Positions 1-64,000 of a stretch of 64,000 nucleotides of DNA are shown in pieces (position 1 is the first letter of the stretch; each line of letters begins with the position of its first letter). The stretch comes from Candidatus Latescibacterota bacterium (GTDB lineage: Bacteria; Latescibacterota; UBA2968). The notes beneath the pieces are model-generated. The model was given only the letters and a program-made list of their open reading frames with translations, did no database searches and was not told the origin of the DNA. The stretch is taken from positions 2,944,001 through 3,008,000 of the forward strand of contig OZ242320.1 in NCBI GenBank assembly GCA_965208125.1, in the 5' to 3' direction. The position numbers were made by a program, and so were the translations under genes.

Positions 1-477
1 GGCCCGGCTTAGCGGGAATAGTACGTTTAACACAAAGCACGGCAATGGGATTTTTTTGTTGTGCCGGGGGACATTGTCTGGTAATGGAAAAATCACGCGG
101 TCATCCAGATGCCATCCTCCGCCCTGACCGGGTTCGTAACGCAGGGCATTTTGCGACATCATGTGGCAATCGTCACCCAGGATCGCCTCTGATAGGCTCA
201 CGAAGGGTTCTCGCGCGATCAGGTCCCGGAAGTTGATGTCATATTCATACATCCGCATCATACTGATGCCCCGAATATGGTCTCCTTCGGCTTCGTGCAT
301 TTTGGGGTCCTGATATTTACGTTCCATTGCTTCCCGCAATGTCAGTACCTCTTTTTCGGTTAATACGTCTTTTAAGAACAAATACCCATCCCGCTGAAAT
401 TGCGCGACCAGTTTCTGGATTTTGTCCGGGCTATAAGGTTTGGCGTTTTTGTCGATTAAGCTGTTTGTGGTGTACAT
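1..477 (-). CDS. PhyH-family (phytanoyl-CoA dioxygenase-like) Fe(II)/2-oxoglutarate dioxygenase, 3'-truncated by window edge; absent from ORF track
   Basis: Manual translation from ATG at 477: MYTTNSLIDK...QFQRDGYLFLKDVLTEKEV...LSEAILGDDCHMMSQN...GGGWHLDDRVIF...CFVLNVLFPLS; N-terminal 'F.RDGY...DVL' and WHxD iron motif; frame open to position 1. Confidence 0.85.
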   Translation of the reverse strand, partial: MYTTNSLIDKNAKPYSPDKIQKLVAQFQRDGYLFLKDVLTEKEVLTLREAMERKYQDPKMHEAEGDHIRGISMMRMYEYDINFRDLIAREPFVSLSEAILGDDCHMMSQNALRYEPGQGGGWHLDDRVIFPLPDNVPRHNKKIPLPCFVLNVLFPLSRA

Positions 478-484
478 TGTTATC

Positions 485-1948
485 TCACTTCATTAATCCC
501 AATATATCCTCATACACGGCAAGGCCGCCAAAATAGGTAAAGGCCAGGCCCGAGATTATATTGAGGGCGACGAGGAACCAGCCCATTTGCAATGGGGGTG
601 GGACGTATTTGCGGTCGATATAGATCATCGCAAAGCACCAGGGTCCAGCGAGAAGTACCCCGGTGATGTGTAGAGGGATTGTCATGATCGATATTGGGTT
701 CCAGCCTATGCCATTCGGGTCCTGGGTGGCTGTCCACCAGGCGTATAGTACCAGTGCGCCACCTGCAATAGCGGTGTATCCCAGCGTCCATTTTCGCACG
801 TCGTTCAATGATAGGTCGCGCCATTTGGGGGTTATTGCGCGTATGCTTTCATGCGCGGTGCGGACGTATAATTCATACGCGCCGTACACGGTGCCAAAAA
901 TTGCGAAGAATACGCCGAGTTTATACAGTCCCGCGAGGAATGTCTTGACGCCCGCGCTTTCGTGCAATGCGGTTAAAAATACGACTTGGTGGTTGTAGAG
1001 GTCCATGCCGGATGGTACGATTTCTCGCGGATGCAATAAGGCGGCACCCAGAATCAAAAAGGCCGCTGTGAATAATAACACGCTGGCAAATGATACGAGT
1101 GTATCGACCAGCGGTGCTTTTAACCACGCTTTGCCCAATTCGAGATTTTCCTGAGTTTCCAGGATTGTTTCCTTCTCATTGCTGCGTCTGCCAATCATTC
1201 CCCACACTTTTTCGCGCAGCATGCCCACATATCCCACATAGTCCTGTACTCCGCCGCCGATTACGCCCATGTACGCGACCATTTCGACAATTAGCGTGCG
1301 GTCTGCAAATAGCGGATTGCGCGATACCCATTCCGGATATACCGGGAATGTGGGTACTACTGCACCCATTAGCGCGGCAATCCAATCGGGATTTGCCGCT
1401 ACTGTCGCGATTAACATGACGAGCAACATCAATCCCACGAGTGAGGTTTGCGCTTTTTCCAACAGGCCATAGCTCTGTTTCAGGGTTAGCAGGATTAAGA
1501 ATGCAATAAATACCAGGGCGATTAAATGCGGATATCGCGCCGGGTCGTCAAATAATATCCACGATGAGATCGTGCCGAGCATGATGGGCAGGCTGGAGAG
1601 ATAAAATGGAAAGCTCACGACCATTACTACGCCTACAACTGCTGGAAATAATCCCCTCGGTCCGGGCAGTTGCGCCCAGCGTTCCATGGGGTGCTCGCCG
1701 GTTAGTGTCATATATCGCGCTGCGGAATACACTTGAACGACTTTTGTGATGCAAAACAGGCTGAATGCCCAGAACATCGCGTAGCCAAAGATCGCCCCGC
1801 TGCGCGATGCCCACACGGTTTCTCCACTGCCGATGGTTACTGATGCGATAATTGCGCCTGGTCCAAAGAATTTTAAGAAATCGCCGATTTTCCGCGAGCG
1901 CAATGCCGCCGCCAGTTCCGGAAATTCCAATTTTTTTGATTCTGCCAT
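485..1948 (-). CDS. Nramp/MntH-related (APC fold) membrane transporter
   Basis: GPGAIIASVTIGSGE motif, ~11 hydrophobic segments; ATG at 1948 preceded by AGGAG. Confidence 0.75.
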   Translation of the reverse strand: MAESKKLEFPELAAALRSRKIGDFLKFFGPGAIIASVTIGSGETVWASRSGAIFGYAMFWAFSLFCITKVVQVYSAARYMTLTGEHPMERWAQLPGPRGLFPAVVGVVMVVSFPFYLSSLPIMLGTISSWILFDDPARYPHLIALVFIAFLILLTLKQSYGLLEKAQTSLVGLMLLVMLIATVAANPDWIAALMGAVVPTFPVYPEWVSRNPLFADRTLIVEMVAYMGVIGGGVQDYVGYVGMLREKVWGMIGRRSNEKETILETQENLELGKAWLKAPLVDTLVSFASVLLFTAAFLILGAALLHPREIVPSGMDLYNHQVVFLTALHESAGVKTFLAGLYKLGVFFAIFGTVYGAYELYVRTAHESIRAITPKWRDLSLNDVRKWTLGYTAIAGGALVLYAWWTATQDPNGIGWNPISIMTIPLHITGVLLAGPWCFAMIYIDRKYVPPPLQMGWFLVALNIISGLAFTYFGGLAVYEDILGLMK

Positions 1949-1962
1949 GATTTCTCCTATCG

Positions 1963-2000
1963 AAAAACCCCAGTCCAACCGATCTTACGGAGGACTGGGG
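1963..2000 (-). terminator. Intrinsic terminator-like hairpin after cyclase gene
   Basis: CCCCAGTCC...GGACTGGGG 9-bp stem followed by TTTTT on minus strand. Confidence 0.6.
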
Positions 2001-2016
2001 ATTGGAAGGTGTGGCA

Positions 2017-2955
2017 CTATTTTACGGCTATTGGATTTCCCGGAGAACCCGTTCCGCCTTTCAGGCGCAATGGCGAAAATACAAATGCAAATTCATATAC
2101 CTGATCTTTTGCCAGTTCTTCCAGGTCCAGGTTTTCTAATATGTAAATCCCGTGCTGGGCGATGAGCAGTTGATGTACAGGAAAAGCCAGCGAGGCATCC
2201 TCGCCTGGTACGACTTCCAGGCCCCAGGTATCGCCTGCGACCATTACAATTTTTTTATTTACGAGCCACTGGCCCACAGCCATTCCAATACCCGGCTGGC
2301 CTTTATTGAATGTTTCGTTGTCTTTCATCCACAGGGTGCCGTGTCCCGTGCGGAAGATCACGACATCACCTTCTCCCACGGATACATTTTGTTTTTTTAA
2401 TGCTCCCTCGGTATCGGCCACTGTGATTACGTATCCGACTTCTAATCGCTCGACACCTTTGTATCCCGCCACGTCTATCAGTACGCCGCGCGTGAAGAAT
2501 GACCCCGCCTTTTCCACACCCAATTTTTCCAGGCCATAAGGTTTGCTAAAGTTCGAGCTTTTGAAGCCATTGTAATACACATCCTCGTTTCCTACCCGCG
2601 TGCCAATATGCCCCAATCCGTCGAATTGTGTACCGATTTGACCGATTTCACCACTGAACATTTCATCGTACCATACGAGTTTGTTTTCTCCGAGCGGTCC
2701 ACCACTTGGGTTGCCCACGATTGTCAAACTGTAATGCCGGGATCCAAATAGCGGTATTCCGTGTTCATATACTTTTCCCAATTGATAGACTTTGCCGGTT
2801 TTGATCAACCTGGTCGCTTCCAGGACTTTGGCAGGTGTCAGCCGGTTTGCGGCACCCCGTTCATCTTCGGGACCCCACTCCGATGTCGGTTGCTGGGCAT
2901 ATACTGGCACCAGCATCAGATTGACCAGTAGTGTTATAGATAGTATGCGTTTCAC
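2017..2955 (-). CDS. Secreted cyclase-family (kynurenine formamidase-like) metal hydrolase
   Basis: Signal peptide (VYA-QQ); WGPEDERGAANRL, GTQFDGLGH, TRGVLIDV, VIFRTG, HQLL...ENLDLEEL, GGTGSPGNPIA motifs. Confidence 0.85.
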   Translation of the reverse strand: MKRILSITLLVNLMLVPVYAQQPTSEWGPEDERGAANRLTPAKVLEATRLIKTGKVYQLGKVYEHGIPLFGSRHYSLTIVGNPSGGPLGENKLVWYDEMFSGEIGQIGTQFDGLGHIGTRVGNEDVYYNGFKSSNFSKPYGLEKLGVEKAGSFFTRGVLIDVAGYKGVERLEVGYVITVADTEGALKKQNVSVGEGDVVIFRTGHGTLWMKDNETFNKGQPGIGMAVGQWLVNKKIVMVAGDTWGLEVVPGEDASLAFPVHQLLIAQHGIYILENLDLEELAKDQVYEFAFVFSPLRLKGGTGSPGNPIAVK

Positions 2956-2983
2956 GATTTCCCTCCTTTAAAAAGATACCGAT

Positions 2984-3865
2984 TCATCGTGTCTTCTCAT
3001 AAAGCGCGATGCTTACCTGTGTGCCGGGGAATAGTGCAGATGGATACACCCACATGTCGTCTTCCCGAATGTACACCCGTTCATCTCCCGAGCGAATGTG
3101 TAAACGCCCGCTGTTTTCCCGGCAAATTTGTTTGACAATGTATAGACCCAGTCCCCGCGTATCGCCCCGCGAGACGGTCTTTTGAATCGCCATTTTTATT
3201 GCCTGTCCGTGCGACCAGTGCGCTGTATCGTGTCCTGTTGATAGGCTCTCGCGAATGCCAATGCCGAGGTCGCATACGCCGATGATCGCAAATTTTCTGT
3301 TCAATCTGTGATTGGTATAGCGCTGCGCGACCACAAACCCTTTATCCCCGCTGTGATCCAGGATATTGTGACATAATTCGGCTACGACATTTTTAAATCC
3401 CGTAATTTCTCGCACGGTATAGTGCAGTTCTTCACTCAAGATGGTGCCGACCCGCGATTCAATCACGCTTAGAACTTGCTCGATATCGCTCCGCTGTTCG
3501 ATGGTCGTGATTTCCAGCAGGCTTTCGTTGCGGGTTCGCGGCTGTCCCGTTTGCGGTGCTCGCCCTACTGTCACATAAGACATCAGCGCGTCAAATACTT
3601 TCATGCGAGTCAAATAACGCTCGACGTCTGAATTTTCGGGCAGTCGGCATGTAATATCCCAGTATTTGGCACTCAGATGTCGGCCTATCAAACACAACAT
3701 CCCCATTCCATAGGGATCGACAAAACCCAATTGCGACAGATCCAGAACGATATTGTCTTCATCTCGCCGCGTCCAGAATGCTCCGAGATCGCGCAGTACA
3801 TTGTCACACGAGACAGCAGACAAATTCTGTTCCGCTATCGCCAGCGTGTTGTTATTCATATTCAT
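2984..3865 (-). CDS. STAS-like domain + HATPase_c protein (anti-sigma/kinase-like ATP-binding protein)
   Basis: N-terminal VLDLSQLGFVDPYG (STAS-like); ELCHNILDH N-box, DLGIGI, GLGLYIV, FPGT boxes. Confidence 0.7.
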   Translation of the reverse strand: MNMNNNTLAIAEQNLSAVSCDNVLRDLGAFWTRRDEDNIVLDLSQLGFVDPYGMGMLCLIGRHLSAKYWDITCRLPENSDVERYLTRMKVFDALMSYVTVGRAPQTGQPRTRNESLLEITTIEQRSDIEQVLSVIESRVGTILSEELHYTVREITGFKNVVAELCHNILDHSGDKGFVVAQRYTNHRLNRKFAIIGVCDLGIGIRESLSTGHDTAHWSHGQAIKMAIQKTVSRGDTRGLGLYIVKQICRENSGRLHIRSGDERVYIREDDMWVYPSALFPGTQVSIALYEKTR

Positions 3866-3873
3866 GTGATCGT

Positions 3874-6300
3874 TTAGTTGCGCACGCGGAATATGGATCG
3901 GCGTTTGACATTTTTCTTTTCGTGCAAATCCGTTACCGCGACCTCGAGTTTATAGACGCCACGCGGCATTTTGGACAGGTCGATTTCCAGGAAGGTGAAG
4001 TCGTCGGATTTGTCGCCTGCATATACCGAACTGATCGATGTGCGGCTTTGCTGCCCGGCTTGGCGCAGTTCTTCGACTGATTCGGCCATCAGGTTGCGTT
4101 CGGCTGGCATGTATTGCACTTCAAAATCCACGGTTTGGGCTTTGAGCGTTTCTTCACCGCCGGTCATGGCATCGCCCACCAGGTCGTCCTGATCTTGCAT
4201 TTCACCTTCAGCAGTTTCGACATCTACACCGTCGAGCGCGTCGCCTGCGGTGAGAATGTCACTGCTGGAGCGATCATCTGCTTCTGCTTGCGCCAATTCT
4301 TCAGCGGTTGGCACAATGAGCAATCCGCCCACCTTTTTGAGGGCTACGGCGCCAAACATCGCGGGATTGACTTCCTGCTGATCGGGAACGCTGATGGTGT
4401 AGGATATCTGGTATTGGGTCCGCCCGAATTCGTCTTTTTTCAGGTTGTAGATTTCCAGATATACAGATGCCGATTCCCCGGTGCGATACGCGCGGAGCGG
4501 ATTGGGTGCAATGCGTAGATCCATTCGCGATTCGGGAAAGGGTTTGACCAGTTCAATTTTCTTGGCGAGTAGCAGATCGCTCATATCCAGGCGCGATTCG
4601 GATACAGAAAAAAGGCGTTCCGTGCGGAATGTGCCGATGGATCCGCTGTTCCTGTCTCCCACTTCGACCACGATATTATACGTGCCCTGGGGAAGTTCCA
4701 TGGGGCGTTGGCTCAATAAATACTGCGGGGCATTGCCTCCTTTGGGTTTTTCTTGCGCAATCGGTCGCACATTGCGGTAGATGTCTCGCCATCGGTAGTC
4801 GAACATAAACAATCCTTCATCCATGACGATCACCCGGTCGTCATTTGCTTTTAATTTGCCCGTGGGAATGGCATAGGCGATTTCCACGCGCATATTTTTG
4901 CCCGAGCGGAAGGCGGTGATCTGGTGTGGCATGGAGTATTTTCTGTTTCGGAATGGATCGTCAAAGCGCGCTTCTTTTTCTTTGAACGCCGCGCGATTTT
5001 GTATTTCAAAATACTCGTCGCGCATTTTGTCGCTCGCCCATTGCGGGTTAGTAGATTTTCTGAAGAGCGTTCGATCTACCTGTGTTGCATCCACATTGCG
5101 CGTTCTCAGCGCGTTGGGGTCCCCGCCTATGACATCCACCGTGGTGCTGGGTCCCACTTCGCCTGCAAATCCCCAACCGTCAACGCCGTTCACACTTTGA
5201 AATGTGAACCTGTATCCCCCATAATACCAGGTTTCCTTGAACATGGGAAATACACCCGTTGTGCGGCGCAGGTATTTTCCGTATTTGATATAGGTTTGTC
5301 CGCGAATGGTTTTCCAGCCTTCGATGTTCCGCGCGGGTACGCTAAAGCGCAGATTTGCATAGGCCACGCGACCGTAGTGTTCCATCCGCCGCTCGTTGTG
5401 GTCAGTCAGAAATAGCGGATCGTTCTTATTCCAGAATTGCGTCAATGCCGCAGAATCCTTCCACTCGCCATCATCGCCGACTTGCATGGCTTTTGAAATG
5501 CGCGCATTGTCTTCTTTTGAAGCGATGAGATCCACAGATTCCATCATTTTGCGCTGTTCGGGATCCATAGCTGCAATGGCTTTTTCATACAATTTGTTCG
5601 CTTCTAAAAGCTCTCCTTGAAGCTGGTGAGAATAGGCCATGAACAATTGTGCGTTGACATCGCCAGGGAATCTTCGCATCATCCGTCGCATCACCCGTTG
5701 CATGGCGGGGATTCTTCTGTGTTCCAGATGCGCCAGTCCCAATAGATAATAGGAGTCCTGATAGTCCGCATCGACTTCCAGGCTCTTTTCAAATAGCATC
5801 ACAGCCTGGTCGTATTCGTTTTTGGCAAAAGTTCGAATGGCTCGTCGCTGCGGTATTACCCGGTCGCGCGTGATCATGTATTCGCCGAATATATGGCGAC
5901 CAGCATCGTAGGCTGCAACGGCTGCATTGGGAAATTTTTCAATGACTTTTTCGTAATGCGCCTTTGCTTCGCGCTGAAATCCCCGGTTCCACAATGCTTC
6001 GCCGTGCAAGAGTTGATATTGCAAATTTTCCGGTTCAATCCGAACCGCCTTTTCGCTTGCTTCTACTGCGCGGCGTCGAAACTCGGGCGTGTCCAGGCGA
6101 ATGTAGAGGCGAGTTAGCTGGGCAAGCGCAGGGGCATGTTTGCCGTTTTTCTTGAGCACTTGCTTGAATTCTTCCACGCTTTCTTTGGGTTCAATCTCAT
6201 TCATGCGCGAGAGTGCAGCGTGATATAGCGAATCTACTTCGCTGGTCCAGGCCGGTGCTGCGAGCAGGCAACTGAGGATTAAAAGCGAGAGGGCTTTCAT
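3874..6300 (-). CDS. Secreted TPR-repeat + GWxTD-domain protein
   Basis: Signal peptide from ATG 6300 (AAGGAG upstream); TPR-like helices; FWNKNDP...NERRMEHYGRVAYANLRF...GWKTIRGQTYIKYG. Confidence 0.8.
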   Translation of the reverse strand: MKALSLLILSCLLAAPAWTSEVDSLYHAALSRMNEIEPKESVEEFKQVLKKNGKHAPALAQLTRLYIRLDTPEFRRRAVEASEKAVRIEPENLQYQLLHGEALWNRGFQREAKAHYEKVIEKFPNAAVAAYDAGRHIFGEYMITRDRVIPQRRAIRTFAKNEYDQAVMLFEKSLEVDADYQDSYYLLGLAHLEHRRIPAMQRVMRRMMRRFPGDVNAQLFMAYSHQLQGELLEANKLYEKAIAAMDPEQRKMMESVDLIASKEDNARISKAMQVGDDGEWKDSAALTQFWNKNDPLFLTDHNERRMEHYGRVAYANLRFSVPARNIEGWKTIRGQTYIKYGKYLRRTTGVFPMFKETWYYGGYRFTFQSVNGVDGWGFAGEVGPSTTVDVIGGDPNALRTRNVDATQVDRTLFRKSTNPQWASDKMRDEYFEIQNRAAFKEKEARFDDPFRNRKYSMPHQITAFRSGKNMRVEIAYAIPTGKLKANDDRVIVMDEGLFMFDYRWRDIYRNVRPIAQEKPKGGNAPQYLLSQRPMELPQGTYNIVVEVGDRNSGSIGTFRTERLFSVSESRLDMSDLLLAKKIELVKPFPESRMDLRIAPNPLRAYRTGESASVYLEIYNLKKDEFGRTQYQISYTISVPDQQEVNPAMFGAVALKKVGGLLIVPTAEELAQAEADDRSSSDILTAGDALDGVDVETAEGEMQDQDDLVGDAMTGGEETLKAQTVDFEVQYMPAERNLMAESVEELRQAGQQSRTSISSVYAGDKSDDFTFLEIDLSKMPRGVYKLEVAVTDLHEKKNVKRRSIFRVRN

Positions 6301-6337
6301 GGTGGTCTCCTTGTGAAGGGGTTTTTTGCGAGTGATC

Positions 6338-7411
6338 TTAAAATCTATAAAATGTTTTTGCATTTTCGTATAGAATTTTTCCCAGCAATGCGTCCGATAA
6401 GCCTCTGGGTATTGCCTCTATCGGCGCGTCGAAATGATAGTGTGGATAGTCTGTGGAAAACATCAGCATGTCATCGGAGTTCAGGTGTCCTATGATTTGT
6501 AGCAGATATTCGGCCTGGGGCGGAGCGTCCAGGGGTTGCAGGGTCATCCGAATGTGTTCGCGGATGTATTCTGATGGTGGGCGTTTGACCCACGGGATAT
6601 CGCGTCGCAACCCCTTCCACTCCTTATCTATGCGCCACATCAATGCGGGCATCCAGGTCCAGCCACCTTCGATGAGTGCTACGCGCAATTCTGGGAACCG
6701 ATCAAACGCGCCTTCTACTACCAGACTCATGACTTGCGACTGAAATATTTGCGCCATACCGACCATTTCTTCGGCGTAGGTTGCAGGCCAACCGACGGGC
6801 GTGGGCGGCAGGCTTGATGCACCGCCGTAGTGTATCCCGATGGCGAGGTCGCGTTTTACCGCGGCTTCGAATAAGGGGTCGTAAATGCGCTTGCCATAAG
6901 GTTGATAGGATCTGACTGGTACAATGACCTGCACAAAGCCCGGGTGATCGCCAAATCGTTCGATTTCGCGTGCGGCGAGTACCGGGTTTTGGCTGGGCAC
7001 TACGAGGGATGCGCGCAATCGGTCGTCTTTGTTCAACCACGCGTCGATTTGCCACTGGTTGATCGCGGTTGCAAGTGATGCAGATAAGTCGTCGTTGTGT
7101 ACGCTTTGCACGCGGTAAGCGCAGGTTAAGATCCCGATTTCGACATCCCAGGCGTCCAGTGTCTGTTCTTTTAGCAATTCAAAATCAGATCCCGGTGGAC
7201 CATTTTTAGGCTTTGTCCCTTTTCGCGCAGATGTGGGTGCTCGCGCGGGATAATCATTCGCATTGGGTCCCACAAATGCCGATTCGTTGATGTATGCAAC
7301 CCAGTGTTCTTCCAGATATGGAATCAGAGCGTCCAAACCGGGCAATTCGTTGTGAATATCACAATCGATGATGGGATGATAAAAGGGATTGTCAGGTGTA
7401 TTGCGCGGCAT
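6338..7411 (-). CDS. Amidohydrolase family (Amidohydro_2) protein
   Basis: IIDCDIH, GIHYGG, FDRFPELRVALIEGG, LMFSTDYPH motifs. Confidence 0.85.
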   Translation of the reverse strand: MPRNTPDNPFYHPIIDCDIHNELPGLDALIPYLEEHWVAYINESAFVGPNANDYPARAPTSARKGTKPKNGPPGSDFELLKEQTLDAWDVEIGILTCAYRVQSVHNDDLSASLATAINQWQIDAWLNKDDRLRASLVVPSQNPVLAAREIERFGDHPGFVQVIVPVRSYQPYGKRIYDPLFEAAVKRDLAIGIHYGGASSLPPTPVGWPATYAEEMVGMAQIFQSQVMSLVVEGAFDRFPELRVALIEGGWTWMPALMWRIDKEWKGLRRDIPWVKRPPSEYIREHIRMTLQPLDAPPQAEYLLQIIGHLNSDDMLMFSTDYPHYHFDAPIEAIPRGLSDALLGKILYENAKTFYRF

Positions 7412-7413
7412 GG

Positions 7414-8226
7414 TTAATATCCCGCACCGCGGCAATACTGATACATTTTGGCACTGCGGGTCGCTTCATCTATTGCGTTTTCGCCTTCGTAAACTGGCGC
7501 GCCCGGACAAGCTGTCACCCATCGGTCATATCCCGTGTCTTCAAGCACGTTTGCCAGATCGGGAAAGTCTAATGCTTCGCCGACGCCTACAGAGACCCAT
7601 TGGGGCGTGAATCGTCCCTCTGCATCCCGCGTGATATTTTCATCTGCCCAGTCCTGCAAGTGTACGTAATTGAGCTGGTCTTTAAAGTCGCGCAATGATT
7701 GCGCGGCGTCATAGTCCCAGAGTTGTGCGTGCGATACGTCGATACACAGTTTTGCTTTTTCGAGGTGTTGCATGTATAGCGTCCAGTCTTCTTTTGAATC
7801 TACCAGCAGATTGGTGTGGATGTGATAACTCAATTCCAAATTGTATTGCGCCGCGTAATCAGCCCAGTTGTCCGCTGCTTCAGCCGCCTGTTTGATATCG
7901 TCTTTGGTGATGTCCCGATCTTTGGGTTTTGGACCGCTCATGTACATAAAGCAATCTACTTCCATTTCAGCGGCAAAATCAATGCGCCGCTTGTTGCGTT
8001 CCTGGTGTTCCCGGTCGGATATTTCGGGCGATCCTTGCGCTGTGTAAACCGCCATAGGCAATCCCACATTGTCACAGATTTTCCGAACTCGACCCGCTGG
8101 TCCCAACCAATCCAGCGGCAATCGACATTCCCAGCCGTCCCAACCCGATTTTTTGAGGGCTTCAAGGGCGGGTTCCAAATCCGGGTTTCTCCATCGCAAT
8201 GCACAATATCCGAGTTTAAATGCCAT
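7414..8226 (-). CDS. Sugar phosphate isomerase/epimerase (xylose isomerase-like TIM barrel, IolE-like)
   Basis: GWDGWE, LSYHIH, LCIDVSH, YVHLQD, VGVGEALDF motifs. Confidence 0.8.
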   Translation of the reverse strand: MAFKLGYCALRWRNPDLEPALEALKKSGWDGWECRLPLDWLGPAGRVRKICDNVGLPMAVYTAQGSPEISDREHQERNKRRIDFAAEMEVDCFMYMSGPKPKDRDITKDDIKQAAEAADNWADYAAQYNLELSYHIHTNLLVDSKEDWTLYMQHLEKAKLCIDVSHAQLWDYDAAQSLRDFKDQLNYVHLQDWADENITRDAEGRFTPQWVSVGVGEALDFPDLANVLEDTGYDRWVTACPGAPVYEGENAIDEATRSAKMYQYCRGAGY

Positions 8227-8247
8227 GATAATCTCCTTTCTCCCACG

Positions 8248-9486
8248 TTATCCAAATAATTCCCGATATTCTCGTTCAAATGCGTCCGATCCGTCATCCA
8301 GTTTTAATTCCAGGCGGATGCCCGGTAGAAAGCCCGTTAGTCGGCCCGCCAAAAAGTCTTCGCGATAGCTTCCGTCCGGATAATGGGTTCGTCGCCCATC
8401 GGGCCAGCATATTGTGTGAATTTGCCGTTTTTCTTCGAGTTTGAAATCTGGATCGACGCGGTAGCGTTCAATGACGTCCCAATCGAGTTCAATGCCCAAT
8501 CCAGGTGCATTGGGTACGCGAATATGACCGCCTTCTACTTTGAAGTCTTTGACGAGTGGATGCGTCCAGATGTTCACACAGGGGATCGCGGGCCAGCGCG
8601 CATGAGATAATACAGTGCCCAAATGCACGCCCCACATGGTAGTTAATCCCGATCCCACCAGTTGCAGCCAGAATGGCAAATTGGCTTCTGCGGCGAGGGT
8701 GCCCTGTTTCATCACGCGACTTGCGCCGCCACCTATTACAAATCCATCGCATACGCCTTCGCGCACTGCCGTCATAAAGGGTGGATTGCCAAAGTGCATG
8801 GCGATTGGACTGGCGATTTTTTGCCGCAACAGGGCGTTGCCCGCTACGTCGTTTTGCGGGATTGGCGTTTCGACCATTGCCAGTTGGCTATATGTATCTT
8901 CTAATCGCCGGATTAAGGGTGCGGCATGATCTACGCCGAGCAATAGGCTATTGAAGTCTGCATCGATTTTGAAATAATTCGGCACGGATTTTTTTATGGC
9001 TTCAAATTGTTCTTCGGGATAAAACCAGGGGCGCGTCTTGACCTTCATTGTCGTAAATCCGTGGTCTATCGCTGCCCGCGCTTCCATAGCCCATTCTTCG
9101 GGGGTGCGATCCTGCGACCACCACGATACGGGACACGAGTCTCGATATTGCACCCCCAGCAGTTTGTGGCACGGTACACCGAGTGTTTTTCCCGCTGCGT
9201 CGAAGAGTGCCATTTGCAAGCCCGCGCCCAGGCTGTCATCCCACAAATGATCGAATATGTTCTTTCCGCGAACGCGGGCAAATTGCTTTTCATTCGATTG
9301 TCCCCACGTATATCGCGTCAGGGTTTCGCCATATCCCGTTACTCCCGCAGAGGTGGTTAGTTTACACACATCCACGAGTGACCAAAACGGTACCCGAATT
9401 TGTTTTACTTTTGCACACCGCGGATGAAATGGGACGTGCAGAAGGATGTGTTCAATATCCGCAACTTCGCAGTCTTTGGAGGTCAT
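8248..9486 (-). CDS. Enolase-superfamily (mandelate racemase/muconate lactonizing) enzyme
   Basis: GVTGYGE, MALFDAAGK, GFTTMKVK, DADFN, ETPI, VPNAPGLGIELD. Confidence 0.8.
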   Translation of the reverse strand: MTSKDCEVADIEHILLHVPFHPRCAKVKQIRVPFWSLVDVCKLTTSAGVTGYGETLTRYTWGQSNEKQFARVRGKNIFDHLWDDSLGAGLQMALFDAAGKTLGVPCHKLLGVQYRDSCPVSWWSQDRTPEEWAMEARAAIDHGFTTMKVKTRPWFYPEEQFEAIKKSVPNYFKIDADFNSLLLGVDHAAPLIRRLEDTYSQLAMVETPIPQNDVAGNALLRQKIASPIAMHFGNPPFMTAVREGVCDGFVIGGGASRVMKQGTLAAEANLPFWLQLVGSGLTTMWGVHLGTVLSHARWPAIPCVNIWTHPLVKDFKVEGGHIRVPNAPGLGIELDWDVIERYRVDPDFKLEEKRQIHTICWPDGRRTHYPDGSYREDFLAGRLTGFLPGIRLELKLDDGSDAFEREYRELFG

Positions 9487-9501
9487 TTTGAACTCTCCTT
9501 G

Positions 9502-10173
9502 TTATACGATCAATTGACCGATATCGCAATTGTGAGCGTCGCAATACCACAGGACGCCTTCGTGCATGGTCATGCCGTGGACTTCATCGGGTGCTTCTAC
9601 GCGGATTACGTCGTACACGCGGCCATCTGCTGTGCCGAGTAAATTTACCGTGCCTGCGGATGTGTCCGCCACCCATAATTTGTCGTCTTGCCAGGCCAAT
9701 CCGTGGTTGCGGAGGCCCGGTGTTCGGAATGCGTGTTTTTCTGTCCAGGTTTCGGCATCTACCACATGTACAAATTGGGAGGGGGGGGACGCAATGTAAA
9801 TTTTGCCCTCGCGCCATTCCAATCCGTGTGCGCCGGTTTCTGAGGCTCCTGGCAGGCCCTCGCGCCAGGATGCGACACCAACGCCAGGGGAATCGTATTT
9901 TGCAATGGTTTTGCCGGTTTTCATATCGAGTTTTGCTATTTGTAATTCAAATGTGGATGCGATCCACACATGTCCGCCACCGACTGTGATTCCACTCGAA
10001 TGCTCTGTGTCTGTTTGCGCCTCAAATAGCACGTCGCCCGTTTCCCAATCTACTTTGTATATTTTCAGATCTACCTGGTCGATAATCCACAGGCCATCTG
10101 GCGCAGCTTGCAAACCATTTGGCTGCGGTCCTGGACTCTTAAAACGTTTTTCGACCTTTGCTATTTTTATCAT
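9502..10173 (-). CDS. Beta-propeller repeat protein (glutaminyl cyclase/Vgb-like)
   Basis: Repeated [P/A][N/H]GL.W...LW.D blades (PNGLQ, SSGIT, AHGLEW, NHGLAW, VHGMT). Confidence 0.6.
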   Translation of the reverse strand: MIKIAKVEKRFKSPGPQPNGLQAAPDGLWIIDQVDLKIYKVDWETGDVLFEAQTDTEHSSGITVGGGHVWIASTFELQIAKLDMKTGKTIAKYDSPGVGVASWREGLPGASETGAHGLEWREGKIYIASPPSQFVHVVDAETWTEKHAFRTPGLRNHGLAWQDDKLWVADTSAGTVNLLGTADGRVYDVIRVEAPDEVHGMTMHEGVLWYCDAHNCDIGQLIV

Positions 10174-10220
10174 GGTATGGCTCCTGTTAATGTAAATGAA
10201 AAATTAAAAGCACCCCCATC

Positions 10221-10300
10221 CTGGACGCCTGCTTAAGGCATGCAGGCGTGACGACAGAAATAGTGATTGTCATTGCGGCATGTTTTTAGCCGCAATCCAG
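10221..10300. repeat. Inverted pair of extragenic palindromes of the GTCA-stem-loop-TCCAG type (dRS3/RPE-like)
   Basis: CTGGAcGCCTGC-n9-GCAGGCgTGAC (10221-10252) and GTCATTGCGGC-n9-GCCGCAATCCAG (10269-10300). Confidence 0.55.
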
Positions 10301-10469
10301 TGTTTTTCAGTACTGACGTTGTACTCCGCGTGCAGCGGTCAGTTCCTTTCCTCTATTCATCCTAAAACCACGTATGACGTAATGTAATACATCTTTTGCT
10401 TGAAGCAAGACATTGTACTACTACATTTTCTTTGACTTGCCGACTTTCGAGTGCCATTTTGTTTTTACC

Positions 10470-11315
10470 ATGATTCAATTTCTCGAAAATATCAAGGCGG
10501 TGCTTTTCCGTTTTTGCGCGTGTTTTCAGCACAGGCTCAGAGCGGCTATGCGTCGCGTAAAGTACCTGCGTCCGTTGATGGTGGCGCTGCTTCTCATTGC
10601 GCTGATCGGTGCAGGTGTTGCCTGGAGCGAATATCAGACCAATTGGTTTGCGCGACGCCTTGGAGCATTTTTGCTTTCGATCAATGCGTTGCGTCCAGAA
10701 AGTGGTGCGATCTGGAAGGATATTCAAGCACAGGCGCAAACTCAGCAAGCCATTGATGCAGCCTATCCCTTGCCTGTGCCACGAGCGGGTTTGCCCGATG
10801 CGGTTACAAATAGCCGTTTTGAGGGTTCACGCGTGCCCGAATCAGGCGTTCCGGGCTATGTCGCGATTTACAAGATCCCTTTGCCCGGCGTTGATCTCAA
10901 TACCAGACCGCTCGGCGATGTGATCGCCAGTTTGCGTGTTTACCGCCAGGGGCTTGCGGTTGTCAAAGCATTGCATCTGCCGGATGTGCATTTTCACGCG
11001 GAGGTGCGCAAACAGATCGATTATCTCTACGCTCAGGTGGGAGATATTGAGACTGTTGCGCCAGACACGCTGGGCGTAACCGATCCCGATTCGCTCAAGG
11101 CTGCTGTTTTTTCCGAACTCGCTACTGCGGTTATTCCCGATTTGAGACTGCGCGAGAAAAAGGCTCTGATTGAGGCTTATGAAAATGGGCAGATTGCACA
11201 AATTTTCTTGTATCGCGACCTCGGGCGTTTTCGCGGTGAACTTTTCCGCGAGGGAAGTCAGGTGCCTGTTGTTTTTGAAATTGAGGCGCGTGCTGTTTCC
11301 GAAATTGTGGAGTAA
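10470..11315 (+). CDS. Membrane-anchored hypothetical protein, translationally coupled to PBP
   Basis: Single N-terminal hydrophobic helix; stop overlaps next start (TAATG); start uncertain (10470 or 10548). Confidence 0.6.
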   Translation: MIQFLENIKAVLFRFCACFQHRLRAAMRRVKYLRPLMVALLLIALIGAGVAWSEYQTNWFARRLGAFLLSINALRPESGAIWKDIQAQAQTQQAIDAAYPLPVPRAGLPDAVTNSRFEGSRVPESGVPGYVAIYKIPLPGVDLNTRPLGDVIASLRVYRQGLAVVKALHLPDVHFHAEVRKQIDYLYAQVGDIETVAPDTLGVTDPDSLKAAVFSELATAVIPDLRLREKKALIEAYENGQIAQIFLYRDLGRFRGELFREGSQVPVVFEIEARAVSEIVE

Positions 11316-13387
11316 TGGCATATCCTATGAAATTAATCTTACATCGCGGCTTTTTTCTCGCTCTTTTGATCATTGCCGATGTTTTGCTGATTGTGCTGGG
11401 CGCGGCATGCTGGCTTGTGATTACCCTGCCGAGGCTGCCCGATGATCCCGATAGCTTATTGGTAGAGTCCGGGATCAATATTTACGCAGCTTCTGGGGAG
11501 TTGCTCTATACGGTTAATCAGCGCGTTGGTCGCGTTGGTCTCGACGAGGTGCATCCGCATTTTGTTCAGGCTGTGCTATCTATCGAAGATGCAGATTTTT
11601 ATCACCATCGCGGGTACAGTATTAAAGGTATGGTCGGTGCTTTTTTTAATAATATTCGACACTGGGATAGGGTGCGGGGTGGCAGTACAATTACACAGCA
11701 GATTGTGAAAAATATCTTTCTTACGCGAGAAAAATTTTATGTGCGAAAGCTCAAAGAAATTCTTCTCGCAACGCAACTCGAAGCCCTTTTTGAACGCCAC
11801 TATGGTGCGGGCTATAAAGACCGATTGCTCGAGATTTATATCAATGGCAGTTTTTACGGTGCCAATGCTTATGGTATTGCCGATGCGGCGCAGACCTATT
11901 TTGGCAAGCACGCCGCAGATCTTACGCTTCTCGAAGCTGCAATACTCGCGGGGCTTCCCAATGCACCGAGTGTGCTCAATCCGTTCCGCAAAGACCAGTC
12001 TCGCGTTCTGGCGCGTGCCAGGCTTGTCTTAAACCGCATGCAGGCATTGGGTTTTATTAGTTCAGAGGAAGTACAGAATGCGATGGCTTCGGAATTGAAA
12101 CTCGTTTCTGAACGTATGCCTCAAAATCGAACGCCTTATTTTGTCGAGACTGTTAAGGCCGAGGTTACGCGCCTGTGGGGTGCTCAGGCGCTGAGTTTTG
12201 GCGGTTTGAATATTTACACGACGCTCGATTTGCGTATGCAACAGGCTGCTGAGCGTGCCGTGGCCAGGGGGTTGGCAGATCTGGATGCGCATCTGGGGTT
12301 TTCAGATTATGGCAGTGCGTCATCTGAACAGCGCGCCGATTATGTACAGGGCGCGTTGATCTGCCTGGATCCGCGGACTGGATATGTCAAAGCGATGGTG
12401 GGTGGGCGCGATATTTTTGTCAGTTATTACAACCGGGCTACGCAGGCGCGGCGTCAACCGGGTTCGGGTTTTAAACCTTTTGTGTATCTGGCGGCTTTTG
12501 AAAGCGGTGCTTTTTCGCCGGTTTCTCTTTTTAATGATACGCTGCGCACCTATCGCGTGAACGATGAGGACTGGTCGCCCAAAAATTTTGCAGATAAATA
12601 TCTGGGGCTTACCACTGCTGCGAATGCACTGGTCAAGTCGGCAAATGCGACGAGTGTGCAAATTGCAATGGATATTGGTCCTGAGCGCATTGTCGATCTG
12701 GCGCAACGTCTGGGTATTCAGAGCAAGCTTAGACCGTATCCCAGTATTGCCCTGGGGGCGCAGGAGGTCACGTTGCTCGATATGGCTGTTGCCTATGGCG
12801 CGATTGCAAGTTACGGTTTTCGCGTGATACCGACATTTATCGCGCGGATTGAGGATGCCACAGGGCAAATACACTATGAGCATCGGCCAGATCCCATGCT
12901 TGTTCTCGATCCCGAACAGGCAGTGATTATGGTCAATTTGATGCAGCATGTTGTCAATCGCGGTACGGGGCGTGCGATTCGCGCGTTTGGATTTCAGGGT
13001 GCTGCTGCGGGTAAAACTGGTACGACAAATGACAATACAGATGCCTGGTTCACGGGGTTTACACCCGATCTGGTCGCCAGTGTGTGGATTGGTTTTGACA
13101 ACCGCGAGGGTGGCCGTCGGCTGATCGAGAAGAGGAGCAGACGCCAGATTACTGGTGGGAGTGGCGCAGCACCGATTTGGGCCGCGTTTATGAAGAGTGT
13201 AGGTAAACCCTCGCGGGACTTTATCACGCCCACAGAAGTTGCCGCGCATACTGTGAATTTGCGGAGCGGTATTGCCGATACTTCTGATGGAACTGTCACC
13301 CTCGTTCTGCCCGAAGGGGTTGCGCCCAATACACCAGTAGATACATTGAGGTTTTTCAAGGAAATTGAGATGAAACAAGAACCCTAA
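11315..13387 (+). CDS. Class A penicillin-binding protein (PBP1A family transglycosylase/transpeptidase)
   Basis: EDADFYHHRG, GGSTITQQ, RKLKE GTase motifs; RQPGSGFKP (SxxK), SAN (SxN), KTGT. Confidence 0.93.
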   Translation: MAYPMKLILHRGFFLALLIIADVLLIVLGAACWLVITLPRLPDDPDSLLVESGINIYAASGELLYTVNQRVGRVGLDEVHPHFVQAVLSIEDADFYHHRGYSIKGMVGAFFNNIRHWDRVRGGSTITQQIVKNIFLTREKFYVRKLKEILLATQLEALFERHYGAGYKDRLLEIYINGSFYGANAYGIADAAQTYFGKHAADLTLLEAAILAGLPNAPSVLNPFRKDQSRVLARARLVLNRMQALGFISSEEVQNAMASELKLVSERMPQNRTPYFVETVKAEVTRLWGAQALSFGGLNIYTTLDLRMQQAAERAVARGLADLDAHLGFSDYGSASSEQRADYVQGALICLDPRTGYVKAMVGGRDIFVSYYNRATQARRQPGSGFKPFVYLAAFESGAFSPVSLFNDTLRTYRVNDEDWSPKNFADKYLGLTTAANALVKSANATSVQIAMDIGPERIVDLAQRLGIQSKLRPYPSIALGAQEVTLLDMAVAYGAIASYGFRVIPTFIARIEDATGQIHYEHRPDPMLVLDPEQAVIMVNLMQHVVNRGTGRAIRAFGFQGAAAGKTGTTNDNTDAWFTGFTPDLVASVWIGFDNREGGRRLIEKRSRRQITGGSGAAPIWAAFMKSVGKPSRDFITPTEVAAHTVNLRSGIADTSDGTVTLVLPEGVAPNTPVDTLRFFKEIEMKQEP

Positions 13388-13403
13388 CGCAAAAGGAGAC
13401 ACC

Positions 13404-14336
13404 ATGGAACCCTGGTCTTTTCTTCATATCTGCGATATGCAACCCGGTTCGCCCCGGTCCTTTCGCTTCAATCAGCGAAATATGGACAATTGGCAGACTG
13501 CTTACCGACAGATTCAAGATATTACCGATGTCGATCTTCTTCTCGTGGGTGGCGACCTCACGCGGGATGGGGTGCTCCACGATTTTGAGTTTGAAGTTGC
13601 CAAACGCGAACTCGATGCCTTGCTTTATCCGTATTACGCGATTCCCGGCAATATGGATACGTGCAACAAGCATACGGATAAAAATGGTGCTACCGGGCGC
13701 GAAGATATCCGTTTGAATGTCACTGCTGAGCAATTGGATCGGTTTGTGCCCTTTTTTGGCGATTTTCCCTGGAGCTTTGTTCACAAGAATGTGCGCTTTA
13801 GCGGATTTTATGCGGCTGTGGCGGGTTCGGGATTGCCCCATGAGACGCGCATGTGGCACTGGCTGGAGAGTGAGTTGCCGTCTCTTCCCCGCGCGGCGCA
13901 TCACGTTGTGACGATGCATTATACTCTTTTTATGGATACGCTCGATGAACCCAAATGGGATATTACAAAAGCGGACGAATATAGAGACTGGTATTTTTCG
14001 ATTGATCCGCCACACAGACAGCGCATTTTTGAGGCGTTTAAGAAATCCGGTGTGTCCATTGTTCTCAGCGGACATATTCACTGCCGCCGTCCGCCCCAGG
14101 TTGTTGAGGGTATTTCCTTTTATCGCTGTGCAGGTATAGCGATGCCCCAGGGGGCTGACCGATGGGACGATGGCGATCCCACGTTGGGGTTCTATCGTTT
14201 TGACGTGACAGACACTGATATAACCCCTACATTTATTCCTCTGATTGAGGAATCGCGATCTACCGAGGGTTATGGCCCCGGGGGTCATCCCAGGCCTGAG
14301 GAACGCGATTATTCACTCGCGTGGGAGAAAGGTTAG
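13404..14336 (+). CDS. Calcineurin-like metallophosphoesterase
   Basis: HICDMQ, GGDLT, PGNMD, MHY, SGHIH motifs. Confidence 0.85.
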   Translation: MEPWSFLHICDMQPGSPRSFRFNQRNMDNWQTAYRQIQDITDVDLLLVGGDLTRDGVLHDFEFEVAKRELDALLYPYYAIPGNMDTCNKHTDKNGATGREDIRLNVTAEQLDRFVPFFGDFPWSFVHKNVRFSGFYAAVAGSGLPHETRMWHWLESELPSLPRAAHHVVTMHYTLFMDTLDEPKWDITKADEYRDWYFSIDPPHRQRIFEAFKKSGVSIVLSGHIHCRRPPQVVEGISFYRCAGIAMPQGADRWDDGDPTLGFYRFDVTDTDITPTFIPLIEESRSTEGYGPGGHPRPEERDYSLAWEKG

Positions 14337-14369
14337 AGGCTGGGCAACTATGTAAAGAGGAGAAATAAG

Positions 14370-14552
14370 ATGAATCATTCGCGCGGACGCGATCCTGTTA
14401 TTGAGGTTTACAAAAAGGACGTTGATCGAACACTCATTCGCAGAAATCTCAAACTTTCTCATGAAGAACGGTTGCAAAATGCGATGGAGCTTCAACGCTT
14501 TGCACAGGAATTGCGAAAAGCTGGGCGTCGTAAGCAACAAAATGAGGAGTGA
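14370..14552 (+). CDS. Small helical hypothetical protein (possible orphan antitoxin)
   Basis: AGAGGAG RBS; DPVIEVYKKDVDRTLIRRNLKLSHEERL; fills the gap between two co-oriented genes. Confidence 0.65.
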   Translation: MNHSRGRDPVIEVYKKDVDRTLIRRNLKLSHEERLQNAMELQRFAQELRKAGRRKQQNEE

Positions 14553-14557
14553 TTTTT

Positions 14558-16300
14558 ATGTCTGTTTTACATATTACGTCACCTGCTGCCCCTCCTGAGT
14601 GGGCACTTTTGCAACGGGAACTGATGCGCGCGCAGGCTACGGCGTGCGAGGTTTTTTATCATCGGTATTTCGATAGTCGAGGGTATCTCAAGTGTATTCC
14701 GAGGTGGGGGGGTAATGATGGGCCAGATGATGCAATAGAAAATCTCACGGGGTATTCGATGGTGCATACGCTGGGCGGACCTGCGCATATTCTCGATCTC
14801 TACAAGCAGGCGTGGGAAGGGCATATCGAACAATATTCCGAGGCTAAGACCGAGGTTGTGCCTATCGGGCGTGACGGTATGTATTACAAGGAGTTTCCCG
14901 CGTGTTTCGACTGGTTCCACCACGGGGAATCGCTTACCATTTTTAATTTGCAGGGTCTGTCCGATCCGCATGAGGTTACTTTTGGTCATCGCGTGCGTCG
15001 CTACGCTGGTTTTTATATGGATGAAGATCCCCAGGCGAAGAATTACGATCCTGAGCACAAAGTAATCCGTAGCCTTTTCAATGGCAGTCGGGGACCTTTG
15101 TTGCGAAAAGCCACGGGTCTGGATTGGGCAGGGGATCCCTTTGAGGTTGAGGGGCGTTTTCCCGCGCCGCGTCACGGTGAACGCAATTTTGAAGAGATGC
15201 TTATGCATTTTGAAGATTATACCGATGTGATTGGCGATCATCCCCTGAATCTGGCGGCTACGACGCTGGGTCTCAATGCGTTCGCGCTGGCTGGTGAGGA
15301 GAAATACCGCACCTGGTTGCTGGAATATGTGGATGCGTGGGCAGATCGCGCGGCCGAGAATAACGGTATTCTTCCGTCCAATATCGGTCTTGATGGTGCG
15401 ATTGGCGGTGCGTGTGATGGCAAGTGGTATGGCGGTTGTTATGGCTGGGGATTTACTGTGGTTGTTCCGCAAACAGGCGCGCTTGCTGACCGCAATTCCA
15501 TAGCTCGAGGCATTGCGGGGTTTGGCAATGCCCTGCTTCTGACGGGTGACCAGAAGTATCCCCGTGTCTGGGGCACGATGATCAATGCGGTGAATAGCAA
15601 TAGCAAGAATGTCGATGGGGAAATACAATATCCGCATATGCACGGGGATGATGGCTGGTATAGCTATAGCTCCCAGCCCTTTAATCAGGGTGCGCTTGAC
15701 GTGTACTACTGGACGATGGATGATGCCGATCTTGAGCACATTTCCGCAGATCCATGGATAGACTACCTGCGCGGGAATAATCCCGACCATCCCACGCGCA
15801 CTTTGCGAAATGCTTTGAGCGCGATTCGCGGGAAGATGGAGAATGTGCGCAACGATACGTCTTCCACGGATACCCGGTTATCCGACGATCCATTGCCCTA
15901 TAATCCCGCAACTACTGTGAACGCGCTCATACAACTGCAACTGGGTGGTTTGGCACCGCGCCACGGCGAACCCCTGCATTGTCGCGTGCGTTATTTTGAT
16001 CCCGAGAATCGCCGTCCCGGGTTGCCGTCTGATGTGGCTGCTCTGGTCGAGACGCTGACCGCGGATGGTGTTGTGTTGTCACTCGTGAATGTCAATCAGA
16101 CAGAATATCGCGATCTCATTGTCCAGAGCGGTGCTTATGCCGAACATCAGATTAGTGCCGCTGAGGTTGATGGCAATACATCTGATCTCGATGCATCGTG
16201 GATGACGGTTCGTCTTGGTCCCGGTTGCGGTGCGCGACTTACACTTAAAACAGAACGCTATGTCAATTCGCCCACTTTTGCGTTTCCATGGGAGAGATAG
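14558..16300 (+). CDS. Uncharacterised ~580-aa protein, probably an alpha-helical barrel enzyme
   Basis: Long ORF with GAGGAG RBS; Trp/Asp/His-rich motifs RWGGNDGPDDAIEN, DWFHHGE, GKWYGGCYGW; no family assigned with confidence. Confidence 0.7.
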   Translation: MSVLHITSPAAPPEWALLQRELMRAQATACEVFYHRYFDSRGYLKCIPRWGGNDGPDDAIENLTGYSMVHTLGGPAHILDLYKQAWEGHIEQYSEAKTEVVPIGRDGMYYKEFPACFDWFHHGESLTIFNLQGLSDPHEVTFGHRVRRYAGFYMDEDPQAKNYDPEHKVIRSLFNGSRGPLLRKATGLDWAGDPFEVEGRFPAPRHGERNFEEMLMHFEDYTDVIGDHPLNLAATTLGLNAFALAGEEKYRTWLLEYVDAWADRAAENNGILPSNIGLDGAIGGACDGKWYGGCYGWGFTVVVPQTGALADRNSIARGIAGFGNALLLTGDQKYPRVWGTMINAVNSNSKNVDGEIQYPHMHGDDGWYSYSSQPFNQGALDVYYWTMDDADLEHISADPWIDYLRGNNPDHPTRTLRNALSAIRGKMENVRNDTSSTDTRLSDDPLPYNPATTVNALIQLQLGGLAPRHGEPLHCRVRYFDPENRRPGLPSDVAALVETLTADGVVLSLVNVNQTEYRDLIVQSGAYAEHQISAAEVDGNTSDLDASWMTVRLGPGCGARLTLKTERYVNSPTFAFPWER

Positions 16301-16328
16301 ATTCAGCAATCAATAAAAGGAGTTTCTT

Positions 16329-17279
16329 ATGTCCAGAATTAATGTTGGTCTTGCCCGCTGCGAGAATCACCGCCGGAATGTATTTGGCGCTCTCGATCTG
16401 ATCCGCGATGATGTGGTTCCCAAACTCGCCGAGCAGGTGATGCTCAAACCCAATTTTCTTTCGTCTAAAAATCAACTGGCGTCTTCTCATCCCGATGCAA
16501 TGCGAGGGGCTATTGATTTTTTGCTTACCACGCCCAATCCACCGGATGAGATCCTTATAGCCGAGGGGGGTAATGAAGATATTCCAGGAGAAGCTTTTGA
16601 CAATTTTGGGTATCACGCTTTGATAGAAGAATACGATGTTCCCATTCGACTCATTGACCTCAATTCTGAGACCCGATGGGAGACTGTGCCGATTTTTCTC
16701 GATGACCGCACTGAATACCAGGTGCATATGCCCAAGACCGTGCTCGATTGCCCCTGCACGATTTCAATGGCGGTTGCCAAAACCCACGATGTTACGGTTG
16801 TTACGCTCGCGCTCAAGAATATGATTATGGGAACGATTCGGAAAGAAGACCGCGTTAAGATGCACGGGTTTCCCTCACATCCAGAACGCTTGCGTCCAAA
16901 TGAGTCCAAACGACTCAATGTCAATCTTATTCGGCTCGCCAAATATCTGGCACCGGATATCGGCGTGATCGATGGTACTGTCGGTTTGCAGGGCAATGGT
17001 CCCGGAGGGACGGATTCGGTTGATCTGGGCGTTGCCGCAGCGAGTGTAGATGTTTTCGCTGTGGATGCGGTTATGACCAGTGTTATGGGTTTTGAACCCG
17101 CGAAGCAGGGGTTGCTCTATTATGCCAATCAACTCGGCATTGGTGTGACTGATCTCAACAATATCAATATTCTCGGAACTGCTATCGAAAATGTCGCCAG
17201 AGCGTTTAAGCCGCACAAGTGGATCGAAGAACAACGCCAGTGGCACGAGCCAAATGCCATGGCCGATATTTTTGCGTGA
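16329..17279 (+). CDS. DUF362 domain protein
   Basis: VMLKPNF, SHPD, IAEGG, KTH...TLALKN, GNGP, DVFAVD motifs. Confidence 0.85.
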   Translation: MSRINVGLARCENHRRNVFGALDLIRDDVVPKLAEQVMLKPNFLSSKNQLASSHPDAMRGAIDFLLTTPNPPDEILIAEGGNEDIPGEAFDNFGYHALIEEYDVPIRLIDLNSETRWETVPIFLDDRTEYQVHMPKTVLDCPCTISMAVAKTHDVTVVTLALKNMIMGTIRKEDRVKMHGFPSHPERLRPNESKRLNVNLIRLAKYLAPDIGVIDGTVGLQGNGPGGTDSVDLGVAAASVDVFAVDAVMTSVMGFEPAKQGLLYYANQLGIGVTDLNNINILGTAIENVARAFKPHKWIEEQRQWHEPNAMADIFA

Positions 17280-17308
17280 TAACGATCTCGGTAGTACAGG
17301 AGTTTTTC

Positions 17309-18379
17309 TTGCCTACTATTGTCCTCATTGGCGGCGGTACCGCAGGGCATGTTACGCCCAATATTGCGCTGTTGCCCGCTTTGCGCGATGCTGGATACGA
17401 TGTGCATTATATCGGTACGCGAGACGGTATCGAGCAAGGACTGATCGCGCGGGAGGGCGTTCCCTATTACGCTGTTCCCGCAGGCAAACTCCGCCGCTAT
17501 CTGGATTGGCAAAATTTTACCGATCTCGTCCGCATCAAGTTAGGGTTTCTCAAGTCGCTGTTGCTTCTCGCTCGTATTAGACCCGATATTGTCTTTAGCA
17601 AGGGGGGATTTGTTACGCCGCCCATTATCTGGGCTGCGTGGTTGCTGGGCATTCCCGTTGTGTGTCACGAGTCGGATCTCACGCCGGGGTTGGCCAATAA
17701 GCTTTCTCTTCCGTTTGCCCGGCGCATTTGCTATGCTTTTGCAGAGACAGCTAAATATTTGCCTGCTGAAAAAGCGGTTCATACGGGTATTCCGGTTCGG
17801 ACAGAGCTGGGAAATGGAGATGCCCAGAAAGGGCGCGATTTGTGCGCGTTTACGTCTGGGAAACCCATTATTCTCATTATGGGAGGTAGCTTGGGTTCGC
17901 GTGCGATTAATGCAGCGGTTCGCGCTGCACTTCCCGATTTGCTTGTCGAGTACCAGATTTGTCATTTGTGCGGACAGGGCAATCTCGATTCGGATCTCGA
18001 CCAGACCGAAGGGTACGCGCAGTTTGAATATGTCTCGGATGATTTGACCCATCTTTTTGCGGCAGCCGATTTTATTGTTTCTCGCGCAGGTGCTACCGCG
18101 CTCTTTGAATTTCTTTCGCTCCAAAAACCCGCGCTTTTGATTCCCCTTTCCCTGCAAGCCAGTCGCGGAGATCAGATCGATAATGCCGAGGCATTTCGAA
18201 ATGCCGGTTATAGCCTCGTGCTTTCAGAAGAGGGGCTTACGCCGGATGGGCTTTACAAAGCGATTCGCGATTTGTGCGATCAAAGTGACGCGCTCCTTCA
18301 ATCCATGTCTGATTGGCGCGGGCGCGACGCTATTGCGGAAATTCTCTCAATCCTCGCCGATTATCTGAATAAGAATTGA
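17309..18379 (+). CDS. murG: Undecaprenyl-PP-MurNAc-pentapeptide GlcNAc transferase MurG
   Basis: GGGTAGHVTP, KGGFV, HESD, TGIPVR, GGSLGS, SRAGA, DQIDNA; TTG start after AGGAG. Confidence 0.92.
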   Translation: MPTIVLIGGGTAGHVTPNIALLPALRDAGYDVHYIGTRDGIEQGLIAREGVPYYAVPAGKLRRYLDWQNFTDLVRIKLGFLKSLLLLARIRPDIVFSKGGFVTPPIIWAAWLLGIPVVCHESDLTPGLANKLSLPFARRICYAFAETAKYLPAEKAVHTGIPVRTELGNGDAQKGRDLCAFTSGKPIILIMGGSLGSRAINAAVRAALPDLLVEYQICHLCGQGNLDSDLDQTEGYAQFEYVSDDLTHLFAAADFIVSRAGATALFEFLSLQKPALLIPLSLQASRGDQIDNAEAFRNAGYSLVLSEEGLTPDGLYKAIRDLCDQSDALLQSMSDWRGRDAIAEILSILADYLNKN

Positions 18380-20355
18380 TTACTATGGCACAAGAAAGAC
18401 ATCCATCTGTTGAACCCACTCGATTTGTAAGAGAAGCTGTTACGCTGAAGTCCATTCTGGTAGGCATTGTGGTCATTCTGCTATCCGATGCCTATATCAC
18501 ATGGGGCATGTTGCATCTGGCTTCTCGTATGAATAAGTCCTATCTGCCGATGGGGCTGTTTTTTGTGTATGTGGTTCTGGTGTTGATAAATATCGCGTTT
18601 GATCGGGCAAAGAGCAGGTGGGCACTTTCTCAGGCTGAGTTGCAAGTTGCGCTCGGTATGGGGTTGATTGGGGCGTTTTTCCCATTTTTTGGTCTGGCGA
18701 GTTTTTTGCCTACGGTGATTGCGGCGCCCTTTTATCTCGATACGCCGGAGAATGGCTGGCGCGAGCTTTTGCACGAGCATATTCCCAGGTGGATTGTTTT
18801 GCACAATGAAGATGGGGCAGCAACACTGTTTTACGAGGGTCTTGCGCCGCATCAGCCGATTCCGTGGGGTGCGTGGGTGGTGCCGATTTTCTGGTGGGGA
18901 TCGTTGATTTTTGCAATTGGTTGGTTGACGTTGTGTATTATGGTGATTTTGCGGAAGCAGTGGGTGGAGAATGAGCGGTTGGAATATCCGTTGATGAATG
19001 TGAGTATTAAGATGGCTGCCGGGTCAGATGATGCGGAGGGCATCGCACATATGGTTCGACAGCGGGGGTTTAAGGTTGGCTGTTTCTTAGGTGCTATAGC
19101 TGTTTTGTGGAATATTGTGACATTTTTTTATCCTTTGATACCGCGTTTGCCCACGACGCCAAATGCCGCCAGTTGGTTGCGCTGGATGGAGGGCGCGCCG
19201 ACGTTTTGGGTGCAGATCAGCATTTATATTATTGGCTTTGCGTATTTTGCGCGTGTGGAGGCGCTGTTCAGTTTTTGGGTGTTTTTTGTGTTGACGGGTA
19301 TTGAGATGTCTGTGTTTGACCGTCTTGGCGTGGGGTCTTCTGTTGGTCAGGGGGGATTGGAGGCGGTGCGGTCTCAGAGTTTTGGCGCGTTTGTGATGAT
19401 TGTTCTGGTGAGTTTGTGGATGTCGCGTGGTCATTTGAAGGCGGTGTTTCGGAAGGCATTTAAGGGTGATGCTGAGGTGGATGATTCTCGGGAGGTGTTG
19501 TCTTATCGAACGGCGGTGTTTGGTCTGGGGATTGGGCTTCTTTACGTGGGTGGATGGTTGCATCTGGCGGGTATGGAGTTGAAGGTGCTGGTGCTTTATA
19601 TGTTTTTTGCTGTGGCAGCCTATATCGGCTTGTCCCGGATTGTGGCTGAGATGGGGTTGCCCTATGCAAATATTTCGGATACGGCACTGAATTTTGCGCC
19701 TATTTATATTTTGGGGTCGCGTGCGATTTCAGCGCCTTCTATGGTGAGTCAGGGGTTTATCTATGCGCTTTTTGCCACGACGCGCGGGTTTCTCGGTCCG
19801 CCTCTGGCACAGGCGCTGAAGCTGACGAGTGGGTTGAAGTTTCGGCGGAATCGCTTGATCGGTGCGATTGCGATTGCATTGGTGTTGGGGTTTTTCGTAT
19901 CCATCGGCGATACGGTTTATACTGCCTATCGGCACGGCGGATATAATCTGGGGGGGTTGACGAGGGTGGCGGGCGTTCGGAATAATTATCAGAAAGCCGT
20001 GACGTGGATCAGAAATCCCCAGCCTCCGGATTGGGACCGGCTCACGTTTGCCGGATCTGGGATGGCGATTGTGTTGTTGTTGACCTTTTTGCGATACAAT
20101 TTTATCTGGTGGCCTTTGCCCGCTGTTGGTCTGGCACTGCAGGGCATGTATATGGCGCGTCGTCTGGTGTTTCCGGTTTTTATGGTGTGGGTTTATAAGT
20201 CGCTTATTTTGAAGTTTGGTGGTGTTGGGATGTACCGCAGGGGACAGCCGTTTTTTATAGGTTTGATGGTGGGCTATGCTTTTGCGGTGTTTTTTTCGAC
20301 GTTGATCGATCATCTCTTTTTTTATGGGCACGGTCATGTGGTGCATGATTTTTGA
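18376..20355 (+). CDS. Polytopic membrane protein, DUF6785/DUF6784-like putative (oligopeptide-type) transporter
   Basis: ~16 hydrophobic segments; LRKQWVENERLEYPL, IPWGAW..P, RIVAEMG, WWPL, FFIGLMVG motifs. Confidence 0.7.
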   Translation: MITMAQERHPSVEPTRFVREAVTLKSILVGIVVILLSDAYITWGMLHLASRMNKSYLPMGLFFVYVVLVLINIAFDRAKSRWALSQAELQVALGMGLIGAFFPFFGLASFLPTVIAAPFYLDTPENGWRELLHEHIPRWIVLHNEDGAATLFYEGLAPHQPIPWGAWVVPIFWWGSLIFAIGWLTLCIMVILRKQWVENERLEYPLMNVSIKMAAGSDDAEGIAHMVRQRGFKVGCFLGAIAVLWNIVTFFYPLIPRLPTTPNAASWLRWMEGAPTFWVQISIYIIGFAYFARVEALFSFWVFFVLTGIEMSVFDRLGVGSSVGQGGLEAVRSQSFGAFVMIVLVSLWMSRGHLKAVFRKAFKGDAEVDDSREVLSYRTAVFGLGIGLLYVGGWLHLAGMELKVLVLYMFFAVAAYIGLSRIVAEMGLPYANISDTALNFAPIYILGSRAISAPSMVSQGFIYALFATTRGFLGPPLAQALKLTSGLKFRRNRLIGAIAIALVLGFFVSIGDTVYTAYRHGGYNLGGLTRVAGVRNNYQKAVTWIRNPQPPDWDRLTFAGSGMAIVLLLTFLRYNFIWWPLPAVGLALQGMYMARRLVFPVFMVWVYKSLILKFGGVGMYRRGQPFFIGLMVGYAFAVFFSTLIDHLFFYGHGHVVHDF

Positions 20356-20377
20356 GAGAAACCGATAGGAGGGAATA

Positions 20378-21274
20378 ATGGGAGAGAAACGAATTAACAG
20401 ATGTATCGAGCTTCTCGAGCAGGGCGAGTATCTCTATTATACGGGTGCTGGCCCTCTTACGTATGAGAATGGGAAGAAGCAGGCAAAGACGTGGGCGGAT
20501 TTTTTGATGGTGGATTACGAGCACAGTCCGTTTGATGTGGTTGGTCTTCGCGCGTTTATGCAAGGGCTGGTGGATGGCGGTCCCACAAATTCGGGGCACC
20601 GCACGCCGACGGTGTTTGCGACGTTGCCGTCCAATTGTCGCACTGTGCATGAGGTTCGCGCCAATGCGTGGCAGATCAGGCATGTTTTGAGTTCGGGGGT
20701 TCACGGTATTTTGCATACGCATGCGCGGCAGGCGGATGCAGTGAGGGCGTTTGTCGAGGAGTGCAGGTATCCGTTTCAGACGGCCGGGCTGGATCGCGGA
20801 TTGGTGCAGGGGCAGCGCGGGGCGGGCGGTCAGGGATATGCCGCGAGCATCTGGGGGCTTAAGGGTCCGGAGTACACGCAGGTAGCGGATCCGTGGCCGC
20901 TGAATCCGGATGGGGAGTTGATGTTGGGGCTTAAAATTGAGGACAGGGAGTGCGTTGCGAATGCCGAGTATATATGCAAGGTGCCGGGTCTGGCATTCGC
21001 TGAGTGGGGACCGGGGGATATGGGTATGTCCTATGGTTTTGCCGATGCCCACGATCCGCCGTATCCGCCAATTATGGAGGAGGCTCGAAGTATTGTGAAG
21101 GGTGCGTGCGATGATAATGGGATCCATTTTTTGTGTTCGTGGAAGGATTCTTCAAAGAGTGCGGAGGAAAATATTCGGTTTTTGATGGATTGGGGCGTCA
21201 GGATTCTTTCTGGTGGGGGAGAAGATCAGGCGCGTATTGGTCGCGCAATTTCGGGCAGGAAGATGCCTGTGTGA
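20378..21274 (+). CDS. HpcH/HpaI aldolase family protein
   Basis: DYEH, LSSGVHGI, CRYP, KIED, EWGPGDMGMS. Confidence 0.8.
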   Translation: MGEKRINRCIELLEQGEYLYYTGAGPLTYENGKKQAKTWADFLMVDYEHSPFDVVGLRAFMQGLVDGGPTNSGHRTPTVFATLPSNCRTVHEVRANAWQIRHVLSSGVHGILHTHARQADAVRAFVEECRYPFQTAGLDRGLVQGQRGAGGQGYAASIWGLKGPEYTQVADPWPLNPDGELMLGLKIEDRECVANAEYICKVPGLAFAEWGPGDMGMSYGFADAHDPPYPPIMEEARSIVKGACDDNGIHFLCSWKDSSKSAEENIRFLMDWGVRILSGGGEDQARIGRAISGRKMPV

Positions 21275-21288
21275 GGGAGGAGAGGTCA

Positions 21289-22728
21289 ATGGGAAAGAAG
21301 CCCAATATTCTGTTCATTTTTAGCGATCAACACCGCCACGATGTGCTCGGCTGTGCCGGGCATCCGCTGGTTCAGACGCCGAATCTGGATCGACTAACGG
21401 ATTGGGGGATGCGTTTTGAGCGGGCGTGGACGCAGTGTCCGGTTTGTATGCCTTGCAGGGCCACGATGATTACGGGGCGATATACGCATGAGTTGGGGTT
21501 TACGTCTAATGTTACGGCTGATCGAGGGGATACGGTTGATGATAGTCCTTTTAAGCCCGCATGGCCAACGATTATGAAGCAGTTGCAGGGCGGGGGGTAT
21601 GAGACGGCTTCGATTGGCAAGACGCACTATCACGGCCGGCCCGGTTCTCAGGAGGCGGGAGCGCGCGGGGAGCGTTTCGATACGCGGCAGTTTGGGGATT
21701 TTGTGAAGGGTTTCGGGTGGGATTATGTGATGGAGGAATACGACCGGTATGGACACGTTCAGAGCCATGTGAAAAGCCCGTATATGGATTTTCTCGAGGC
21801 GCGGGGTCTTCTGGAGGCGCATCAGGAACAGATCCGGGGGATTTACAGGCTTACGCCCACGCACTGGCGGGGCGAGACGAGTGTGTTGCCGCAAGAATGC
21901 GAGTTGTCCAGTTTTATTGCCGATCACGCGATGGATTGGCTGCAATCGCGCGATTCTGAAAAGCCGTTTTATCTTCACTTGGGTTTTGTGCAGCCGCATG
22001 TTCCGCTGATGGATGATCCGGTTTGGGCGGCTTATTATGCAGATGCGGATATCGAGTTGCCGGATATGACGATGCCGAGTGCCACGAATGAGGTTTGGGC
22101 AGAAAAGGTCAAACGGCTCAAAGCGCATTCTCAGGTTCAGACTATGACGGATGATTTTGTGCGCGAGGGCATCAGGCATTATCTGGGTGCTGTTTCTCTG
22201 GTCGATCAGAAGATTGGCGAGGTGATTGATACGCTGGATGCGTTGGGGGAATTGGATAATACATGGATTATTTACAGCGCGGATCACGGCGAGATGCTTG
22301 GCGAACACCATTTGTGGGCAAAGCACTGTTTTTACGAGGGCTCGGTGCAGGTTCCGCTGATTGTTAGTCCGCCGGATCGCAAGAGCAGAGGGGTTTGTGA
22401 CGATCTCACGCAGTTGATCGATGTGGTTTCGACAATTGCAGATATTGGGCAGGTTGCACCGCCGGAGGGTGCTCGCGGACAATCACTGTTGCCGATGTTG
22501 GAACGCGGTTCTGGGGGATATGAGTATGTGTTTTCGACGATTGAGGATTGGACCGGGGTGAGGAATGAAGTCTATCGCCTTACGCTGCATGTTCCGACGG
22601 GGACGCCCTGTGAGCTGTACGATCTGGCAAGAGATCCGGGCGAGTTGGATAATTGCGTGGAAGATCCCGCCTATGGGGAGATTGTGGATCAGCTCAAAGC
22701 GGTTGTTTTGGACCATCGAGCGGGTTGA
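21289..22728 (+). CDS. Cys-type (formylglycine-dependent) sulfatase
   Basis: KPNILFIFSDQH, CMPCR (CxPxR), GKTH, PHVP, ADHGEMLGEH, ELYDLARDPGE. Confidence 0.9.
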   Translation: MGKKPNILFIFSDQHRHDVLGCAGHPLVQTPNLDRLTDWGMRFERAWTQCPVCMPCRATMITGRYTHELGFTSNVTADRGDTVDDSPFKPAWPTIMKQLQGGGYETASIGKTHYHGRPGSQEAGARGERFDTRQFGDFVKGFGWDYVMEEYDRYGHVQSHVKSPYMDFLEARGLLEAHQEQIRGIYRLTPTHWRGETSVLPQECELSSFIADHAMDWLQSRDSEKPFYLHLGFVQPHVPLMDDPVWAAYYADADIELPDMTMPSATNEVWAEKVKRLKAHSQVQTMTDDFVREGIRHYLGAVSLVDQKIGEVIDTLDALGELDNTWIIYSADHGEMLGEHHLWAKHCFYEGSVQVPLIVSPPDRKSRGVCDDLTQLIDVVSTIADIGQVAPPEGARGQSLLPMLERGSGGYEYVFSTIEDWTGVRNEVYRLTLHVPTGTPCELYDLARDPGELDNCVEDPAYGEIVDQLKAVVLDHRAG

Positions 22729-22739
22729 GGTCTATACAG

Positions 22740-23996
22740 ATGAGTGACCAGGCAGAGATATTGATTGTTGGCGGTGGGGCAATCGGTGTTTGCTCGGCTT
22801 ATTATTTAAATGCTGCGGGTAGAGATGTCGCGCTGGTTGATAAAGGCGATATTTGTTCGGGGTGTTCGTATGGGAATGGGGGGCTTGTTGTGCCGAGTCA
22901 CAGCATACCTCTGTCCGCTCCAGGAGTGGTGTCTCAGAGTCTGAAGTGGATGTTGAATCCAGAGAGTCCGTTTTATATTAAGACGCGACTGGACTGGGAT
23001 TTGATTTCCTGGTTGTGGTATTTTCGCCGTGCGTGCAATGAGAAGCATGTGGTGAGGGCTACGCCTGTTATTCGGGCGATGAATATGGCGAGTGTGGCGT
23101 TGTTTGAAGAGATGGCATTGCTTGAGGGCATGGATTTTGGGTTTGAGAAGAAGGGGACGATCACGGCGTATAGAACCGAGAGGGGTTTGGCAAAGGCGGT
23201 TAAAGACGCGGGTTTTTTGTCGGAGGTGGGGGTTGAGACGCGGGTTCTCAATGCCGATGAGATGGTGGGATTAAATCCCGGGATTCGGATACGGGCGATT
23301 GGGGGGATATTTTTTCCCGAGGATGCCCATCTCGTGCCGCATCGCTTTGTGTGTGGGCTAGCGCAGTACGTCGGTGAAAAGGGTGTTCGGATTCACAGGG
23401 AGACAGAGGTTCTGGGGTTTGAGATTTCGCGCGGTCGCGTGGTTGCTGTGAAGACGAGTCGGGGTGATTTCCAGGCGGAGCATATCATATTGGCGAGTGG
23501 GTCGTGGTCGCCTATAATTGCCAGGGATCTTCATATCAATCTGCCGATTCAACCTGCCAAGGGGTATAGTATTACTTTTAAGCGACCTGATGTTTGTCCG
23601 ACAACGCCGTTTTCTCTGGGGGAAGCAAAGGTCGGTATTACGCCTATGGGGGATATGCTGCGGTTTGCGGGTACGCTCGAATTGGCAGGTCTCGATTTTT
23701 CGATTAACGAGCGGCGCGTGCAGGCTATTCTCAAGGCTGTGCCCGAGTATTTTCCCGATTTGAATCCCGATTATCTCGAGAGGATAGAAATCTGGTGCGG
23801 TTTGCGGCCCTGTACGCCGGATGGGGTGCCATTTCTCGGTCGCGCTCCCGGGGTTGAGAATGTGATCGTGGCTGCTGGTCATGCGATGATTGGCATTTCT
23901 CTGGGGCCTGTTACCGGGAAGTTGGTGGCGGAACTGGTTTCCGATGAGATACCATCTGTTGATCTGTCATTATTAGAAGTGGATCGGTTTGGGTAG
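22740..23996 (+). CDS. FAD-dependent D-amino acid dehydrogenase (DadA-like)
   Basis: GGGAIG Rossmann motif, CSYGNGG, PAKGYS, WCGLRPCTPDG, GHAMIGISLGPVTG. Confidence 0.88.
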   Translation: MSDQAEILIVGGGAIGVCSAYYLNAAGRDVALVDKGDICSGCSYGNGGLVVPSHSIPLSAPGVVSQSLKWMLNPESPFYIKTRLDWDLISWLWYFRRACNEKHVVRATPVIRAMNMASVALFEEMALLEGMDFGFEKKGTITAYRTERGLAKAVKDAGFLSEVGVETRVLNADEMVGLNPGIRIRAIGGIFFPEDAHLVPHRFVCGLAQYVGEKGVRIHRETEVLGFEISRGRVVAVKTSRGDFQAEHIILASGSWSPIIARDLHINLPIQPAKGYSITFKRPDVCPTTPFSLGEAKVGITPMGDMLRFAGTLELAGLDFSINERRVQAILKAVPEYFPDLNPDYLERIEIWCGLRPCTPDGVPFLGRAPGVENVIVAAGHAMIGISLGPVTGKLVAELVSDEIPSVDLSLLEVDRFG

Positions 23997-24006
23997 TTGG
24001 GAAAAG

Positions 24007-24055
24007 TCGGGAAAAGGATTTCCCTCCTACTGTTGGAGTGGCATCCTTGCCGCGA
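24007..24055. repeat. Divergent pair of 24-nt GTAG-type REP-like palindromes
   Basis: Minus copy GTAGGAGGGAAATCCTTTTCCCGA (24007-24030) and plus copy GTTGGAGTGGCATCCTTGCCGCGA (24032-24055) share GT.GGAG.G..ATCCTT..C.CGA. Confidence 0.55.
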
Positions 24056-24105
24056 TTACTTGGCTCTTGCCATGAAACCATAAGACCTAAATAGAGAGGT
24101 GAAAT

Positions 24106-25875
24106 ATGGTGAAGATGTTGCTGAGGGATGTTGCGATGTCCGATCTGGCGGAGATTTACGAGCGAAATGCAGATCGGACACCCGCGCCGTATCTCAAAGA
24201 TGCAGAGGCGGTGGATCGGGCGAGGGGATTGGCGAAGAAGAATGGGATGTGGGATGATTTGAGCGAGAATCTGGATGGAAGTCGAGAGATTCCCGTGTTG
24301 AAGCGGTCGGCTTTTCGCAATTATCAGCGGGTTGGAGATCGCAATTTGCCACAGGCTGTGGCGGGCAATCGCAGACGCGAGTTGGAGTGGGCAGCGATGG
24401 CTTTGTGGCTGGGACATCCCAATGCCGATGTGGATTATTTGCAGGATTTGCTCTGGGCGTATTGCGACGATCATACATGGGTGATGGCCGCGCACGAAGG
24501 TCGGGCTATTGATCTGGGGTCGGCTGCATTGGGGGCTGCGTTTGCAGAAATTTTGCATGTTCTGGATGATCAACTGGAAGAAGAAGTGGTAGAGCGCGTT
24601 TCGCGAAAGATTGAGGCGCATATTTTTGAGCCGTTCTGGAATTATAGACATCTGGATTTTTGGAAGACCGTGCGGATGAATTGGAATCACGTTTGCAATG
24701 GCGAGATTATCCGCGCCGCGCTTTATCAGATTGAGGATCCCGTGGTGCTGGCTCATATGACCCACGCGGCGATTATAAATTTGACGTATGCGCTGGATGG
24801 GTTTACGGATGATGGCGGGTGCGAAGAGGGGCCGGGGTATTGGGAATATGGCTTTGGGCATTTTTTGTACGTTGCCTATGCGCTGTATTTGAAGACCAAT
24901 GGGGAATTGAATTTGATGGTGGATGAGACTGGCAAAATCCAGCGGATATGCGAGTACCCGCTCGCCGCGCATATTCAGGGTGCGTTGCGCTCGACGTTTG
25001 CGGATTCGAGCCACGGATATACGGGGGCGCGGTCTGCTATGATTGTCAATGCGTTTTTTGATATGCCAGAATTGTACGCGCTGTGCGATAAGCATTCGGA
25101 TAATACGTTGAAGGTGCGGGATATGCACAGCCTGGCGATGTATTCCGGGTTTGAGGTGGAGGCAGAGGCGGATGATCGGGATTGTGTTTTGCCCGATTTG
25201 GGACAGGCGAAGTTGCGGGGGACGCCCGGGAAAGAGCAGTTGACCCTGATGTGTCTGGCGGGGAATAATGGGGTGCCGCACAATCACAATGATATCGGCA
25301 GTTTTATTGTGCATCGGGGGGATGCGCTCTGGTTGACGGATCCCGGAGGTCCTGTTTATAGCCAGAAGACCTTTGGTCCCGATCGCTACGATATTCTGTT
25401 TTGCAATGCGCTGGGTCATTCTGTGCCCGTGATCAATGGGCAGTTGCAGCAGCCCGGCGGGGAGTATTTTGGTACGCTGGAGGTGGAAAATTTGAATGGC
25501 GAGGGCGAAAAACGCGCAATAATAGATATGACACATGCGTATCCCGAAGGTACGGTGAAGAGCTTGACGCGTACCTTTGTGCTGGATGCAAATGTTCTGA
25601 CGATGGAAGATCGCTATGTGTTTGACGGTGTGCCGCAGACGCTGGAGGAGGGGTTCATTACTTTTGAGGATGTGCAAGTTGATGGGGGTTCGGTTCAGGT
25701 CGGTCCCAAAGGCGAGGGTATTATACTTTCTGCGGTGGATACACCGGGCGCGTTTTCGGTCAAGCAGTTTGAAGAGGAGTCAAGAGAGGGGCGCACAGAT
25801 GAGGTGGTCACGCGCGTGATTTTTACACCGGAAGAACTATCGCAAGATCTCTGTTTGCGGTTTGCGATGGGGTGA
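24106..25875 (+). CDS. Heparinase II/III-like polysaccharide lyase family protein (no signal peptide)
   Basis: NWNHVCN, DGGCEEGPGYWEYG, FADS, HNHNDIGSF, DPGG..Y, HSVPVING. Confidence 0.82.
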   Translation: MVKMLLRDVAMSDLAEIYERNADRTPAPYLKDAEAVDRARGLAKKNGMWDDLSENLDGSREIPVLKRSAFRNYQRVGDRNLPQAVAGNRRRELEWAAMALWLGHPNADVDYLQDLLWAYCDDHTWVMAAHEGRAIDLGSAALGAAFAEILHVLDDQLEEEVVERVSRKIEAHIFEPFWNYRHLDFWKTVRMNWNHVCNGEIIRAALYQIEDPVVLAHMTHAAIINLTYALDGFTDDGGCEEGPGYWEYGFGHFLYVAYALYLKTNGELNLMVDETGKIQRICEYPLAAHIQGALRSTFADSSHGYTGARSAMIVNAFFDMPELYALCDKHSDNTLKVRDMHSLAMYSGFEVEAEADDRDCVLPDLGQAKLRGTPGKEQLTLMCLAGNNGVPHNHNDIGSFIVHRGDALWLTDPGGPVYSQKTFGPDRYDILFCNALGHSVPVINGQLQQPGGEYFGTLEVENLNGEGEKRAIIDMTHAYPEGTVKSLTRTFVLDANVLTMEDRYVFDGVPQTLEEGFITFEDVQVDGGSVQVGPKGEGIILSAVDTPGAFSVKQFEEESREGRTDEVVTRVIFTPEELSQDLCLRFAMG

Positions 25876-25895
25876 GTTTCTGGGAGGATTCAGTT

Positions 25896-26711
25896 ATGTA
25901 TAGAATTTCCTATGATGGTAGCAATAAGAAGGTGATGTGGCAGGAGATGTGGCGGCATGAATTTGAGGACGCTTTGGAGCGCGATCCCGTGGTGATTGTG
26001 CCGGTGGGTTCTGTAGAGCAGCACGGGCCGCATTGTCCGATGGATGTGGATATTTCGGCGCCGTTCTATATGGCGGTGGCTGTTGCTCAGCGCGTGGATG
26101 ATTTTCCCGTGATTGTCGCGCCGCCGGTGTGGTCGGGGTTTACGCATTATAACATGGGATTTCCCGGTACGATTAATTTGCGTTTGGAGACGTTTCAGAA
26201 TTTGCTGGCGGATATTTTTCGCAGTATTTATGCCAATGGGTTTACGCGGATCATTTCTGTCAATGGACACGGGGGCAATGCCGCGCCCTGTCGCGCTGTT
26301 TCGTGGCAGGTGGCAGAGGAGAATATTTTTACGCTGTCATTTAGCTGGTGGGATATGGTGGATAAGGAGTTGCGGGAGTGGAGTGCGACAAATGAAGGCG
26401 TGGGACACGCCGGTGAGTGGGAGACTGCTGTGCAGCTTCATTTGCGCGAACATCTGGTTGATAAGAGCCGTATTGATAGCGATGTGACGGGGACGAGGCC
26501 ATTTAGCGATGATCTGTCGTTTGCGGAGTTTGCCGAGCGGCGACGCGATACAAAAAAAGATACGGGTATCATGGGCGATGCATTTGCTGCGAGCGCGGAA
26601 AAGGGTGCGCGCATTTTTGAATTGGCCTGTGAACGTCTGGAAAAGCTGGTGCGCGAGTATCACGAGTTGCCCGTGCGCGAATATCGGGAGTTTGGGTCTC
26701 ACTGTCTTTGA
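25896..26711 (+). CDS. Creatininase family amidohydrolase
   Basis: PVGSVEQHGPH, FPGTI, NGHGGN, HAGEWET, ASAEKG. Confidence 0.9.
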   Translation: MYRISYDGSNKKVMWQEMWRHEFEDALERDPVVIVPVGSVEQHGPHCPMDVDISAPFYMAVAVAQRVDDFPVIVAPPVWSGFTHYNMGFPGTINLRLETFQNLLADIFRSIYANGFTRIISVNGHGGNAAPCRAVSWQVAEENIFTLSFSWWDMVDKELREWSATNEGVGHAGEWETAVQLHLREHLVDKSRIDSDVTGTRPFSDDLSFAEFAERRRDTKKDTGIMGDAFAASAEKGARIFELACERLEKLVREYHELPVREYREFGSHCL

Positions 26712-26727
26712 AAGAGGGGGTACGACG

Positions 26728-27675
26728 ATGTCAAAGCTAAGAGTGGGGATTATCGGTGCGGGGGGTCACGCACAGAGCCACTTCAGGATGATCCATGACG
26801 AGCGGGAAATGGCGTTGGTTGCGGTTGCAGACCTGGATCCAGAAAGACTGGCGCACACGCGAGAAACGCACGGCGTGACGTCCCTTTTTACGGATTACCG
26901 GGAGATGATCGAGAAGGTGCAACTGGACGTGGTCTATGTTGTGACCTTTCCGGGGCCACTACCCGACATTGTGATCGACTGTCTGGAGGCCGGACTGCAT
27001 ACCTCGGTAGAGAAGCCGCCGGGGATCAGTTCGGATCAGACCCGACGGATGATGGAGGCCGAACAGCGATCCAGCGCCAGGGCGATTGTCTCGGTGAACC
27101 GGCGGTATATTCCAGAAGTGCTGGCGATTCGGGCCATGCTGCAAGATCGAGGTGGACCCGTTCATGTGGCGGCGACGTACAACAAGCCGCATATTGGGGA
27201 CAAGGTCCGGGATGTCGGGCATCTTATCCGATTGGACGCGATCCACCATGTGGATCTGTTGCGGTGGCTGGCAGGTGACGCCGTCGAGGTTTACTCAGAG
27301 GCATGGTCTGCGCCTTCCCACCCTGCCGAGATGCGCCACAATGCCGTGATCAAGTTCGAAAGTGGCTGCCGGGGCGTGATGATGAGCCACTATGCTGTTG
27401 GATACCGCATTCAGCGGTTTGAAGCGCATGCGGAAGACTTCAGCGCGTACGTGGATCTCACGAGTGGTCCCAGGTGTGAGATCTATGTTGATGGAGGGCC
27501 GTTCGAGGGCGAGCTGGATCTGGAATCGGTCGGTGGTCCCGACTTCAACGAGACCCGGCATTTCGTGGCGTGCATACAAAACGATACACAGCCGTGGAGC
27601 ACGCTTGAGGATGCGATCAAGACGATGAGGTTGTGCGAAGCGATTGAGGCGGGGCATAAAGGTCAATTGGAATGA
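26728..27675 (+). CDS. Gfo/Idh/MocA family oxidoreductase
   Basis: VGIIGAG, EKP, NRRY, DAIHHVDLLRW. Confidence 0.88.
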   Translation: MSKLRVGIIGAGGHAQSHFRMIHDEREMALVAVADLDPERLAHTRETHGVTSLFTDYREMIEKVQLDVVYVVTFPGPLPDIVIDCLEAGLHTSVEKPPGISSDQTRRMMEAEQRSSARAIVSVNRRYIPEVLAIRAMLQDRGGPVHVAATYNKPHIGDKVRDVGHLIRLDAIHHVDLLRWLAGDAVEVYSEAWSAPSHPAEMRHNAVIKFESGCRGVMMSHYAVGYRIQRFEAHAEDFSAYVDLTSGPRCEIYVDGGPFEGELDLESVGGPDFNETRHFVACIQNDTQPWSTLEDAIKTMRLCEAIEAGHKGQLE

Positions 27676-27697
27676 TTTTTGGGGTTTGGATCGCGGT

Positions 27698-28819
27698 ATG
27701 AAGATCGTCGATATAGATACTATTATGATTAATTCTCCCGGCCGCAAGTGGACGATTGTTCGGGTCCATACCGATGAGGAGCTTATGGGTTTGGGTGAGG
27801 CCACGTATTCGAATAAGGAACCCGTGGTCTGTGCGGCGGTTGAGCATATGAAGCAAGAACTCATCGGGTGCGATCCCGCACGGATTGAGTATCTGTGGTA
27901 CTATTTGTTTCGGCAATCTTCTCTCAGTGGTATCTGGCGCATGAGCGGGCCAGTGTGGATGAGCGCGCTGTCGGGTATTGATCAGGCTTTGTGGGATATA
28001 AAGGGCAAGGTGGCGGGTATGCCGGTTGTGGAGTTATTGGGCGGTGTGTTCCGCGATCGGGTCGAGGTGTACACGCATTTTGGCGGGAGTACGCCAGAGG
28101 TGGCCGCGGCGCACGCGCAGCGGCTGGTGGCACGCGGTTTTCGAGCACTTAAAGGCGGTATGGGTAGCGATAGTGATGATCAATTTGATCCGTATGTCGA
28201 GACGGGCGATCCCAAAAAAACAGCCGCCCGTTTTGAGGCGGTGCGCCAGGCAGTGGGTCCCGATGTCAAGCTGTTTATCGATTGTCACGGGCGTTTGACT
28301 GTGTCCGGTTGTATTCGTCTGGCACGAGTATTGGAGCCTTTTGATCTGTACGCGTTTGAAGATCCGGTGCCGCCAGACGATTTGAGCGCTTATCCCAAGG
28401 TGCGACACGCTATTAATATTCCGGTGATGGGGTCGGAGCGGCTCAATACGAGGAGCCAGTTCCGCCAGTTGTTGGATCTGGATGGCATCGATATTGCCCA
28501 GCCGGATTTGATGTATGCTGGGGGGATTACGGAGGTGCGGAAGATCGCCGCGATTGCCGATACGTACCACGTTCCCATTTCGCCGCACAATACCAAGGGT
28601 CCGGTGGGCATTGCCGCGGCAACGCATCTGATGGCGTCTATACCCAATGCCGCGCCTATGGAACTGGTCACGGGTATTGATTGGCGCGATGAGATTATCA
28701 CTGAGCCGCTGAGAATTGAAGCCGGGTATATATTGCTGCCACAGGGACCGGGCTGGGGCGTAGAACTCGATATGGACGGTGTTGAGAAGCACCGCTGGCG
28801 TCCGGGGGATCCACGGTAA
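27698..28819 (+). CDS. Enolase-superfamily acid-sugar dehydratase (galactonate dehydratase-like)
   Basis: SGIDQALWDIKGK, DCHGR, EDP, SER, QPD...GGITE..KIA, PHN, PQGPGWGVELD. Confidence 0.85.
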   Translation: MKIVDIDTIMINSPGRKWTIVRVHTDEELMGLGEATYSNKEPVVCAAVEHMKQELIGCDPARIEYLWYYLFRQSSLSGIWRMSGPVWMSALSGIDQALWDIKGKVAGMPVVELLGGVFRDRVEVYTHFGGSTPEVAAAHAQRLVARGFRALKGGMGSDSDDQFDPYVETGDPKKTAARFEAVRQAVGPDVKLFIDCHGRLTVSGCIRLARVLEPFDLYAFEDPVPPDDLSAYPKVRHAINIPVMGSERLNTRSQFRQLLDLDGIDIAQPDLMYAGGITEVRKIAAIADTYHVPISPHNTKGPVGIAAATHLMASIPNAAPMELVTGIDWRDEIITEPLRIEAGYILLPQGPGWGVELDMDGVEKHRWRPGDPR

Positions 28820-28847
28820 AGATTCCCATTACATAAGGAGATTTTCC

Positions 28848-29759
28848 ATGCGTCACTTTACGCGCACGCCTTACTACAGCGGTCCGGATGATCCGGCTAT
28901 TGGCGAGGTGCGGGGTACTATCGCTCTGGGCGAGACCGTGGTTATTGAGACGATTGGTGGAGCTGACAATGATTTTGAGGCTGCCGGTGAGACCCGCGCT
29001 GGGATGATTACTTCTGGGGAAAGCCACCGCCGCTATGCCCGCCGTGGCGGTCCTTTTCGCATTGAAGGAATTGCGCCCGATGACTGGGTCGCTATTGAGA
29101 TTATCGATATTGAGGTGGGTCCCTACGGTTTTTATCGCAATGGGGGGCCGAACTGGGGCAACTGGCGCTGCGTGGCACCCGTGCGCGATGGGTTGATCCA
29201 CTTTCCGCCGGATTTCGTGGTGCCGGTTCGGCCTATGGTTGGCGTGGTTCAACTGGAACCGTGGGCTGCCCATTCAATTGACCACGGCGGCAATATGGAT
29301 TTTAACGCGGTGCAGCCGGGTAGCACTATACATATCCGTGCTCAAAAGCCTGGGGGATTGCTCTCTTTGGGCGATGTGCATGCGCGGATGGGCGATGGCG
29401 AGTTGACCGGTGCGGGTGTCGAGATTGATGCGGCGGTTACCATAAAGGTGGATCGCTCTCCCGGGTTTCCCAATAGCAGTCCGGTGGTGGAGACGACTAC
29501 GGTGGTAGAGGCTGCTGAGGAGTATCTGTCCAGTGCCCGGGCGACTGAGTGGGGCGAGGCTCTCAGGCTGGCATGGCTGGAGATGGTGGCGTTGATTATC
29601 GATCGCTACGATACCACGTATGAATACGCCAATATGATTGTGGGCACGATTGGCGATGCGCGGCCCGGCTTTGCCACGGGCTATATGGGTAGCTATGTCA
29701 CATGCCAGATTGCTGTGACCAAAGAGTTGCGGCGCACCGGGGTGCGGTATGAGGCGTAG
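28848..29759 (+). CDS. Acetamidase/formamidase family protein
   Basis: GPFRIEG, PMVGV, HGGNMD, GDVHARMGDGE motifs. Confidence 0.85.
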   Translation: MRHFTRTPYYSGPDDPAIGEVRGTIALGETVVIETIGGADNDFEAAGETRAGMITSGESHRRYARRGGPFRIEGIAPDDWVAIEIIDIEVGPYGFYRNGGPNWGNWRCVAPVRDGLIHFPPDFVVPVRPMVGVVQLEPWAAHSIDHGGNMDFNAVQPGSTIHIRAQKPGGLLSLGDVHARMGDGELTGAGVEIDAAVTIKVDRSPGFPNSSPVVETTTVVEAAEEYLSSARATEWGEALRLAWLEMVALIIDRYDTTYEYANMIVGTIGDARPGFATGYMGSYVTCQIAVTKELRRTGVRYEA

Positions 29760-29798
29760 AGGTTGATACTACACACAACATTCACGAAAGGATTTGCT

Positions 29799-30572
29799 AT
29801 GTTTTTGTACGGGATTCGCAATGCGAGTCTGAATATGGATTGGGGGAAAGACGCTTTTGCCACAGCAGGGGATATTGGGTTTGATGGGGTGGAGATTGTG
29901 CTGCGAGAGGAGGACCGGTTGGATTGGCTTTTGAGTGCTGCGGGTCGGGAGGAGGTTGGGAGGTGGGTTCAGGAGACGGGTGCGCAAGCGTGTTCTATTA
30001 GTTTTGCCCTGTTTCGAGAATACAAGGGAAATGAGGAAGATGAGGCTGTGCGCGACCGCGTGGTGGATCTTGTGCAAAAGGCGATTCGCGCATGTAAGGG
30101 GATGGGGGGTGTCGGTATTTTGCTTCCGTATTTCGATGCGGAGAATCTCGATATGTCGAGCGCGCATGCAGAATTGTTGATTGAGGATATGAAGCGATGC
30201 GCCCCTATCGCTGAAGACGAGGGTATTAAGGTTGCTCTGGAGACGAGCTTTTCTCCGGAATTGTTGAGGACGATTTGCGATGGCGTGGGGTCTGAGATGG
30301 TGGGGGTGTATCAAGATACGGCTAATGCGCTGCAATACGGGTACGATTCGGTCGATATGCTCGTTACGTTACCTGAACACACACAATTGATTCATATTAA
30401 AGATACACGGCGTTCAGATCTGGGCGAGGGCGATGTGGATTTTCCCGCGTGTCGAGATGCGATTGCACAGATCGGTTATGAGGGTTGGCTGATTTTTGAA
30501 ACGCCAGGGGGTGCTGATCCCGTGGCATCGGGTAAGAAAAATTTGGCGTTTGCAAAAGAGATGTTTGGGTAG
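29799..30572 (+). CDS. Sugar phosphate isomerase/epimerase (TIM barrel)
   Basis: GFDGVE, ALET, YQDTAN, IHIKD, LGEGDVDF, GYEGWLIFE. Confidence 0.85.
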   Translation: MFLYGIRNASLNMDWGKDAFATAGDIGFDGVEIVLREEDRLDWLLSAAGREEVGRWVQETGAQACSISFALFREYKGNEEDEAVRDRVVDLVQKAIRACKGMGGVGILLPYFDAENLDMSSAHAELLIEDMKRCAPIAEDEGIKVALETSFSPELLRTICDGVGSEMVGVYQDTANALQYGYDSVDMLVTLPEHTQLIHIKDTRRSDLGEGDVDFPACRDAIAQIGYEGWLIFETPGGADPVASGKKNLAFAKEMFG

Positions 30573-30574
30573 GC

Positions 30575-30661
30575 TGGCAGAGGGTGAGGGAATCGAACCC
30601 TATGCGGTTGCCCGCACCACCGACCAATGTCAGGCGGCCCACCTTGAACCGTTCACCCCCT
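30575..30661 (-). ncRNA. Allo-tRNA-like cloverleaf RNA (9/3 or 8/4 branch, long V-arm, CCA end) with a 4-nt loop replacing the anticodon loop
   Basis: AGGGGGTGA-A-CGGTTC(AAGGT)GGGCCG-C-CTGAC(ATTG)GTCGG-TG-GTGCGG(GCAA)CCGCAT-A-GGG(TTCGATT)CCC-TCACCCTCT-G-CCA; all stems pair fully (WC or G-U). Confidence 0.8.
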
Positions 30662-30697
30662 ACCTATTTTGACAAAACTGCACGTTCAAGGGTTTCT

Positions 30698-31669
30698 TCA
30701 AAGATGAGGACGCAGTTCACCCAGGGATTGTTCCCCAGGTTGGATATATTCTACTGCTGGGCTTTCGACGCGTCCATAGGCATTCCACACTTTGAATCCG
30801 AGTAAAGATAGGAGATCAGACGATGCCTCGGCGAGGACTTCGGGTGCCGTGCCCACGGTAAAATTTTCCTGTGGACGGAATTGAGGTCCGCAGAATGTGG
30901 TGAGTATGGCCCAGCGCAGTTGATCGCTTATATTGGCTCCCGTGCCGTGCCAGATGCGTCCGTCGAGGAATCCAACTGTGCCGGCTGGACCTTCGAGGGC
31001 GACTGTTTCAGTGGCGTTGTCGTCGGGATTGTCTGGGCGTCGTCCCCACAGGTGGCTGCCGGGAACGATGCGGGTGCCGCCGTTTTCTGCTGTGAAGTCG
31101 CCGATCATCCATACTACGTTGATGACGACGCGGGGCCAGATGGATGCGGTATCGGGTTCGTCTGTTTGCTCGCGGCTGATAGAGCCTGCGGGTAAATGCG
31201 TTCGGTCTGCGCGCGTTGGCATGGGCATCCACCACTGATCTGTGTGCAGGCGCATGGGAACGCCACCGGGTTTGGCGATGTTGGCCGAATGGCTCGATAG
31301 CAAATAATCATTGCCCAGTGCGTGATCTATGATGTTGCGAACCCCTGAGTGTAATAGCATGTCTTGAAATACCCAACCTTTGTTGATTAGCATCCACACG
31401 CGCTGGTTGACGCCTCCTGCCGATTGTGTAAACGCCCCTGCGCGTACCTGCCCTGTTTTATTTTTAAAATCCCCCCAGTTTTGTTTTGCACCTCCGTCTT
31501 CAAATGCAAGTCCGTGTTGTTTTTCGGCAAGGGCCTGTTCTTTTAGACGGGTTTTTATTTTTGAGAGGTCTTTTGCATTGAGCGCGTTGGCGAGCAGGCC
31601 ATAACCACAGGTGTCGAGTTGTGTTTTGACCTGTGCGAGGTCTTCGGTTGGTTGTGGAAGTTCAGACAT
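30698..31669 (-). CDS. PhyH-family Fe(II)/2OG dioxygenase
   Basis: LHTDQ (HxD), DFTAENGGTRIVPGSH, DGRIWHGTGAN. Confidence 0.9.
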   Translation of the reverse strand: MSELPQPTEDLAQVKTQLDTCGYGLLANALNAKDLSKIKTRLKEQALAEKQHGLAFEDGGAKQNWGDFKNKTGQVRAGAFTQSAGGVNQRVWMLINKGWVFQDMLLHSGVRNIIDHALGNDYLLSSHSANIAKPGGVPMRLHTDQWWMPMPTRADRTHLPAGSISREQTDEPDTASIWPRVVINVVWMIGDFTAENGGTRIVPGSHLWGRRPDNPDDNATETVALEGPAGTVGFLDGRIWHGTGANISDQLRWAILTTFCGPQFRPQENFTVGTAPEVLAEASSDLLSLLGFKVWNAYGRVESPAVEYIQPGEQSLGELRPHL

Positions 31670-31698
31670 GCGTATTCCTCAGATTTGGATAGTAGATA

Positions 31699-33000
31699 TT
31701 ATCGGGGCAAAATGCCATACTGGCGCAGGGTGCTTTCCAATGTTGGCCTACTAAGGCGAATGCGGTCGTCGTTTAGCAAATAGGAGAAGACGTACCCGAG
31801 GCCGAGCATAAAGATCCCGATCAAGAAGCAATAGATGACTGCGCGGTCGGGGTATTCGTCTTTCAGGTATCCTACGTAGAGCGGTCCAAAGATTCCCGCT
31901 GCGGCCCAGGCGGTTAGAATTGCCCCGTAGATTGTGGACATTTTTTTGCTGCCAAAGACATCGAGAACAAAAGATGGCATTGTGGCAAAGCCGCCGCCAA
32001 AGCACAACAGGACATAACAGACGAGCGCGGAAAAGATCCAGGGGTTGCGCTCCGTCATCAAGATGCCGAAGACAATCATCTGGCTGGCGAGTAAGATTCT
32101 GAAGACGCCAACGCGACCTATGCGATCCGATAGCAATCCCCAGAAGAGCCGCCCTACGCCATTGCACAGAGAGCTGACGGCGATAAGCGTTGCCCCATAC
32201 TCGGCGAGTGTTACCGGTTCCAGGGATGGATCCGCGAATCCCCAAACTTCTTGCAGGAGTTCCGACTGAAAGCTGATGACGGAGATGCCCGCGGCGATGT
32301 TGAAGAAAAATACGATCCACATGAGGGCAAATTCAGAAGACCGCAGATAGGGCGCGACAGTGTCTTCGTATTCCATCGGATCATCGTCAGCAGCGGCGGG
32401 TACAACTGCGGCTTTGGGATCGCTTAACACAAAGCTGGAGGGCAAGAGGATACAGGCAAATACTATGCCGAGCCACAAGAAAACAAGGGTCAGATCCGAC
32501 TCTGTTCGCAGTACGAGAAAGGGTGCCAATACTTTGCTCAAGAGAAATGCACCCACGCCAAATCCCATCACGACGATGCCTGTCACGAGACCCTTGCGAT
32601 CTGGAAACCACTTTGCCGCGGTTGCAACCGGCGTTACATAGCCAAGTCCAATTCCCGCACCGCCGATAACGCCGTATCCCAGGTAAAAGAGTGGGATAAA
32701 GTCCAGATGAAGGGCAAGGCTCGCGATCATATATCCGCCGGAAAACATGATGCTGCCCGCGACTGCGAGTTTTCGGGGTCCGAATCGCGGCAGCGTCGCG
32801 CCTGCCCAGGCTGCAGATGTGCCGAGGGAAAAGATCGCGATGCTAAAAGCCCACGCAGTTTCTGTGAATGTCCAGCCGAGTTGTCTGACGAGGAGCGTTT
32901 GAAAGAAGCTCCACGCGTACACGGTGCCGAAACAGAGTTGCAGGAGCGTGCATAAGAGCGCGATGACGGAACGCGGAATCTGTATTTCCCGTTTTGCCAT
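31699..33000 (-). CDS. OFA-family (oxalate/formate antiporter-like) MFS transporter
   Basis: GTVYAWS, GAGIGLGYVTP...KWFPDRKGL..G...GFG, NGVGRLFWGLLSDRIGR; 12 TM. Confidence 0.9.
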   Translation of the reverse strand: MAKREIQIPRSVIALLCTLLQLCFGTVYAWSFFQTLLVRQLGWTFTETAWAFSIAIFSLGTSAAWAGATLPRFGPRKLAVAGSIMFSGGYMIASLALHLDFIPLFYLGYGVIGGAGIGLGYVTPVATAAKWFPDRKGLVTGIVVMGFGVGAFLLSKVLAPFLVLRTESDLTLVFLWLGIVFACILLPSSFVLSDPKAAVVPAAADDDPMEYEDTVAPYLRSSEFALMWIVFFFNIAAGISVISFQSELLQEVWGFADPSLEPVTLAEYGATLIAVSSLCNGVGRLFWGLLSDRIGRVGVFRILLASQMIVFGILMTERNPWIFSALVCYVLLCFGGGFATMPSFVLDVFGSKKMSTIYGAILTAWAAAGIFGPLYVGYLKDEYPDRAVIYCFLIGIFMLGLGYVFSYLLNDDRIRLSRPTLESTLRQYGILPR

Positions 33001-33002
33001 TT

Positions 33003-33719
33003 TTATGTGTCCGATTGATCGCTTTTTTTACCTTCAGAAACATAGAAGAAGAGATTGGCCAGGTGCCCAACCTCGTCGTCGCGCGATAGCAGTTTGTCGT
33101 CCGAGTCTCCATCTTCACCGCGCGCGCGACCCACTGCATAAGCGAGGAGGTCGCCGAGGGGATTCGCCGCGAGGTTGACGAGCCATATCGCGGCAAAGAA
33201 GCCTACCACGAGTATGATGCAGATGAGATAGACCTGCCTTCCGATTGCTCTTTGAATTTTTAGCGCAATCAACCCCGTGTCCATGCCCACGTGAACCGTG
33301 CCGGCAATGCCTGCCAGAATCGGACTGCCAACTTCCACGAAATCGCCCATTCCGGGCAGATTGCGTTCTATAGCTTCTGTCTTGAATGGGTCGTCTGCTC
33401 GAATGACTTCGGGAATGCCGGGCACAAAGGTGTGGGCGAGAAATTCACCTGATTCATCCGTGATATAGATGTATTTGATGCTCTGGATTTCGACAAACTG
33501 ATCGATGAGCGACTGCAAAGCCGCGAGGTCCCGATTTAAGAGAATATCGACACTGGAGTCGGCGATGGTCTTCGCGATGTTCTTGCTGTTGTTCTCGTAT
33601 TCCTCCGATAAGTGTGTATCGACCGTATAAATACACAAAGCGGATGTTGACAGGCTGATCGCACCAAAGAGCGCGAAGATGCCGAACCGCGTTTTTTGAA
33701 AGAGTTTTTTGATTTTCAT
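33003..33719 (-). CDS. Membrane sensor-like protein: TM-extracytoplasmic domain-TM-HAMP, no output domain
   Basis: Two TM helices; C-terminal NPLGDL...SRDDEVGHLANLF HAMP signature, stop ~14 residues later. Confidence 0.75.
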   Translation of the reverse strand: MKIKKLFQKTRFGIFALFGAISLSTSALCIYTVDTHLSEEYENNSKNIAKTIADSSVDILLNRDLAALQSLIDQFVEIQSIKYIYITDESGEFLAHTFVPGIPEVIRADDPFKTEAIERNLPGMGDFVEVGSPILAGIAGTVHVGMDTGLIALKIQRAIGRQVYLICIILVVGFFAAIWLVNLAANPLGDLLAYAVGRARGEDGDSDDKLLSRDDEVGHLANLFFYVSEGKKSDQSDT

Positions 33720-35038
33720 TTTATGCCAAACCTGTCTTCCCAGTTATCCAGCGTGACAAAACGGTCGTTTTCGACAACTGTGTAATAGACTCGCTGTAGC
33801 CCCTGTCGGCGGTCTGGACCAAAAGAGACCTGTTCGCCGATGCCCAGATCGAAATCTCGAATGCTGAAGACCGCGTCTTCGAGCTGGCTTCGTTGCGGGT
33901 TGTCGTCGAGGCGGCGCAGAATTTCAACCATCAATTTGGCGTTGAGAAATCCCTCGAGACTGACAAAGCTCTGCGCAAAGGGTGTGTAGTCTTCTTTCAC
34001 CAGTTCTTCGGGTGGTTGAGGGGCGTATTGTTGCATCATTTCGCGGTATTCCTGGACGGCTGGTGTGGATGTTTCTTCGTAGCTGGGCACGACCTGGGAA
34101 TTTACGAGCAGTTGCGTGTATGAGTCGCTGTTTTCTTGTCCTTCGGTGAGGAGTTTTAAGAGGTTTTCGCTTCCAACAAAGGACAGGTTGGCAATGGGAA
34201 CCCGCAGGCCGAGGTTAACGGCGTCGCGCGCAAAGGCCGCACAAGCCGCATAGGCTCCAATGCAGATCACCGCTTCTGGGTCTGATGCTTTTAGTATTTC
34301 GACCTGTTTTCGCATGCTGCCGGTGAATTTTTCTCCGCGGCGGTACGTCGCTTCGCCCACGATTTGCTCTCCGTGCCGCTTCAGGGCACTTCTTACGCCC
34401 GCCCATCCACTGCGACCATAAGCATCGGCTTGATAGAATACGGCAATGCGTTTTCGGTTGATACGAACAAAATTATCCACGAGACCGGCGGTTTCCTGGC
34501 GGTAAGAAGCGCGTAGATTAAAGGCAAAGTCGCCATAAGGCGGTTCTCGCTGCGGTTGCGCGCCGGTGAATGGAAAGAATAAGAAGATGTTTCTGTCCTG
34601 GAATTTTTTGAGCATGGGGAGCACGCGGGTTACGGTGGGGGTTCCGACATAACCGAAGAGCAAAAATACTTCGTCTTCCAACATCAATTTCAGGGTGTTT
34701 TTGACGGAGGGGTCGGGTTGATAGCCGTCGTCATAGGTTTTGAGAACTACTTTGCGTCCCGATATGCCTCCCTGCTGATTGATGTGTGTGAAATACGCAC
34801 TGGCACCGCGATACAGTTCGATGCCCAAACCCCGGGACGGGCCGGAGAATGCTGCGGACACGCCGAGTACGATCTCGGTGTCGGTCACGCCAGATGATAT
34901 CTGTGTCATGGTGTGCCTCCTTGTTTGTGGTTCATGCTGGTCGGTGTTGGCGACCGCTATCAGAGTTTTCAACCATGGGGCGATCGCGCAACAGGCAAGA
35001 CCGGAACGGATGAGTGCTCTTCTCGTTATTGGTTTCAT
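33716..35038 (-). CDS. Type I periplasmic binding protein (LIV-BP-like), probable Tat substrate
   Basis: ITRRALI twin-Arg leader; GVTDTEIVLG, INQQGGISGRK, DDGYQP, GYVGTPT, NLRASY; stop overlaps next start (ATGA). Confidence 0.85.
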   Translation of the reverse strand: MKPITRRALIRSGLACCAIAPWLKTLIAVANTDQHEPQTRRHTMTQISSGVTDTEIVLGVSAAFSGPSRGLGIELYRGASAYFTHINQQGGISGRKVVLKTYDDGYQPDPSVKNTLKLMLEDEVFLLFGYVGTPTVTRVLPMLKKFQDRNIFLFFPFTGAQPQREPPYGDFAFNLRASYRQETAGLVDNFVRINRKRIAVFYQADAYGRSGWAGVRSALKRHGEQIVGEATYRRGEKFTGSMRKQVEILKASDPEAVICIGAYAACAAFARDAVNLGLRVPIANLSFVGSENLLKLLTEGQENSDSYTQLLVNSQVVPSYEETSTPAVQEYREMMQQYAPQPPEELVKEDYTPFAQSFVSLEGFLNAKLMVEILRRLDDNPQRSQLEDAVFSIRDFDLGIGEQVSFGPDRRQGLQRVYYTVVENDRFVTLDNWEDRFGIK

Positions 35039-35073
35039 ACGGGATGTGCTCTTTCGCTGACGCCCGGACTTGA

Positions 35074-35874
35074 TCATTCTTCGAGTGTTGGGCGATTTAA
35101 CCGCGTGTGATAAGGCGGTTCCATGACCGCGCGTTGTCGTTCGTTTGCCCATTCGGGTATGTCATAGGCGCGAACGTACGCCATGTTGCCGGCGGTGTAA
35201 CGGGTGAGCGTTGACCGCCGCGGATGATCCGCTTTCCAGGGCAGGGTGCCGTGTGTGACGGCTTCGGTGAAGATGATTGCGTCGCCTGCCTTACAGGTGA
35301 TCTGGCGGATGTGTTCCTGGTGTTTTTGATACAGGCGCATTTCTTGAGGACAGGGATAATTGCTTTTGTGTGATCCCGGGATGAGGGAGAGACCACCGTC
35401 ACCCGGATTGACATCGGTGAGTTGGATGGAGACGACGGTGAGTCCGTTGTGCATTTTGCCATCTTTGAATATATAATACTGGTTGGGGTCAAATCCGGGT
35501 CCAGAGGAGCCGTGGAAGCGGTGGCCTTCGGCGCCTTTGTCCATCCACAACAGAAACATCTGGTGATCGATGCGAAAACCCTTGCCGAGGATTTCGTTGA
35601 GATAGGGCACAATGAGGGGATGCGCCAGCATGTCGCGGAAGGGGTTGCACCAGGGTTCGTCCCAGTGGATGAGGCTGCCCAACTCGCCGCGACCATGCGT
35701 GCCTTCAAGGGCTGGTGAGTCGCCGTCAAGACGCTGTTCTCTCGGGCGAACACGCCCTTTGTCGAGGTGGCGGTCAACCGCTTCGTTCGCCAGGGCGAGT
35801 TCGTCTTCGGTCAAGACGTTTTCTACGACGAGATAGCCGTTGAGGTCAAAGAGATATTTTTCGTTTTCGGTCAT
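35074..35874 (-). CDS. PhyH-family Fe(II)/2OG oxygenase with atypical metal motif (FHGS instead of HxD)
   Basis: EKYLFDLNGYLVVENVL, LTDVNPGDGG..IPGSHK, KAGDAIIFTEAVTHGTLPW. Confidence 0.85.
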   Translation of the reverse strand: MTENEKYLFDLNGYLVVENVLTEDELALANEAVDRHLDKGRVRPREQRLDGDSPALEGTHGRGELGSLIHWDEPWCNPFRDMLAHPLIVPYLNEILGKGFRIDHQMFLLWMDKGAEGHRFHGSSGPGFDPNQYYIFKDGKMHNGLTVVSIQLTDVNPGDGGLSLIPGSHKSNYPCPQEMRLYQKHQEHIRQITCKAGDAIIFTEAVTHGTLPWKADHPRRSTLTRYTAGNMAYVRAYDIPEWANERQRAVMEPPYHTRLNRPTLEE

Positions 35875-36536
35875 TGTAAATCTTCCGATTCGGGGTCTTC
35901 TATATTTGTGCGGATGACGAGCGTGCCTGCAATAAAGTCGTGCAGTGCCCGGCGTTTCTCATTTGTGAGCATGGTAATTAATTCGGCTACATACCAGATT
36001 AAAAGAATGGAGCCGAATAAGAGAAATCCTGTTGCGAATTCTCTGTTAATTTTTTCTGTGGATTCTATGTCAATGAGATGATCAATGCTTATCGTTCCAG
36101 TTGCGAAGAGATAAACATGATACACTGTTAAAGCGATGACAGCTAAAATTGGGATGCTATCCCGCAATATGGCATGCCTGAAAGATATGGGATTATGGGT
36201 TTTGGCATCAACGACTTTAACTCGGGTAACCATTTTGCCAATGGTTTGCCCATACTTGCCGTGCATGGATACGCTATAAATCCAGTGTGGAAAAAATTGT
36301 AGAAACCAAACTGTCACCAGTTGCCAAACAGGGATGTCGAGTTGCAAAATTAGAGTGAAGATAGCGTGCAATGGCCATAGTACAAGACCATCGACACAAC
36401 CTGCCCAGAGCCTGGGCCAAAAGGTCAAATACTGTTTTTCTGAAGAGACCTTGAGGTTCTTATAATACAACCACGCGATCACTGAAGGTACGAAAGTAAA
36501 AAACAAATTAAACCAAATTTCTGTATTTTTTGTCAT
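35871..36536 (-). CDS. RDD family membrane protein
   Basis: FWPRLWAGCVD, GQTIGK...VKVVD, KRRALHDFIAGT. Confidence 0.85.
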   Translation of the reverse strand: MTKNTEIWFNLFFTFVPSVIAWLYYKNLKVSSEKQYLTFWPRLWAGCVDGLVLWPLHAIFTLILQLDIPVWQLVTVWFLQFFPHWIYSVSMHGKYGQTIGKMVTRVKVVDAKTHNPISFRHAILRDSIPILAVIALTVYHVYLFATGTISIDHLIDIESTEKINREFATGFLLFGSILLIWYVAELITMLTNEKRRALHDFIAGTLVIRTNIEDPESEDLQ

Positions 36537-36618
36537 GGGGATGTTCCATTGTTTTGGTACATAATTTTTGTTACCTTATTTACAATATAGTAGATTTCGA
36601 TATAAGGAGGTAATAGTA

Positions 36619-36996
36619 ATGATTAGGATTAAACTTCAAGATATGATGTGGCGGAGACAGATCCAAAGCATTGCGGAATTATCCCGTAGTGCGGGTGTTT
36701 CCAAACAAACGGTAGATGAACTGTATAACCGACCAGACCAAGTTAGCGGGATTCAGATCGAAACACTGGATCGACTGTGCCGGGCGTTGTCCTGTAATGT
36801 AGAAGATCTGATTCAATATGTGTCGAATGATGAGCCTGTTGAGCCGTTCCAAATCGAAATGGTTCGAAGAGATGACCCAGATTATGCCATTTTTGAAAAA
36901 TATGCAGAGGAACCTGCTACGGCATTAGAAGACTGCGATGAGTTGTTTGAAAAGCTCGATTTGATTCGTCGGGGGCAGCGTGACCGTCAGGATTAA
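36619..36996 (+). CDS. Xre/Cro-C1 HTH protein with acidic C-terminal extension; probable antitoxin
   Basis: AAGGAGG RBS; IAELSRSAGVSKQTV...ETLDRLCRALSCNVEDLIQY; overlaps downstream toxin gene. Confidence 0.8.
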   Translation: MIRIKLQDMMWRRQIQSIAELSRSAGVSKQTVDELYNRPDQVSGIQIETLDRLCRALSCNVEDLIQYVSNDEPVEPFQIEMVRRDDPDYAIFEKYAEEPATALEDCDELFEKLDLIRRGQRDRQD

Positions 36997-37240
36997 GTCT
37001 TCAGTTCGACGAGCCATGTTAAAACTGCCCGATGCAATTTTGATCAAAGCGTTTCGAACCATTTTGCAGATTAAAGATGCGCCCTATCCGCGCGGTTTCA
37101 AAAAGGTACGTGGTCAGAAAGACCGTTTACGTGTTTGGATTGATCGCAATTATCGGATGATTTACGAAGTGGATTCTGATGCTGAAGTCCTCGACATTGT
37201 ATATGTCGGTCCCAAAAATGAAGCCACTTATAGATCGTGA
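36980..37240 (+). CDS. RelE/ParE-family toxin
   Basis: 86 aa basic protein; PYPRGFKKVRG...LRVWIDRNYRMIYEVD...VGPK..TY. Confidence 0.8.
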   Translation: MTVRIKSSVRRAMLKLPDAILIKAFRTILQIKDAPYPRGFKKVRGQKDRLRVWIDRNYRMIYEVDSDAEVLDIVYVGPKNEATYRS

Positions 37241-37242
37241 TA

Positions 37243-38688
37243 TTATTTCACTAGACTCGCATATGCCTCTCGCCCTTGTCGGAAGAGGTCTTTGACTTCT
37301 TCGCGTTGCTGATCGGTGTTGTAGCGGCCATAGGTGTCGATCCATTTGAGCGCGTCTTCGATGCCGTTGAGAAAATACTGCGCGGATTCGTTGCGCTCGG
37401 CAGGCGGACGGCCGCAGGCAAAATAAACCGGGCTGCTGTGCGCGTAGATCGATTGGTCAAAGCTGTCGCGCTGATTGCCCCAGAGCCGGGCGGCGACCCA
37501 GCCGTCGCGGTCGATGTTGACCCGGTGGCGAATGGCGCCCTCGCGTTTGCCTTCGGGATAGTTTTCCCTGTGGATGATGTGTCCGTTCATCGCGATTTCG
37601 GCGCAGTGAATGGGGTAATAGGATGTGAATGTGGATTCTATGTCGAGCGAGCCGCCAGAGGGCAATTCAACTGTGGTGCCCATGGGGTGATCGTTTACGT
37701 TTAGATCAATGGCGGGACCATTGGTGATAAAGGTGTTGCCCGATTTCATACCGGTAATCCAGTTTTCGTAGGAGAACGCGCCTTTGGTATTGACATAGAC
37801 GCGGTTGTTGGAGCAGACGAACCAGTCGGTGCCGGTGGAGGCGGGTAAGGCGATACCGCAGTTGAGCAGTTTGTACCACAGGTCGTATTCGGGGTCCATC
37901 CAGAAGGGGTCGAAGAGGTTGAAGGCGTCCAGTTTGCCCAGTGCCGCGGCAATGGGGGCTTCCATGCCGCGACCGTTGTGACACCATATCACAATGCCGC
38001 CCTGATCGCGGGCTTCGTCGCAGCAAAAGCACAGGGGGGGATAGTCGGGGTCGAATTGCGCGGTGAGGATGTGGCCGCGGCTGACGGGTTGGATGAGGTT
38101 GCGGATGTTGAGGAACATGACGTGCCCATATCCGAACCCCCAGGGCGAGTTTTCGCCGTAGTGGCGGTTTTCTTCGCCGATGTCGAGGATGTGATGTGCG
38201 GTGGTAAATTCGTTCATCACGCCGATGGGATATTTGTTGCTGGCGTAGGGGAGTTGTCTTCTGTCGAGGACGCTTACGACGGTGACGTTATAGCCTTCCA
38301 CGCTGCAGTCAATGGCCAGTCGGTCGTCGGGACGGGTTTCTTTTTCGTCGTAGTGGATGTGTGTGTTGCCCGGGTACCAGTTGTTTTCCTGTGGGATATA
38401 CCAGCGGTTGAGGGTGATTTCGACGTCTTTGACGCCGTTTTCCGGCATTTCGACCACGGTGCGGACGGGTTCGTATTCCGTGCCGCGTTCGACCAATATG
38501 TCGGTGCGCCCGCGCGAGGCTTGAACTTCAAATTCGCCATCGCAGAAGAAGAAGGGGGTGCCGGGTCCGCGTTTGAGCATGGCGTCGCGCGGGTGACAAA
38601 AACGACCGTTGGCGGTCAGGACGTGTACTTTGGCGTTGATGTGTTCGCCTGTCGCACTGTCAATAATATGTCCGTGCAGGGTGCCCAT
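37243..38688 (-). CDS. CehA/McbA-like (PHP-fold) metallohydrolase
   Basis: ERGTEY, WYPGNTHIH, GEENR, GHV, WYKLLNCG...STGTD, G.TFITNGP, AHSSPVY. Confidence 0.75.
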   Translation of the reverse strand: MGTLHGHIIDSATGEHINAKVHVLTANGRFCHPRDAMLKRGPGTPFFFCDGEFEVQASRGRTDILVERGTEYEPVRTVVEMPENGVKDVEITLNRWYIPQENNWYPGNTHIHYDEKETRPDDRLAIDCSVEGYNVTVVSVLDRRQLPYASNKYPIGVMNEFTTAHHILDIGEENRHYGENSPWGFGYGHVMFLNIRNLIQPVSRGHILTAQFDPDYPPLCFCCDEARDQGGIVIWCHNGRGMEAPIAAALGKLDAFNLFDPFWMDPEYDLWYKLLNCGIALPASTGTDWFVCSNNRVYVNTKGAFSYENWITGMKSGNTFITNGPAIDLNVNDHPMGTTVELPSGGSLDIESTFTSYYPIHCAEIAMNGHIIHRENYPEGKREGAIRHRVNIDRDGWVAARLWGNQRDSFDQSIYAHSSPVYFACGRPPAERNESAQYFLNGIEDALKWIDTYGRYNTDQQREEVKDLFRQGREAYASLVK

Positions 38689-38781
38689 CTTACGCTCCGG
38701 TTATTCGAGATGTGCAATAGCGTTTCGAGAATTCGATCAAATATTCCTTGCAGCCCTCTCAGAGCCGCAAGAAACGCCTGA

Positions 38782-39201
38782 TTATAGATCGAGCTTGTCT
38801 GCAAATGCCAGCATTTTTGCTTCAACCTCCTGGGCAATCGGTTGTAGTGTTTTCTGGTCGATCTCGATTTGCTGTATCCTTTCATCCACATTTGTCGTGA
38901 GACAAAAACGCAGGTTGTGTGTCAGGTCGTGCATCGCGTGCTCAATATGGTCTCGAACCGTTCCGGGAGGGTACATCCATTGCCTTGCCCGAGTCTGTTT
39001 CAGGTTGATGTGGCAATGGCCTTTCCCTCCGTGTTTTTTTGCCTCGCCAAAGCAGTCCAGACGCAAAACCTCCTGGTTGTAAGCATACACAGATGCCGCG
39101 GGACCGTAACCCGCGCGGTCGTTCCGCCAATAGACTTCCAGTCGCACATCGTCTTGTATCGGATATGTAGTCCGATCTTGTCTGCCTGGTTGTGTATCCA
39201 T
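38782..39201 (-). CDS. Hypothetical protein
   Basis: 139-aa ORF with AAAGGA RBS, co-oriented with neighbours; EVLRLDCFG...GHCH. Confidence 0.6.
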   Translation of the reverse strand: MDTQPGRQDRTTYPIQDDVRLEVYWRNDRAGYGPAASVYAYNQEVLRLDCFGEAKKHGGKGHCHINLKQTRARQWMYPPGTVRDHIEHAMHDLTHNLRFCLTTNVDERIQQIEIDQKTLQPIAQEVEAKMLAFADKLDL

Positions 39202-39353
39202 GACTTTTCCTTTCTGTTGTGGCGCAGATGGCTACATGATCTATGGGTCTTTCTTCAGGATATTATTAAAATTTCTTGAAGTCAAGATACATCTCTTGTG
39301 GAAAAAAAGAAACACTTCTACCAGGGCGTTTTGCGTTTTGTATTGGTCACAGG

Positions 39354-40934
39354 CTATTGGTCGCCCGTCTGGGAATGGGATTGTATCCCGCATTCTATGT
39401 GATCGACGATGATATCCTCTTCGATATTCTCTGCGGATTTTGCGATGGTCAGGCCCAAATGGTTGTCGCCATAAATAAATGGCGGGTTTGATAGCGGGAT
39501 TGTACACGATGGGAATTGGTCGCCGTCGGCCCAGGTCCAGGTCAAATTTTGAGATGGGATTTCTGTGCCGTTGATGTCAACTGTGAGTGCGTCGTCTTTT
39601 GACAAGCCCTGTGCAAAGAAAGTGAGGGTGTTTTCTGAGGGAGTGGATTCTGAGGGGAGATGTTCACACAGGCGAAATCTGAAGGTGTCTCGTTGCCCCG
39701 TTTTTTTGCGGGAGAGGACGAGTTCTTCTTTTTCATAGACTTCGCCCAGGCTTTTGCTATTTGCCCAGAGTGAACGGAACGTGTAGTGTCGATCTGGGCC
39801 GATACGTTGCGGGTCTTTTAATTCTACGAGGTCGTTCATCGCCGCTGGATACATTGTGGGGTTTTTTGCGCCATTAGTTCCCGGGGGTTCAAACTGAGGT
39901 CCCCAGTGAAAGAAGTAATTTTGGGTCGAGAATCCGTCGGCACCTGCGGCATAGAAGTTTTGCAATGCGGCGCGGTATTGGGGCATATCCATGAGAAATT
40001 CTGTGTCGATACTGAGTCTGGGTTGCACTTGAGGATAGACATAACAGTTGTGCTGCCGGGCTATTGATACAAAGTCTTCGTATTTTTCATTGAAGTCAGT
40101 GAATCCAAAATCTCCAGGTGCGACATAGTCGATCAGGCTCTCTTTAATCCAGGTGGGAACGTCTAAGCTCAGATTTTTACAGCCCGCCATTTGCTGGGGT
40201 ACGCGAACGCCGAGGATGAGGTTCCGCTCTCTGCCCGTTGGGGAATGGACATTGTCCAGCATGTTGCGGACTTCTCTGATAAAGCCGGTCATGGTGCTGT
40301 GGCTGTGTGATAGTTCAGCTCGGGGAAAACATTCTGCCAGGCGGGTGAAGTTAAATTCCATGCCGTCGATGTCGAAGCGATTGGCGACTTCTTCCATGAT
40401 GTTGAGGAGAAAGGCGCGCACTTCTGGTATGGCGTAGTTTAAGGAGCACCCGTATTTGCGGCTTTCGGGCGGTGCGCGTCTGGTGGAGGGTTTGTATTCT
40501 CTGAGTACCCATTCGGGTTTTTCGTCGCAGAGTTTTTTGAAGAATTCCGTGTGGTGGCCGTGGCGGTCGTTCATTCGAAAGCCAGCGATAAATTCCATGC
40601 CCTGTTTATGGCATTCGTCGATGTAAATTTCGACGGGCATGATTCCGCTGTCCATTATGGGTATCAGGCGCTGGTGCTGGTGCCGGATGTCGTAAGGGCA
40701 TTTGTCGGTTCGCCAGAACATGGTCATTGCTTCGGCGAAGATTTCCTGCACGAGGGTGTCAATACTTCCCGCAGAGGCGTAATTGCGAACGATCTGACGC
40801 AGTTCTTCGGGTTTGGCCGCCGGTACGCTGAGGTGGCTGGTGGTGTTTGAAGGGTCGCTGACGTAGATGAGACGGCGCGTGCCACGGGGTTGCAAGTGAC
40901 CCAGATGCGAAGATGATGTTTGTGAAGTTGGCAT
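39354..40934 (-). CDS. Glycoside hydrolase-like TIM-barrel protein (GHL10-like)
   Basis: FRMNDRH, LNYAIPEVR, EEVANRFDIDGMEFNFTR, DVPTWIKE, GADG..NYF. Confidence 0.7.
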   Translation of the reverse strand: MPTSQTSSSHLGHLQPRGTRRLIYVSDPSNTTSHLSVPAAKPEELRQIVRNYASAGSIDTLVQEIFAEAMTMFWRTDKCPYDIRHQHQRLIPIMDSGIMPVEIYIDECHKQGMEFIAGFRMNDRHGHHTEFFKKLCDEKPEWVLREYKPSTRRAPPESRKYGCSLNYAIPEVRAFLLNIMEEVANRFDIDGMEFNFTRLAECFPRAELSHSHSTMTGFIREVRNMLDNVHSPTGRERNLILGVRVPQQMAGCKNLSLDVPTWIKESLIDYVAPGDFGFTDFNEKYEDFVSIARQHNCYVYPQVQPRLSIDTEFLMDMPQYRAALQNFYAAGADGFSTQNYFFHWGPQFEPPGTNGAKNPTMYPAAMNDLVELKDPQRIGPDRHYTFRSLWANSKSLGEVYEKEELVLSRKKTGQRDTFRFRLCEHLPSESTPSENTLTFFAQGLSKDDALTVDINGTEIPSQNLTWTWADGDQFPSCTIPLSNPPFIYGDNHLGLTIAKSAENIEEDIIVDHIECGIQSHSQTGDQ

Positions 40935-40955
40935 TTGGTCCGTCCTTGTTCTCGT

Positions 40956-41396
40956 TTATGGTGGGGCTGTGTGTTGCGGTTGCGCGCCATTGGGCAGGGG
41001 AGGAACGTCGATGCCTGCCTTCGGCAGAGTGCCGGTCATTTCCTGCTGCGGGTGTGCAACAAAGCCCGCGGCACAGCAGTAGATCATCTTCAGGGGGATA
41101 TCGCCCGTGTTGGTGAGTTGATGATATTCTCCCGGGGGGATGTACACGGCCTGACCGGCTTTCAGGGTTTGTTTTTCAGTGCCGAGGCACATTTCGCCTT
41201 CGCCTTCGATGACGAAGTAGATTTCTTCCTGTGCCTGATTGTGCCAGGGCACCTGTCCTCCGTTGGGTTCGAAGGTGACGTATCCAACAGAGAATTCCTC
41301 TGTGGGGATGGGGGTGCCAGCACCTGCAACAGGCTGTGTTCTTCTGCGTGCGGGAAATTGTCGGCCTTCAATCTCGCGCAGGTCTGAGATGATCAT
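40956..41396 (-). CDS. Cupin domain protein
   Basis: WHNQAQEEIYFVIEGEG, GQAVYIPPGEYHQLTN. Confidence 0.85.
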   Translation of the reverse strand: MIISDLREIEGRQFPARRRTQPVAGAGTPIPTEEFSVGYVTFEPNGGQVPWHNQAQEEIYFVIEGEGEMCLGTEKQTLKAGQAVYIPPGEYHQLTNTGDIPLKMIYCCAAGFVAHPQQEMTGTLPKAGIDVPPLPNGAQPQHTAPP

Positions 41397-41407
41397 GTCG
41401 GGGTCCT

Positions 41408-41998
41408 TTAATCGGCAGCGACTGTTTCGCGGGCTTTCATTCTTTCGCGTTCTTCGATGAGCAAGTTCATCCAGTGTTTCATGTATTGTCCGTGATCGTT
41501 CCACACGCGGCCGCTAACCAAATTGCCATCGATGACGCACGGTTCATCGACGAAGATGCCGCCGCAGACTTCGAGGTCAAATTGGCATTTCCAAACGCAG
41601 GCCATGCGCCGCCCTTTGACCACGCCTGCGCGACACGGGATTTCAACGCCGTGGCAGACGCTGGCAACGGGTTTGTTGTGTTCAAAGAAGTAGCGCGTGA
41701 TGCGAATGAGGTCGGGGTTGTCGCGGATGTATTCGGGGGCGCGGCCACCAGAGAAGAAGATGCCGACGTATTCGGAGGGGTCAACGTCTCGAAAGGCGAT
41801 GTCTGCGTTGATCGAGTATCCTTTCCATTCTTCGGTGATGTCCCAGCCAGGGGAAATTTCGTGGAGTACCATTTGATAGCGTCGTTTGTCTGGACCGGCG
41901 ACAACGGGGGTAAATCCGTCTTCTTGTATCCTGAGAAATGGGTATAGCGTATCGACGGTTTCTGTGGCGTCTCCAACGATGATGAGAACTTTGTCCAT
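41408..41998 (-). CDS. DJ-1/PfpI family protein
   Basis: GGRAPEYIR, ASVCHG (nucleophile Cys), DGNLVSG. Confidence 0.9.
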   Translation of the reverse strand: MDKVLIIVGDATETVDTLYPFLRIQEDGFTPVVAGPDKRRYQMVLHEISPGWDITEEWKGYSINADIAFRDVDPSEYVGIFFSGGRAPEYIRDNPDLIRITRYFFEHNKPVASVCHGVEIPCRAGVVKGRRMACVWKCQFDLEVCGGIFVDEPCVIDGNLVSGRVWNDHGQYMKHWMNLLIEERERMKARETVAAD

Positions 41999-42147
41999 GA
42001 TGGTCTCCTTTAATGTAAGGGTGTGTCCCATAGCTTACCTCCAACAATTGTTTTAGAACGGGAGAAATAATACGGGAATTCCCATTGTGTAAATCTACTA
42101 TGAGGTAATCAGGAGTCAAGAAATTATCATATTGCATTGCTTATGAT

Positions 42148-42189
42148 AAAAAAATAAGCGACCAGGGGCATAAAGCCCAGGGTCGCTTA
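42148..42189 (-). terminator. Intrinsic terminator after ino1
   Basis: TAAGCGACC...GGTCGCTTA stem with inner GGGC/GCCC, followed by T7 on minus strand. Confidence 0.7.
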
Positions 42190-42213
42190 ATACTACGTTG
42201 ATGGAGGAGAAGT

Positions 42214-43299
42214 TTACTCTTTCAAGCCGTATTGGCGAATAAAATCACTCGTCATTTCGCGCGCTTGATCGTCGCTAAATTGTCTGGGTGGCGATTTCAT
42301 GAGGTAAGATGATGGCCCCATCAAAGGACCTTTGAGACCGTGGTTGAGGGCGAGTTTGCAGAGTCTGACTGCGTCGATGACCACGCCCGCTGAGTTCGGT
42401 GAGTCCCAGACTTCGAGTTTGAGTTCCAGGTTGAGTGGCACGCCGCCAAAGGTTTCGCCTTCCATGCGGATATGACACCATTTGCGGTCTTCCAGCCAGG
42501 GGATGTGGTCGCTGGGACCAACGTGAATATTGTCTTCGCCCAGGTCGTAGTCGAGTTGAGAGGTGACGGCCTGTGTTTTGGAGATTTTTTTGGATTCTAA
42601 GCGTTCGCGCTCGAGCATGTTGTAAAAGTCGGTGTTGCCGCCAAAATTGAGTTGATATGTTTTGGTGAGTTTGACGCCGCGTTCGCGGAACAGGCGGGTG
42701 AGCACGCGGTGGGTGATGGTGGCGCCGACCTGTGATTTGATGTCGTCTCCGATGAGGGGCAGGCCGCGTTTTTCAAAGCGTTCGGGCCAGTGTCCGGCAC
42801 TGGCGATAAAGACGGGCATGCAGTTGACAAAAGCACATCCGGCTTGCAGGACTTGTTCCACATACCACTTGGTGGCCTGTTCGCTGCCCACGGGCAGGTA
42901 ATTGACGACGACATCTGTGCGCGTGGCTTTGAGGATTTCGGCAATGTCAACGGTATCGCCTTCGGCTTTTGTGATGACTTGATCGAGGTATTTGCCCAGG
43001 CCATCGTGGGTCATGCCGCGGTAAACGGGAACGTCGAGGTGGGGGACATCGGCAAATTTGATGGTGTTGTTGGGGTGTGCAAAAATGGCTTCGCTCAAGT
43101 CTTTGCCCACTTTTTCAGCATTGACGTCAAAGGCTGCGGAAAATTCAATGTCGCGGATGTGATAGCCGCCCAGGTTGGGGTGCATCAATCCGGGGATGAA
43201 ATCATCTTCAGAAGCGTTTTTGTAGTATTCGATGCCCTGTATGAGGGAGGATGCACAGTTGCCTGCACCGATGATGGCGACTCGGACTTTGGAGGACAT
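42214..43299 (-). CDS. ino1: Myo-inositol-1-phosphate (inositol-3-phosphate) synthase
   Basis: [51 protein letters not shown]. Confidence 0.95.
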
Positions 43300-43395
43300 G
43301 GTGCGTCTCCTTAAAGAGAAGGTGTTTAAGGTATTGTCGGGCAAAATGTCTGTGATTTTTTCTTATTAGACAAATCAATAATTACTATATTATAT

Positions 43396-43410
43396 ATAGA
43401 TAAAATCTAT
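43396..43410. promoter_or_regulatory. LysR-type operator (ATAG-N7-CTAT)
   Basis: ATAGAT-AAA-ATCTAT dyad (T-N11-A) in the AT-rich divergent ino1/LysR intergenic region. Confidence 0.65.
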
Positions 43411-43437
43411 GGGTTGCATTTCGAATAGGAGCGAGAG

Positions 43438-44361
43438 ATGAATCTTTATCATTTGCGCTATTTTTTGTCTGTTGCACAGACCGGGAGTTTTAGTCAGGCA
43501 GCACGGGAGATGCATGTGACTCAGCCAACGGTGAGCAGTGGTATTGCGGAATTGGAAAAGACAATGGGGGTACGGCTTTTTAACCGGGGAGGCAAGCGCG
43601 TGGCGCTGACAATGGAAGGGCGCACGCTGGTGAATTATGCGATGCAGATTCAGGATCTGGTCGAAGAAGTAGAAGACCACTTGCAGCGGCGCGATGTGTT
43701 GCCTGGGGAGGGGTTTCAGTTTGGCGCGATTGATGCGGCTGTGACGTATTTATTACCGGATATTTTGAAGGATTACAGGCGTGCTTATCCCGATGTTTCT
43801 CTGTCGGCACAGGTGGCGCCATCGCGCTATCTGGTGGATGATTTGCTGATGAATCGCTCTGAGTTTGCGGTTATTTCACTGCCTTATGATCATCCGCGTG
43901 TGGAGACGGTGTCGATTTATCGAGATTCTATGCCGCTGGTGGTGGGGGCATCTCATCCTTTTGCCGCGCGAGAAAGCGCGACTTTGCAAGAGGTGGTGCA
44001 AGAGCCTTTGATCCTGTTTCACACGGATTCAATATCGCGCAAAATTGTGGATGAGCGATTTGGGGAAGCAGGTGTGTCTCCCGGCGGGGTGATGGAGATG
44101 CGAAGCCCGGAGGCGATGCGAAAGCTGGTGGAGGTCGGTGTTGGGATTTCGTTTTTGCCTATGCTAACTGTGCAGGAGTCCCTAAGTGCCGGGGCGTTAA
44201 AGGTGGTGGATGTGGAGGGGGTGGCATTTAGCCGCGAGGTCGGCGTGGCGTGGAGGCGAGGACGCTATTTTAGTGCGGCGATTCGGTATTTGATTGAGGC
44301 GATTTTTGAAGCATACCAGGGGCTGGATATCTGGCACGAGAAGGTGGGAAGTGCTAAATGA
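43438..44361 (+). CDS. LysR family transcriptional regulator
   Basis: LRYFLSVAQTGSFSQAAREMHVTQPTVS...LE...GVRLFNR HTH plus substrate-binding domain. Confidence 0.95.
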   Translation: MNLYHLRYFLSVAQTGSFSQAAREMHVTQPTVSSGIAELEKTMGVRLFNRGGKRVALTMEGRTLVNYAMQIQDLVEEVEDHLQRRDVLPGEGFQFGAIDAAVTYLLPDILKDYRRAYPDVSLSAQVAPSRYLVDDLLMNRSEFAVISLPYDHPRVETVSIYRDSMPLVVGASHPFAARESATLQEVVQEPLILFHTDSISRKIVDERFGEAGVSPGGVMEMRSPEAMRKLVEVGVGISFLPMLTVQESLSAGALKVVDVEGVAFSREVGVAWRRGRYFSAAIRYLIEAIFEAYQGLDIWHEKVGSAK

Positions 44362-44365
44362 GTAT

Positions 44366-45535
44366 CTACAACTTAAACGTTTTGCGTTCGGTTTGTTCAA
44401 GGGTTTGTTCGATGAGGGGGACGAGGTTGAGTGTGGATTCGATTTCGCGGACTTTTTCCAAATTGGCACGCGTTTCGGGGTGTTTGGGTACAAAGACAGA
44501 GCAACAATCTTCGTAGGGTTCAATGGAGATTTGATATGTGCCAATGCGTCGTGCTTCGTTGATAATTTCTTCTTTGTTGTCACCGGCCAATGGACGCAAG
44601 ATGGGTAGCGGAGTCACTTCTTCGATGACGCGCAGGTTCGACAGGGTTTGCGAGGCGACCTGCCCGACGTTTTCGCCTGTTACGAGTGCCAGGGCATCGA
44701 CTTTTTGGGCAATGGCTTCTGCAATGCGGAGCATGGCGCGGCGGTAGAGAATGACGCGGTAGCTCGCGGGTGCTCGCATCATTATATGGCGTTGAATTTC
44801 GACAAATGGCACCAGGTACAGGTCCGACACGTATTGATGCCGGGTGAGGAGTTGCACGAGGTCTTCGGTGTTGCGCTGGGAGTTGCGATTGGTATAAGGT
44901 TGACTGTGAAAATGCACATAAGTCAGTTTGACGCCGCGTTTCATAATTTTGTAAGAAGCCACGGGTGAGTCAATTCCCGAAGAGATGAGGCTTACAGCGC
45001 GTTCATTGGATCCGACGGGCAAGCCCCCTGGTGCCGGGATTTTTTCGGCGTAGATAAATATGCGTTGTGGGGCAATTTCAATAAAACAGGTGAGATCCGG
45101 ATTGTCCATCAGGACTCGGGTACCGGATAGGGTTTGAATATGCTTGCCCACATCCCGATTGATTTGATCCGAATTGAGCGGAAAGGTTTTGTCGCCGCGT
45201 TTGGTGACAATTTTGAAGGATTGGAAGTCGGTTTTTTGTGCGAGTGTCCAGGCTGTTTCTCGAATGGCTTCGATATTGCGTTTGGCGACGACTGCTTCGG
45301 AAAAGTTGGCGATGCCAAAGACTGTTGAGAGTCGTTCTCGGATTACATCTATCGGTGATTCTGAGGTGAGTGCAAGCATCATGCGGCCCGATAGGCGTTC
45401 GAGCTTTCCACAGGGTACGCCTTTGAGTGCACGGGTGATGTTGGTCATCAGGTGCCGTTCAAATTTGCCCCGATTTTTGCCTTTGAGGCCAATTTCGTGA
45501 TAGTGTATGAGTATGAAGCGGTCGTTGGTCATCAT
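44366..45535 (-). CDS. thiI: tRNA 4-thiouridine synthase ThiI (THUMP + PP-loop, no rhodanese domain)
   Basis: EIGLKGKNR, GGLPVG, SSGIDSPVA, GENVGQVASQT, RPL, EDCC. Confidence 0.92.
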   Translation of the reverse strand: MMTNDRFILIHYHEIGLKGKNRGKFERHLMTNITRALKGVPCGKLERLSGRMMLALTSESPIDVIRERLSTVFGIANFSEAVVAKRNIEAIRETAWTLAQKTDFQSFKIVTKRGDKTFPLNSDQINRDVGKHIQTLSGTRVLMDNPDLTCFIEIAPQRIFIYAEKIPAPGGLPVGSNERAVSLISSGIDSPVASYKIMKRGVKLTYVHFHSQPYTNRNSQRNTEDLVQLLTRHQYVSDLYLVPFVEIQRHIMMRAPASYRVILYRRAMLRIAEAIAQKVDALALVTGENVGQVASQTLSNLRVIEEVTPLPILRPLAGDNKEEIINEARRIGTYQISIEPYEDCCSVFVPKHPETRANLEKVREIESTLNLVPLIEQTLEQTERKTFKL

Positions 45536-47121
45536 GAGATGGGTCGGGGATTAAGGGATAAATCGCGCTGGAGAATAACGAGGGTTATGTCGTCGGTGCG
45601 CCGCGCTTTGCCAATAAAGGATTTGACATTGGCGACGAGGTCGGCAATCAGGTCTGTGGGTGTCTGATCTATGGATGCGCGTTCGAGGCAACGGACAAAT
45701 CGGTCGTCGTCAAAGAAGTTGCGTTTGGCATTTTGGGCTTCGACAACACCATCGGAGTAGAGCACGAGGCGATCACCGGGCGCGAGTGTTAAATGCTCAA
45801 CGCGATAAGGCGTTTGGGGGCGTACGAGTGCCGGGATTCCAAGAGGATAGCCCGTGATGTCGATAAATTGAGATTGATTGGATAGGTGGATAGGTGGACA
45901 GTGTCCTGCACTTGCAAGCGTGACTTCGCCTGTGGGTACGTCGAGTACGGCGATGCAGCAGGTAATAAATGTCGTGTGGTCAATTTGGCCTTCCAGGGAG
46001 TCATTAAGACCGTCGAGAATATCGGCTGGTGCAACGCGATTTTGACATTCATAGCGGAGTATTTCATTGAAACGCACGGCGGTCACGGCTGCTTCCATGG
46101 CTTTGCCAGAGACATCGGCAACGACGATGCCGAGTTTTGTTTTGTCTTTATCCAACCAGCGGTACGTATAGTAATCCCCGCCGACGCTGTTGGCGGGAAT
46201 ACACGTTCCGTCGAGTGTAAAACCCGGCAGGTCGGGACTGGATTGTGGCAATAGACCCATTTGCATGTCGTGTGCTGTTTGCAATTCATCGCGCATTTCC
46301 GAAAATTGTTGTTTGTAGCTTTCCCACTGTCGCGCTTCTTCGCAAAGGGTCTGGTTGTAGGCCGATGCAAAAATTCCGAGGGCGAGGGGTTGAAAGAGGG
46401 CGAAGACACAGAGTTGGGCTAAGGCATTGTCGATGATGCTATCGGTGAGAGCGACCGAGCCTGCAAGAATTCCGAGCGCGGTGAGTATAAGCGCACAGTG
46501 GCGAAAGAAGCCGTAGCGTTCTACGGCTTTGCGACTTTCGACATAGGCTTCGTCGATGTGTACCCCCCGGTCTGCTGCCAGAAGATAGATGTAGAAGCAT
46601 TTGACAACAAAAATGAGGCCGGGTAAAAATAAGAGGCAAGCTGCCGGAATGACGGCATAATAAATAATATTTTTGTCTTCTAAGAATCTTCCAATGTTTT
46701 CTGGTGCAGCGGGGATATCCCAGGTCGTTTCCCGGGCGACGACCTGTTTGAATGCATTGAGCAGGAATGCAAAGAAATCACTGTTCACAAAAACCAGTGC
46801 TACAATGAGGGCGAAGCCGAGAATAAAAAACAGGAAGATAAAAATGTTCATCGAGAAAAAACGGATGAAACGAATGATCTGTCCAAATAGATCTCGCATA
46901 GCGGGTTTTTCCCCTTGTTGCGCACGCAAGATCATGATGGCAAAGCCAGCATATAAGCTGCCCAGGAGCAAAGTGCCCGATAGCACACTCAGGATTATTG
47001 CCAAAAATGAAGCGAGAAACAAAATGGGCAGGTGACTTGCCCAGGAGGATATGCTGTCGTTGAGACAGCGAAGGTATTGGAGATTTGCCCGAACGGGGAT
47101 ATCGAGAGCCATAATAATCAA
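45532..47121 (-). CDS. Membrane-bound PP2C/SpoIIE-family phosphatase
   Basis: Multi-TM N-terminus; ELQTAHDMQMGLLP, VGGDYY, ADVSGK, SAGH, YSDGVVEA, DDIT. Confidence 0.9.
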   Translation of the reverse strand: MIIMALDIPVRANLQYLRCLNDSISSWASHLPILFLASFLAIILSVLSGTLLLGSLYAGFAIMILRAQQGEKPAMRDLFGQIIRFIRFFSMNIFIFLFFILGFALIVALVFVNSDFFAFLLNAFKQVVARETTWDIPAAPENIGRFLEDKNIIYYAVIPAACLLFLPGLIFVVKCFYIYLLAADRGVHIDEAYVESRKAVERYGFFRHCALILTALGILAGSVALTDSIIDNALAQLCVFALFQPLALGIFASAYNQTLCEEARQWESYKQQFSEMRDELQTAHDMQMGLLPQSSPDLPGFTLDGTCIPANSVGGDYYTYRWLDKDKTKLGIVVADVSGKAMEAAVTAVRFNEILRYECQNRVAPADILDGLNDSLEGQIDHTTFITCCIAVLDVPTGEVTLASAGHCPPIHLSNQSQFIDITGYPLGIPALVRPQTPYRVEHLTLAPGDRLVLYSDGVVEAQNAKRNFFDDDRFVRCLERASIDQTPTDLIADLVANVKSFIGKARRTDDITLVILQRDLSLNPRPIS

Positions 47122-48527
47122 GGTTTTTCTTTGTTGAGTTTGTATTTGCGGTACAGGTGGCGAAATTGGTCGTAGCTGAGTTTGAGTTGTTTGGCGGCTT
47201 CGCGCTGGTTCCAGGAGACTTTATTGAGAATGCGTCGCAATAGACTCAGTTCAAAGGATTGCACTTGTGATTCAAAGCCGTCGTTCAATTCGGGCGATTG
47301 GGGCGCTTGTTGAGAAACTTCGGGGGGCAGATCGTCGGATTCAATCTCAGTTCCACGGGCGACACAGGCTGCGCGTTCGGCCGCAAATTTGAGTTCGCGC
47401 ACATTGCCAGGCCAGCTATATGTCGTCAGGCGTTCTATTGCCGCATCGGAAAAATTGCGTTTTTGAAGGCCCGGTACTTCCTCGACGATTTGCGCGACAA
47501 AATAATCGGCTAATGCGGGAATGTCTTCGCGGCGTTCGCGCAACGGGGGCATGTGCAAGACTTCAAAGCGCAATCTGTCGTAGAGGTCCTGGCGGAATCG
47601 GCCTTCGGCAATTTCCGTTTCGAGATCGGTATTTGTGGCGGCTATAACGCGAACATCGACAAAGATGGGGGTCGCACTGCCCACGCGCTGAATTTCGCTG
47701 TATTCAATGGCACGCAATACGTTTTGCTGAAATTCGGGGGTGGTGTTGCCGATTTCATCGAGGAATAGGGTGCCGCCACTCGCGGCTTCAAATTTGCCCG
47801 TGCGGGCTTCTGTTGCGCCCGTATAAGCCCCTTTTTCGTGTCCAAAGAGTTCGCTTTCGAGCAATTGGTCGGCAATGGCGGCGCAATTGACTTTGACAAA
47901 GGGACGGTCTTTGCGGTCACTGCCATAGTGGATGGCAGCGGCGACGAGTTCTTTGCCCGTTCCGGGTTCGCCTGTGATGAGCGCGGGCCGGGGGATGGGG
48001 GCTACGGTTTGCGCTCGCTGGAGAATTTGCTGGAGTTTGGGGCTGGAGCCGATGATTTGATAGCGCTTGCCAAATTCGTCCCGGTAGAATTGGTTTTCGC
48101 GTCCCAGGTCCTGAACTTCTGCCCGCAGTTGGGCATTTTCCCTGAGTGCTTGATAAACGCGGTCGAGTTTTTCAAGGCTGAGTTCGATTTTGTCTTCGAT
48201 ATAAAAGTCTTTTTCAATAAAGTCTGTTGCGCCCAATCGCAATGCAGCTACGGCAGTATCTATTGTGCCCTGTCCGGTGAGCATAATGACGGGCAGATCG
48301 GGAACCGATTCGAGCATTTGTGGCAAAATTTCGAGACCATCGGGTTCCTCGGGTCCGTAATCGAGGTCGAGAATGGCCAGGCCAATCTGATTGGGATGCT
48401 GTTGCAGATATGTTAGCGCTTCGCGCCCGGTCGAGAAGGCATGGACTTTGCGCGTGTCGTCTCGCAGGCTTCGAATCAGCATGTCGAGGACTTCTATCTG
48501 GTCGTCAGCAACGATAATTTCGGTCAT
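47118..48527 (-). CDS. Sigma-54 enhancer-binding response regulator (REC + PspF-like AAA+ + HTH)
   Basis: VADD/LDL/LTG/EK receiver; GEPGTGKE, ELFGHEKGAYTGA, FLDEI, WPGNVREL; PspF-like LRAIEY, DLYDRLRFEV, NQREAA..L.LSYDQFR. Confidence 0.9.
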   Translation of the reverse strand: MTEIIVADDQIEVLDMLIRSLRDDTRKVHAFSTGREALTYLQQHPNQIGLAILDLDYGPEEPDGLEILPQMLESVPDLPVIMLTGQGTIDTAVAALRLGATDFIEKDFYIEDKIELSLEKLDRVYQALRENAQLRAEVQDLGRENQFYRDEFGKRYQIIGSSPKLQQILQRAQTVAPIPRPALITGEPGTGKELVAAAIHYGSDRKDRPFVKVNCAAIADQLLESELFGHEKGAYTGATEARTGKFEAASGGTLFLDEIGNTTPEFQQNVLRAIEYSEIQRVGSATPIFVDVRVIAATNTDLETEIAEGRFRQDLYDRLRFEVLHMPPLRERREDIPALADYFVAQIVEEVPGLQKRNFSDAAIERLTTYSWPGNVRELKFAAERAACVARGTEIESDDLPPEVSQQAPQSPELNDGFESQVQSFELSLLRRILNKVSWNQREAAKQLKLSYDQFRHLYRKYKLNKEKP

Positions 48528-48549
48528 GGGAGAAATATTGAAAAGGGTC

Positions 48550-49809
48550 TTATTGAATAAATTCTTCTGCTATAGGATCGCGTGAGGTATCGGGTACGCT
48601 GTGCTGCAGTCCAATGCTGTCTTGTTGTGTTGAGACTTCAAAATCGACGGGCAGGTCAATGCGAAAAACCGCACCTGCGCCCGGGCGGCTGATCACGCGC
48701 AGCGTGCCGCGGTGTGCCGCTGCAATGCGAGAGCAGATACTCAGCCCATATCCATTGCCCCTTTCCCGCGTTGAAAATCCGGGGTCAAATATGCGGGTTT
48801 GCAAATTTTCGGGAATGCCGGGACCATTGTCTTCCACTTCAATATATACCGAACTGCGCTCTGTATCGGCGCCGACCTGTACTGTTACCACGCCATTATT
48901 TTCAACGGCTTCGATGGCGTTGAGAGTCAGGTTTGTGACGGCTTCAGATAACATGCCAGCGTCTGCTTTTACCTGAGGTACATGAGGTTCGGCGGCAAAG
49001 ATGAGTTCTTTGTCCCCTGCTCGTGCAGAGAGTCTGTGGGTCATTTTTTCAATGAGTTGGGACACATCGACCAGCGCGGGATTCATAGTGTCTTGTTTCA
49101 TAGACCGCAAATAGGCAACCCATTGGTTGTAGATGTGTTCTTGTTCGTACGCGATGTCTTTTAGATCATCCAGGCCGTGTGTATCTGGCGGTAAATTGCG
49201 TATGGCGCGGCGCATTCGGCTGCCGGAGAGACCCATCAGATTTTTGATGCGGTGGCCGTGCGTGTAGAGGCTTTCATAGACTTGGGCACGTCCCAGGTCT
49301 ATGAGCTCGAGAGAGAGTCGTGCGAGAATGCCCGGTGCTCTAACACCAAATTCTTCGGTGATGCTTTCGTATTCGCGTTCCATTTGTGCTGGGCTCATGT
49401 GGTGAAAGAGCAATCGAGCGAGATTTCCATAGGGCAACATGTAATCGGGTTCGAGGTGTATGGCGATTTTAAACTCGCCAAGTGCCGATAAAATTTGCCC
49501 ATTTTGCATGAGCAAAACGCCCAGGTTGTTATGCCCGGGCGCGAAGAGGGGATCGGCTTCTAAACCCCGGCGGTAAACGGCAATCGCTCGAGATGCGTTT
49601 TCAGGAAAGTCATCGAGCAGGCTGCCCAACAAAAAACAGACGCGGTCAATGAGGGCTTGTTCACCACCCCGGTTATCAGACAAAATGTATTCGAGGTGTT
49701 CAACCGCTTTTTTGTAGTCGTCTGAACCCGGTGTTGCCCCGCGAGCGTGTTGCAGCGCCATTTGGAAACGGGCTTCCAGATCGGGGATTATGTTCAGGGT
49801 GTTGGACAT
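48550..49809 (-). CDS. Cytoplasmic TPR-containing histidine kinase
   Basis: TPR (HNNLGVLL...AIHLEP); HRIKN H-box; NLTLNAIEA, DNGPGI, FDPGFST, GYGLSI. Confidence 0.85.
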   Translation of the reverse strand: MSNTLNIIPDLEARFQMALQHARGATPGSDDYKKAVEHLEYILSDNRGGEQALIDRVCFLLGSLLDDFPENASRAIAVYRRGLEADPLFAPGHNNLGVLLMQNGQILSALGEFKIAIHLEPDYMLPYGNLARLLFHHMSPAQMEREYESITEEFGVRAPGILARLSLELIDLGRAQVYESLYTHGHRIKNLMGLSGSRMRRAIRNLPPDTHGLDDLKDIAYEQEHIYNQWVAYLRSMKQDTMNPALVDVSQLIEKMTHRLSARAGDKELIFAAEPHVPQVKADAGMLSEAVTNLTLNAIEAVENNGVVTVQVGADTERSSVYIEVEDNGPGIPENLQTRIFDPGFSTRERGNGYGLSICSRIAAAHRGTLRVISRPGAGAVFRIDLPVDFEVSTQQDSIGLQHSVPDTSRDPIAEEFIQ

Positions 49810-49831
49810 GGTTGTACTTATGCGTTGTAGC

Positions 49832-51418
49832 CTACGCCTCTGCGTCTTCTGTGGTATCGGGTTTACCGTTTTCCCCGGATGTTTGTTCGCCGTTCATTTT
49901 GCCCAAAAATTCGGGTAATTCAAGCCCTGCCAGACGCGCCAGATCGTGCATGGGCGGTATGGCACCCATGAGGCGTTGTCCCAGGTTGGACATGCCACTG
50001 TCGCCATTGCCGCTGTCCCAGACCATTACTTTGTCGATGGGTAAGTTGCTAATGGCTTCTGCCTGGATGTTGGCGACATCGGTGAGGCGTTCGATGATCA
50101 GAAAGGCCGCTGCTGCCTGGTCGTTGCTGCCACAGGCTTCGACGAGTTGTCTGTATCCTTCGGCTTTGGCGTTGAGAATGGCCTGAGTCCCCTGAGCTTC
50201 GGCCTGTTTTTGCGCGAGAATGGCTGCGGCTTCACCTTCGGCAATAAGTCGTCGCTGTTCTTTTTCGGCTTCTGCCTGAACGACCTGGCGTTGTTTTTCG
50301 GCTTCTGCCTGAACGACGATTTCTGCACGCAGGCGCGCTTCCTCGCGCAGTGCTCGGGCTTCTTCGGCTGCTTTTTCCGCGGTTTCCTGGGCGACGCGAA
50401 TAGCGCCGTCCGTGGCTTTGGTCGCTTCTTCTGATTTTCGGCGCGCGTCTTCTTCAGCAACGCGTTGTCCCGCGCGATAGCCCGCTGTTTTTGCTTCTGC
50501 TTCTGTTTCTGACTGTACGGCTTCTGCTTCGAGAGCCGCGACATTCTGGCGTTTGTCTCGCCCGGCCTCTGCTTCGCCGATTTCAGCTTCTGATTCGAGT
50601 GCGGCAACTTGTCGTCGTCTGTCTCGCGCAGCTTCTGATTCGCCGATTTCAGCTTCTGATTCGAGTGCTGCGACCTGTCGTCGTCTGTTTCGCGCAGCTT
50701 CGGCTTCGCCAACTTCGGCTTCTGATTCGGCTGCGGCGACGTCCCGACGCCGGTCGCGTGCGCGTTCGGCCACGCCAACCTGCCCGTGTCGTTCTTGTTC
50801 GGCCACGTCGATAGATGCCTGGTTTACGGCTTCGGCTGCTGCTTTTTGGCCGATGGCTTTGATGTAGCCGCTTTCGTCGTCGAGGTCTTTGATGTTGACG
50901 TTGATAACGGCCAGACCAATTTTTTCCATTTCAGTGGAGACGGCATCATTTACTTTGGTCATGAATGCCTGTCGGTCCTGATTGATTTCTTCAATTTGCA
51001 TGGTTGCAATGACTGCGCGCATCTGGCCGAGGATGATGTCCTGTGCCTGGCTCTGAATTTGATCGCGGGACAGGCCCAGGAGGCGGATGGCCGCGTTTTG
51101 CATGACGCCGGGCTGATTGGAGACAGCCGCTGTGACTGTGGTGGGCACGGATACGCGGATGTTTTCCTGTGAAAGCGCGTTGTCCAGGTCGATGGGTACG
51201 ACAAAGGGTTCGAGGTCGAGGTATTCGTAGTCCTGCAATAGGGGCAGGACAAAAGCTGCGCCACCGTGTACACATTTTGCGGCTGTGCCTCCTCCTGTTT
51301 TGCCGTATATGACGAGAATTTTGTTGGATGGGCAGCGCTTGTAACGCGATATGAATGTGAGGAATAGCAATAATACAACGGCTGCCAGGATGACGATGAG
51401 AATGAATTCGTTGGGCAT
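49832..51418 (-). CDS. Flotillin/SPFH-domain protein
   Basis: N-terminal TM; RYKRCPSNKILVIYG, HGGAAFVLP, EEINQDR, INVNIKD...GYI; long EA-rich coiled coil. Confidence 0.92.
   Translation of the reverse strand: MPNEFILIVILAAVVLLLFLTFISRYKRCPSNKILVIYGKTGGGTAAKCVHGGAAFVLPLLQDYEYLDLEPFVVPIDLDNALSQENIRVSVPTTVTAAVSNQPGVMQNAAIRLLGLSRDQIQSQAQDIILGQMRAVIATMQIEEINQDRQAFMTKVNDAVSTEMEKIGLAVINVNIKDLDDESGYIKAIGQKAAAEAVNQASIDVAEQERHGQVGVAERARDRRRDVAAAESEAEVGEAEAARNRRRQVAALESEAEIGESEAARDRRRQVAALESEAEIGEAEAGRDKRQNVAALEAEAVQSETEAEAKTAGYRAGQRVAEEDARRKSEEATKATDGAIRVAQETAEKAAEEARALREEARLRAEIVVQAEAEKQRQVVQAEAEKEQRRLIAEGEAAAILAQKQAEAQGTQAILNAKAEGYRQLVEACGSNDQAAAAFLIIERLTDVANIQAEAISNLPIDKVMVWDSGNGDSGMSNLGQRLMGAIPPMHDLARLAGLELPEFLGKMNGEQTSGENGKPDTTEDAEA
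50501..50764 (-). repeat. Four 66-bp (22-aa) intragenic tandem repeats in flotillin
   Basis: RARDRRRDVAAAESEAEVGEAE / AARNRRRQVAALESEAEIGESE / AARDRRRQVAALESEAEIGEAE / AGRDKRQNVAALEAEAVQSETE. Confidence 0.85.
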
Positions 51419-51434
51419 TGTACCTCCTTTAAGT

Positions 51435-52040
51435 TCAGAATTGAATAGGTTCGACTTCAACAGTGGTTATGTCGAGTGTTCGCAGTACGCGAATCGGCGT
51501 CTTGTTCTGGATGGGTTGCCCGTCTTTGCTGCGCGCAGAGATGTAGTTGACAGCCCCGCTTTCCATCACGCGAATTTGACCGGCGCCATTTTCGGGAATG
51601 TCGATATAGACTTCGCCTTCATTGCCGATGCAGGACGATAGGTTTCGGTTATGCGATTCGGAGAGTTGTTGCACTTTGTAGAAGAAGTACGCAACAAGGA
51701 CCATCCCCGCGCCGCCCCATACGAGGCCGCGAAGGACCGAATCTTCGGTTGAATGTCCCGAGTCGAGATAGAGCGCGCCCGCCCATCCAAAGAGCATGCC
51801 AAAGGCTATTACAGAGCGCAGTGAGAGCAGTTGAAAAGTGGCAGTGCCGTGATCATAAAGACTGTTATCGACATCTGGCCCCGCATCATTGGCATTGAAG
51901 TCGTCGGCAAGGCCATCTGAGGAATCGCCCAGGCCGATGAGTGTTGTGATAAATTGCCAGAGAAACAAAAGGGTGAAGAAGACAGCACAGCCATAGAATG
52001 CCTGATTGAGAGGCGCGAGTTCTGACCACCATGCCTGCAT
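51435..52040 (-). CDS. NfeD-like flotillin partner (TM + OB fold)
   Basis: Three hydrophobic segments, FGWAG, IGNEGEVYIDIP..G.G.I; directly upstream of flotillin. Confidence 0.8.
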   Translation of the reverse strand: MQAWWSELAPLNQAFYGCAVFFTLLFLWQFITTLIGLGDSSDGLADDFNANDAGPDVDNSLYDHGTATFQLLSLRSVIAFGMLFGWAGALYLDSGHSTEDSVLRGLVWGGAGMVLVAYFFYKVQQLSESHNRNLSSCIGNEGEVYIDIPENGAGQIRVMESGAVNYISARSKDGQPIQNKTPIRVLRTLDITTVEVEPIQF

Positions 52041-52140
52041 ATTAACCTCCAGAAATCGATTGCGCGTTCCATCAACTGATCTTTATGTTCCTAAATTTGT
52101 CCATGCAAGGGGCGAAAAGCAAGAGTTATTTCTTATCCGG

Positions 52141-52731
52141 TCATCCGGGTTGTAAACCGAGTTTGCGAAATTCGCTTTTGAGTTGGCGACGGGCGCGGCA
52201 CAGCCAGGTTTTCACGGTTCCAAGCGGAACGCGAAGCGCCTGTGTGATTTCTTCGTAGGACCAGTCCATGACATAGCGCAGCCACATGGCTTTGCGATAG
52301 CGTTCGGGCAAGTTTTGAATGCTTTTGTGGACCAATTGTATGCGTTCGCGTTTTTCGACTATTTGATCAGGTAGCGCGCCGGGTATGAGGTCGCGAAGGA
52401 CGTTGCGAACCATTTCGGGGTCTTCGGTTTGATAGACCCAGTTTTGCCGAACTTGTTGTGAGCGCAGGTGCGAGCGATAGACGTTGAGGGCAATTTGTGT
52501 GAGCCAGGTCGAAAATGCTGCCCGGCCTTTGAATGTGTGAAGCGAGCGATAGGCGCGAAAAAATGTGTCTTGCATCAGGTCGTCAATGGTGTCGCGATCC
52601 GAGATGCGCTGTGCGAGGGTGCCGTAGATCTGACTTTGATATTTGTGGTAGAGCGTTTCAAATGCCCGGCAGTCGCCCGAGAGGGATGCGCGAATCAGGT
52701 TTTGATCCTGTGTTTTCACTTTTTTCTCCAT
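52141..52731 (-). CDS. ECF RNA polymerase sigma factor
   Basis: GDCRAFETLY, DLMQDTF.RAY..L..F...AAFSTWL.QIA.N, SYEEI...L..PLGTVK..L.RAR. Confidence 0.92.
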   Translation of the reverse strand: MEKKVKTQDQNLIRASLSGDCRAFETLYHKYQSQIYGTLAQRISDRDTIDDLMQDTFFRAYRSLHTFKGRAAFSTWLTQIALNVYRSHLRSQQVRQNWVYQTEDPEMVRNVLRDLIPGALPDQIVEKRERIQLVHKSIQNLPERYRKAMWLRYVMDWSYEEITQALRVPLGTVKTWLCRARRQLKSEFRKLGLQPG

Positions 52732-52789
52732 TCGTTAAGATAATTCGCTTATTGCTATTCTTTTGTTTGTGACAAGACGGATTTTTCCG

Positions 52790-52963
52790 TCAGTCTTCCC
52801 TACTGACCAACCGCCAACCGATCGCAATAAATCCAAGGGCGATGACAAGTCCGATCAGGTGAAAGATAGACTCCAATAGAGAGCCAAGAAATGGGAAGAG
52901 AACCTTGATGGTGATAATGCCGCCGATGATAATGAGTGCGATGCCGATGAGTTTTGCCAACAT
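52790..52963 (-). CDS. 57-aa two-helix membrane protein; absent from ORF track
   Basis: MLAKLIGIALIIIGGIITIKVLFPFLGSLLESIFHLIGLVIALGFIAIGWRLVSRED; AAGGA RBS; co-oriented in operon. Confidence 0.75.
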   Translation of the reverse strand: MLAKLIGIALIIIGGIITIKVLFPFLGSLLESIFHLIGLVIALGFIAIGWRLVSRED

Positions 52964-52994
52964 GGGATGTCCTTTTTATTTTTGAGGTTGTCCG

Positions 52995-53348
52995 TCAATC
53001 CGAGATGGTTTGCGGAGGTGGAGATGGTGTAGCGACTGAGAGACGCTCGAGTTTGTCGTCGTTGGTGATGACGATGTCTTGAAGGTCGATGAGGCGTTTT
53101 TCAAGTTCTTTTACGCGTTTTGACAGTTCTTCAGATTGGTTGTCGTTTTTTGTCGATCTTTTTCCCTTGTTATTAAAATCTGGGATGAATGTGAATGAGA
53201 GAGTAAAAAAGGCAATGATGGCTATAGCGGCCCAGGCCGCCACCAGGCCGAGACCACCTCCAAATGTTGGGTTTTCGATATAGACAATTGTGCCGGCTGC
53301 AAGAATAATCAGACTGATGCCAACCGTGATTGTAAGAAAGATGCGCAT
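52995..53348 (-). CDS. Two-TM protein with PspB-like C-terminal coiled coil
   Basis: GGGAGG RBS; ELEKRLIDLQDIVITNDDKL motif shared with the two upstream genes. Confidence 0.7.
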   Translation of the reverse strand: MRIFLTITVGISLIILAAGTIVYIENPTFGGGLGLVAAWAAIAIIAFFTLSFTFIPDFNNKGKRSTKNDNQSEELSKRVKELEKRLIDLQDIVITNDDKLERLSVATPSPPPQTISD

Positions 53349-53371
53349 GGTGTCCTCCCTGTTAGTTTCAG

Positions 53372-53593
53372 TTAGCGAGAAATAGGCGATCGGTCGAATT
53401 TTTCGTCAATGGTGATGAGGATGTCCTGAATGTCCGTAAGCCTGCGGTCGAGTTCGTCCATTCGTTCATTCAAGCGTTTTTCTGCATCGCTGGGGATAGA
53501 CCCTTTTGTGCGGCGATCAATGTATTTGTGTACTGCTGATACAATGGCTGATACGAGGATGATCATCGATATGCCAATAAAAAAATTAGTCAT
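53372..53593 (-). CDS. Small TM + coiled-coil protein (PspB-like), paralog
   Basis: GGGAGG RBS; TM then RLNERMDELDRRLTDIQDILITIDEK. Confidence 0.75.
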   Translation of the reverse strand: MTNFFIGISMIILVSAIVSAVHKYIDRRTKGSIPSDAEKRLNERMDELDRRLTDIQDILITIDEKFDRSPISR

Positions 53594-53604
53594 GGTACCC
53601 CTCC

Positions 53605-53805
53605 CTATTTTCTGCTGAGTTTTTCGTCAATAGTGATCATGACGTCCTGAATGTCGGTGAGTCTGCGGTCGAGTTCGTCCATTCGTTCATTCAAGCGTTC
53701 TTCCGCATCGCTGGGGATGGAGCCTCTGGTGCGTTGTTCAACGTATTTGTATGCCGCTGATGCGAGAATGATTATCGCTACCATGATTCCAATTTCAAAC
53801 ATCAT
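53605..53805 (-). CDS. Small TM + coiled-coil protein (PspB-like), paralog
   Basis: GGGAGG RBS; TM then RLNERMDELDRRLTDIQDVMITIDEK. Confidence 0.75.
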   Translation of the reverse strand: MMFEIGIMVAIIILASAAYKYVEQRTRGSIPSDAEERLNERMDELDRRLTDIQDVMITIDEKLSRK

Positions 53806-53821
53806 TTAGCCCTCCCACACA

Positions 53822-54493
53822 TTAGAGTTCATCCACGGGTCTCGCGCGGTATTTTTCATCCCAGCGTTCGATTTCCGGAAAATGATAAACGACCAGTCCC
53901 GAATCTGAGATTCGCATTTCCGCATGACCACTTATGGTTAATTCTCGCAGGATTTCTTCAGTTTTTTCAACTGTTATTCTGGTGTCCATAGCGGCTTCTG
54001 TTACGGTGAGGCTGCCCCCTTTTTCCCGGGCGAGACGGAGTATGCGATGCTGATTTTTGGCATGTGCTTTTTTGTCTCCCGATCTTTTGACCCGGCGACC
54101 TGCCCACCATATAAGTTGAGAGAAAACGATTATACAGAGGCCAGCACTGAGTTCTTCGTGCCTGAATGGATTTGTGCCATCGATCCAGGGAGGATGTTCT
54201 ACCAGTGTAATGAGTACGAGCATGAGGCCGCTAAATCCCATAAGTACAGCCATTCCTATTAAACCATAAGCAAAGAGATAACGCATGGCACAGCTCCCAT
54301 CGGTGGCGAGGTCAGAGAGGCGGTCGGGCACGCGCTTGAATGAATTGGTTGCGGTTTGGAAATCACTGCTCGCGCTGTGAACGCGCGCCTCCCAGTTTCC
54401 CTTCCATTTCTTTTTTATTTTTCGCTCTGCGTTGTTGACCGCGCGGTCAATTTTGCTGGCGATTTCATCGGCGAGTTTTTCCAGGTCACGCAT
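53822..54493 (-). CDS. Two-TM membrane protein with C-terminal winged-helix-like domain
   Basis: Overlaps pspA stop; ILRLAREKGGSLTVTEAAMDTRITVEKTEEILRELTISGHAEMRISDSGLVVYHF. Confidence 0.7.
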   Translation of the reverse strand: MRDLEKLADEIASKIDRAVNNAERKIKKKWKGNWEARVHSASSDFQTATNSFKRVPDRLSDLATDGSCAMRYLFAYGLIGMAVLMGFSGLMLVLITLVEHPPWIDGTNPFRHEELSAGLCIIVFSQLIWWAGRRVKRSGDKKAHAKNQHRILRLAREKGGSLTVTEAAMDTRITVEKTEEILRELTISGHAEMRISDSGLVVYHFPEIERWDEKYRARPVDEL

Positions 54494-55163
54494 CTTTTTG
54501 TCCCATTTTCTTTTTTAGGGCACTGAGTTCGTCTTCTACTGTGCTTTTGCGCTCGAGTTTGGAAAATTCTTCTTCCAGAGAGGGGTCAGCACTCGCCATC
54601 TCTTGATGGGCTTCAGCTTCGGCTTCTTCTGTTTCGATACGCTGGCGGAATCGTTCAAAGCTCGAAAAAGCGTCTTCACCTACTCCTGAGAGGCCTCTGG
54701 CGATTTGCTTGCGGGCTTCGGCTGCACGCCGGCGGGCAATCAGGGTGCCCTGGCGGGTGCGGGCTTCGTCGAGTTTGGCTTTGAGTTGGGTGAGTTGTTG
54801 TTTGAGTTGGGACGAAGTTTTACGGCTTTCTTCGAGGGCTATTTCAAGGTCGTGCGTGGCTTCCTGATTTGCAGCTTTGCGCTCGAGCGCGCGGCGAGCA
54901 AGGTCGTCTTCGCCAGCTTCAACAGCCATTTCGGCTTTTTTCTGCCAGGCTTCGATTTGATCCTGTTTTTCGAGATATTGTCTTTCCAGGCGTTTTTCAT
55001 TGGCAACAGCCGTGCCGACCGAGGCAGTGGCTTTGTTGACGGCTTCTTCCATTTCCAGAATCATCTGACGGATCATTTTTTCCGGGTCTTCTGCGCGGGT
55101 AATCAGGTCGTTGACGTTGGCTTTGACGATGTCGGCCATTCTATAAAAAATTCCGCGTGCCAT
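54486..55163 (-). CDS. pspA: PspA/IM30 family protein
   Basis: GIFYRMADIVKANVNDLITRAEDPEKMIRQ.I.EM, GEDDLARRAL, FERF, VEDELSALKKKMG. Confidence 0.93.
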   Translation of the reverse strand: MARGIFYRMADIVKANVNDLITRAEDPEKMIRQMILEMEEAVNKATASVGTAVANEKRLERQYLEKQDQIEAWQKKAEMAVEAGEDDLARRALERKAANQEATHDLEIALEESRKTSSQLKQQLTQLKAKLDEARTRQGTLIARRRAAEARKQIARGLSGVGEDAFSSFERFRQRIETEEAEAEAHQEMASADPSLEEEFSKLERKSTVEDELSALKKKMGQKDA

Positions 55164-55232
55164 GATCTTCTCCTTTCACAAGGTGCTGCATTTATGAGGA
55201 TTCTGATGTTTTTTGTTGTCGCACTCTTTTTA

Positions 55233-55248
55233 TGCAAAATCTATGCCA
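55233..55248 (-). promoter_or_regulatory. Sigma-54 (-24/-12) promoter for the pspA operon
   Basis: Minus strand TGGCATAGATTTTGCA with exact GG-N10-GC spacing, 70 bp upstream of pspA. Confidence 0.85.
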
Positions 55249-55323
55249 GGAGCGAGATATGATATTAAATGTTGTTTTTCATATACATAGATATTTTTGT
55301 GAAGTGGGGGAAATCGATAAAGT

Positions 55324-55360
55324 TGGTGAAAATTCCCATGTGTTCTGGCGAAAGAGACCA
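55324..55360. promoter_or_regulatory. Candidate tandem enhancer (UAS) sites for the sigma-54 activator
   Basis: TGGTGAAAATTCCCA (55324-55338) and TGGCGAAAGAGACCA (55346-55360): TGG-N9-CCA dyads 22 bp apart, about -102 to -138 from predicted +1. Confidence 0.55.
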
Positions 55361-55496
55361 AATTTACCATTTTTTAATCCGGGTATTTTTAGAGGGTCAT
55401 ATCTTGTCTTTTTTTTCTAAAAGGTCTATTATCTATCGGTTTGTCGCAAATAGGTCTCCAATATTATCACTTTTCACTTTATATACTGAATTTTTT

Positions 55497-56984
55497 ATGC
55501 TTCGATATATCCGAGTGTCTTTATTGGCCTGCTTCCTTTTGTCGTGTGCGGCACATGCGCCTGCTTTAACAGAGACTTATGTGGTGCAAAGAGGGGATTC
55601 TCTATGGGAAATTGCCGATCAGTTTTCCATGAGTGTGGCCGAACTGAAGCGGAGCAATGGATTAAAGTCGCATCACATTTACCCGGGACAAAGACTGCTC
55701 ATTCGCTCACAAAGGCTTCACACGCGCTCCTCCAGTGGAGTAGAATACGTGGTGAGAAGGGGAGATTCGCTTTCTAAAATCGCCGCGCGGTTTTCTATGA
55801 GTGTGACCGAACTGAAGCGGATCAATGGGTTGAGGTCGAATAATATTTATCCCGGACAAAGGCTTCGCACGCGTTCTTATACGCAATCGTCTCGCTCCCG
55901 TTCTTATACTGTGCAGCCGTCTCGCTCCCGTCCGTCTCCCGGCTACATAGAAATGGACTATGTGGTGAGAAGGGGAGATTCGCTTTCTAAAATCGCCGCG
56001 CAATATTCCATGGGCCTGACCGAACTGAAGCGGAGCAATGGCATCAGATCGGATCGCATTTATGTAGGCCAGAGATTAAAGATACGGACTCGGTTAAAAA
56101 CGATCGCGATGGATAATGGACCGTATTATTTTTATCGTCCCAAAGCCGCTGTGCAACGCAGTCGCGGATATCGGGAAGTGCCCCCCAAAAAGCCGATTGA
56201 AGATTATAGAAATGCCCAAAATTTGATGGGTGTGTTCAATGCAAGTATTAATTCTGATGTGCGTCGAGATAGCAGATCACAGCCGTTGAAAGGCTGGCGC
56301 ATTGTGCTCGACCCGGGGCATGGTGGACGCGACCCGGGTGCTATTGTTTCCAATTTAGATGGCAATAATCGTTCGGTTTATGTGGTTGAAGATGAATTTG
56401 TTTACGATATCGCGTTGCGTTTGTACCAAAAACTGAGGTTTGCAGGTGCCGAGGTGGAGATGACGGTGATTAGTCCAAATCATCTCATTCGGGAAAATAA
56501 TCCGCCTGCGAGGACGTTTGTACACGAACAAAACGAAGTCTATAACGATGTAAGTGCCAACAGAAGAAATAGTTTTTCAGTGCGTCCGGGGCTTGACAAT
56601 ATTGTACAAAGAGTAAAAATAGCCAACCGTTTCTTTGCAAGGCGCGGGAAGACTCTGTTTATATCACTGCATGCAGACAACACTCCCCATCGCCCAAGGG
56701 GTCCGCTGGTTATTTATTGGAGCAGGCGCGGGAAGATCGATTCTCGGTCCCGGGCATTTGCGCGGATTATGGAAAGGGCACTCGATCTGCCAGATGTGCC
56801 CGCTCAAATTGGGGGGCGCAATCTGGCGGTGTTGCGAGGCAATCTGGCGCAGGCAGAAATTCTGGTGGAGATACGCAATGTACACGATAAGGGCGAAGCC
56901 TGGGCGTTGCGTTCTCACAAGATACGCGATTCCGATGCCGATCGAATTTTGCGCGGGATATTAAATTACGCGAAGAGGTATTAG
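55497..56984 (+). CDS. Triple-LysM N-acetylmuramoyl-L-alanine amidase (Amidase_3), possible lipoprotein
   Basis: LLSC lipobox; 3x YVV.RGDSL..IA...N LysM; LDPGHGG.DPGA, ISLHAD, LVEI. Confidence 0.88.
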   Translation: MLRYIRVSLLACFLLSCAAHAPALTETYVVQRGDSLWEIADQFSMSVAELKRSNGLKSHHIYPGQRLLIRSQRLHTRSSSGVEYVVRRGDSLSKIAARFSMSVTELKRINGLRSNNIYPGQRLRTRSYTQSSRSRSYTVQPSRSRPSPGYIEMDYVVRRGDSLSKIAAQYSMGLTELKRSNGIRSDRIYVGQRLKIRTRLKTIAMDNGPYYFYRPKAAVQRSRGYREVPPKKPIEDYRNAQNLMGVFNASINSDVRRDSRSQPLKGWRIVLDPGHGGRDPGAIVSNLDGNNRSVYVVEDEFVYDIALRLYQKLRFAGAEVEMTVISPNHLIRENNPPARTFVHEQNEVYNDVSANRRNSFSVRPGLDNIVQRVKIANRFFARRGKTLFISLHADNTPHRPRGPLVIYWSRRGKIDSRSRAFARIMERALDLPDVPAQIGGRNLAVLRGNLAQAEILVEIRNVHDKGEAWALRSHKIRDSDADRILRGILNYAKRY

Positions 56985-56994
56985 GATATAGATA

Positions 56995-59181
56995 TTACGG
57001 AGAAAATCGCTTTAAGCGCAGGGCATTGGTGACAACGGAGACAGAAGAGAGGGCCATAGCGGCGGCAGCGAGCATGGGACCGCCCAGGGGATTGAGCAGG
57101 CCCAGGGCAGCAATGGGAATGAGAAGGGTGTTGTAGGCAAATGCCCAGAAGAGATTTTGGCGAATGATGCGCATGGTTTGCCGCGATAGCCGAATAGATG
57201 TGGCTATGGCCGACAGGTTGCCCGACATGAGGATCATGCCCGCGCTTTCTATGGCAATGTCTGTACCCGAACTCAGGGCGATGCCGACATTGGCCTGGGC
57301 GAGTGCGGGTGCGTCGTTGATGCCATCGCCAACCATGCCCACGTTTATATTTTTGTTCTGGAGTTGCGCGATTTTGTGTGCTTTATCCTGAGGTAGAACT
57401 TCGGCAAAGATCTGATTGATGTTGAGCTGTTGCCCAATGGCTTTGGCCGTGCGCGCATTGTCACCTGTCATGAGCGAGACTTCAAGGCTCAGGTGCTGGA
57501 GGTCTTGAACGGCTTGCGCGGCGTCGGCTTTCAGGTTGTCTGAAATGGCGATGAGGCCCGCGGGCTGATCATTGACGGTGACGAATACGGCGGTTTTGCC
57601 CTCGGCTTCGAGTTTTTCGGCTGGATATTTTGCGCGGTCAGATATGGCGCGTGGATTGCCGAGTACGACGCGCTGTCCGTCAATTGTAGCGGCAATACCA
57701 ACGCCGGGTCTGGCTTCAAAATCTGTGGTTGGATGCAGGGAGAGGTTGGCTTCTTGCGCGGCGCGAACAATGGCTTCGCCGAGGGGGTGTTCCGATCCTT
57801 TTTCTGCGGAAGCTGCGAATTTGAGTATGTAATCGCGGTGGTAATTTTCTGTGGGGATAATATCGGTGACAGTGGGTTTGCCCTCTGTTAGCGTGCCTGT
57901 TTTGTCCAGGACAATGGCATTGAGGCGGTGTGCATTTTCGAGCACATCGCCTCCTTTTATGAGGATACCGAGTTGCGCGCCCCGTCCTGTGCCGACTGCG
58001 ATGGCGGTGGGCGTGGCCAGGCCCATTGCACAAGGGCAGGCGATGATGAGGACGACTACGGCATTGATGAGAGCGGTTTCGATCCCAGAGCCAGAAATCC
58101 ACCACAGGGCGAAGATCAGCAGGGCGATAGCGAAGATTATGGGGACAAAGACGCGGGCGACTCGATCGGCGAGGTGTTGTATGGGTGCTTTAGATCCCTG
58201 TGCTTGGCGTACGAGGTCGATGATTTGAGACAAGACTGTATCGGCACCGATCTGTGTTGCCTGGAAGATAAAACTACCGGTCGTGTTGCGCGTACCGCCT
58301 GTGACTTTGTCGCCTTGTTGTTTGTCAACGGGTAGGGATTCGCCCGTGAGCATGGATTCGTCAATTGCGGATTGTCCGTTTTTTATGAGGCCATCGACAG
58401 GGATGTTTTCACCGGGCCGAACGCGAATATGGTCGCCGACCTGGATGTGTTCAACGGGTGTTTCAACATCCCGACCGTTGCGAACGATGTGGGCAGTTTT
58501 GGGGCGCAGGTCGAGGAGTTTTCGGATGGCGGACGATGTTTGGCCCCTGGCGCGCGTTTCGAGCAGACGACCGAGCAGGACGAGTGTAATGATCATGGCA
58601 GAGGTGTCGAAGTAGGTCTGGATATTCTGCGTACCGAGTGGGGCAAAGGTTACCGCGGCGCTGTAAAAATAAGCGGCGAGGGTTCCCGCAGCTATCAGGC
58701 TGTTCATGTCGGCTGTGCGATGGCGCAGCGCAGTCCATGCCCCTTTGAGAAAACGCCAGCCGCATAAGAATTGAACCGGTGTGGCCAATGCAAAGAGCAA
58801 TATGTGAATGTGATATGGGGGGATGTTCGCGCCCCACAGGGTTCGGGTCATGCCGGTTGCCATGATGAGTGCGGAGAGGATTGCGGCGATAGTGAATAGA
58901 GAACGCAGCTTGCGATATTCGGTTATGCGTCCGATTTGTTCGGCGTCTTCCGAAGTGTGAGAAGAGGCTTTGTAACCCGCATTGGAGACGGCATTTACAA
59001 GTGTGTCTATCAGAACGGCTTTGTGATGAACCGTGGCCTGGTGAGTGGCAAAGTTGACCTGGGCATCTGCGACGCCGGGAACGGTTTGGAGGGCATCTTC
59101 AACCCGCGCCACACAGGCGGCACAACTCATGCCTTCGATGGATAGGGTCAGGGTTTGCATGGGGTGTTCGGTTTTTGTCAT
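56995..59181 (-). CDS. copA: Cu(I)-translocating P1B-type ATPase
   Basis: [43 protein letters not shown]. Confidence 0.92.
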
Positions 59182-59196
59182 GGGCTGTTGTGAAAG

Positions 59197-60315
59197 CTAT
59201 TTGAGGTTTTCGGGGTTTAGTCCTTTGAGGTCCTCTACGACAAAATGCCCGTCTTTGCGAATGCATTCGTCATCGAAGTAGATTTCTCCACCGCCGTATT
59301 CGGGTGTTTGGATAAATACCATGTCCCAGTGTACGGCAGAGCGGTTGCCGTTGTCGGCGTCATCTTGATAGGCATTGCCAGGTGTAAAGTGGAATGATCC
59401 CGATATTTTTTCGTCGAAGAGAATATCGAGCATAGGCGATGTGATATAGGGGTTGAATGCGATGGCAAATTCGCCAATATAACGCGCGCCTTCATCTGTG
59501 TCGAGAATATCATTGAGTTTGGCGGTATTGTTCGAGGTCGCGTTGATGATTTTGCCCGCTTGAAAGGTCAGTTCGATATCTGAAAATGTCGTACCGCGAT
59601 AGATGGTGGGAACGTTGAAATGGATGTGGCCGTTTACGGAGTCTTTAACCGGCGCGGTGAAACACTCGCCATCGGGGATGTTGCGAAGCCCCGTACACGG
59701 TCTGACCGGTATGTCTTTGATGCTAAAGGACAGATCCGTATCGACGCCTGTGATACGCACGCGGTCGGTTTGTTCCATGCGTTTTTTAAGGGGTGCGACC
59801 GCTTCGGCCATTTTGCCATAGTCGAGCGTGCAGACGTCAAAATAAAAATCTTCAAATGCTTCGGTACTTTGTTGCGCCTGTTGCGCCATCGAAGGCGTGG
59901 GCCATCGCAAGACCACCCATTTGGTGTGCGGTACGCGGATGGCAAAATGCACGGGTTTGAGCCATTGTTTTTCGTAGATATCCATCGCGGTACTGGGTAT
60001 ATCTGATAATTCTGAGATGTTGCGGCTGCCGCGCAGACCAATGTAGGCCTGTACGCGTTTCATTCGGTAGGCTTCATAATCGCCTGCTTGTTGCATGGTG
60101 GCGATATCGCCTGCATGGATGAGTTCGCGTTGGATGCGGTTATTTTTTATAGATATTAGGGGAATACCGCCAACTTCGCGCACTTTGCGAATGAGTGCAA
60201 TGATCATGTCTTCGGGCATGTCGTAGCCCTGGATGAGGACGGTTTCACCCGCTTGTAACTTTGTGGAATGGCGAATTAAGACATCGGCGAGTTTTTCAAG
60301 GCGAGGGTCTTGCAT
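59197..60315 (-). CDS. Aminopeptidase, M29 family
   Basis: NIPDGECFTAP, DTDEGARYIGE, ILFDEK, H.TPGNAY, N.SAVHWD. Confidence 0.9.
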   Translation of the reverse strand: MQDPRLEKLADVLIRHSTKLQAGETVLIQGYDMPEDMIIALIRKVREVGGIPLISIKNNRIQRELIHAGDIATMQQAGDYEAYRMKRVQAYIGLRGSRNISELSDIPSTAMDIYEKQWLKPVHFAIRVPHTKWVVLRWPTPSMAQQAQQSTEAFEDFYFDVCTLDYGKMAEAVAPLKKRMEQTDRVRITGVDTDLSFSIKDIPVRPCTGLRNIPDGECFTAPVKDSVNGHIHFNVPTIYRGTTFSDIELTFQAGKIINATSNNTAKLNDILDTDEGARYIGEFAIAFNPYITSPMLDILFDEKISGSFHFTPGNAYQDDADNGNRSAVHWDMVFIQTPEYGGGEIYFDDECIRKDGHFVVEDLKGLNPENLK

Positions 60316-60408
60316 AAAGTTTCCTCGAGATAATTGCGGTTGATGTTGATATAAAAATAATATATGATGTGTTTGTAAGCCATCATAAAAATAAAACAGG
60401 TAGATCAC

Positions 60409-61182
60409 ATGAAATTTAGACCGTGTATTGATTTGAAAGATGGCCGGGTTGTACAAATCGTGGGGGGCACGTTGCGCGATGGGAATACCCAGCGCGCGGT
60501 GACGAATTTTGAGACCGAGCGTTCTCCTGCGGATTATGCCCGGCTGTATCGCGAGGACGGATTTTTAGGAGGCCATGTGATTGCGCTTGGGCCGGGCAAT
60601 GATGCGGCGGCGTTGGAGGCTTTGACGGCATTTCCCGGGGGTCTGCACATGGGTGGGGGTATCACGCCGCGCAATGCGGAAAAATTTTTGCGTGCGGGTG
60701 CAAGCCATGTGATTGTGACGTCTTATGTTTTTCGCGATGGGCAAATTGATATGACGCGATTGGATGAGATGATACGGGCTGTGGGTAGAGAGCATTTGGT
60801 TCTGGATTTGAGTTGTCGAAAGCGCGGTGATGATTATGTTGTTGTAACGGATCGCTGGCAAAGATTTACGGATGTGACTGTCGGCGAGGAGATATTGAGT
60901 ATGTTGGCCGGTTATTGTGCTGAGTTTTTGGTGCATGGGGTTGATGTAGAGGGCAAACGTGCAGGTATAGAAGAACCTCTGGTGAAAATGCTGGGCAGAT
61001 GGTCACCCGTGCCGGTAACTTATGCAGGTGGCGTGCGCGAGCTATCGGATTTGCACCGCGTCAATGTGCTGGGCCAGGGGCGGGTAGATCTGACTATTGG
61101 CAGTGCGCTGGATATTTTTGGGGGCGATGTGGCATATCGAGATGTTGTGGCATGGATGAGAAGTTTGAAGGAAGAAGTGTGA
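60409..61182 (+). CDS. hisA: ProFAR isomerase, eukaryote-like (His6) type
   Basis: FRPCIDL..G.V.QIVGGTL, GGHVI.LG, HVIVTSYVF, LDLSCR, EFLVHGVDVEG, DLTIGSALDIFGG. Confidence 0.9.
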   Translation: MKFRPCIDLKDGRVVQIVGGTLRDGNTQRAVTNFETERSPADYARLYREDGFLGGHVIALGPGNDAAALEALTAFPGGLHMGGGITPRNAEKFLRAGASHVIVTSYVFRDGQIDMTRLDEMIRAVGREHLVLDLSCRKRGDDYVVVTDRWQRFTDVTVGEEILSMLAGYCAEFLVHGVDVEGKRAGIEEPLVKMLGRWSPVPVTYAGGVRELSDLHRVNVLGQGRVDLTIGSALDIFGGDVAYRDVVAWMRSLKEEV

Positions 61183-61270
61183 AGTGTGATCCGCAGAAAA
61201 AAACGCGAATGAGCGGTGTACAACTGGCCGCCTATCAGGCCAGTTCATTTGAGCGTTTTTCGCAGATGAT

Positions 61271-61296
61271 GTAGGGGCAATCCCTCGTGGTTGCCC
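61271..61296 (+). repeat. GTAG-type REP-like palindrome
   Basis: GTAG-GGGCAA-tccctcgtgg-TTGCCC in the hisA-thiL spacer. Confidence 0.5.
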
Positions 61297-61328
61297 GCTT
61301 TTGTAAGATACAAGAAGGAAGAAGAGAG

Positions 61329-62324
61329 ATGGATCGGTTTAAGGACATTGGAGAGTTCGGTTTTATTGATCGCATTGCCGCGCACGCACAGCGCAATCGG
61401 GTTCTGTGTGGGATTGGGGATGATTGCGCTGTTATGGCAGCCGGGCAGGCGCGCGTGCGATTGGTGACGGTTGATGCAATGGTTGAGGGCGTGCACTTTG
61501 TGCCACAGGCATCGCCAGAAGGCGTGGGGTACAAATTACTGGCCGCGAGTTTGTCCGATGTGGCCGCTATGGGCGGGAAACCGACTGATGCTGTTGTGGC
61601 GGTTAGCGCGTCAGGTGATTGTGATGCGGGTTATGTGGAGCGGATTTACAACGGGCTTTTTGCCTATGCAGATCGGTTTGGTGTGGCTGTTGTAGGTGGT
61701 GATACAACGCGCACGTCTGGTGCGCTGGTTTTGAGTTTGACGCTTACGGGTGAGATGGCGCGAGATCAGGTGTGTTATCGGTCTGGGGCACAAGTGGGTG
61801 ATGCGGTCTATGTATCGGGGACGTTGGGCGATGCTGTGGGTGGTTTGGGAGTGGTATTGGGTGACGTGGATCTGTCGGACGAGGTGCGAACCGCGTTGTT
61901 ACAAAGGCATTATCGACCCGAGCCGCGGTTGGATTTGGGACAGGCATTGGCGGAGACAGGTGCAGTGACAGCGATGATCGATGTGTCGGATGGGTTGGCT
62001 TCGGATTTGAGCCATATTTGCCGGCAAAGTGGTGTGTCGGCTGTGATTCGAGCAGCGGCGATTCCCTTGTCGCGGGCGTTTATAAAATTTTGTGAAGTGA
62101 GCGGTGAAGAAAAATTGAATCTCGCACTCACTGGAGGAGAGGATTTTGAGTTGCTATTTTCTGTGTCACACACACAGGTCGATAAGGTCGAAGCATTGGT
62201 AGAGAAGTATTCGATTTGTCGCATTGGCGAGATTGTGACTGGCGATGGCCGTGTGATGATAGAAGATGGAGATGGAAAGCGCGTACTACTGGAACAGTTG
62301 GGTTATGATCATTTTGGGAGCTAA
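61329..62324 (+). CDS. thiL: Thiamine-monophosphate kinase
   Basis: GEFGFI, GIGDDCA, EGVHF, LSDVAAMG, GGDT, IDVSDGL, GGEDFELLF, GYDHF. Confidence 0.93.
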   Translation: MDRFKDIGEFGFIDRIAAHAQRNRVLCGIGDDCAVMAAGQARVRLVTVDAMVEGVHFVPQASPEGVGYKLLAASLSDVAAMGGKPTDAVVAVSASGDCDAGYVERIYNGLFAYADRFGVAVVGGDTTRTSGALVLSLTLTGEMARDQVCYRSGAQVGDAVYVSGTLGDAVGGLGVVLGDVDLSDEVRTALLQRHYRPEPRLDLGQALAETGAVTAMIDVSDGLASDLSHICRQSGVSAVIRAAAIPLSRAFIKFCEVSGEEKLNLALTGGEDFELLFSVSHTQVDKVEALVEKYSICRIGEIVTGDGRVMIEDGDGKRVLLEQLGYDHFGS

Positions 62325-62662
62325 CTGTTGACCACGCGTTGCCGCTGACGTTTTTTTTCTGAGCGCTGGCGTTTTTTGTCGAGGCGTTTTTCAATTGAAG
62401 ATCGGTTGGGGCGGGTTTTGATGCGCGGTTTGCGCTTTTTGTCGCGCTCGTTCAGGCGATTTTGCAAACGCTCGAGGGCGAGCTGTTTGTTGCGGTATTG
62501 TGAGCGGTGTTCTGTGGCGATGACTGTTATACCCGTGGGTATGTGGATTGCGCGCACGGCGGTTTCAACTTTGTTGCGGTGTTGACCGCCGGGTCCAGAC
62601 CCGCGCATGGTTTGAAATCGAACATCCTTCAGGAGCGCGTTGTTGTCGGTGTTTTTAGACAT
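62321..62662 (-). CDS. Short GGQ peptidyl-tRNA hydrolase (ArfB/YaeJ-like)
   Basis: RGSGPGGQHRNKVETAVR, RSQYRNK, basic tail RIKTRP...KRLDKKRQRSEKK. Confidence 0.85.
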   Translation of the reverse strand: MSKNTDNNALLKDVRFQTMRGSGPGGQHRNKVETAVRAIHIPTGITVIATEHRSQYRNKQLALERLQNRLNERDKKRKPRIKTRPNRSSIEKRLDKKRQRSEKKRQRQRVVNS

Positions 62663-62672
62663 TTTGAATTAT

Positions 62673-62736
62673 AAAAAAATAGCGGTCAGTTTTTAACGAT
62701 CACCCCACGAGACGTGATGGCACAAAACTGACCGCT
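62673..62736 (-). terminator. Intrinsic terminator after S1-like gene
   Basis: AGCGGTCAGTTTT...AAAACTGACCGCT 13-bp stem followed by ATTTTTTT on minus strand. Confidence 0.7.
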
Positions 62737-62749
62737 GAATTTTAATAGC

Positions 62750-64000
62750 TCAGGCCAGTCCTGCACGACGAAGGGCGTCGGCCATGGCATTGTCGCTTTG
62801 AGACTCTTGCGTTTGCTTGGATTTGAATGCGGCCATGTCCTCAATTTCGGCAGTTTGCCTATCTTGTTCTTCGATGGCGCGCATCGAAAGTGAGATGCGT
62901 TTTTTATCCGAATCGATTTCGCGGATCAGGGCTTTGACTTCTTGACCGGCTGAAACGACCTCGCTGGGGTTTGAGATGCGTTTTCCCGAAACGAACTGCG
63001 AGATGTGGATCAGTCCCTCAATACCGGGTTCAATTTCGACAAAGGCACCGAAATTCTGGATTGAAACAACTTTGCCGGTGATGATGCTGCCCGATTGGTA
63101 GCGCTCTGCTACCGTATCCCAGGGATCTTTTTCCAGTGCTTTGATGGAGAGCGATATGCGCTCATTTTTTTTCCCCAGATTCTTGAGGCCGATTATTTTG
63201 ACACGCACTTCTTCGCCTTTTTTTAAGACACTGCGCGGATTTTCTACGCGGGTGTGGCTGATTTCCGAGACGTGTACCAGACCTTCAACGCCTCCGAGGT
63301 CAACAAAAGAGCCGAAGCGTTCTATGCGTGTAATGGTTCCCGTTCTTTCTTCACCTTCTGAGAGTTGCTGGCGCATCTCGTCGGCTTTTTTGCGGTTTTC
63401 TTCTTCCAGATAAGCGCGGCGTGACACGACGACATTGTTGCGTCCTCGCAGTTCAACTATTTTGAAGTTGTGGGTTTGGCCCGCATACGAAGCCGGGTCG
63501 TCGCAATATCCCGTGTCGATTTGCGACATGGGGCAGAATGCGCGAAGTCCGCCGATATTCACCACGAGGCCTCCGGTGTTGAAGCCGGTGACTTTGCCGG
63601 CGATGGGCATGTCGTTTTGATGTGCTTGACGCAGGAGTTGACGGCTGGAAACGCGCAACGAAAATGCCAGGCGTATTTCGCCATCGGTGCTGGCGACGAA
63701 GGCTTCGATGGTATCGCCAGTTTTGTATTTCAATTCGCCCGATTCGTCGCGCAGTTCTTGAATGTCTATTGATGCTTCACTGCGTCCGCCAAAGTCGATA
63801 AATGCTGTGGAGTCACCGATTTCGCGGACGGTTCCGGTGACTTTATCACCAGTAGCGACCTCGCGATAATTCTGCTTATCGCTTTCTTCGAGCAGTGTAG
63901 CAAATTCGGTATCAGGTGTGTCTTCAGCGTATTTTTTGTCGAGTTCTTCGACAGTGGGCGCGTCGTCTGAAGGGGCTTGAGATGGTGTATCGGCAGTGGT
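62750..64000 (-). CDS. Ribosomal protein S1-like protein (4 S1 domains visible), 5'-truncated by window edge
   Basis: Frame open to 64000 (TTADTPSQ...EFATLLEES...GDKVTGTVREIG..AFIDFGGRSEA); further S1 repeats FG.FVDLGGVEGLVHVSEIS and FGAFVEIEPGIEGLIHIS. Confidence 0.85.
   Translation of the reverse strand, partial: TTADTPSQAPSDDAPTVEELDKKYAEDTPDTEFATLLEESDKQNYREVATGDKVTGTVREIGDSTAFIDFGGRSEASIDIQELRDESGELKYKTGDTIEAFVASTDGEIRLAFSLRVSSRQLLRQAHQNDMPIAGKVTGFNTGGLVVNIGGLRAFCPMSQIDTGYCDDPASYAGQTHNFKIVELRGRNNVVVSRRAYLEEENRKKADEMRQQLSEGEERTGTITRIERFGSFVDLGGVEGLVHVSEISHTRVENPRSVLKKGEEVRVKIIGLKNLGKKNERISLSIKALEKDPWDTVAERYQSGSIITGKVVSIQNFGAFVEIEPGIEGLIHISQFVSGKRISNPSEVVSAGQEVKALIREIDSDKKRISLSMRAIEEQDRQTAEIEDMAAFKSKQTQESQSDNAMADALRRAGLA

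What the first reader, a model, noticed from the sequence alone, without database searches (positions are those of the whole stretch)
30575..30661. Anticodon-less allo-tRNA-like RNA carrying both Ala (G3-U70) and Ser (long V-arm, G73) identity elements
Seen: the 87-nt minus-strand sequence between two convergent genes folds into a complete cloverleaf. It has acceptor AGGGGGTGA/TCACCCTCT (9 bp) plus a 3-bp T-stem GGG-TTCGATT-CCC (or 8/4 if A30601 pairs with T30587), a 6-bp tRNA-Sec-like D-stem, a 6-bp V-arm capped by a GCAA tetraloop, discriminator G and encoded CCA. The 5-bp anticodon stem closes only a 4-nt loop (ATTG). The third acceptor pair is G-U. Established: 12-bp branches split 8/4 or 9/3 define allo-tRNAs; AlaRS reads G3-U70 and SerRS reads the long V-arm, and neither needs an anticodon. 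Inference: this RNA could be aminoacylated but could not decode. It may be a non-ribosomal aminoacyl donor, a decoy for anticodon nucleases or EF-Tu, or a regulatory RNA. Every non-WC pair is G-U on this strand, which argues for selection on structure rather than decay. Standard tRNA scanners may miss it.
Basis: partly seen in the sequence, partly recalled or inferred. Interest (0 to 1): 0.9.

Follow-up and report, generated by a model that had tools for sequence, protein, structure and literature searches.

The report
Conserved tRNA-shaped RNA without an anticodon
This is a real, evolutionarily maintained tRNA-like gene of the unusual "allo-tRNA" kind in which the anticodon loop is replaced by a four-base loop, so it keeps the amino-acid-accepting end of a tRNA but cannot read codons.

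Summary
ARAGORN and Rfam gathering thresholds miss it; the tRNA-Sec model scores 37.8 bits (cut-off 47).

It is not an assembly error or a fresh pseudogene. 17 of 20 same-genus genomes, from a lineage whose records are titled Candidatus Latescibacterota, carry it at 92-100% identity. All keep a 4-nt loop (AUUG 13, ACUG 4, AUAU 1 of 18). All 435 base-pair cells stay paired, and there are compensatory changes.

It belongs to a lineage-restricted family of allo-tRNA-like genes, often in tandem arrays of 1-3. The acceptor end (G3:U70, G73, CCA), D-, V- and T-arms are kept, while the "anticodon" arm varies (4-, 6/8-, 8-9-, 12-nt loops). Family covariation at 61:75 favours the 8/4 reading over 9/3.

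Charging, expression and role are untested. My best reading is a tRNA-processed, probably Ala/Ser-chargeable, non-decoding RNA. Allo-tRNAs with G3:U70 plus G73, irregular allo-like polycistrons and a possible regulatory role were already published (Mukai 2017). The conserved tetraloop form and the phylum are the new parts.

The parts
30575..30661 (-). 87-nt allo-tRNA-like RNA gene ('type A'): the whole cloverleaf including the encoded CCA
   Evidence: Sequence and MFE fold. RF01852 37.8 bits. Own model R1 112.4 bits. Orthologs in 17 of 20 same-genus genomes.
30654..30661 (-). Acceptor stem 5' strand (RNA positions 1-8; G3 at 30659). Positions 9-10 (30653-30652, AA) are the connector in the 8/4 reading.
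   Evidence: Pairs 1-8 are 100% paired. Pair 7 shows U-A 8, C-G 5, U-G 2 of 15 distinct sequences. Position 9 stays A while 75 changes.
30635..30651 (-). D-arm: 6-bp tRNA-Sec-like stem with a 4-5-nt loop holding the invariant GG
   Evidence: 6 pairs, 3 with changes on both sides, 100% paired. G19 and G20 are invariant.
30620..30633 (-). Anticodon-equivalent arm: 5-bp stem plus a 4-nt loop (30628-30625, AUUG); no anticodon
   Evidence: Loop length is 4 in 18 of 18 genomes (AUUG 13, ACUG 4, AUAU 1). Stem pairs 30:41 (U-G/C-G/U-A) and 33:38 (C-G/U-G) stay paired.
30602..30617 (-). Long variable arm: 6-bp stem with a GCAA (GYAA) tetraloop
   Evidence: 6 pairs, 100% paired, 2 vary on one side.
30587..30601 (-). 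T-arm in the 8/4 reading: A61-U75 plus GGG/CCC around the 7-nt loop UUCGAUU
   Evidence: 61:75 covaries across the family (A-U 28, G-C 6, U-A 5, C-G 2, G-U 2 of 45 distinct sequences). The T-loop UUC.A is invariant.
30575..30586 (-). Acceptor 3' strand (U70 at 30581), discriminator G (30578) and encoded CCA (30577-30575)
   Evidence: Invariant in A1. 43 of 49 ordinary tRNA genes of this genome also encode CCA.
30662..30697 (-). Conserved 36-nt upstream box filling the gap after the PhyH stop; a possible promoter or leader
   Evidence: It travels with the first gene of the array where the upstream gene differs (G005, G016, G001). Its CTTGA core resembles the -35 of the genome's ordinary tRNA promoters, but no canonical -10 lies at the right spacing.

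Best explanation
It is a functional gene for a tRNA-shaped small RNA of the allo-tRNA kind, most likely with an 8/4 acceptor branch. It has lost the anticodon loop and therefore cannot decode.

Selection has kept the parts of a tRNA that are read from the acceptor side:
- the acceptor stem with G3:U70,
- discriminator G73 and the encoded CCA,
- the D-loop GG and T-loop that form the elbow,
- the tRNA-Sec-like D-stem,
- the long V-arm.

The third arm varies freely between paralogs.

Inferred mechanism: the RNA is made and end-processed like a tRNA. AlaRS (through G3:U70) and/or SerRS (through the V-arm and G73) recognise it. It then acts away from codon reading, either as a carrier of Ala/Ser or as a ligand that ties up tRNA-binding proteins.

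Shown here: the structure, its conservation, the covariation, the family and its distribution.
Inferred: processing, charging and the downstream role.
For: Conservation:
- Full-length orthologs at 92-100% identity occur in 17 of 20 same-genus genomes.
- These include G001 and G016, where a control protein is only 76-80% identical.
- Mean pairwise identity is 94.3% for the element, 91.8% for the adjacent 300 nt of coding sequence and 87.4% for the upstream box (12 syntenic loci, 66 pairs).

Structure:
- The loop is 4 nt in 18 of 18 genomes, although its letters vary.
- 29 pairs give 435 of 435 cells paired, against 44.6-54.7% in slid controls. 4 pairs change on both sides. 0 of 500 shuffles reach the observed pairing and 1 of 500 the number of compensatory pairs.
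- The D-loop GG and T-loop UUC.A are invariant.

Family:
- Paralogs and more distant members keep the acceptor end. G3:U70 is present in 42 of 45 distinct sequences under my anchoring; 2 have A3:U70 and 1 is a truncated hit.
- Their third arms have 4-, 6/8-, 8-9- or 10-12-nt loops.
- The encoded CCA matches the genome's habit: 43 of 49 tRNA genes.

Published:
- Allo-tRNAs with G3:U70 were charged and used in E. coli, giving Ala, and Ser as well when G73 was present (Results section of PMC5389517 read).
Against: - No direct evidence of transcription. Contigs from RNA libraries of 2 studies (X16, X20) cover the element with the 4-nt loop. They also span both convergent genes, so DNA carry-over or read-through cannot be excluded.
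- No canonical promoter was found.
- Charging is untested.
- The genome has only one SerRS and one AlaRS, and there is no dedicated partner next to the gene.
- Neighbours differ between loci and are mostly metabolic.
- A standalone DUF2156 aminoacyl-transferase-like gene exists, but it is in 53 of 61 relatives whether or not they carry the RNA.
- Two complete same-genus genomes (G010, G018) lack the element, so it is dispensable there.
- Three of the four compensatory pairs rest on single sequences.
Confidence: 0.5

Rival explanations
1. It is an uncharged regulatory or decoy RNA. The tRNA shape serves to bind and titrate a tRNA-binding protein (an aaRS, EF-Tu, SelA, RNase P or the CCA enzyme), or a toxin or defence nuclease that targets tRNA, without the RNA ever carrying an amino acid.
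For: - Array size and composition turn over quickly between close species, from 1 to 3 genes, as is common for conflict-related loci.
- One family member sits beside a HepT-like toxin gene and an AAA_14/DUF4143 gene (G030), and one beside a TnpB (G016).
- Mukai 2017 reports allo-tRNA genes near toxin-antitoxin systems and allo-tRNA(UAU) species inactive in translation.
- The D-arm is of the tRNA-Sec type, and (9/3) allo-tRNAs are said to carry identity elements for the Sec-tRNA synthesis apparatus.
Against: - At this locus and most others the neighbours are metabolic genes. Only 2 of about 14 contexts examined have toxin or mobile genes.
- The locus is syntenic across the genus.
- A decoy for anticodon nucleases is unlikely without an anticodon loop.
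- Strict retention of G3:U70, G73 and CCA is most simply explained by aminoacylation.
Confidence: 0.3
2. It is a cis-acting element of the upstream operon: a tRNA-like 3' structure that ends, stabilises or marks the PhyH/MFS mRNA for RNase P/Z processing, or a bidirectional terminator between the convergent genes.
For: - It lies 36 nt after the PhyH stop on the same strand and 2 nt from the convergent gene's stop.
- In every context seen the gene upstream is co-oriented.
- No canonical promoter was found.
Against: - The same RNA and its upstream box occur behind three different upstream genes: PhyH, MFS in G005, and SASA in G001 and G016.
- It is multiplied in tandem with tRNA-like spacers.
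- A terminator needs none of the G3:U70, CCA, T-loop or D-loop GG, yet all are invariant.
Confidence: 0.08
3. It is a decaying allo-tRNA pseudogene or an assembly artefact (a 3-nt deletion in the anticodon loop).
For: - The AUUG loop could derive from the CAUUCUGG-type loop of neighbouring paralogs by a small deletion.
- Mukai 2017 describes allo-tRNA pseudogenes.
Against: - The same loop length is seen in 18 independent assemblies and in contigs of 2 further studies.
- There are no broken pairs in 435 cells, and there are compensatory changes.
- The element is conserved more strongly than the adjacent coding sequence.
Confidence: 0.03
4. It is a decoding tRNA after all, read through an unconventional loop or matured by editing or splicing, or it is mainly a DNA-level site such as an integrase att site.
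For: - Other family members have 8-9-nt loops that could in principle decode.
- tRNA genes are common integration sites (established knowledge).
Against: - A 4-nt loop closed by a conserved pair cannot present three anticodon bases.
- No insertion editing of this kind is known in bacteria (my knowledge).
- No repeats of the 3' half flank an island here. The nearby '45-87' matches in relatives are full tandem paralogs.
- G-U pairs argue for selection on this RNA strand.
Confidence: 0.04

Closest known systems
Allo-tRNAs (8/4 and 9/3), Mukai et al. 2017, Nucleic Acids Res 45:2776 (PMC5389517; Results and Discussion read)
   Same: - A 12-bp acceptor branch split 8/4 or 9/3.
- A tRNA-Sec-like long D-stem with a small loop.
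- A long V-arm and G73.
- Some members with G3:U70 that took Ala, and Ser with G73, in E. coli.
- Found as sub-threshold hits of the tRNA-Sec covariance model.
   Different: - Published allo-tRNAs have anticodons (35 codons covered) and many work in translation. This one has a 5-bp stem and a 4-nt loop.
- The main text names Clostridia, Proteobacteria and Acidobacteria. This lineage's records are titled Latescibacterota.
- I could not see the paper's supplement, which may show loop-less variants.
Inactive allo-tRNA(UAU) species and polycistrons of irregular allo-tRNA-like sequences (same paper, section on toxin-antitoxin systems)
   Same: - Tandem polycistrons of allo-tRNA-like genes with irregular structure.
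- Suspected non-translational or regulatory role.
- Some are chargeable but not used in translation.
   Different: - Those carry anticodon triplets, stem-destabilising mutations or extra loops, and were linked to toxin-antitoxin or transposon genes.
- Here the stems are intact and covary, the loop is a tetraloop, and the locus is syntenic among metabolic genes.
tRNA-like domain of tmRNA
   Same: G3:U70, CCA and a T-arm, with no anticodon. It is charged with Ala and bound by EF-Tu (abstracts listed; otherwise my knowledge).
   Different: - tmRNA has an mRNA-like domain and pseudoknots, lacks a D-stem, and needs SmpB.
- This genome has its own tmRNA and a single SmpB.
- The present RNA is a complete cloverleaf of 87 nt.
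tRNA-Other of Bacillus cereus, and non-proteinogenic tRNA isoacceptors used by Fem-type transferases
   Same: tRNA-like or tRNA molecules that are charged but serve outside normal decoding. tRNA-Other is cited in the text of Mukai 2017; the Fem example is recalled.
   Different: They keep a normal 7-nt anticodon loop and a 7/5 architecture. No link to such transferases was found here.
Bacterial Y RNA (YrlA) tRNA mimic
   Same: A bacterial non-coding RNA with a tRNA-like module that lacks the anticodon loop (search listing of bioRxiv 10.1101/312249 only).
   Different: YrlA is a module of a larger Ro60-binding RNA without an aminoacylatable CCA end (recalled). No sequence or model relation was tested.

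Membership tests
Allo-tRNA (Mukai 2017) | 12-bp acceptor branch composed 8/4 or 9/3 instead of 7/5 | tested here: met
   9+3 in the MFE fold. 8+4 is supported by 61:75 covariation in 43 of 45 distinct family sequences, while 9:75 pairs in only 31 of 45.
Allo-tRNA (Mukai 2017) | tRNA-Sec-like D-arm (long stem, tetraloop) and long V-arm | tested here: met
   A 6-bp D-stem with a 4-5-nt loop and a 6-bp V-stem with a GYAA loop, all cells paired.
Allo-tRNA (Mukai 2017) | Discriminator G73 or U73 (Ser identity); optionally G3:U70 (Ala identity) | tested here: met
   G84 (=G73) and G3:U81 (=U70) are invariant in 17 of 17 aligned sequences.
Allo-tRNA (Mukai 2017) | An anticodon arm with a 7-nt loop presenting an anticodon (longer-than-canonical stem) | tested here: not met
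   5-bp stem and 4-nt loop in 18 of 18 genomes. Hence 'allo-tRNA-like', not an allo-tRNA proper.
Allo-tRNA (Mukai 2017) | Aminoacylation and activity in translation | not testable with these tools
   Needs charging and suppression assays. Decoding is excluded on structural grounds only.
tRNA-Sec (Rfam RF01852) | Score at or above the gathering cut-off; UCA anticodon | tested here: not met
   37.8 bits against 47. There is no anticodon. The genome's real tRNA-Sec scores 70.1 bits at G000:1005361-1005454.
Canonical tRNA (ARAGORN; Rfam clan CL00001 at gathering score) | Detected as a tRNA gene with an anticodon | tested here: not met
   0 genes in the window. No family at gathering score. 49 ordinary tRNAs are found elsewhere in the genome.
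tmRNA | tRNA-like domain joined to a tag-encoding reading frame | tested here: not met
   ARAGORN finds the genome's tmRNA at 3508611-3508995 and none here. The element is 87 nt with no reading frame.

The most novel reading that the evidence does not exclude
A lineage of uncultured Latescibacterota maintains a family of aminoacylatable 8/4 allo-tRNA-like RNAs. Relatives of the window's genome turn up in runs labelled sponge or marine metagenome.

In this family the anticodon arm has become an exchangeable module: a tetraloop, 8-9-nt loops, or a conserved A/C-rich 12-nt loop. The tetraloop member is a natural 'anticodon-less tRNA'. It would be charged with Ala and/or Ser, possibly converted by the Sec machinery, and would deliver or sequester the aminoacyl group outside codon-directed translation.
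Probability: 0.3. Interest if true: 0.8.

Novelty: new variant of a known kind. Interest (0 to 1): 0.62.

Why it matters
All well-studied cellular tRNAs present an anticodon. tmRNA is the classic chargeable exception. A genus-wide, covarying cloverleaf that keeps every acceptor-side identity element but has a tetraloop in place of the anticodon loop would be a clean natural case of a tRNA scaffold kept for something other than decoding.

It also does three further things:
- It gives complete genomes, and a phylum not named in the main text of the 2017 paper, for allo-tRNA-like genes of this 12-bp-branch kind, which according to a later paper were found in raw short reads.
- It shows that the family's third arm is modular.
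- It gives concrete substrates for testing how SerRS, AlaRS, EF-Tu and SelA handle such RNAs.

The scaffold is also of practical interest, because allo-tRNAs are used as chassis for genetic-code expansion.

Tried and rejected
1. Expression. The look-up of sequencing runs listed 24 runs, of which 20 hold part of the stretch and none holds half of its words. I laid 4 RNA-library runs (X15, X16, X18, X20), all as contigs at 90-95% identity. X16 (566 nt) and X20 (1104 nt) bridge the element, but they also bridge both convergent genes. Contigs show no strand, ends or level, so this is not evidence of transcription. Parts without cover in X15 and X18 mean nothing.

2. Promoter. The sigma-70 scan found only one weak site, inside the PhyH gene. 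The conserved upstream box has a -35-like core like the ordinary tRNA promoters, but no -10 at a workable spacing. The promoter assignment is left open.

3. Partner by neighbourhood. Pfam scans of 29 flanking ORFs over 12 loci (6 of them had no family), plus the window's 8 ORFs, gave no recurrent neighbour.

4. Partner by gene content. The genome has one SerRS, one AlaRS, one SmpB, one NFACT_N (RqcH-like), one weak GNAT/Acetyltransf_6 and one standalone DUF2156. DUF2156 is present in 53 of 61 relatives, including genera without the RNA, so there is no co-occurrence signal.

5. Targets by complementarity. No primer-binding-site-like complement of the 3' 16 nt was found in the genome at up to 2 mismatches other than the two allo-like genes. 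One exact 14-nt copy of the arm at G000:2046588, and near matches at 585205 and 866372, lie in unrelated sequence and do not fold as tRNA.

It was useful only for record titles.

7. The viral-contig scan gave 0 hits. The metagenome scan gave only 3 contigs.

8. Literature. Three searches were run: 'allo-tRNA' (22 papers), tRNA-like/anticodon-less terms with Latescibacteria (8 papers) and six anticodon-loop-less phrases (9 papers). None describes a genomically encoded loop-less allo-tRNA. The one 'anticodon-less tRNA' passage concerns nuclease cleavage products. Supplementary figures of Mukai 2017 could not be read and may bear on novelty.

Full report
**What is there**

- an acceptor stem with G3:U70;
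- a 6-bp D-stem;
- a 5-bp stem closing only four bases (AUUG, window 30628-30625);
- a 6-bp variable arm with a GCAA loop;
- a GGG/UUCGAUU/CCC T-arm;
- discriminator G and an encoded CCA.

It sits 36 nt behind the stop of a co-oriented PhyH-family dioxygenase ORF (30698-31669). It ends 2 nt from the stop of a convergent xylose-isomerase-like TIM-barrel ORF (29763-30572).

ARAGORN finds no tRNA in the window, and no Rfam family reaches its gathering score. At a relaxed threshold the only meaningful hit is tRNA-Sec (RF01852), full length, at 37.8 bits against a cut-off of 47. That is the same false-positive route by which allo-tRNAs were discovered.

Folding energy alone is unremarkable: z = -2.0, and 11 of 200 shuffles fold as well.

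**The genome**

The window lies in a single-contig genome of 5.75 Mb with 51% G+C. It has 49 ordinary tRNA genes, a genuine tRNA-Sec and a tmRNA. 43 of the 49 tRNA genes encode their CCA.

Three public records titled Candidatus Latescibacterota or uncultured Latescibacteria MAG carry elements identical to those of same-genus genomes G009, G008, and G004/G014, which share one sequence. So the lineage is Latescibacterota by record title.

Public runs that hold 90-95%-identical contigs, and that I laid, are labelled sponge or marine metagenome, except X20, whose organism label is coded.

**Conservation and covariation**

A BLAST search of 61 related genomes found full-length orthologs at 92-100% identity in 17 of 20 other genomes of the genus.

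In most of them the element lies in the same place, between PhyH and the TIM-barrel gene. There are three exceptions:
- in G005, PhyH is missing and an MFS gene lies upstream;
- in G001, a SASA esterase gene lies upstream;
- in G016, the same esterase lies upstream and a TnpB lies downstream.

The 4-nt loop is present in all 18 genomes: AUUG in 13, ACUG in 4 and AUAU in 1. It also appears in contigs of two further studies. This excludes an assembly deletion.

On an alignment of 17 sequences (15 distinct) the 29 pairs are paired in 435 of 435 cells, against 44.6-54.7% when partners are slid. Four pairs change on both sides. 0 of 500 shuffles reach the observed pairing and 1 of 500 the number of compensatory pairs. 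In detail:
- The acceptor pair 7:77 change (U-A 8, C-G 5, U-G 2) is seen in several species.
- The other three compensatory pairs each rest on one sequence: two on a paralog in G013 with a wholly different D-stem, and one on G009.

The element is more conserved (94.3% mean pairwise identity) than the last 300 nt of the PhyH gene (91.8%). It stays 94-98% identical in G001 and G016, where a control protein is 76-80% identical.

This rules out a decaying pseudogene. Because the five wobble pairs are G-U only on this strand, selection acts on this RNA.

**The family**

A covariance model built from these sequences shows that the element is one member ('type A') of a family. In other species the same locus holds tandem arrays of one to three such genes, separated by spacers of about 20 nt. 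One RNA-library contig also shows two copies in tandem.

All members share the acceptor sequence, CCA, D-arm, V-arm and T-arm. Their third arm differs:
- a tetraloop (type A, and a G013 paralog);
- a 6- or 8-nt loop, CAUUCUGG;
- a 12-nt A/C-rich loop (A/G)GCAAAACACAA, conserved across species, with related 9-10-nt loops in other genera;
- a 133-nt form with a long insertion.

The window's own genome has a second member at G000:4145575-4145680 with an 8-nt loop CUUCCAAA. That member is also conserved in the genus.

None of the Latescibacterota family members that I inspected has a canonical stem with a 7-nt loop. One metagenome contig, L197, could be read that way.

In an even sample of 151 genomes of the phylum, hits at E <= 1e-6 occur only in the window's family: f1 19 of 29, and 0 of 121 in the other thirteen families. 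BLAST also found members in one genus of the neighbouring family (g10, 2 of 2). Type A itself was seen only in the window's genus.

A pattern scan of JGI metagenomes gave 3 contigs, again with tandem arrays and irregular loops. A scan of viral contigs gave none.

**8/4 or 9/3**

In type A, U75 (window 30587) can pair either with A9, giving 9/3 as in the MFE fold, or with A61 (30601), giving 8/4.

Across 45 distinct family sequences, anchored from the 3' end, 61:75 is a standard pair in 43: A-U 28, G-C 6, U-A 5, C-G 2, G-U 2. Position 9 stays A, and pairs with 75 in only 31. Four rows are imperfectly anchored: one T-loop insertion, one truncated hit and two register shifts. The two unpaired cases are among them.

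The family is therefore best read as 8/4 with a two-base AA connector.

**Mechanism**

The conserved features are the surfaces used by:
- RNase P and the CCA enzyme (acceptor/T-arm, and the elbow formed by the invariant D-loop GG and T-loop);
- AlaRS (G3:U70);
- SerRS (long V-arm, G73);
- EF-Tu (the 12-bp branch).

What varies is the arm that would meet the mRNA.

Mukai et al. showed that allo-tRNAs with G3:U70 are charged and used in E. coli. They inserted Ala, and Ser as well when the discriminator was G73. I therefore think the RNA is most likely processed and charged but cannot decode.

What it does afterwards is open. I found:
- no dedicated synthetase paralog;
- no recurrent neighbour;
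- no co-occurring transferase;
- no complementary target;
- no proof of transcription;
- no canonical promoter.

A conserved 36-nt box precedes the first gene of the array in every context.

The main rival is an uncharged decoy or regulator. It is favoured by the rapid turnover of the arrays, by single associations with a HepT-like toxin gene and a TnpB, and by the published toxin-antitoxin association.

**Comparison with what is known, and novelty**

The following are all in Mukai et al. 2017 and reviews:
- allo-tRNAs of 8/4 and 9/3 shape;
- their G3:U70 and G73 variants;
- translation-inactive members;
- polycistrons of irregular allo-tRNA-like sequences;
- the idea that some are regulatory RNAs.

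A later paper states that 9/3 allo-tRNAs came from raw short reads of soil or marine metagenomes.

This element fails one defining feature of an allo-tRNA, the anticodon arm, so it should be called allo-tRNA-like.

Three things appear to be new:
- a tetraloop form that is conserved and covarying across a genus;
- the modular third arm of the family;
- the host lineage and its complete genomes.

Three literature searches found no such description. I could not read the 2017 supplement.

**Verdict**

This is a new variant of a known kind, of good but not exceptional interest until charging and expression are shown.

Noticed in passing
G000:C1:4145575-4145680 (-) = L002:1501-1606 (-), outside the window: A second allo-tRNA-like gene of the same genome (about 105 nt). 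It has the same acceptor end, a long 11-bp V-arm, and an anticodon-equivalent stem with tandem G·A/A·G closing an 8-nt loop CUUCCAAA. It is conserved in at least 12 same-genus genomes, and some have a 9-nt loop. A metagenome contig (L198) has a similar AUUCCAAA loop. It could be a decoder with an expanded loop or another non-decoding form.
   Followed up: partly
L033:1457-1570 (-) (genome G020): The G020 ortholog of the element is 114 nt because 27 nt, able to form a small hairpin, are inserted in the T-loop. The rest is intact (R1 score 94.3 bits).
   Followed up: no
L024:1388-1480 (-), L023:1390-1482 (-), L031:1608-1700 (-), L034:1501-1595 (-), L036:1451-1543 (+): Paralogs ('type B') carry a 12-nt A/C-rich loop (A/G)GCAAAACACAA. 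It is nearly invariant between species, and related GCAACACAAA(A/G) loops occur in another genus. This suggests sequence-specific recognition of that loop.
   Followed up: no
L025:1738-3063 (+) (genome G016): A TnpB (OrfB_IS605 / Cas12f1-like TNB) gene lies about 150 nt downstream of the G016 ortholog, replacing the usual downstream neighbour.
   Followed up: no
L034:939-1409 (+) and L034:1667-3025 (-) (genome G030): A family member lies between a HepT-like (HEPN toxin) gene and an AAA_14/DUF4143 ATPase gene. This is the only toxin-antitoxin-type neighbourhood among the contexts examined.
   Followed up: no
L197:3614-3708 (-) (metagenome contig): An allo-tRNA-like gene with the same acceptor end whose third arm could present a 7-nt CUUCAAA loop (UCA triplet) flanked by a G·G mismatch. 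That would make it a possible opal-reading member, next to another irregular member in tandem.
   Followed up: no
L205:2866-3744 (-) and neighbours (G000:C1:1161365-1162243): A standalone DUF2156 / LPG_synthase_C protein (the aminoacyl-tRNA-dependent transferase fold) lies in a row with a BpsA_C polyamine-synthase-like gene and beside another PhyH dioxygenase. It is conserved in 53 of 61 related genomes, so it is not specifically linked to the RNA.
   Followed up: partly
window 30662-30697 (-): The whole 36-nt gap after the PhyH stop is a conserved box with invariant CAG.TTTGTCAA and a CTTGA core. Three species have a 4-nt AGAT insertion just before the RNA's 5' end.
   Followed up: partly
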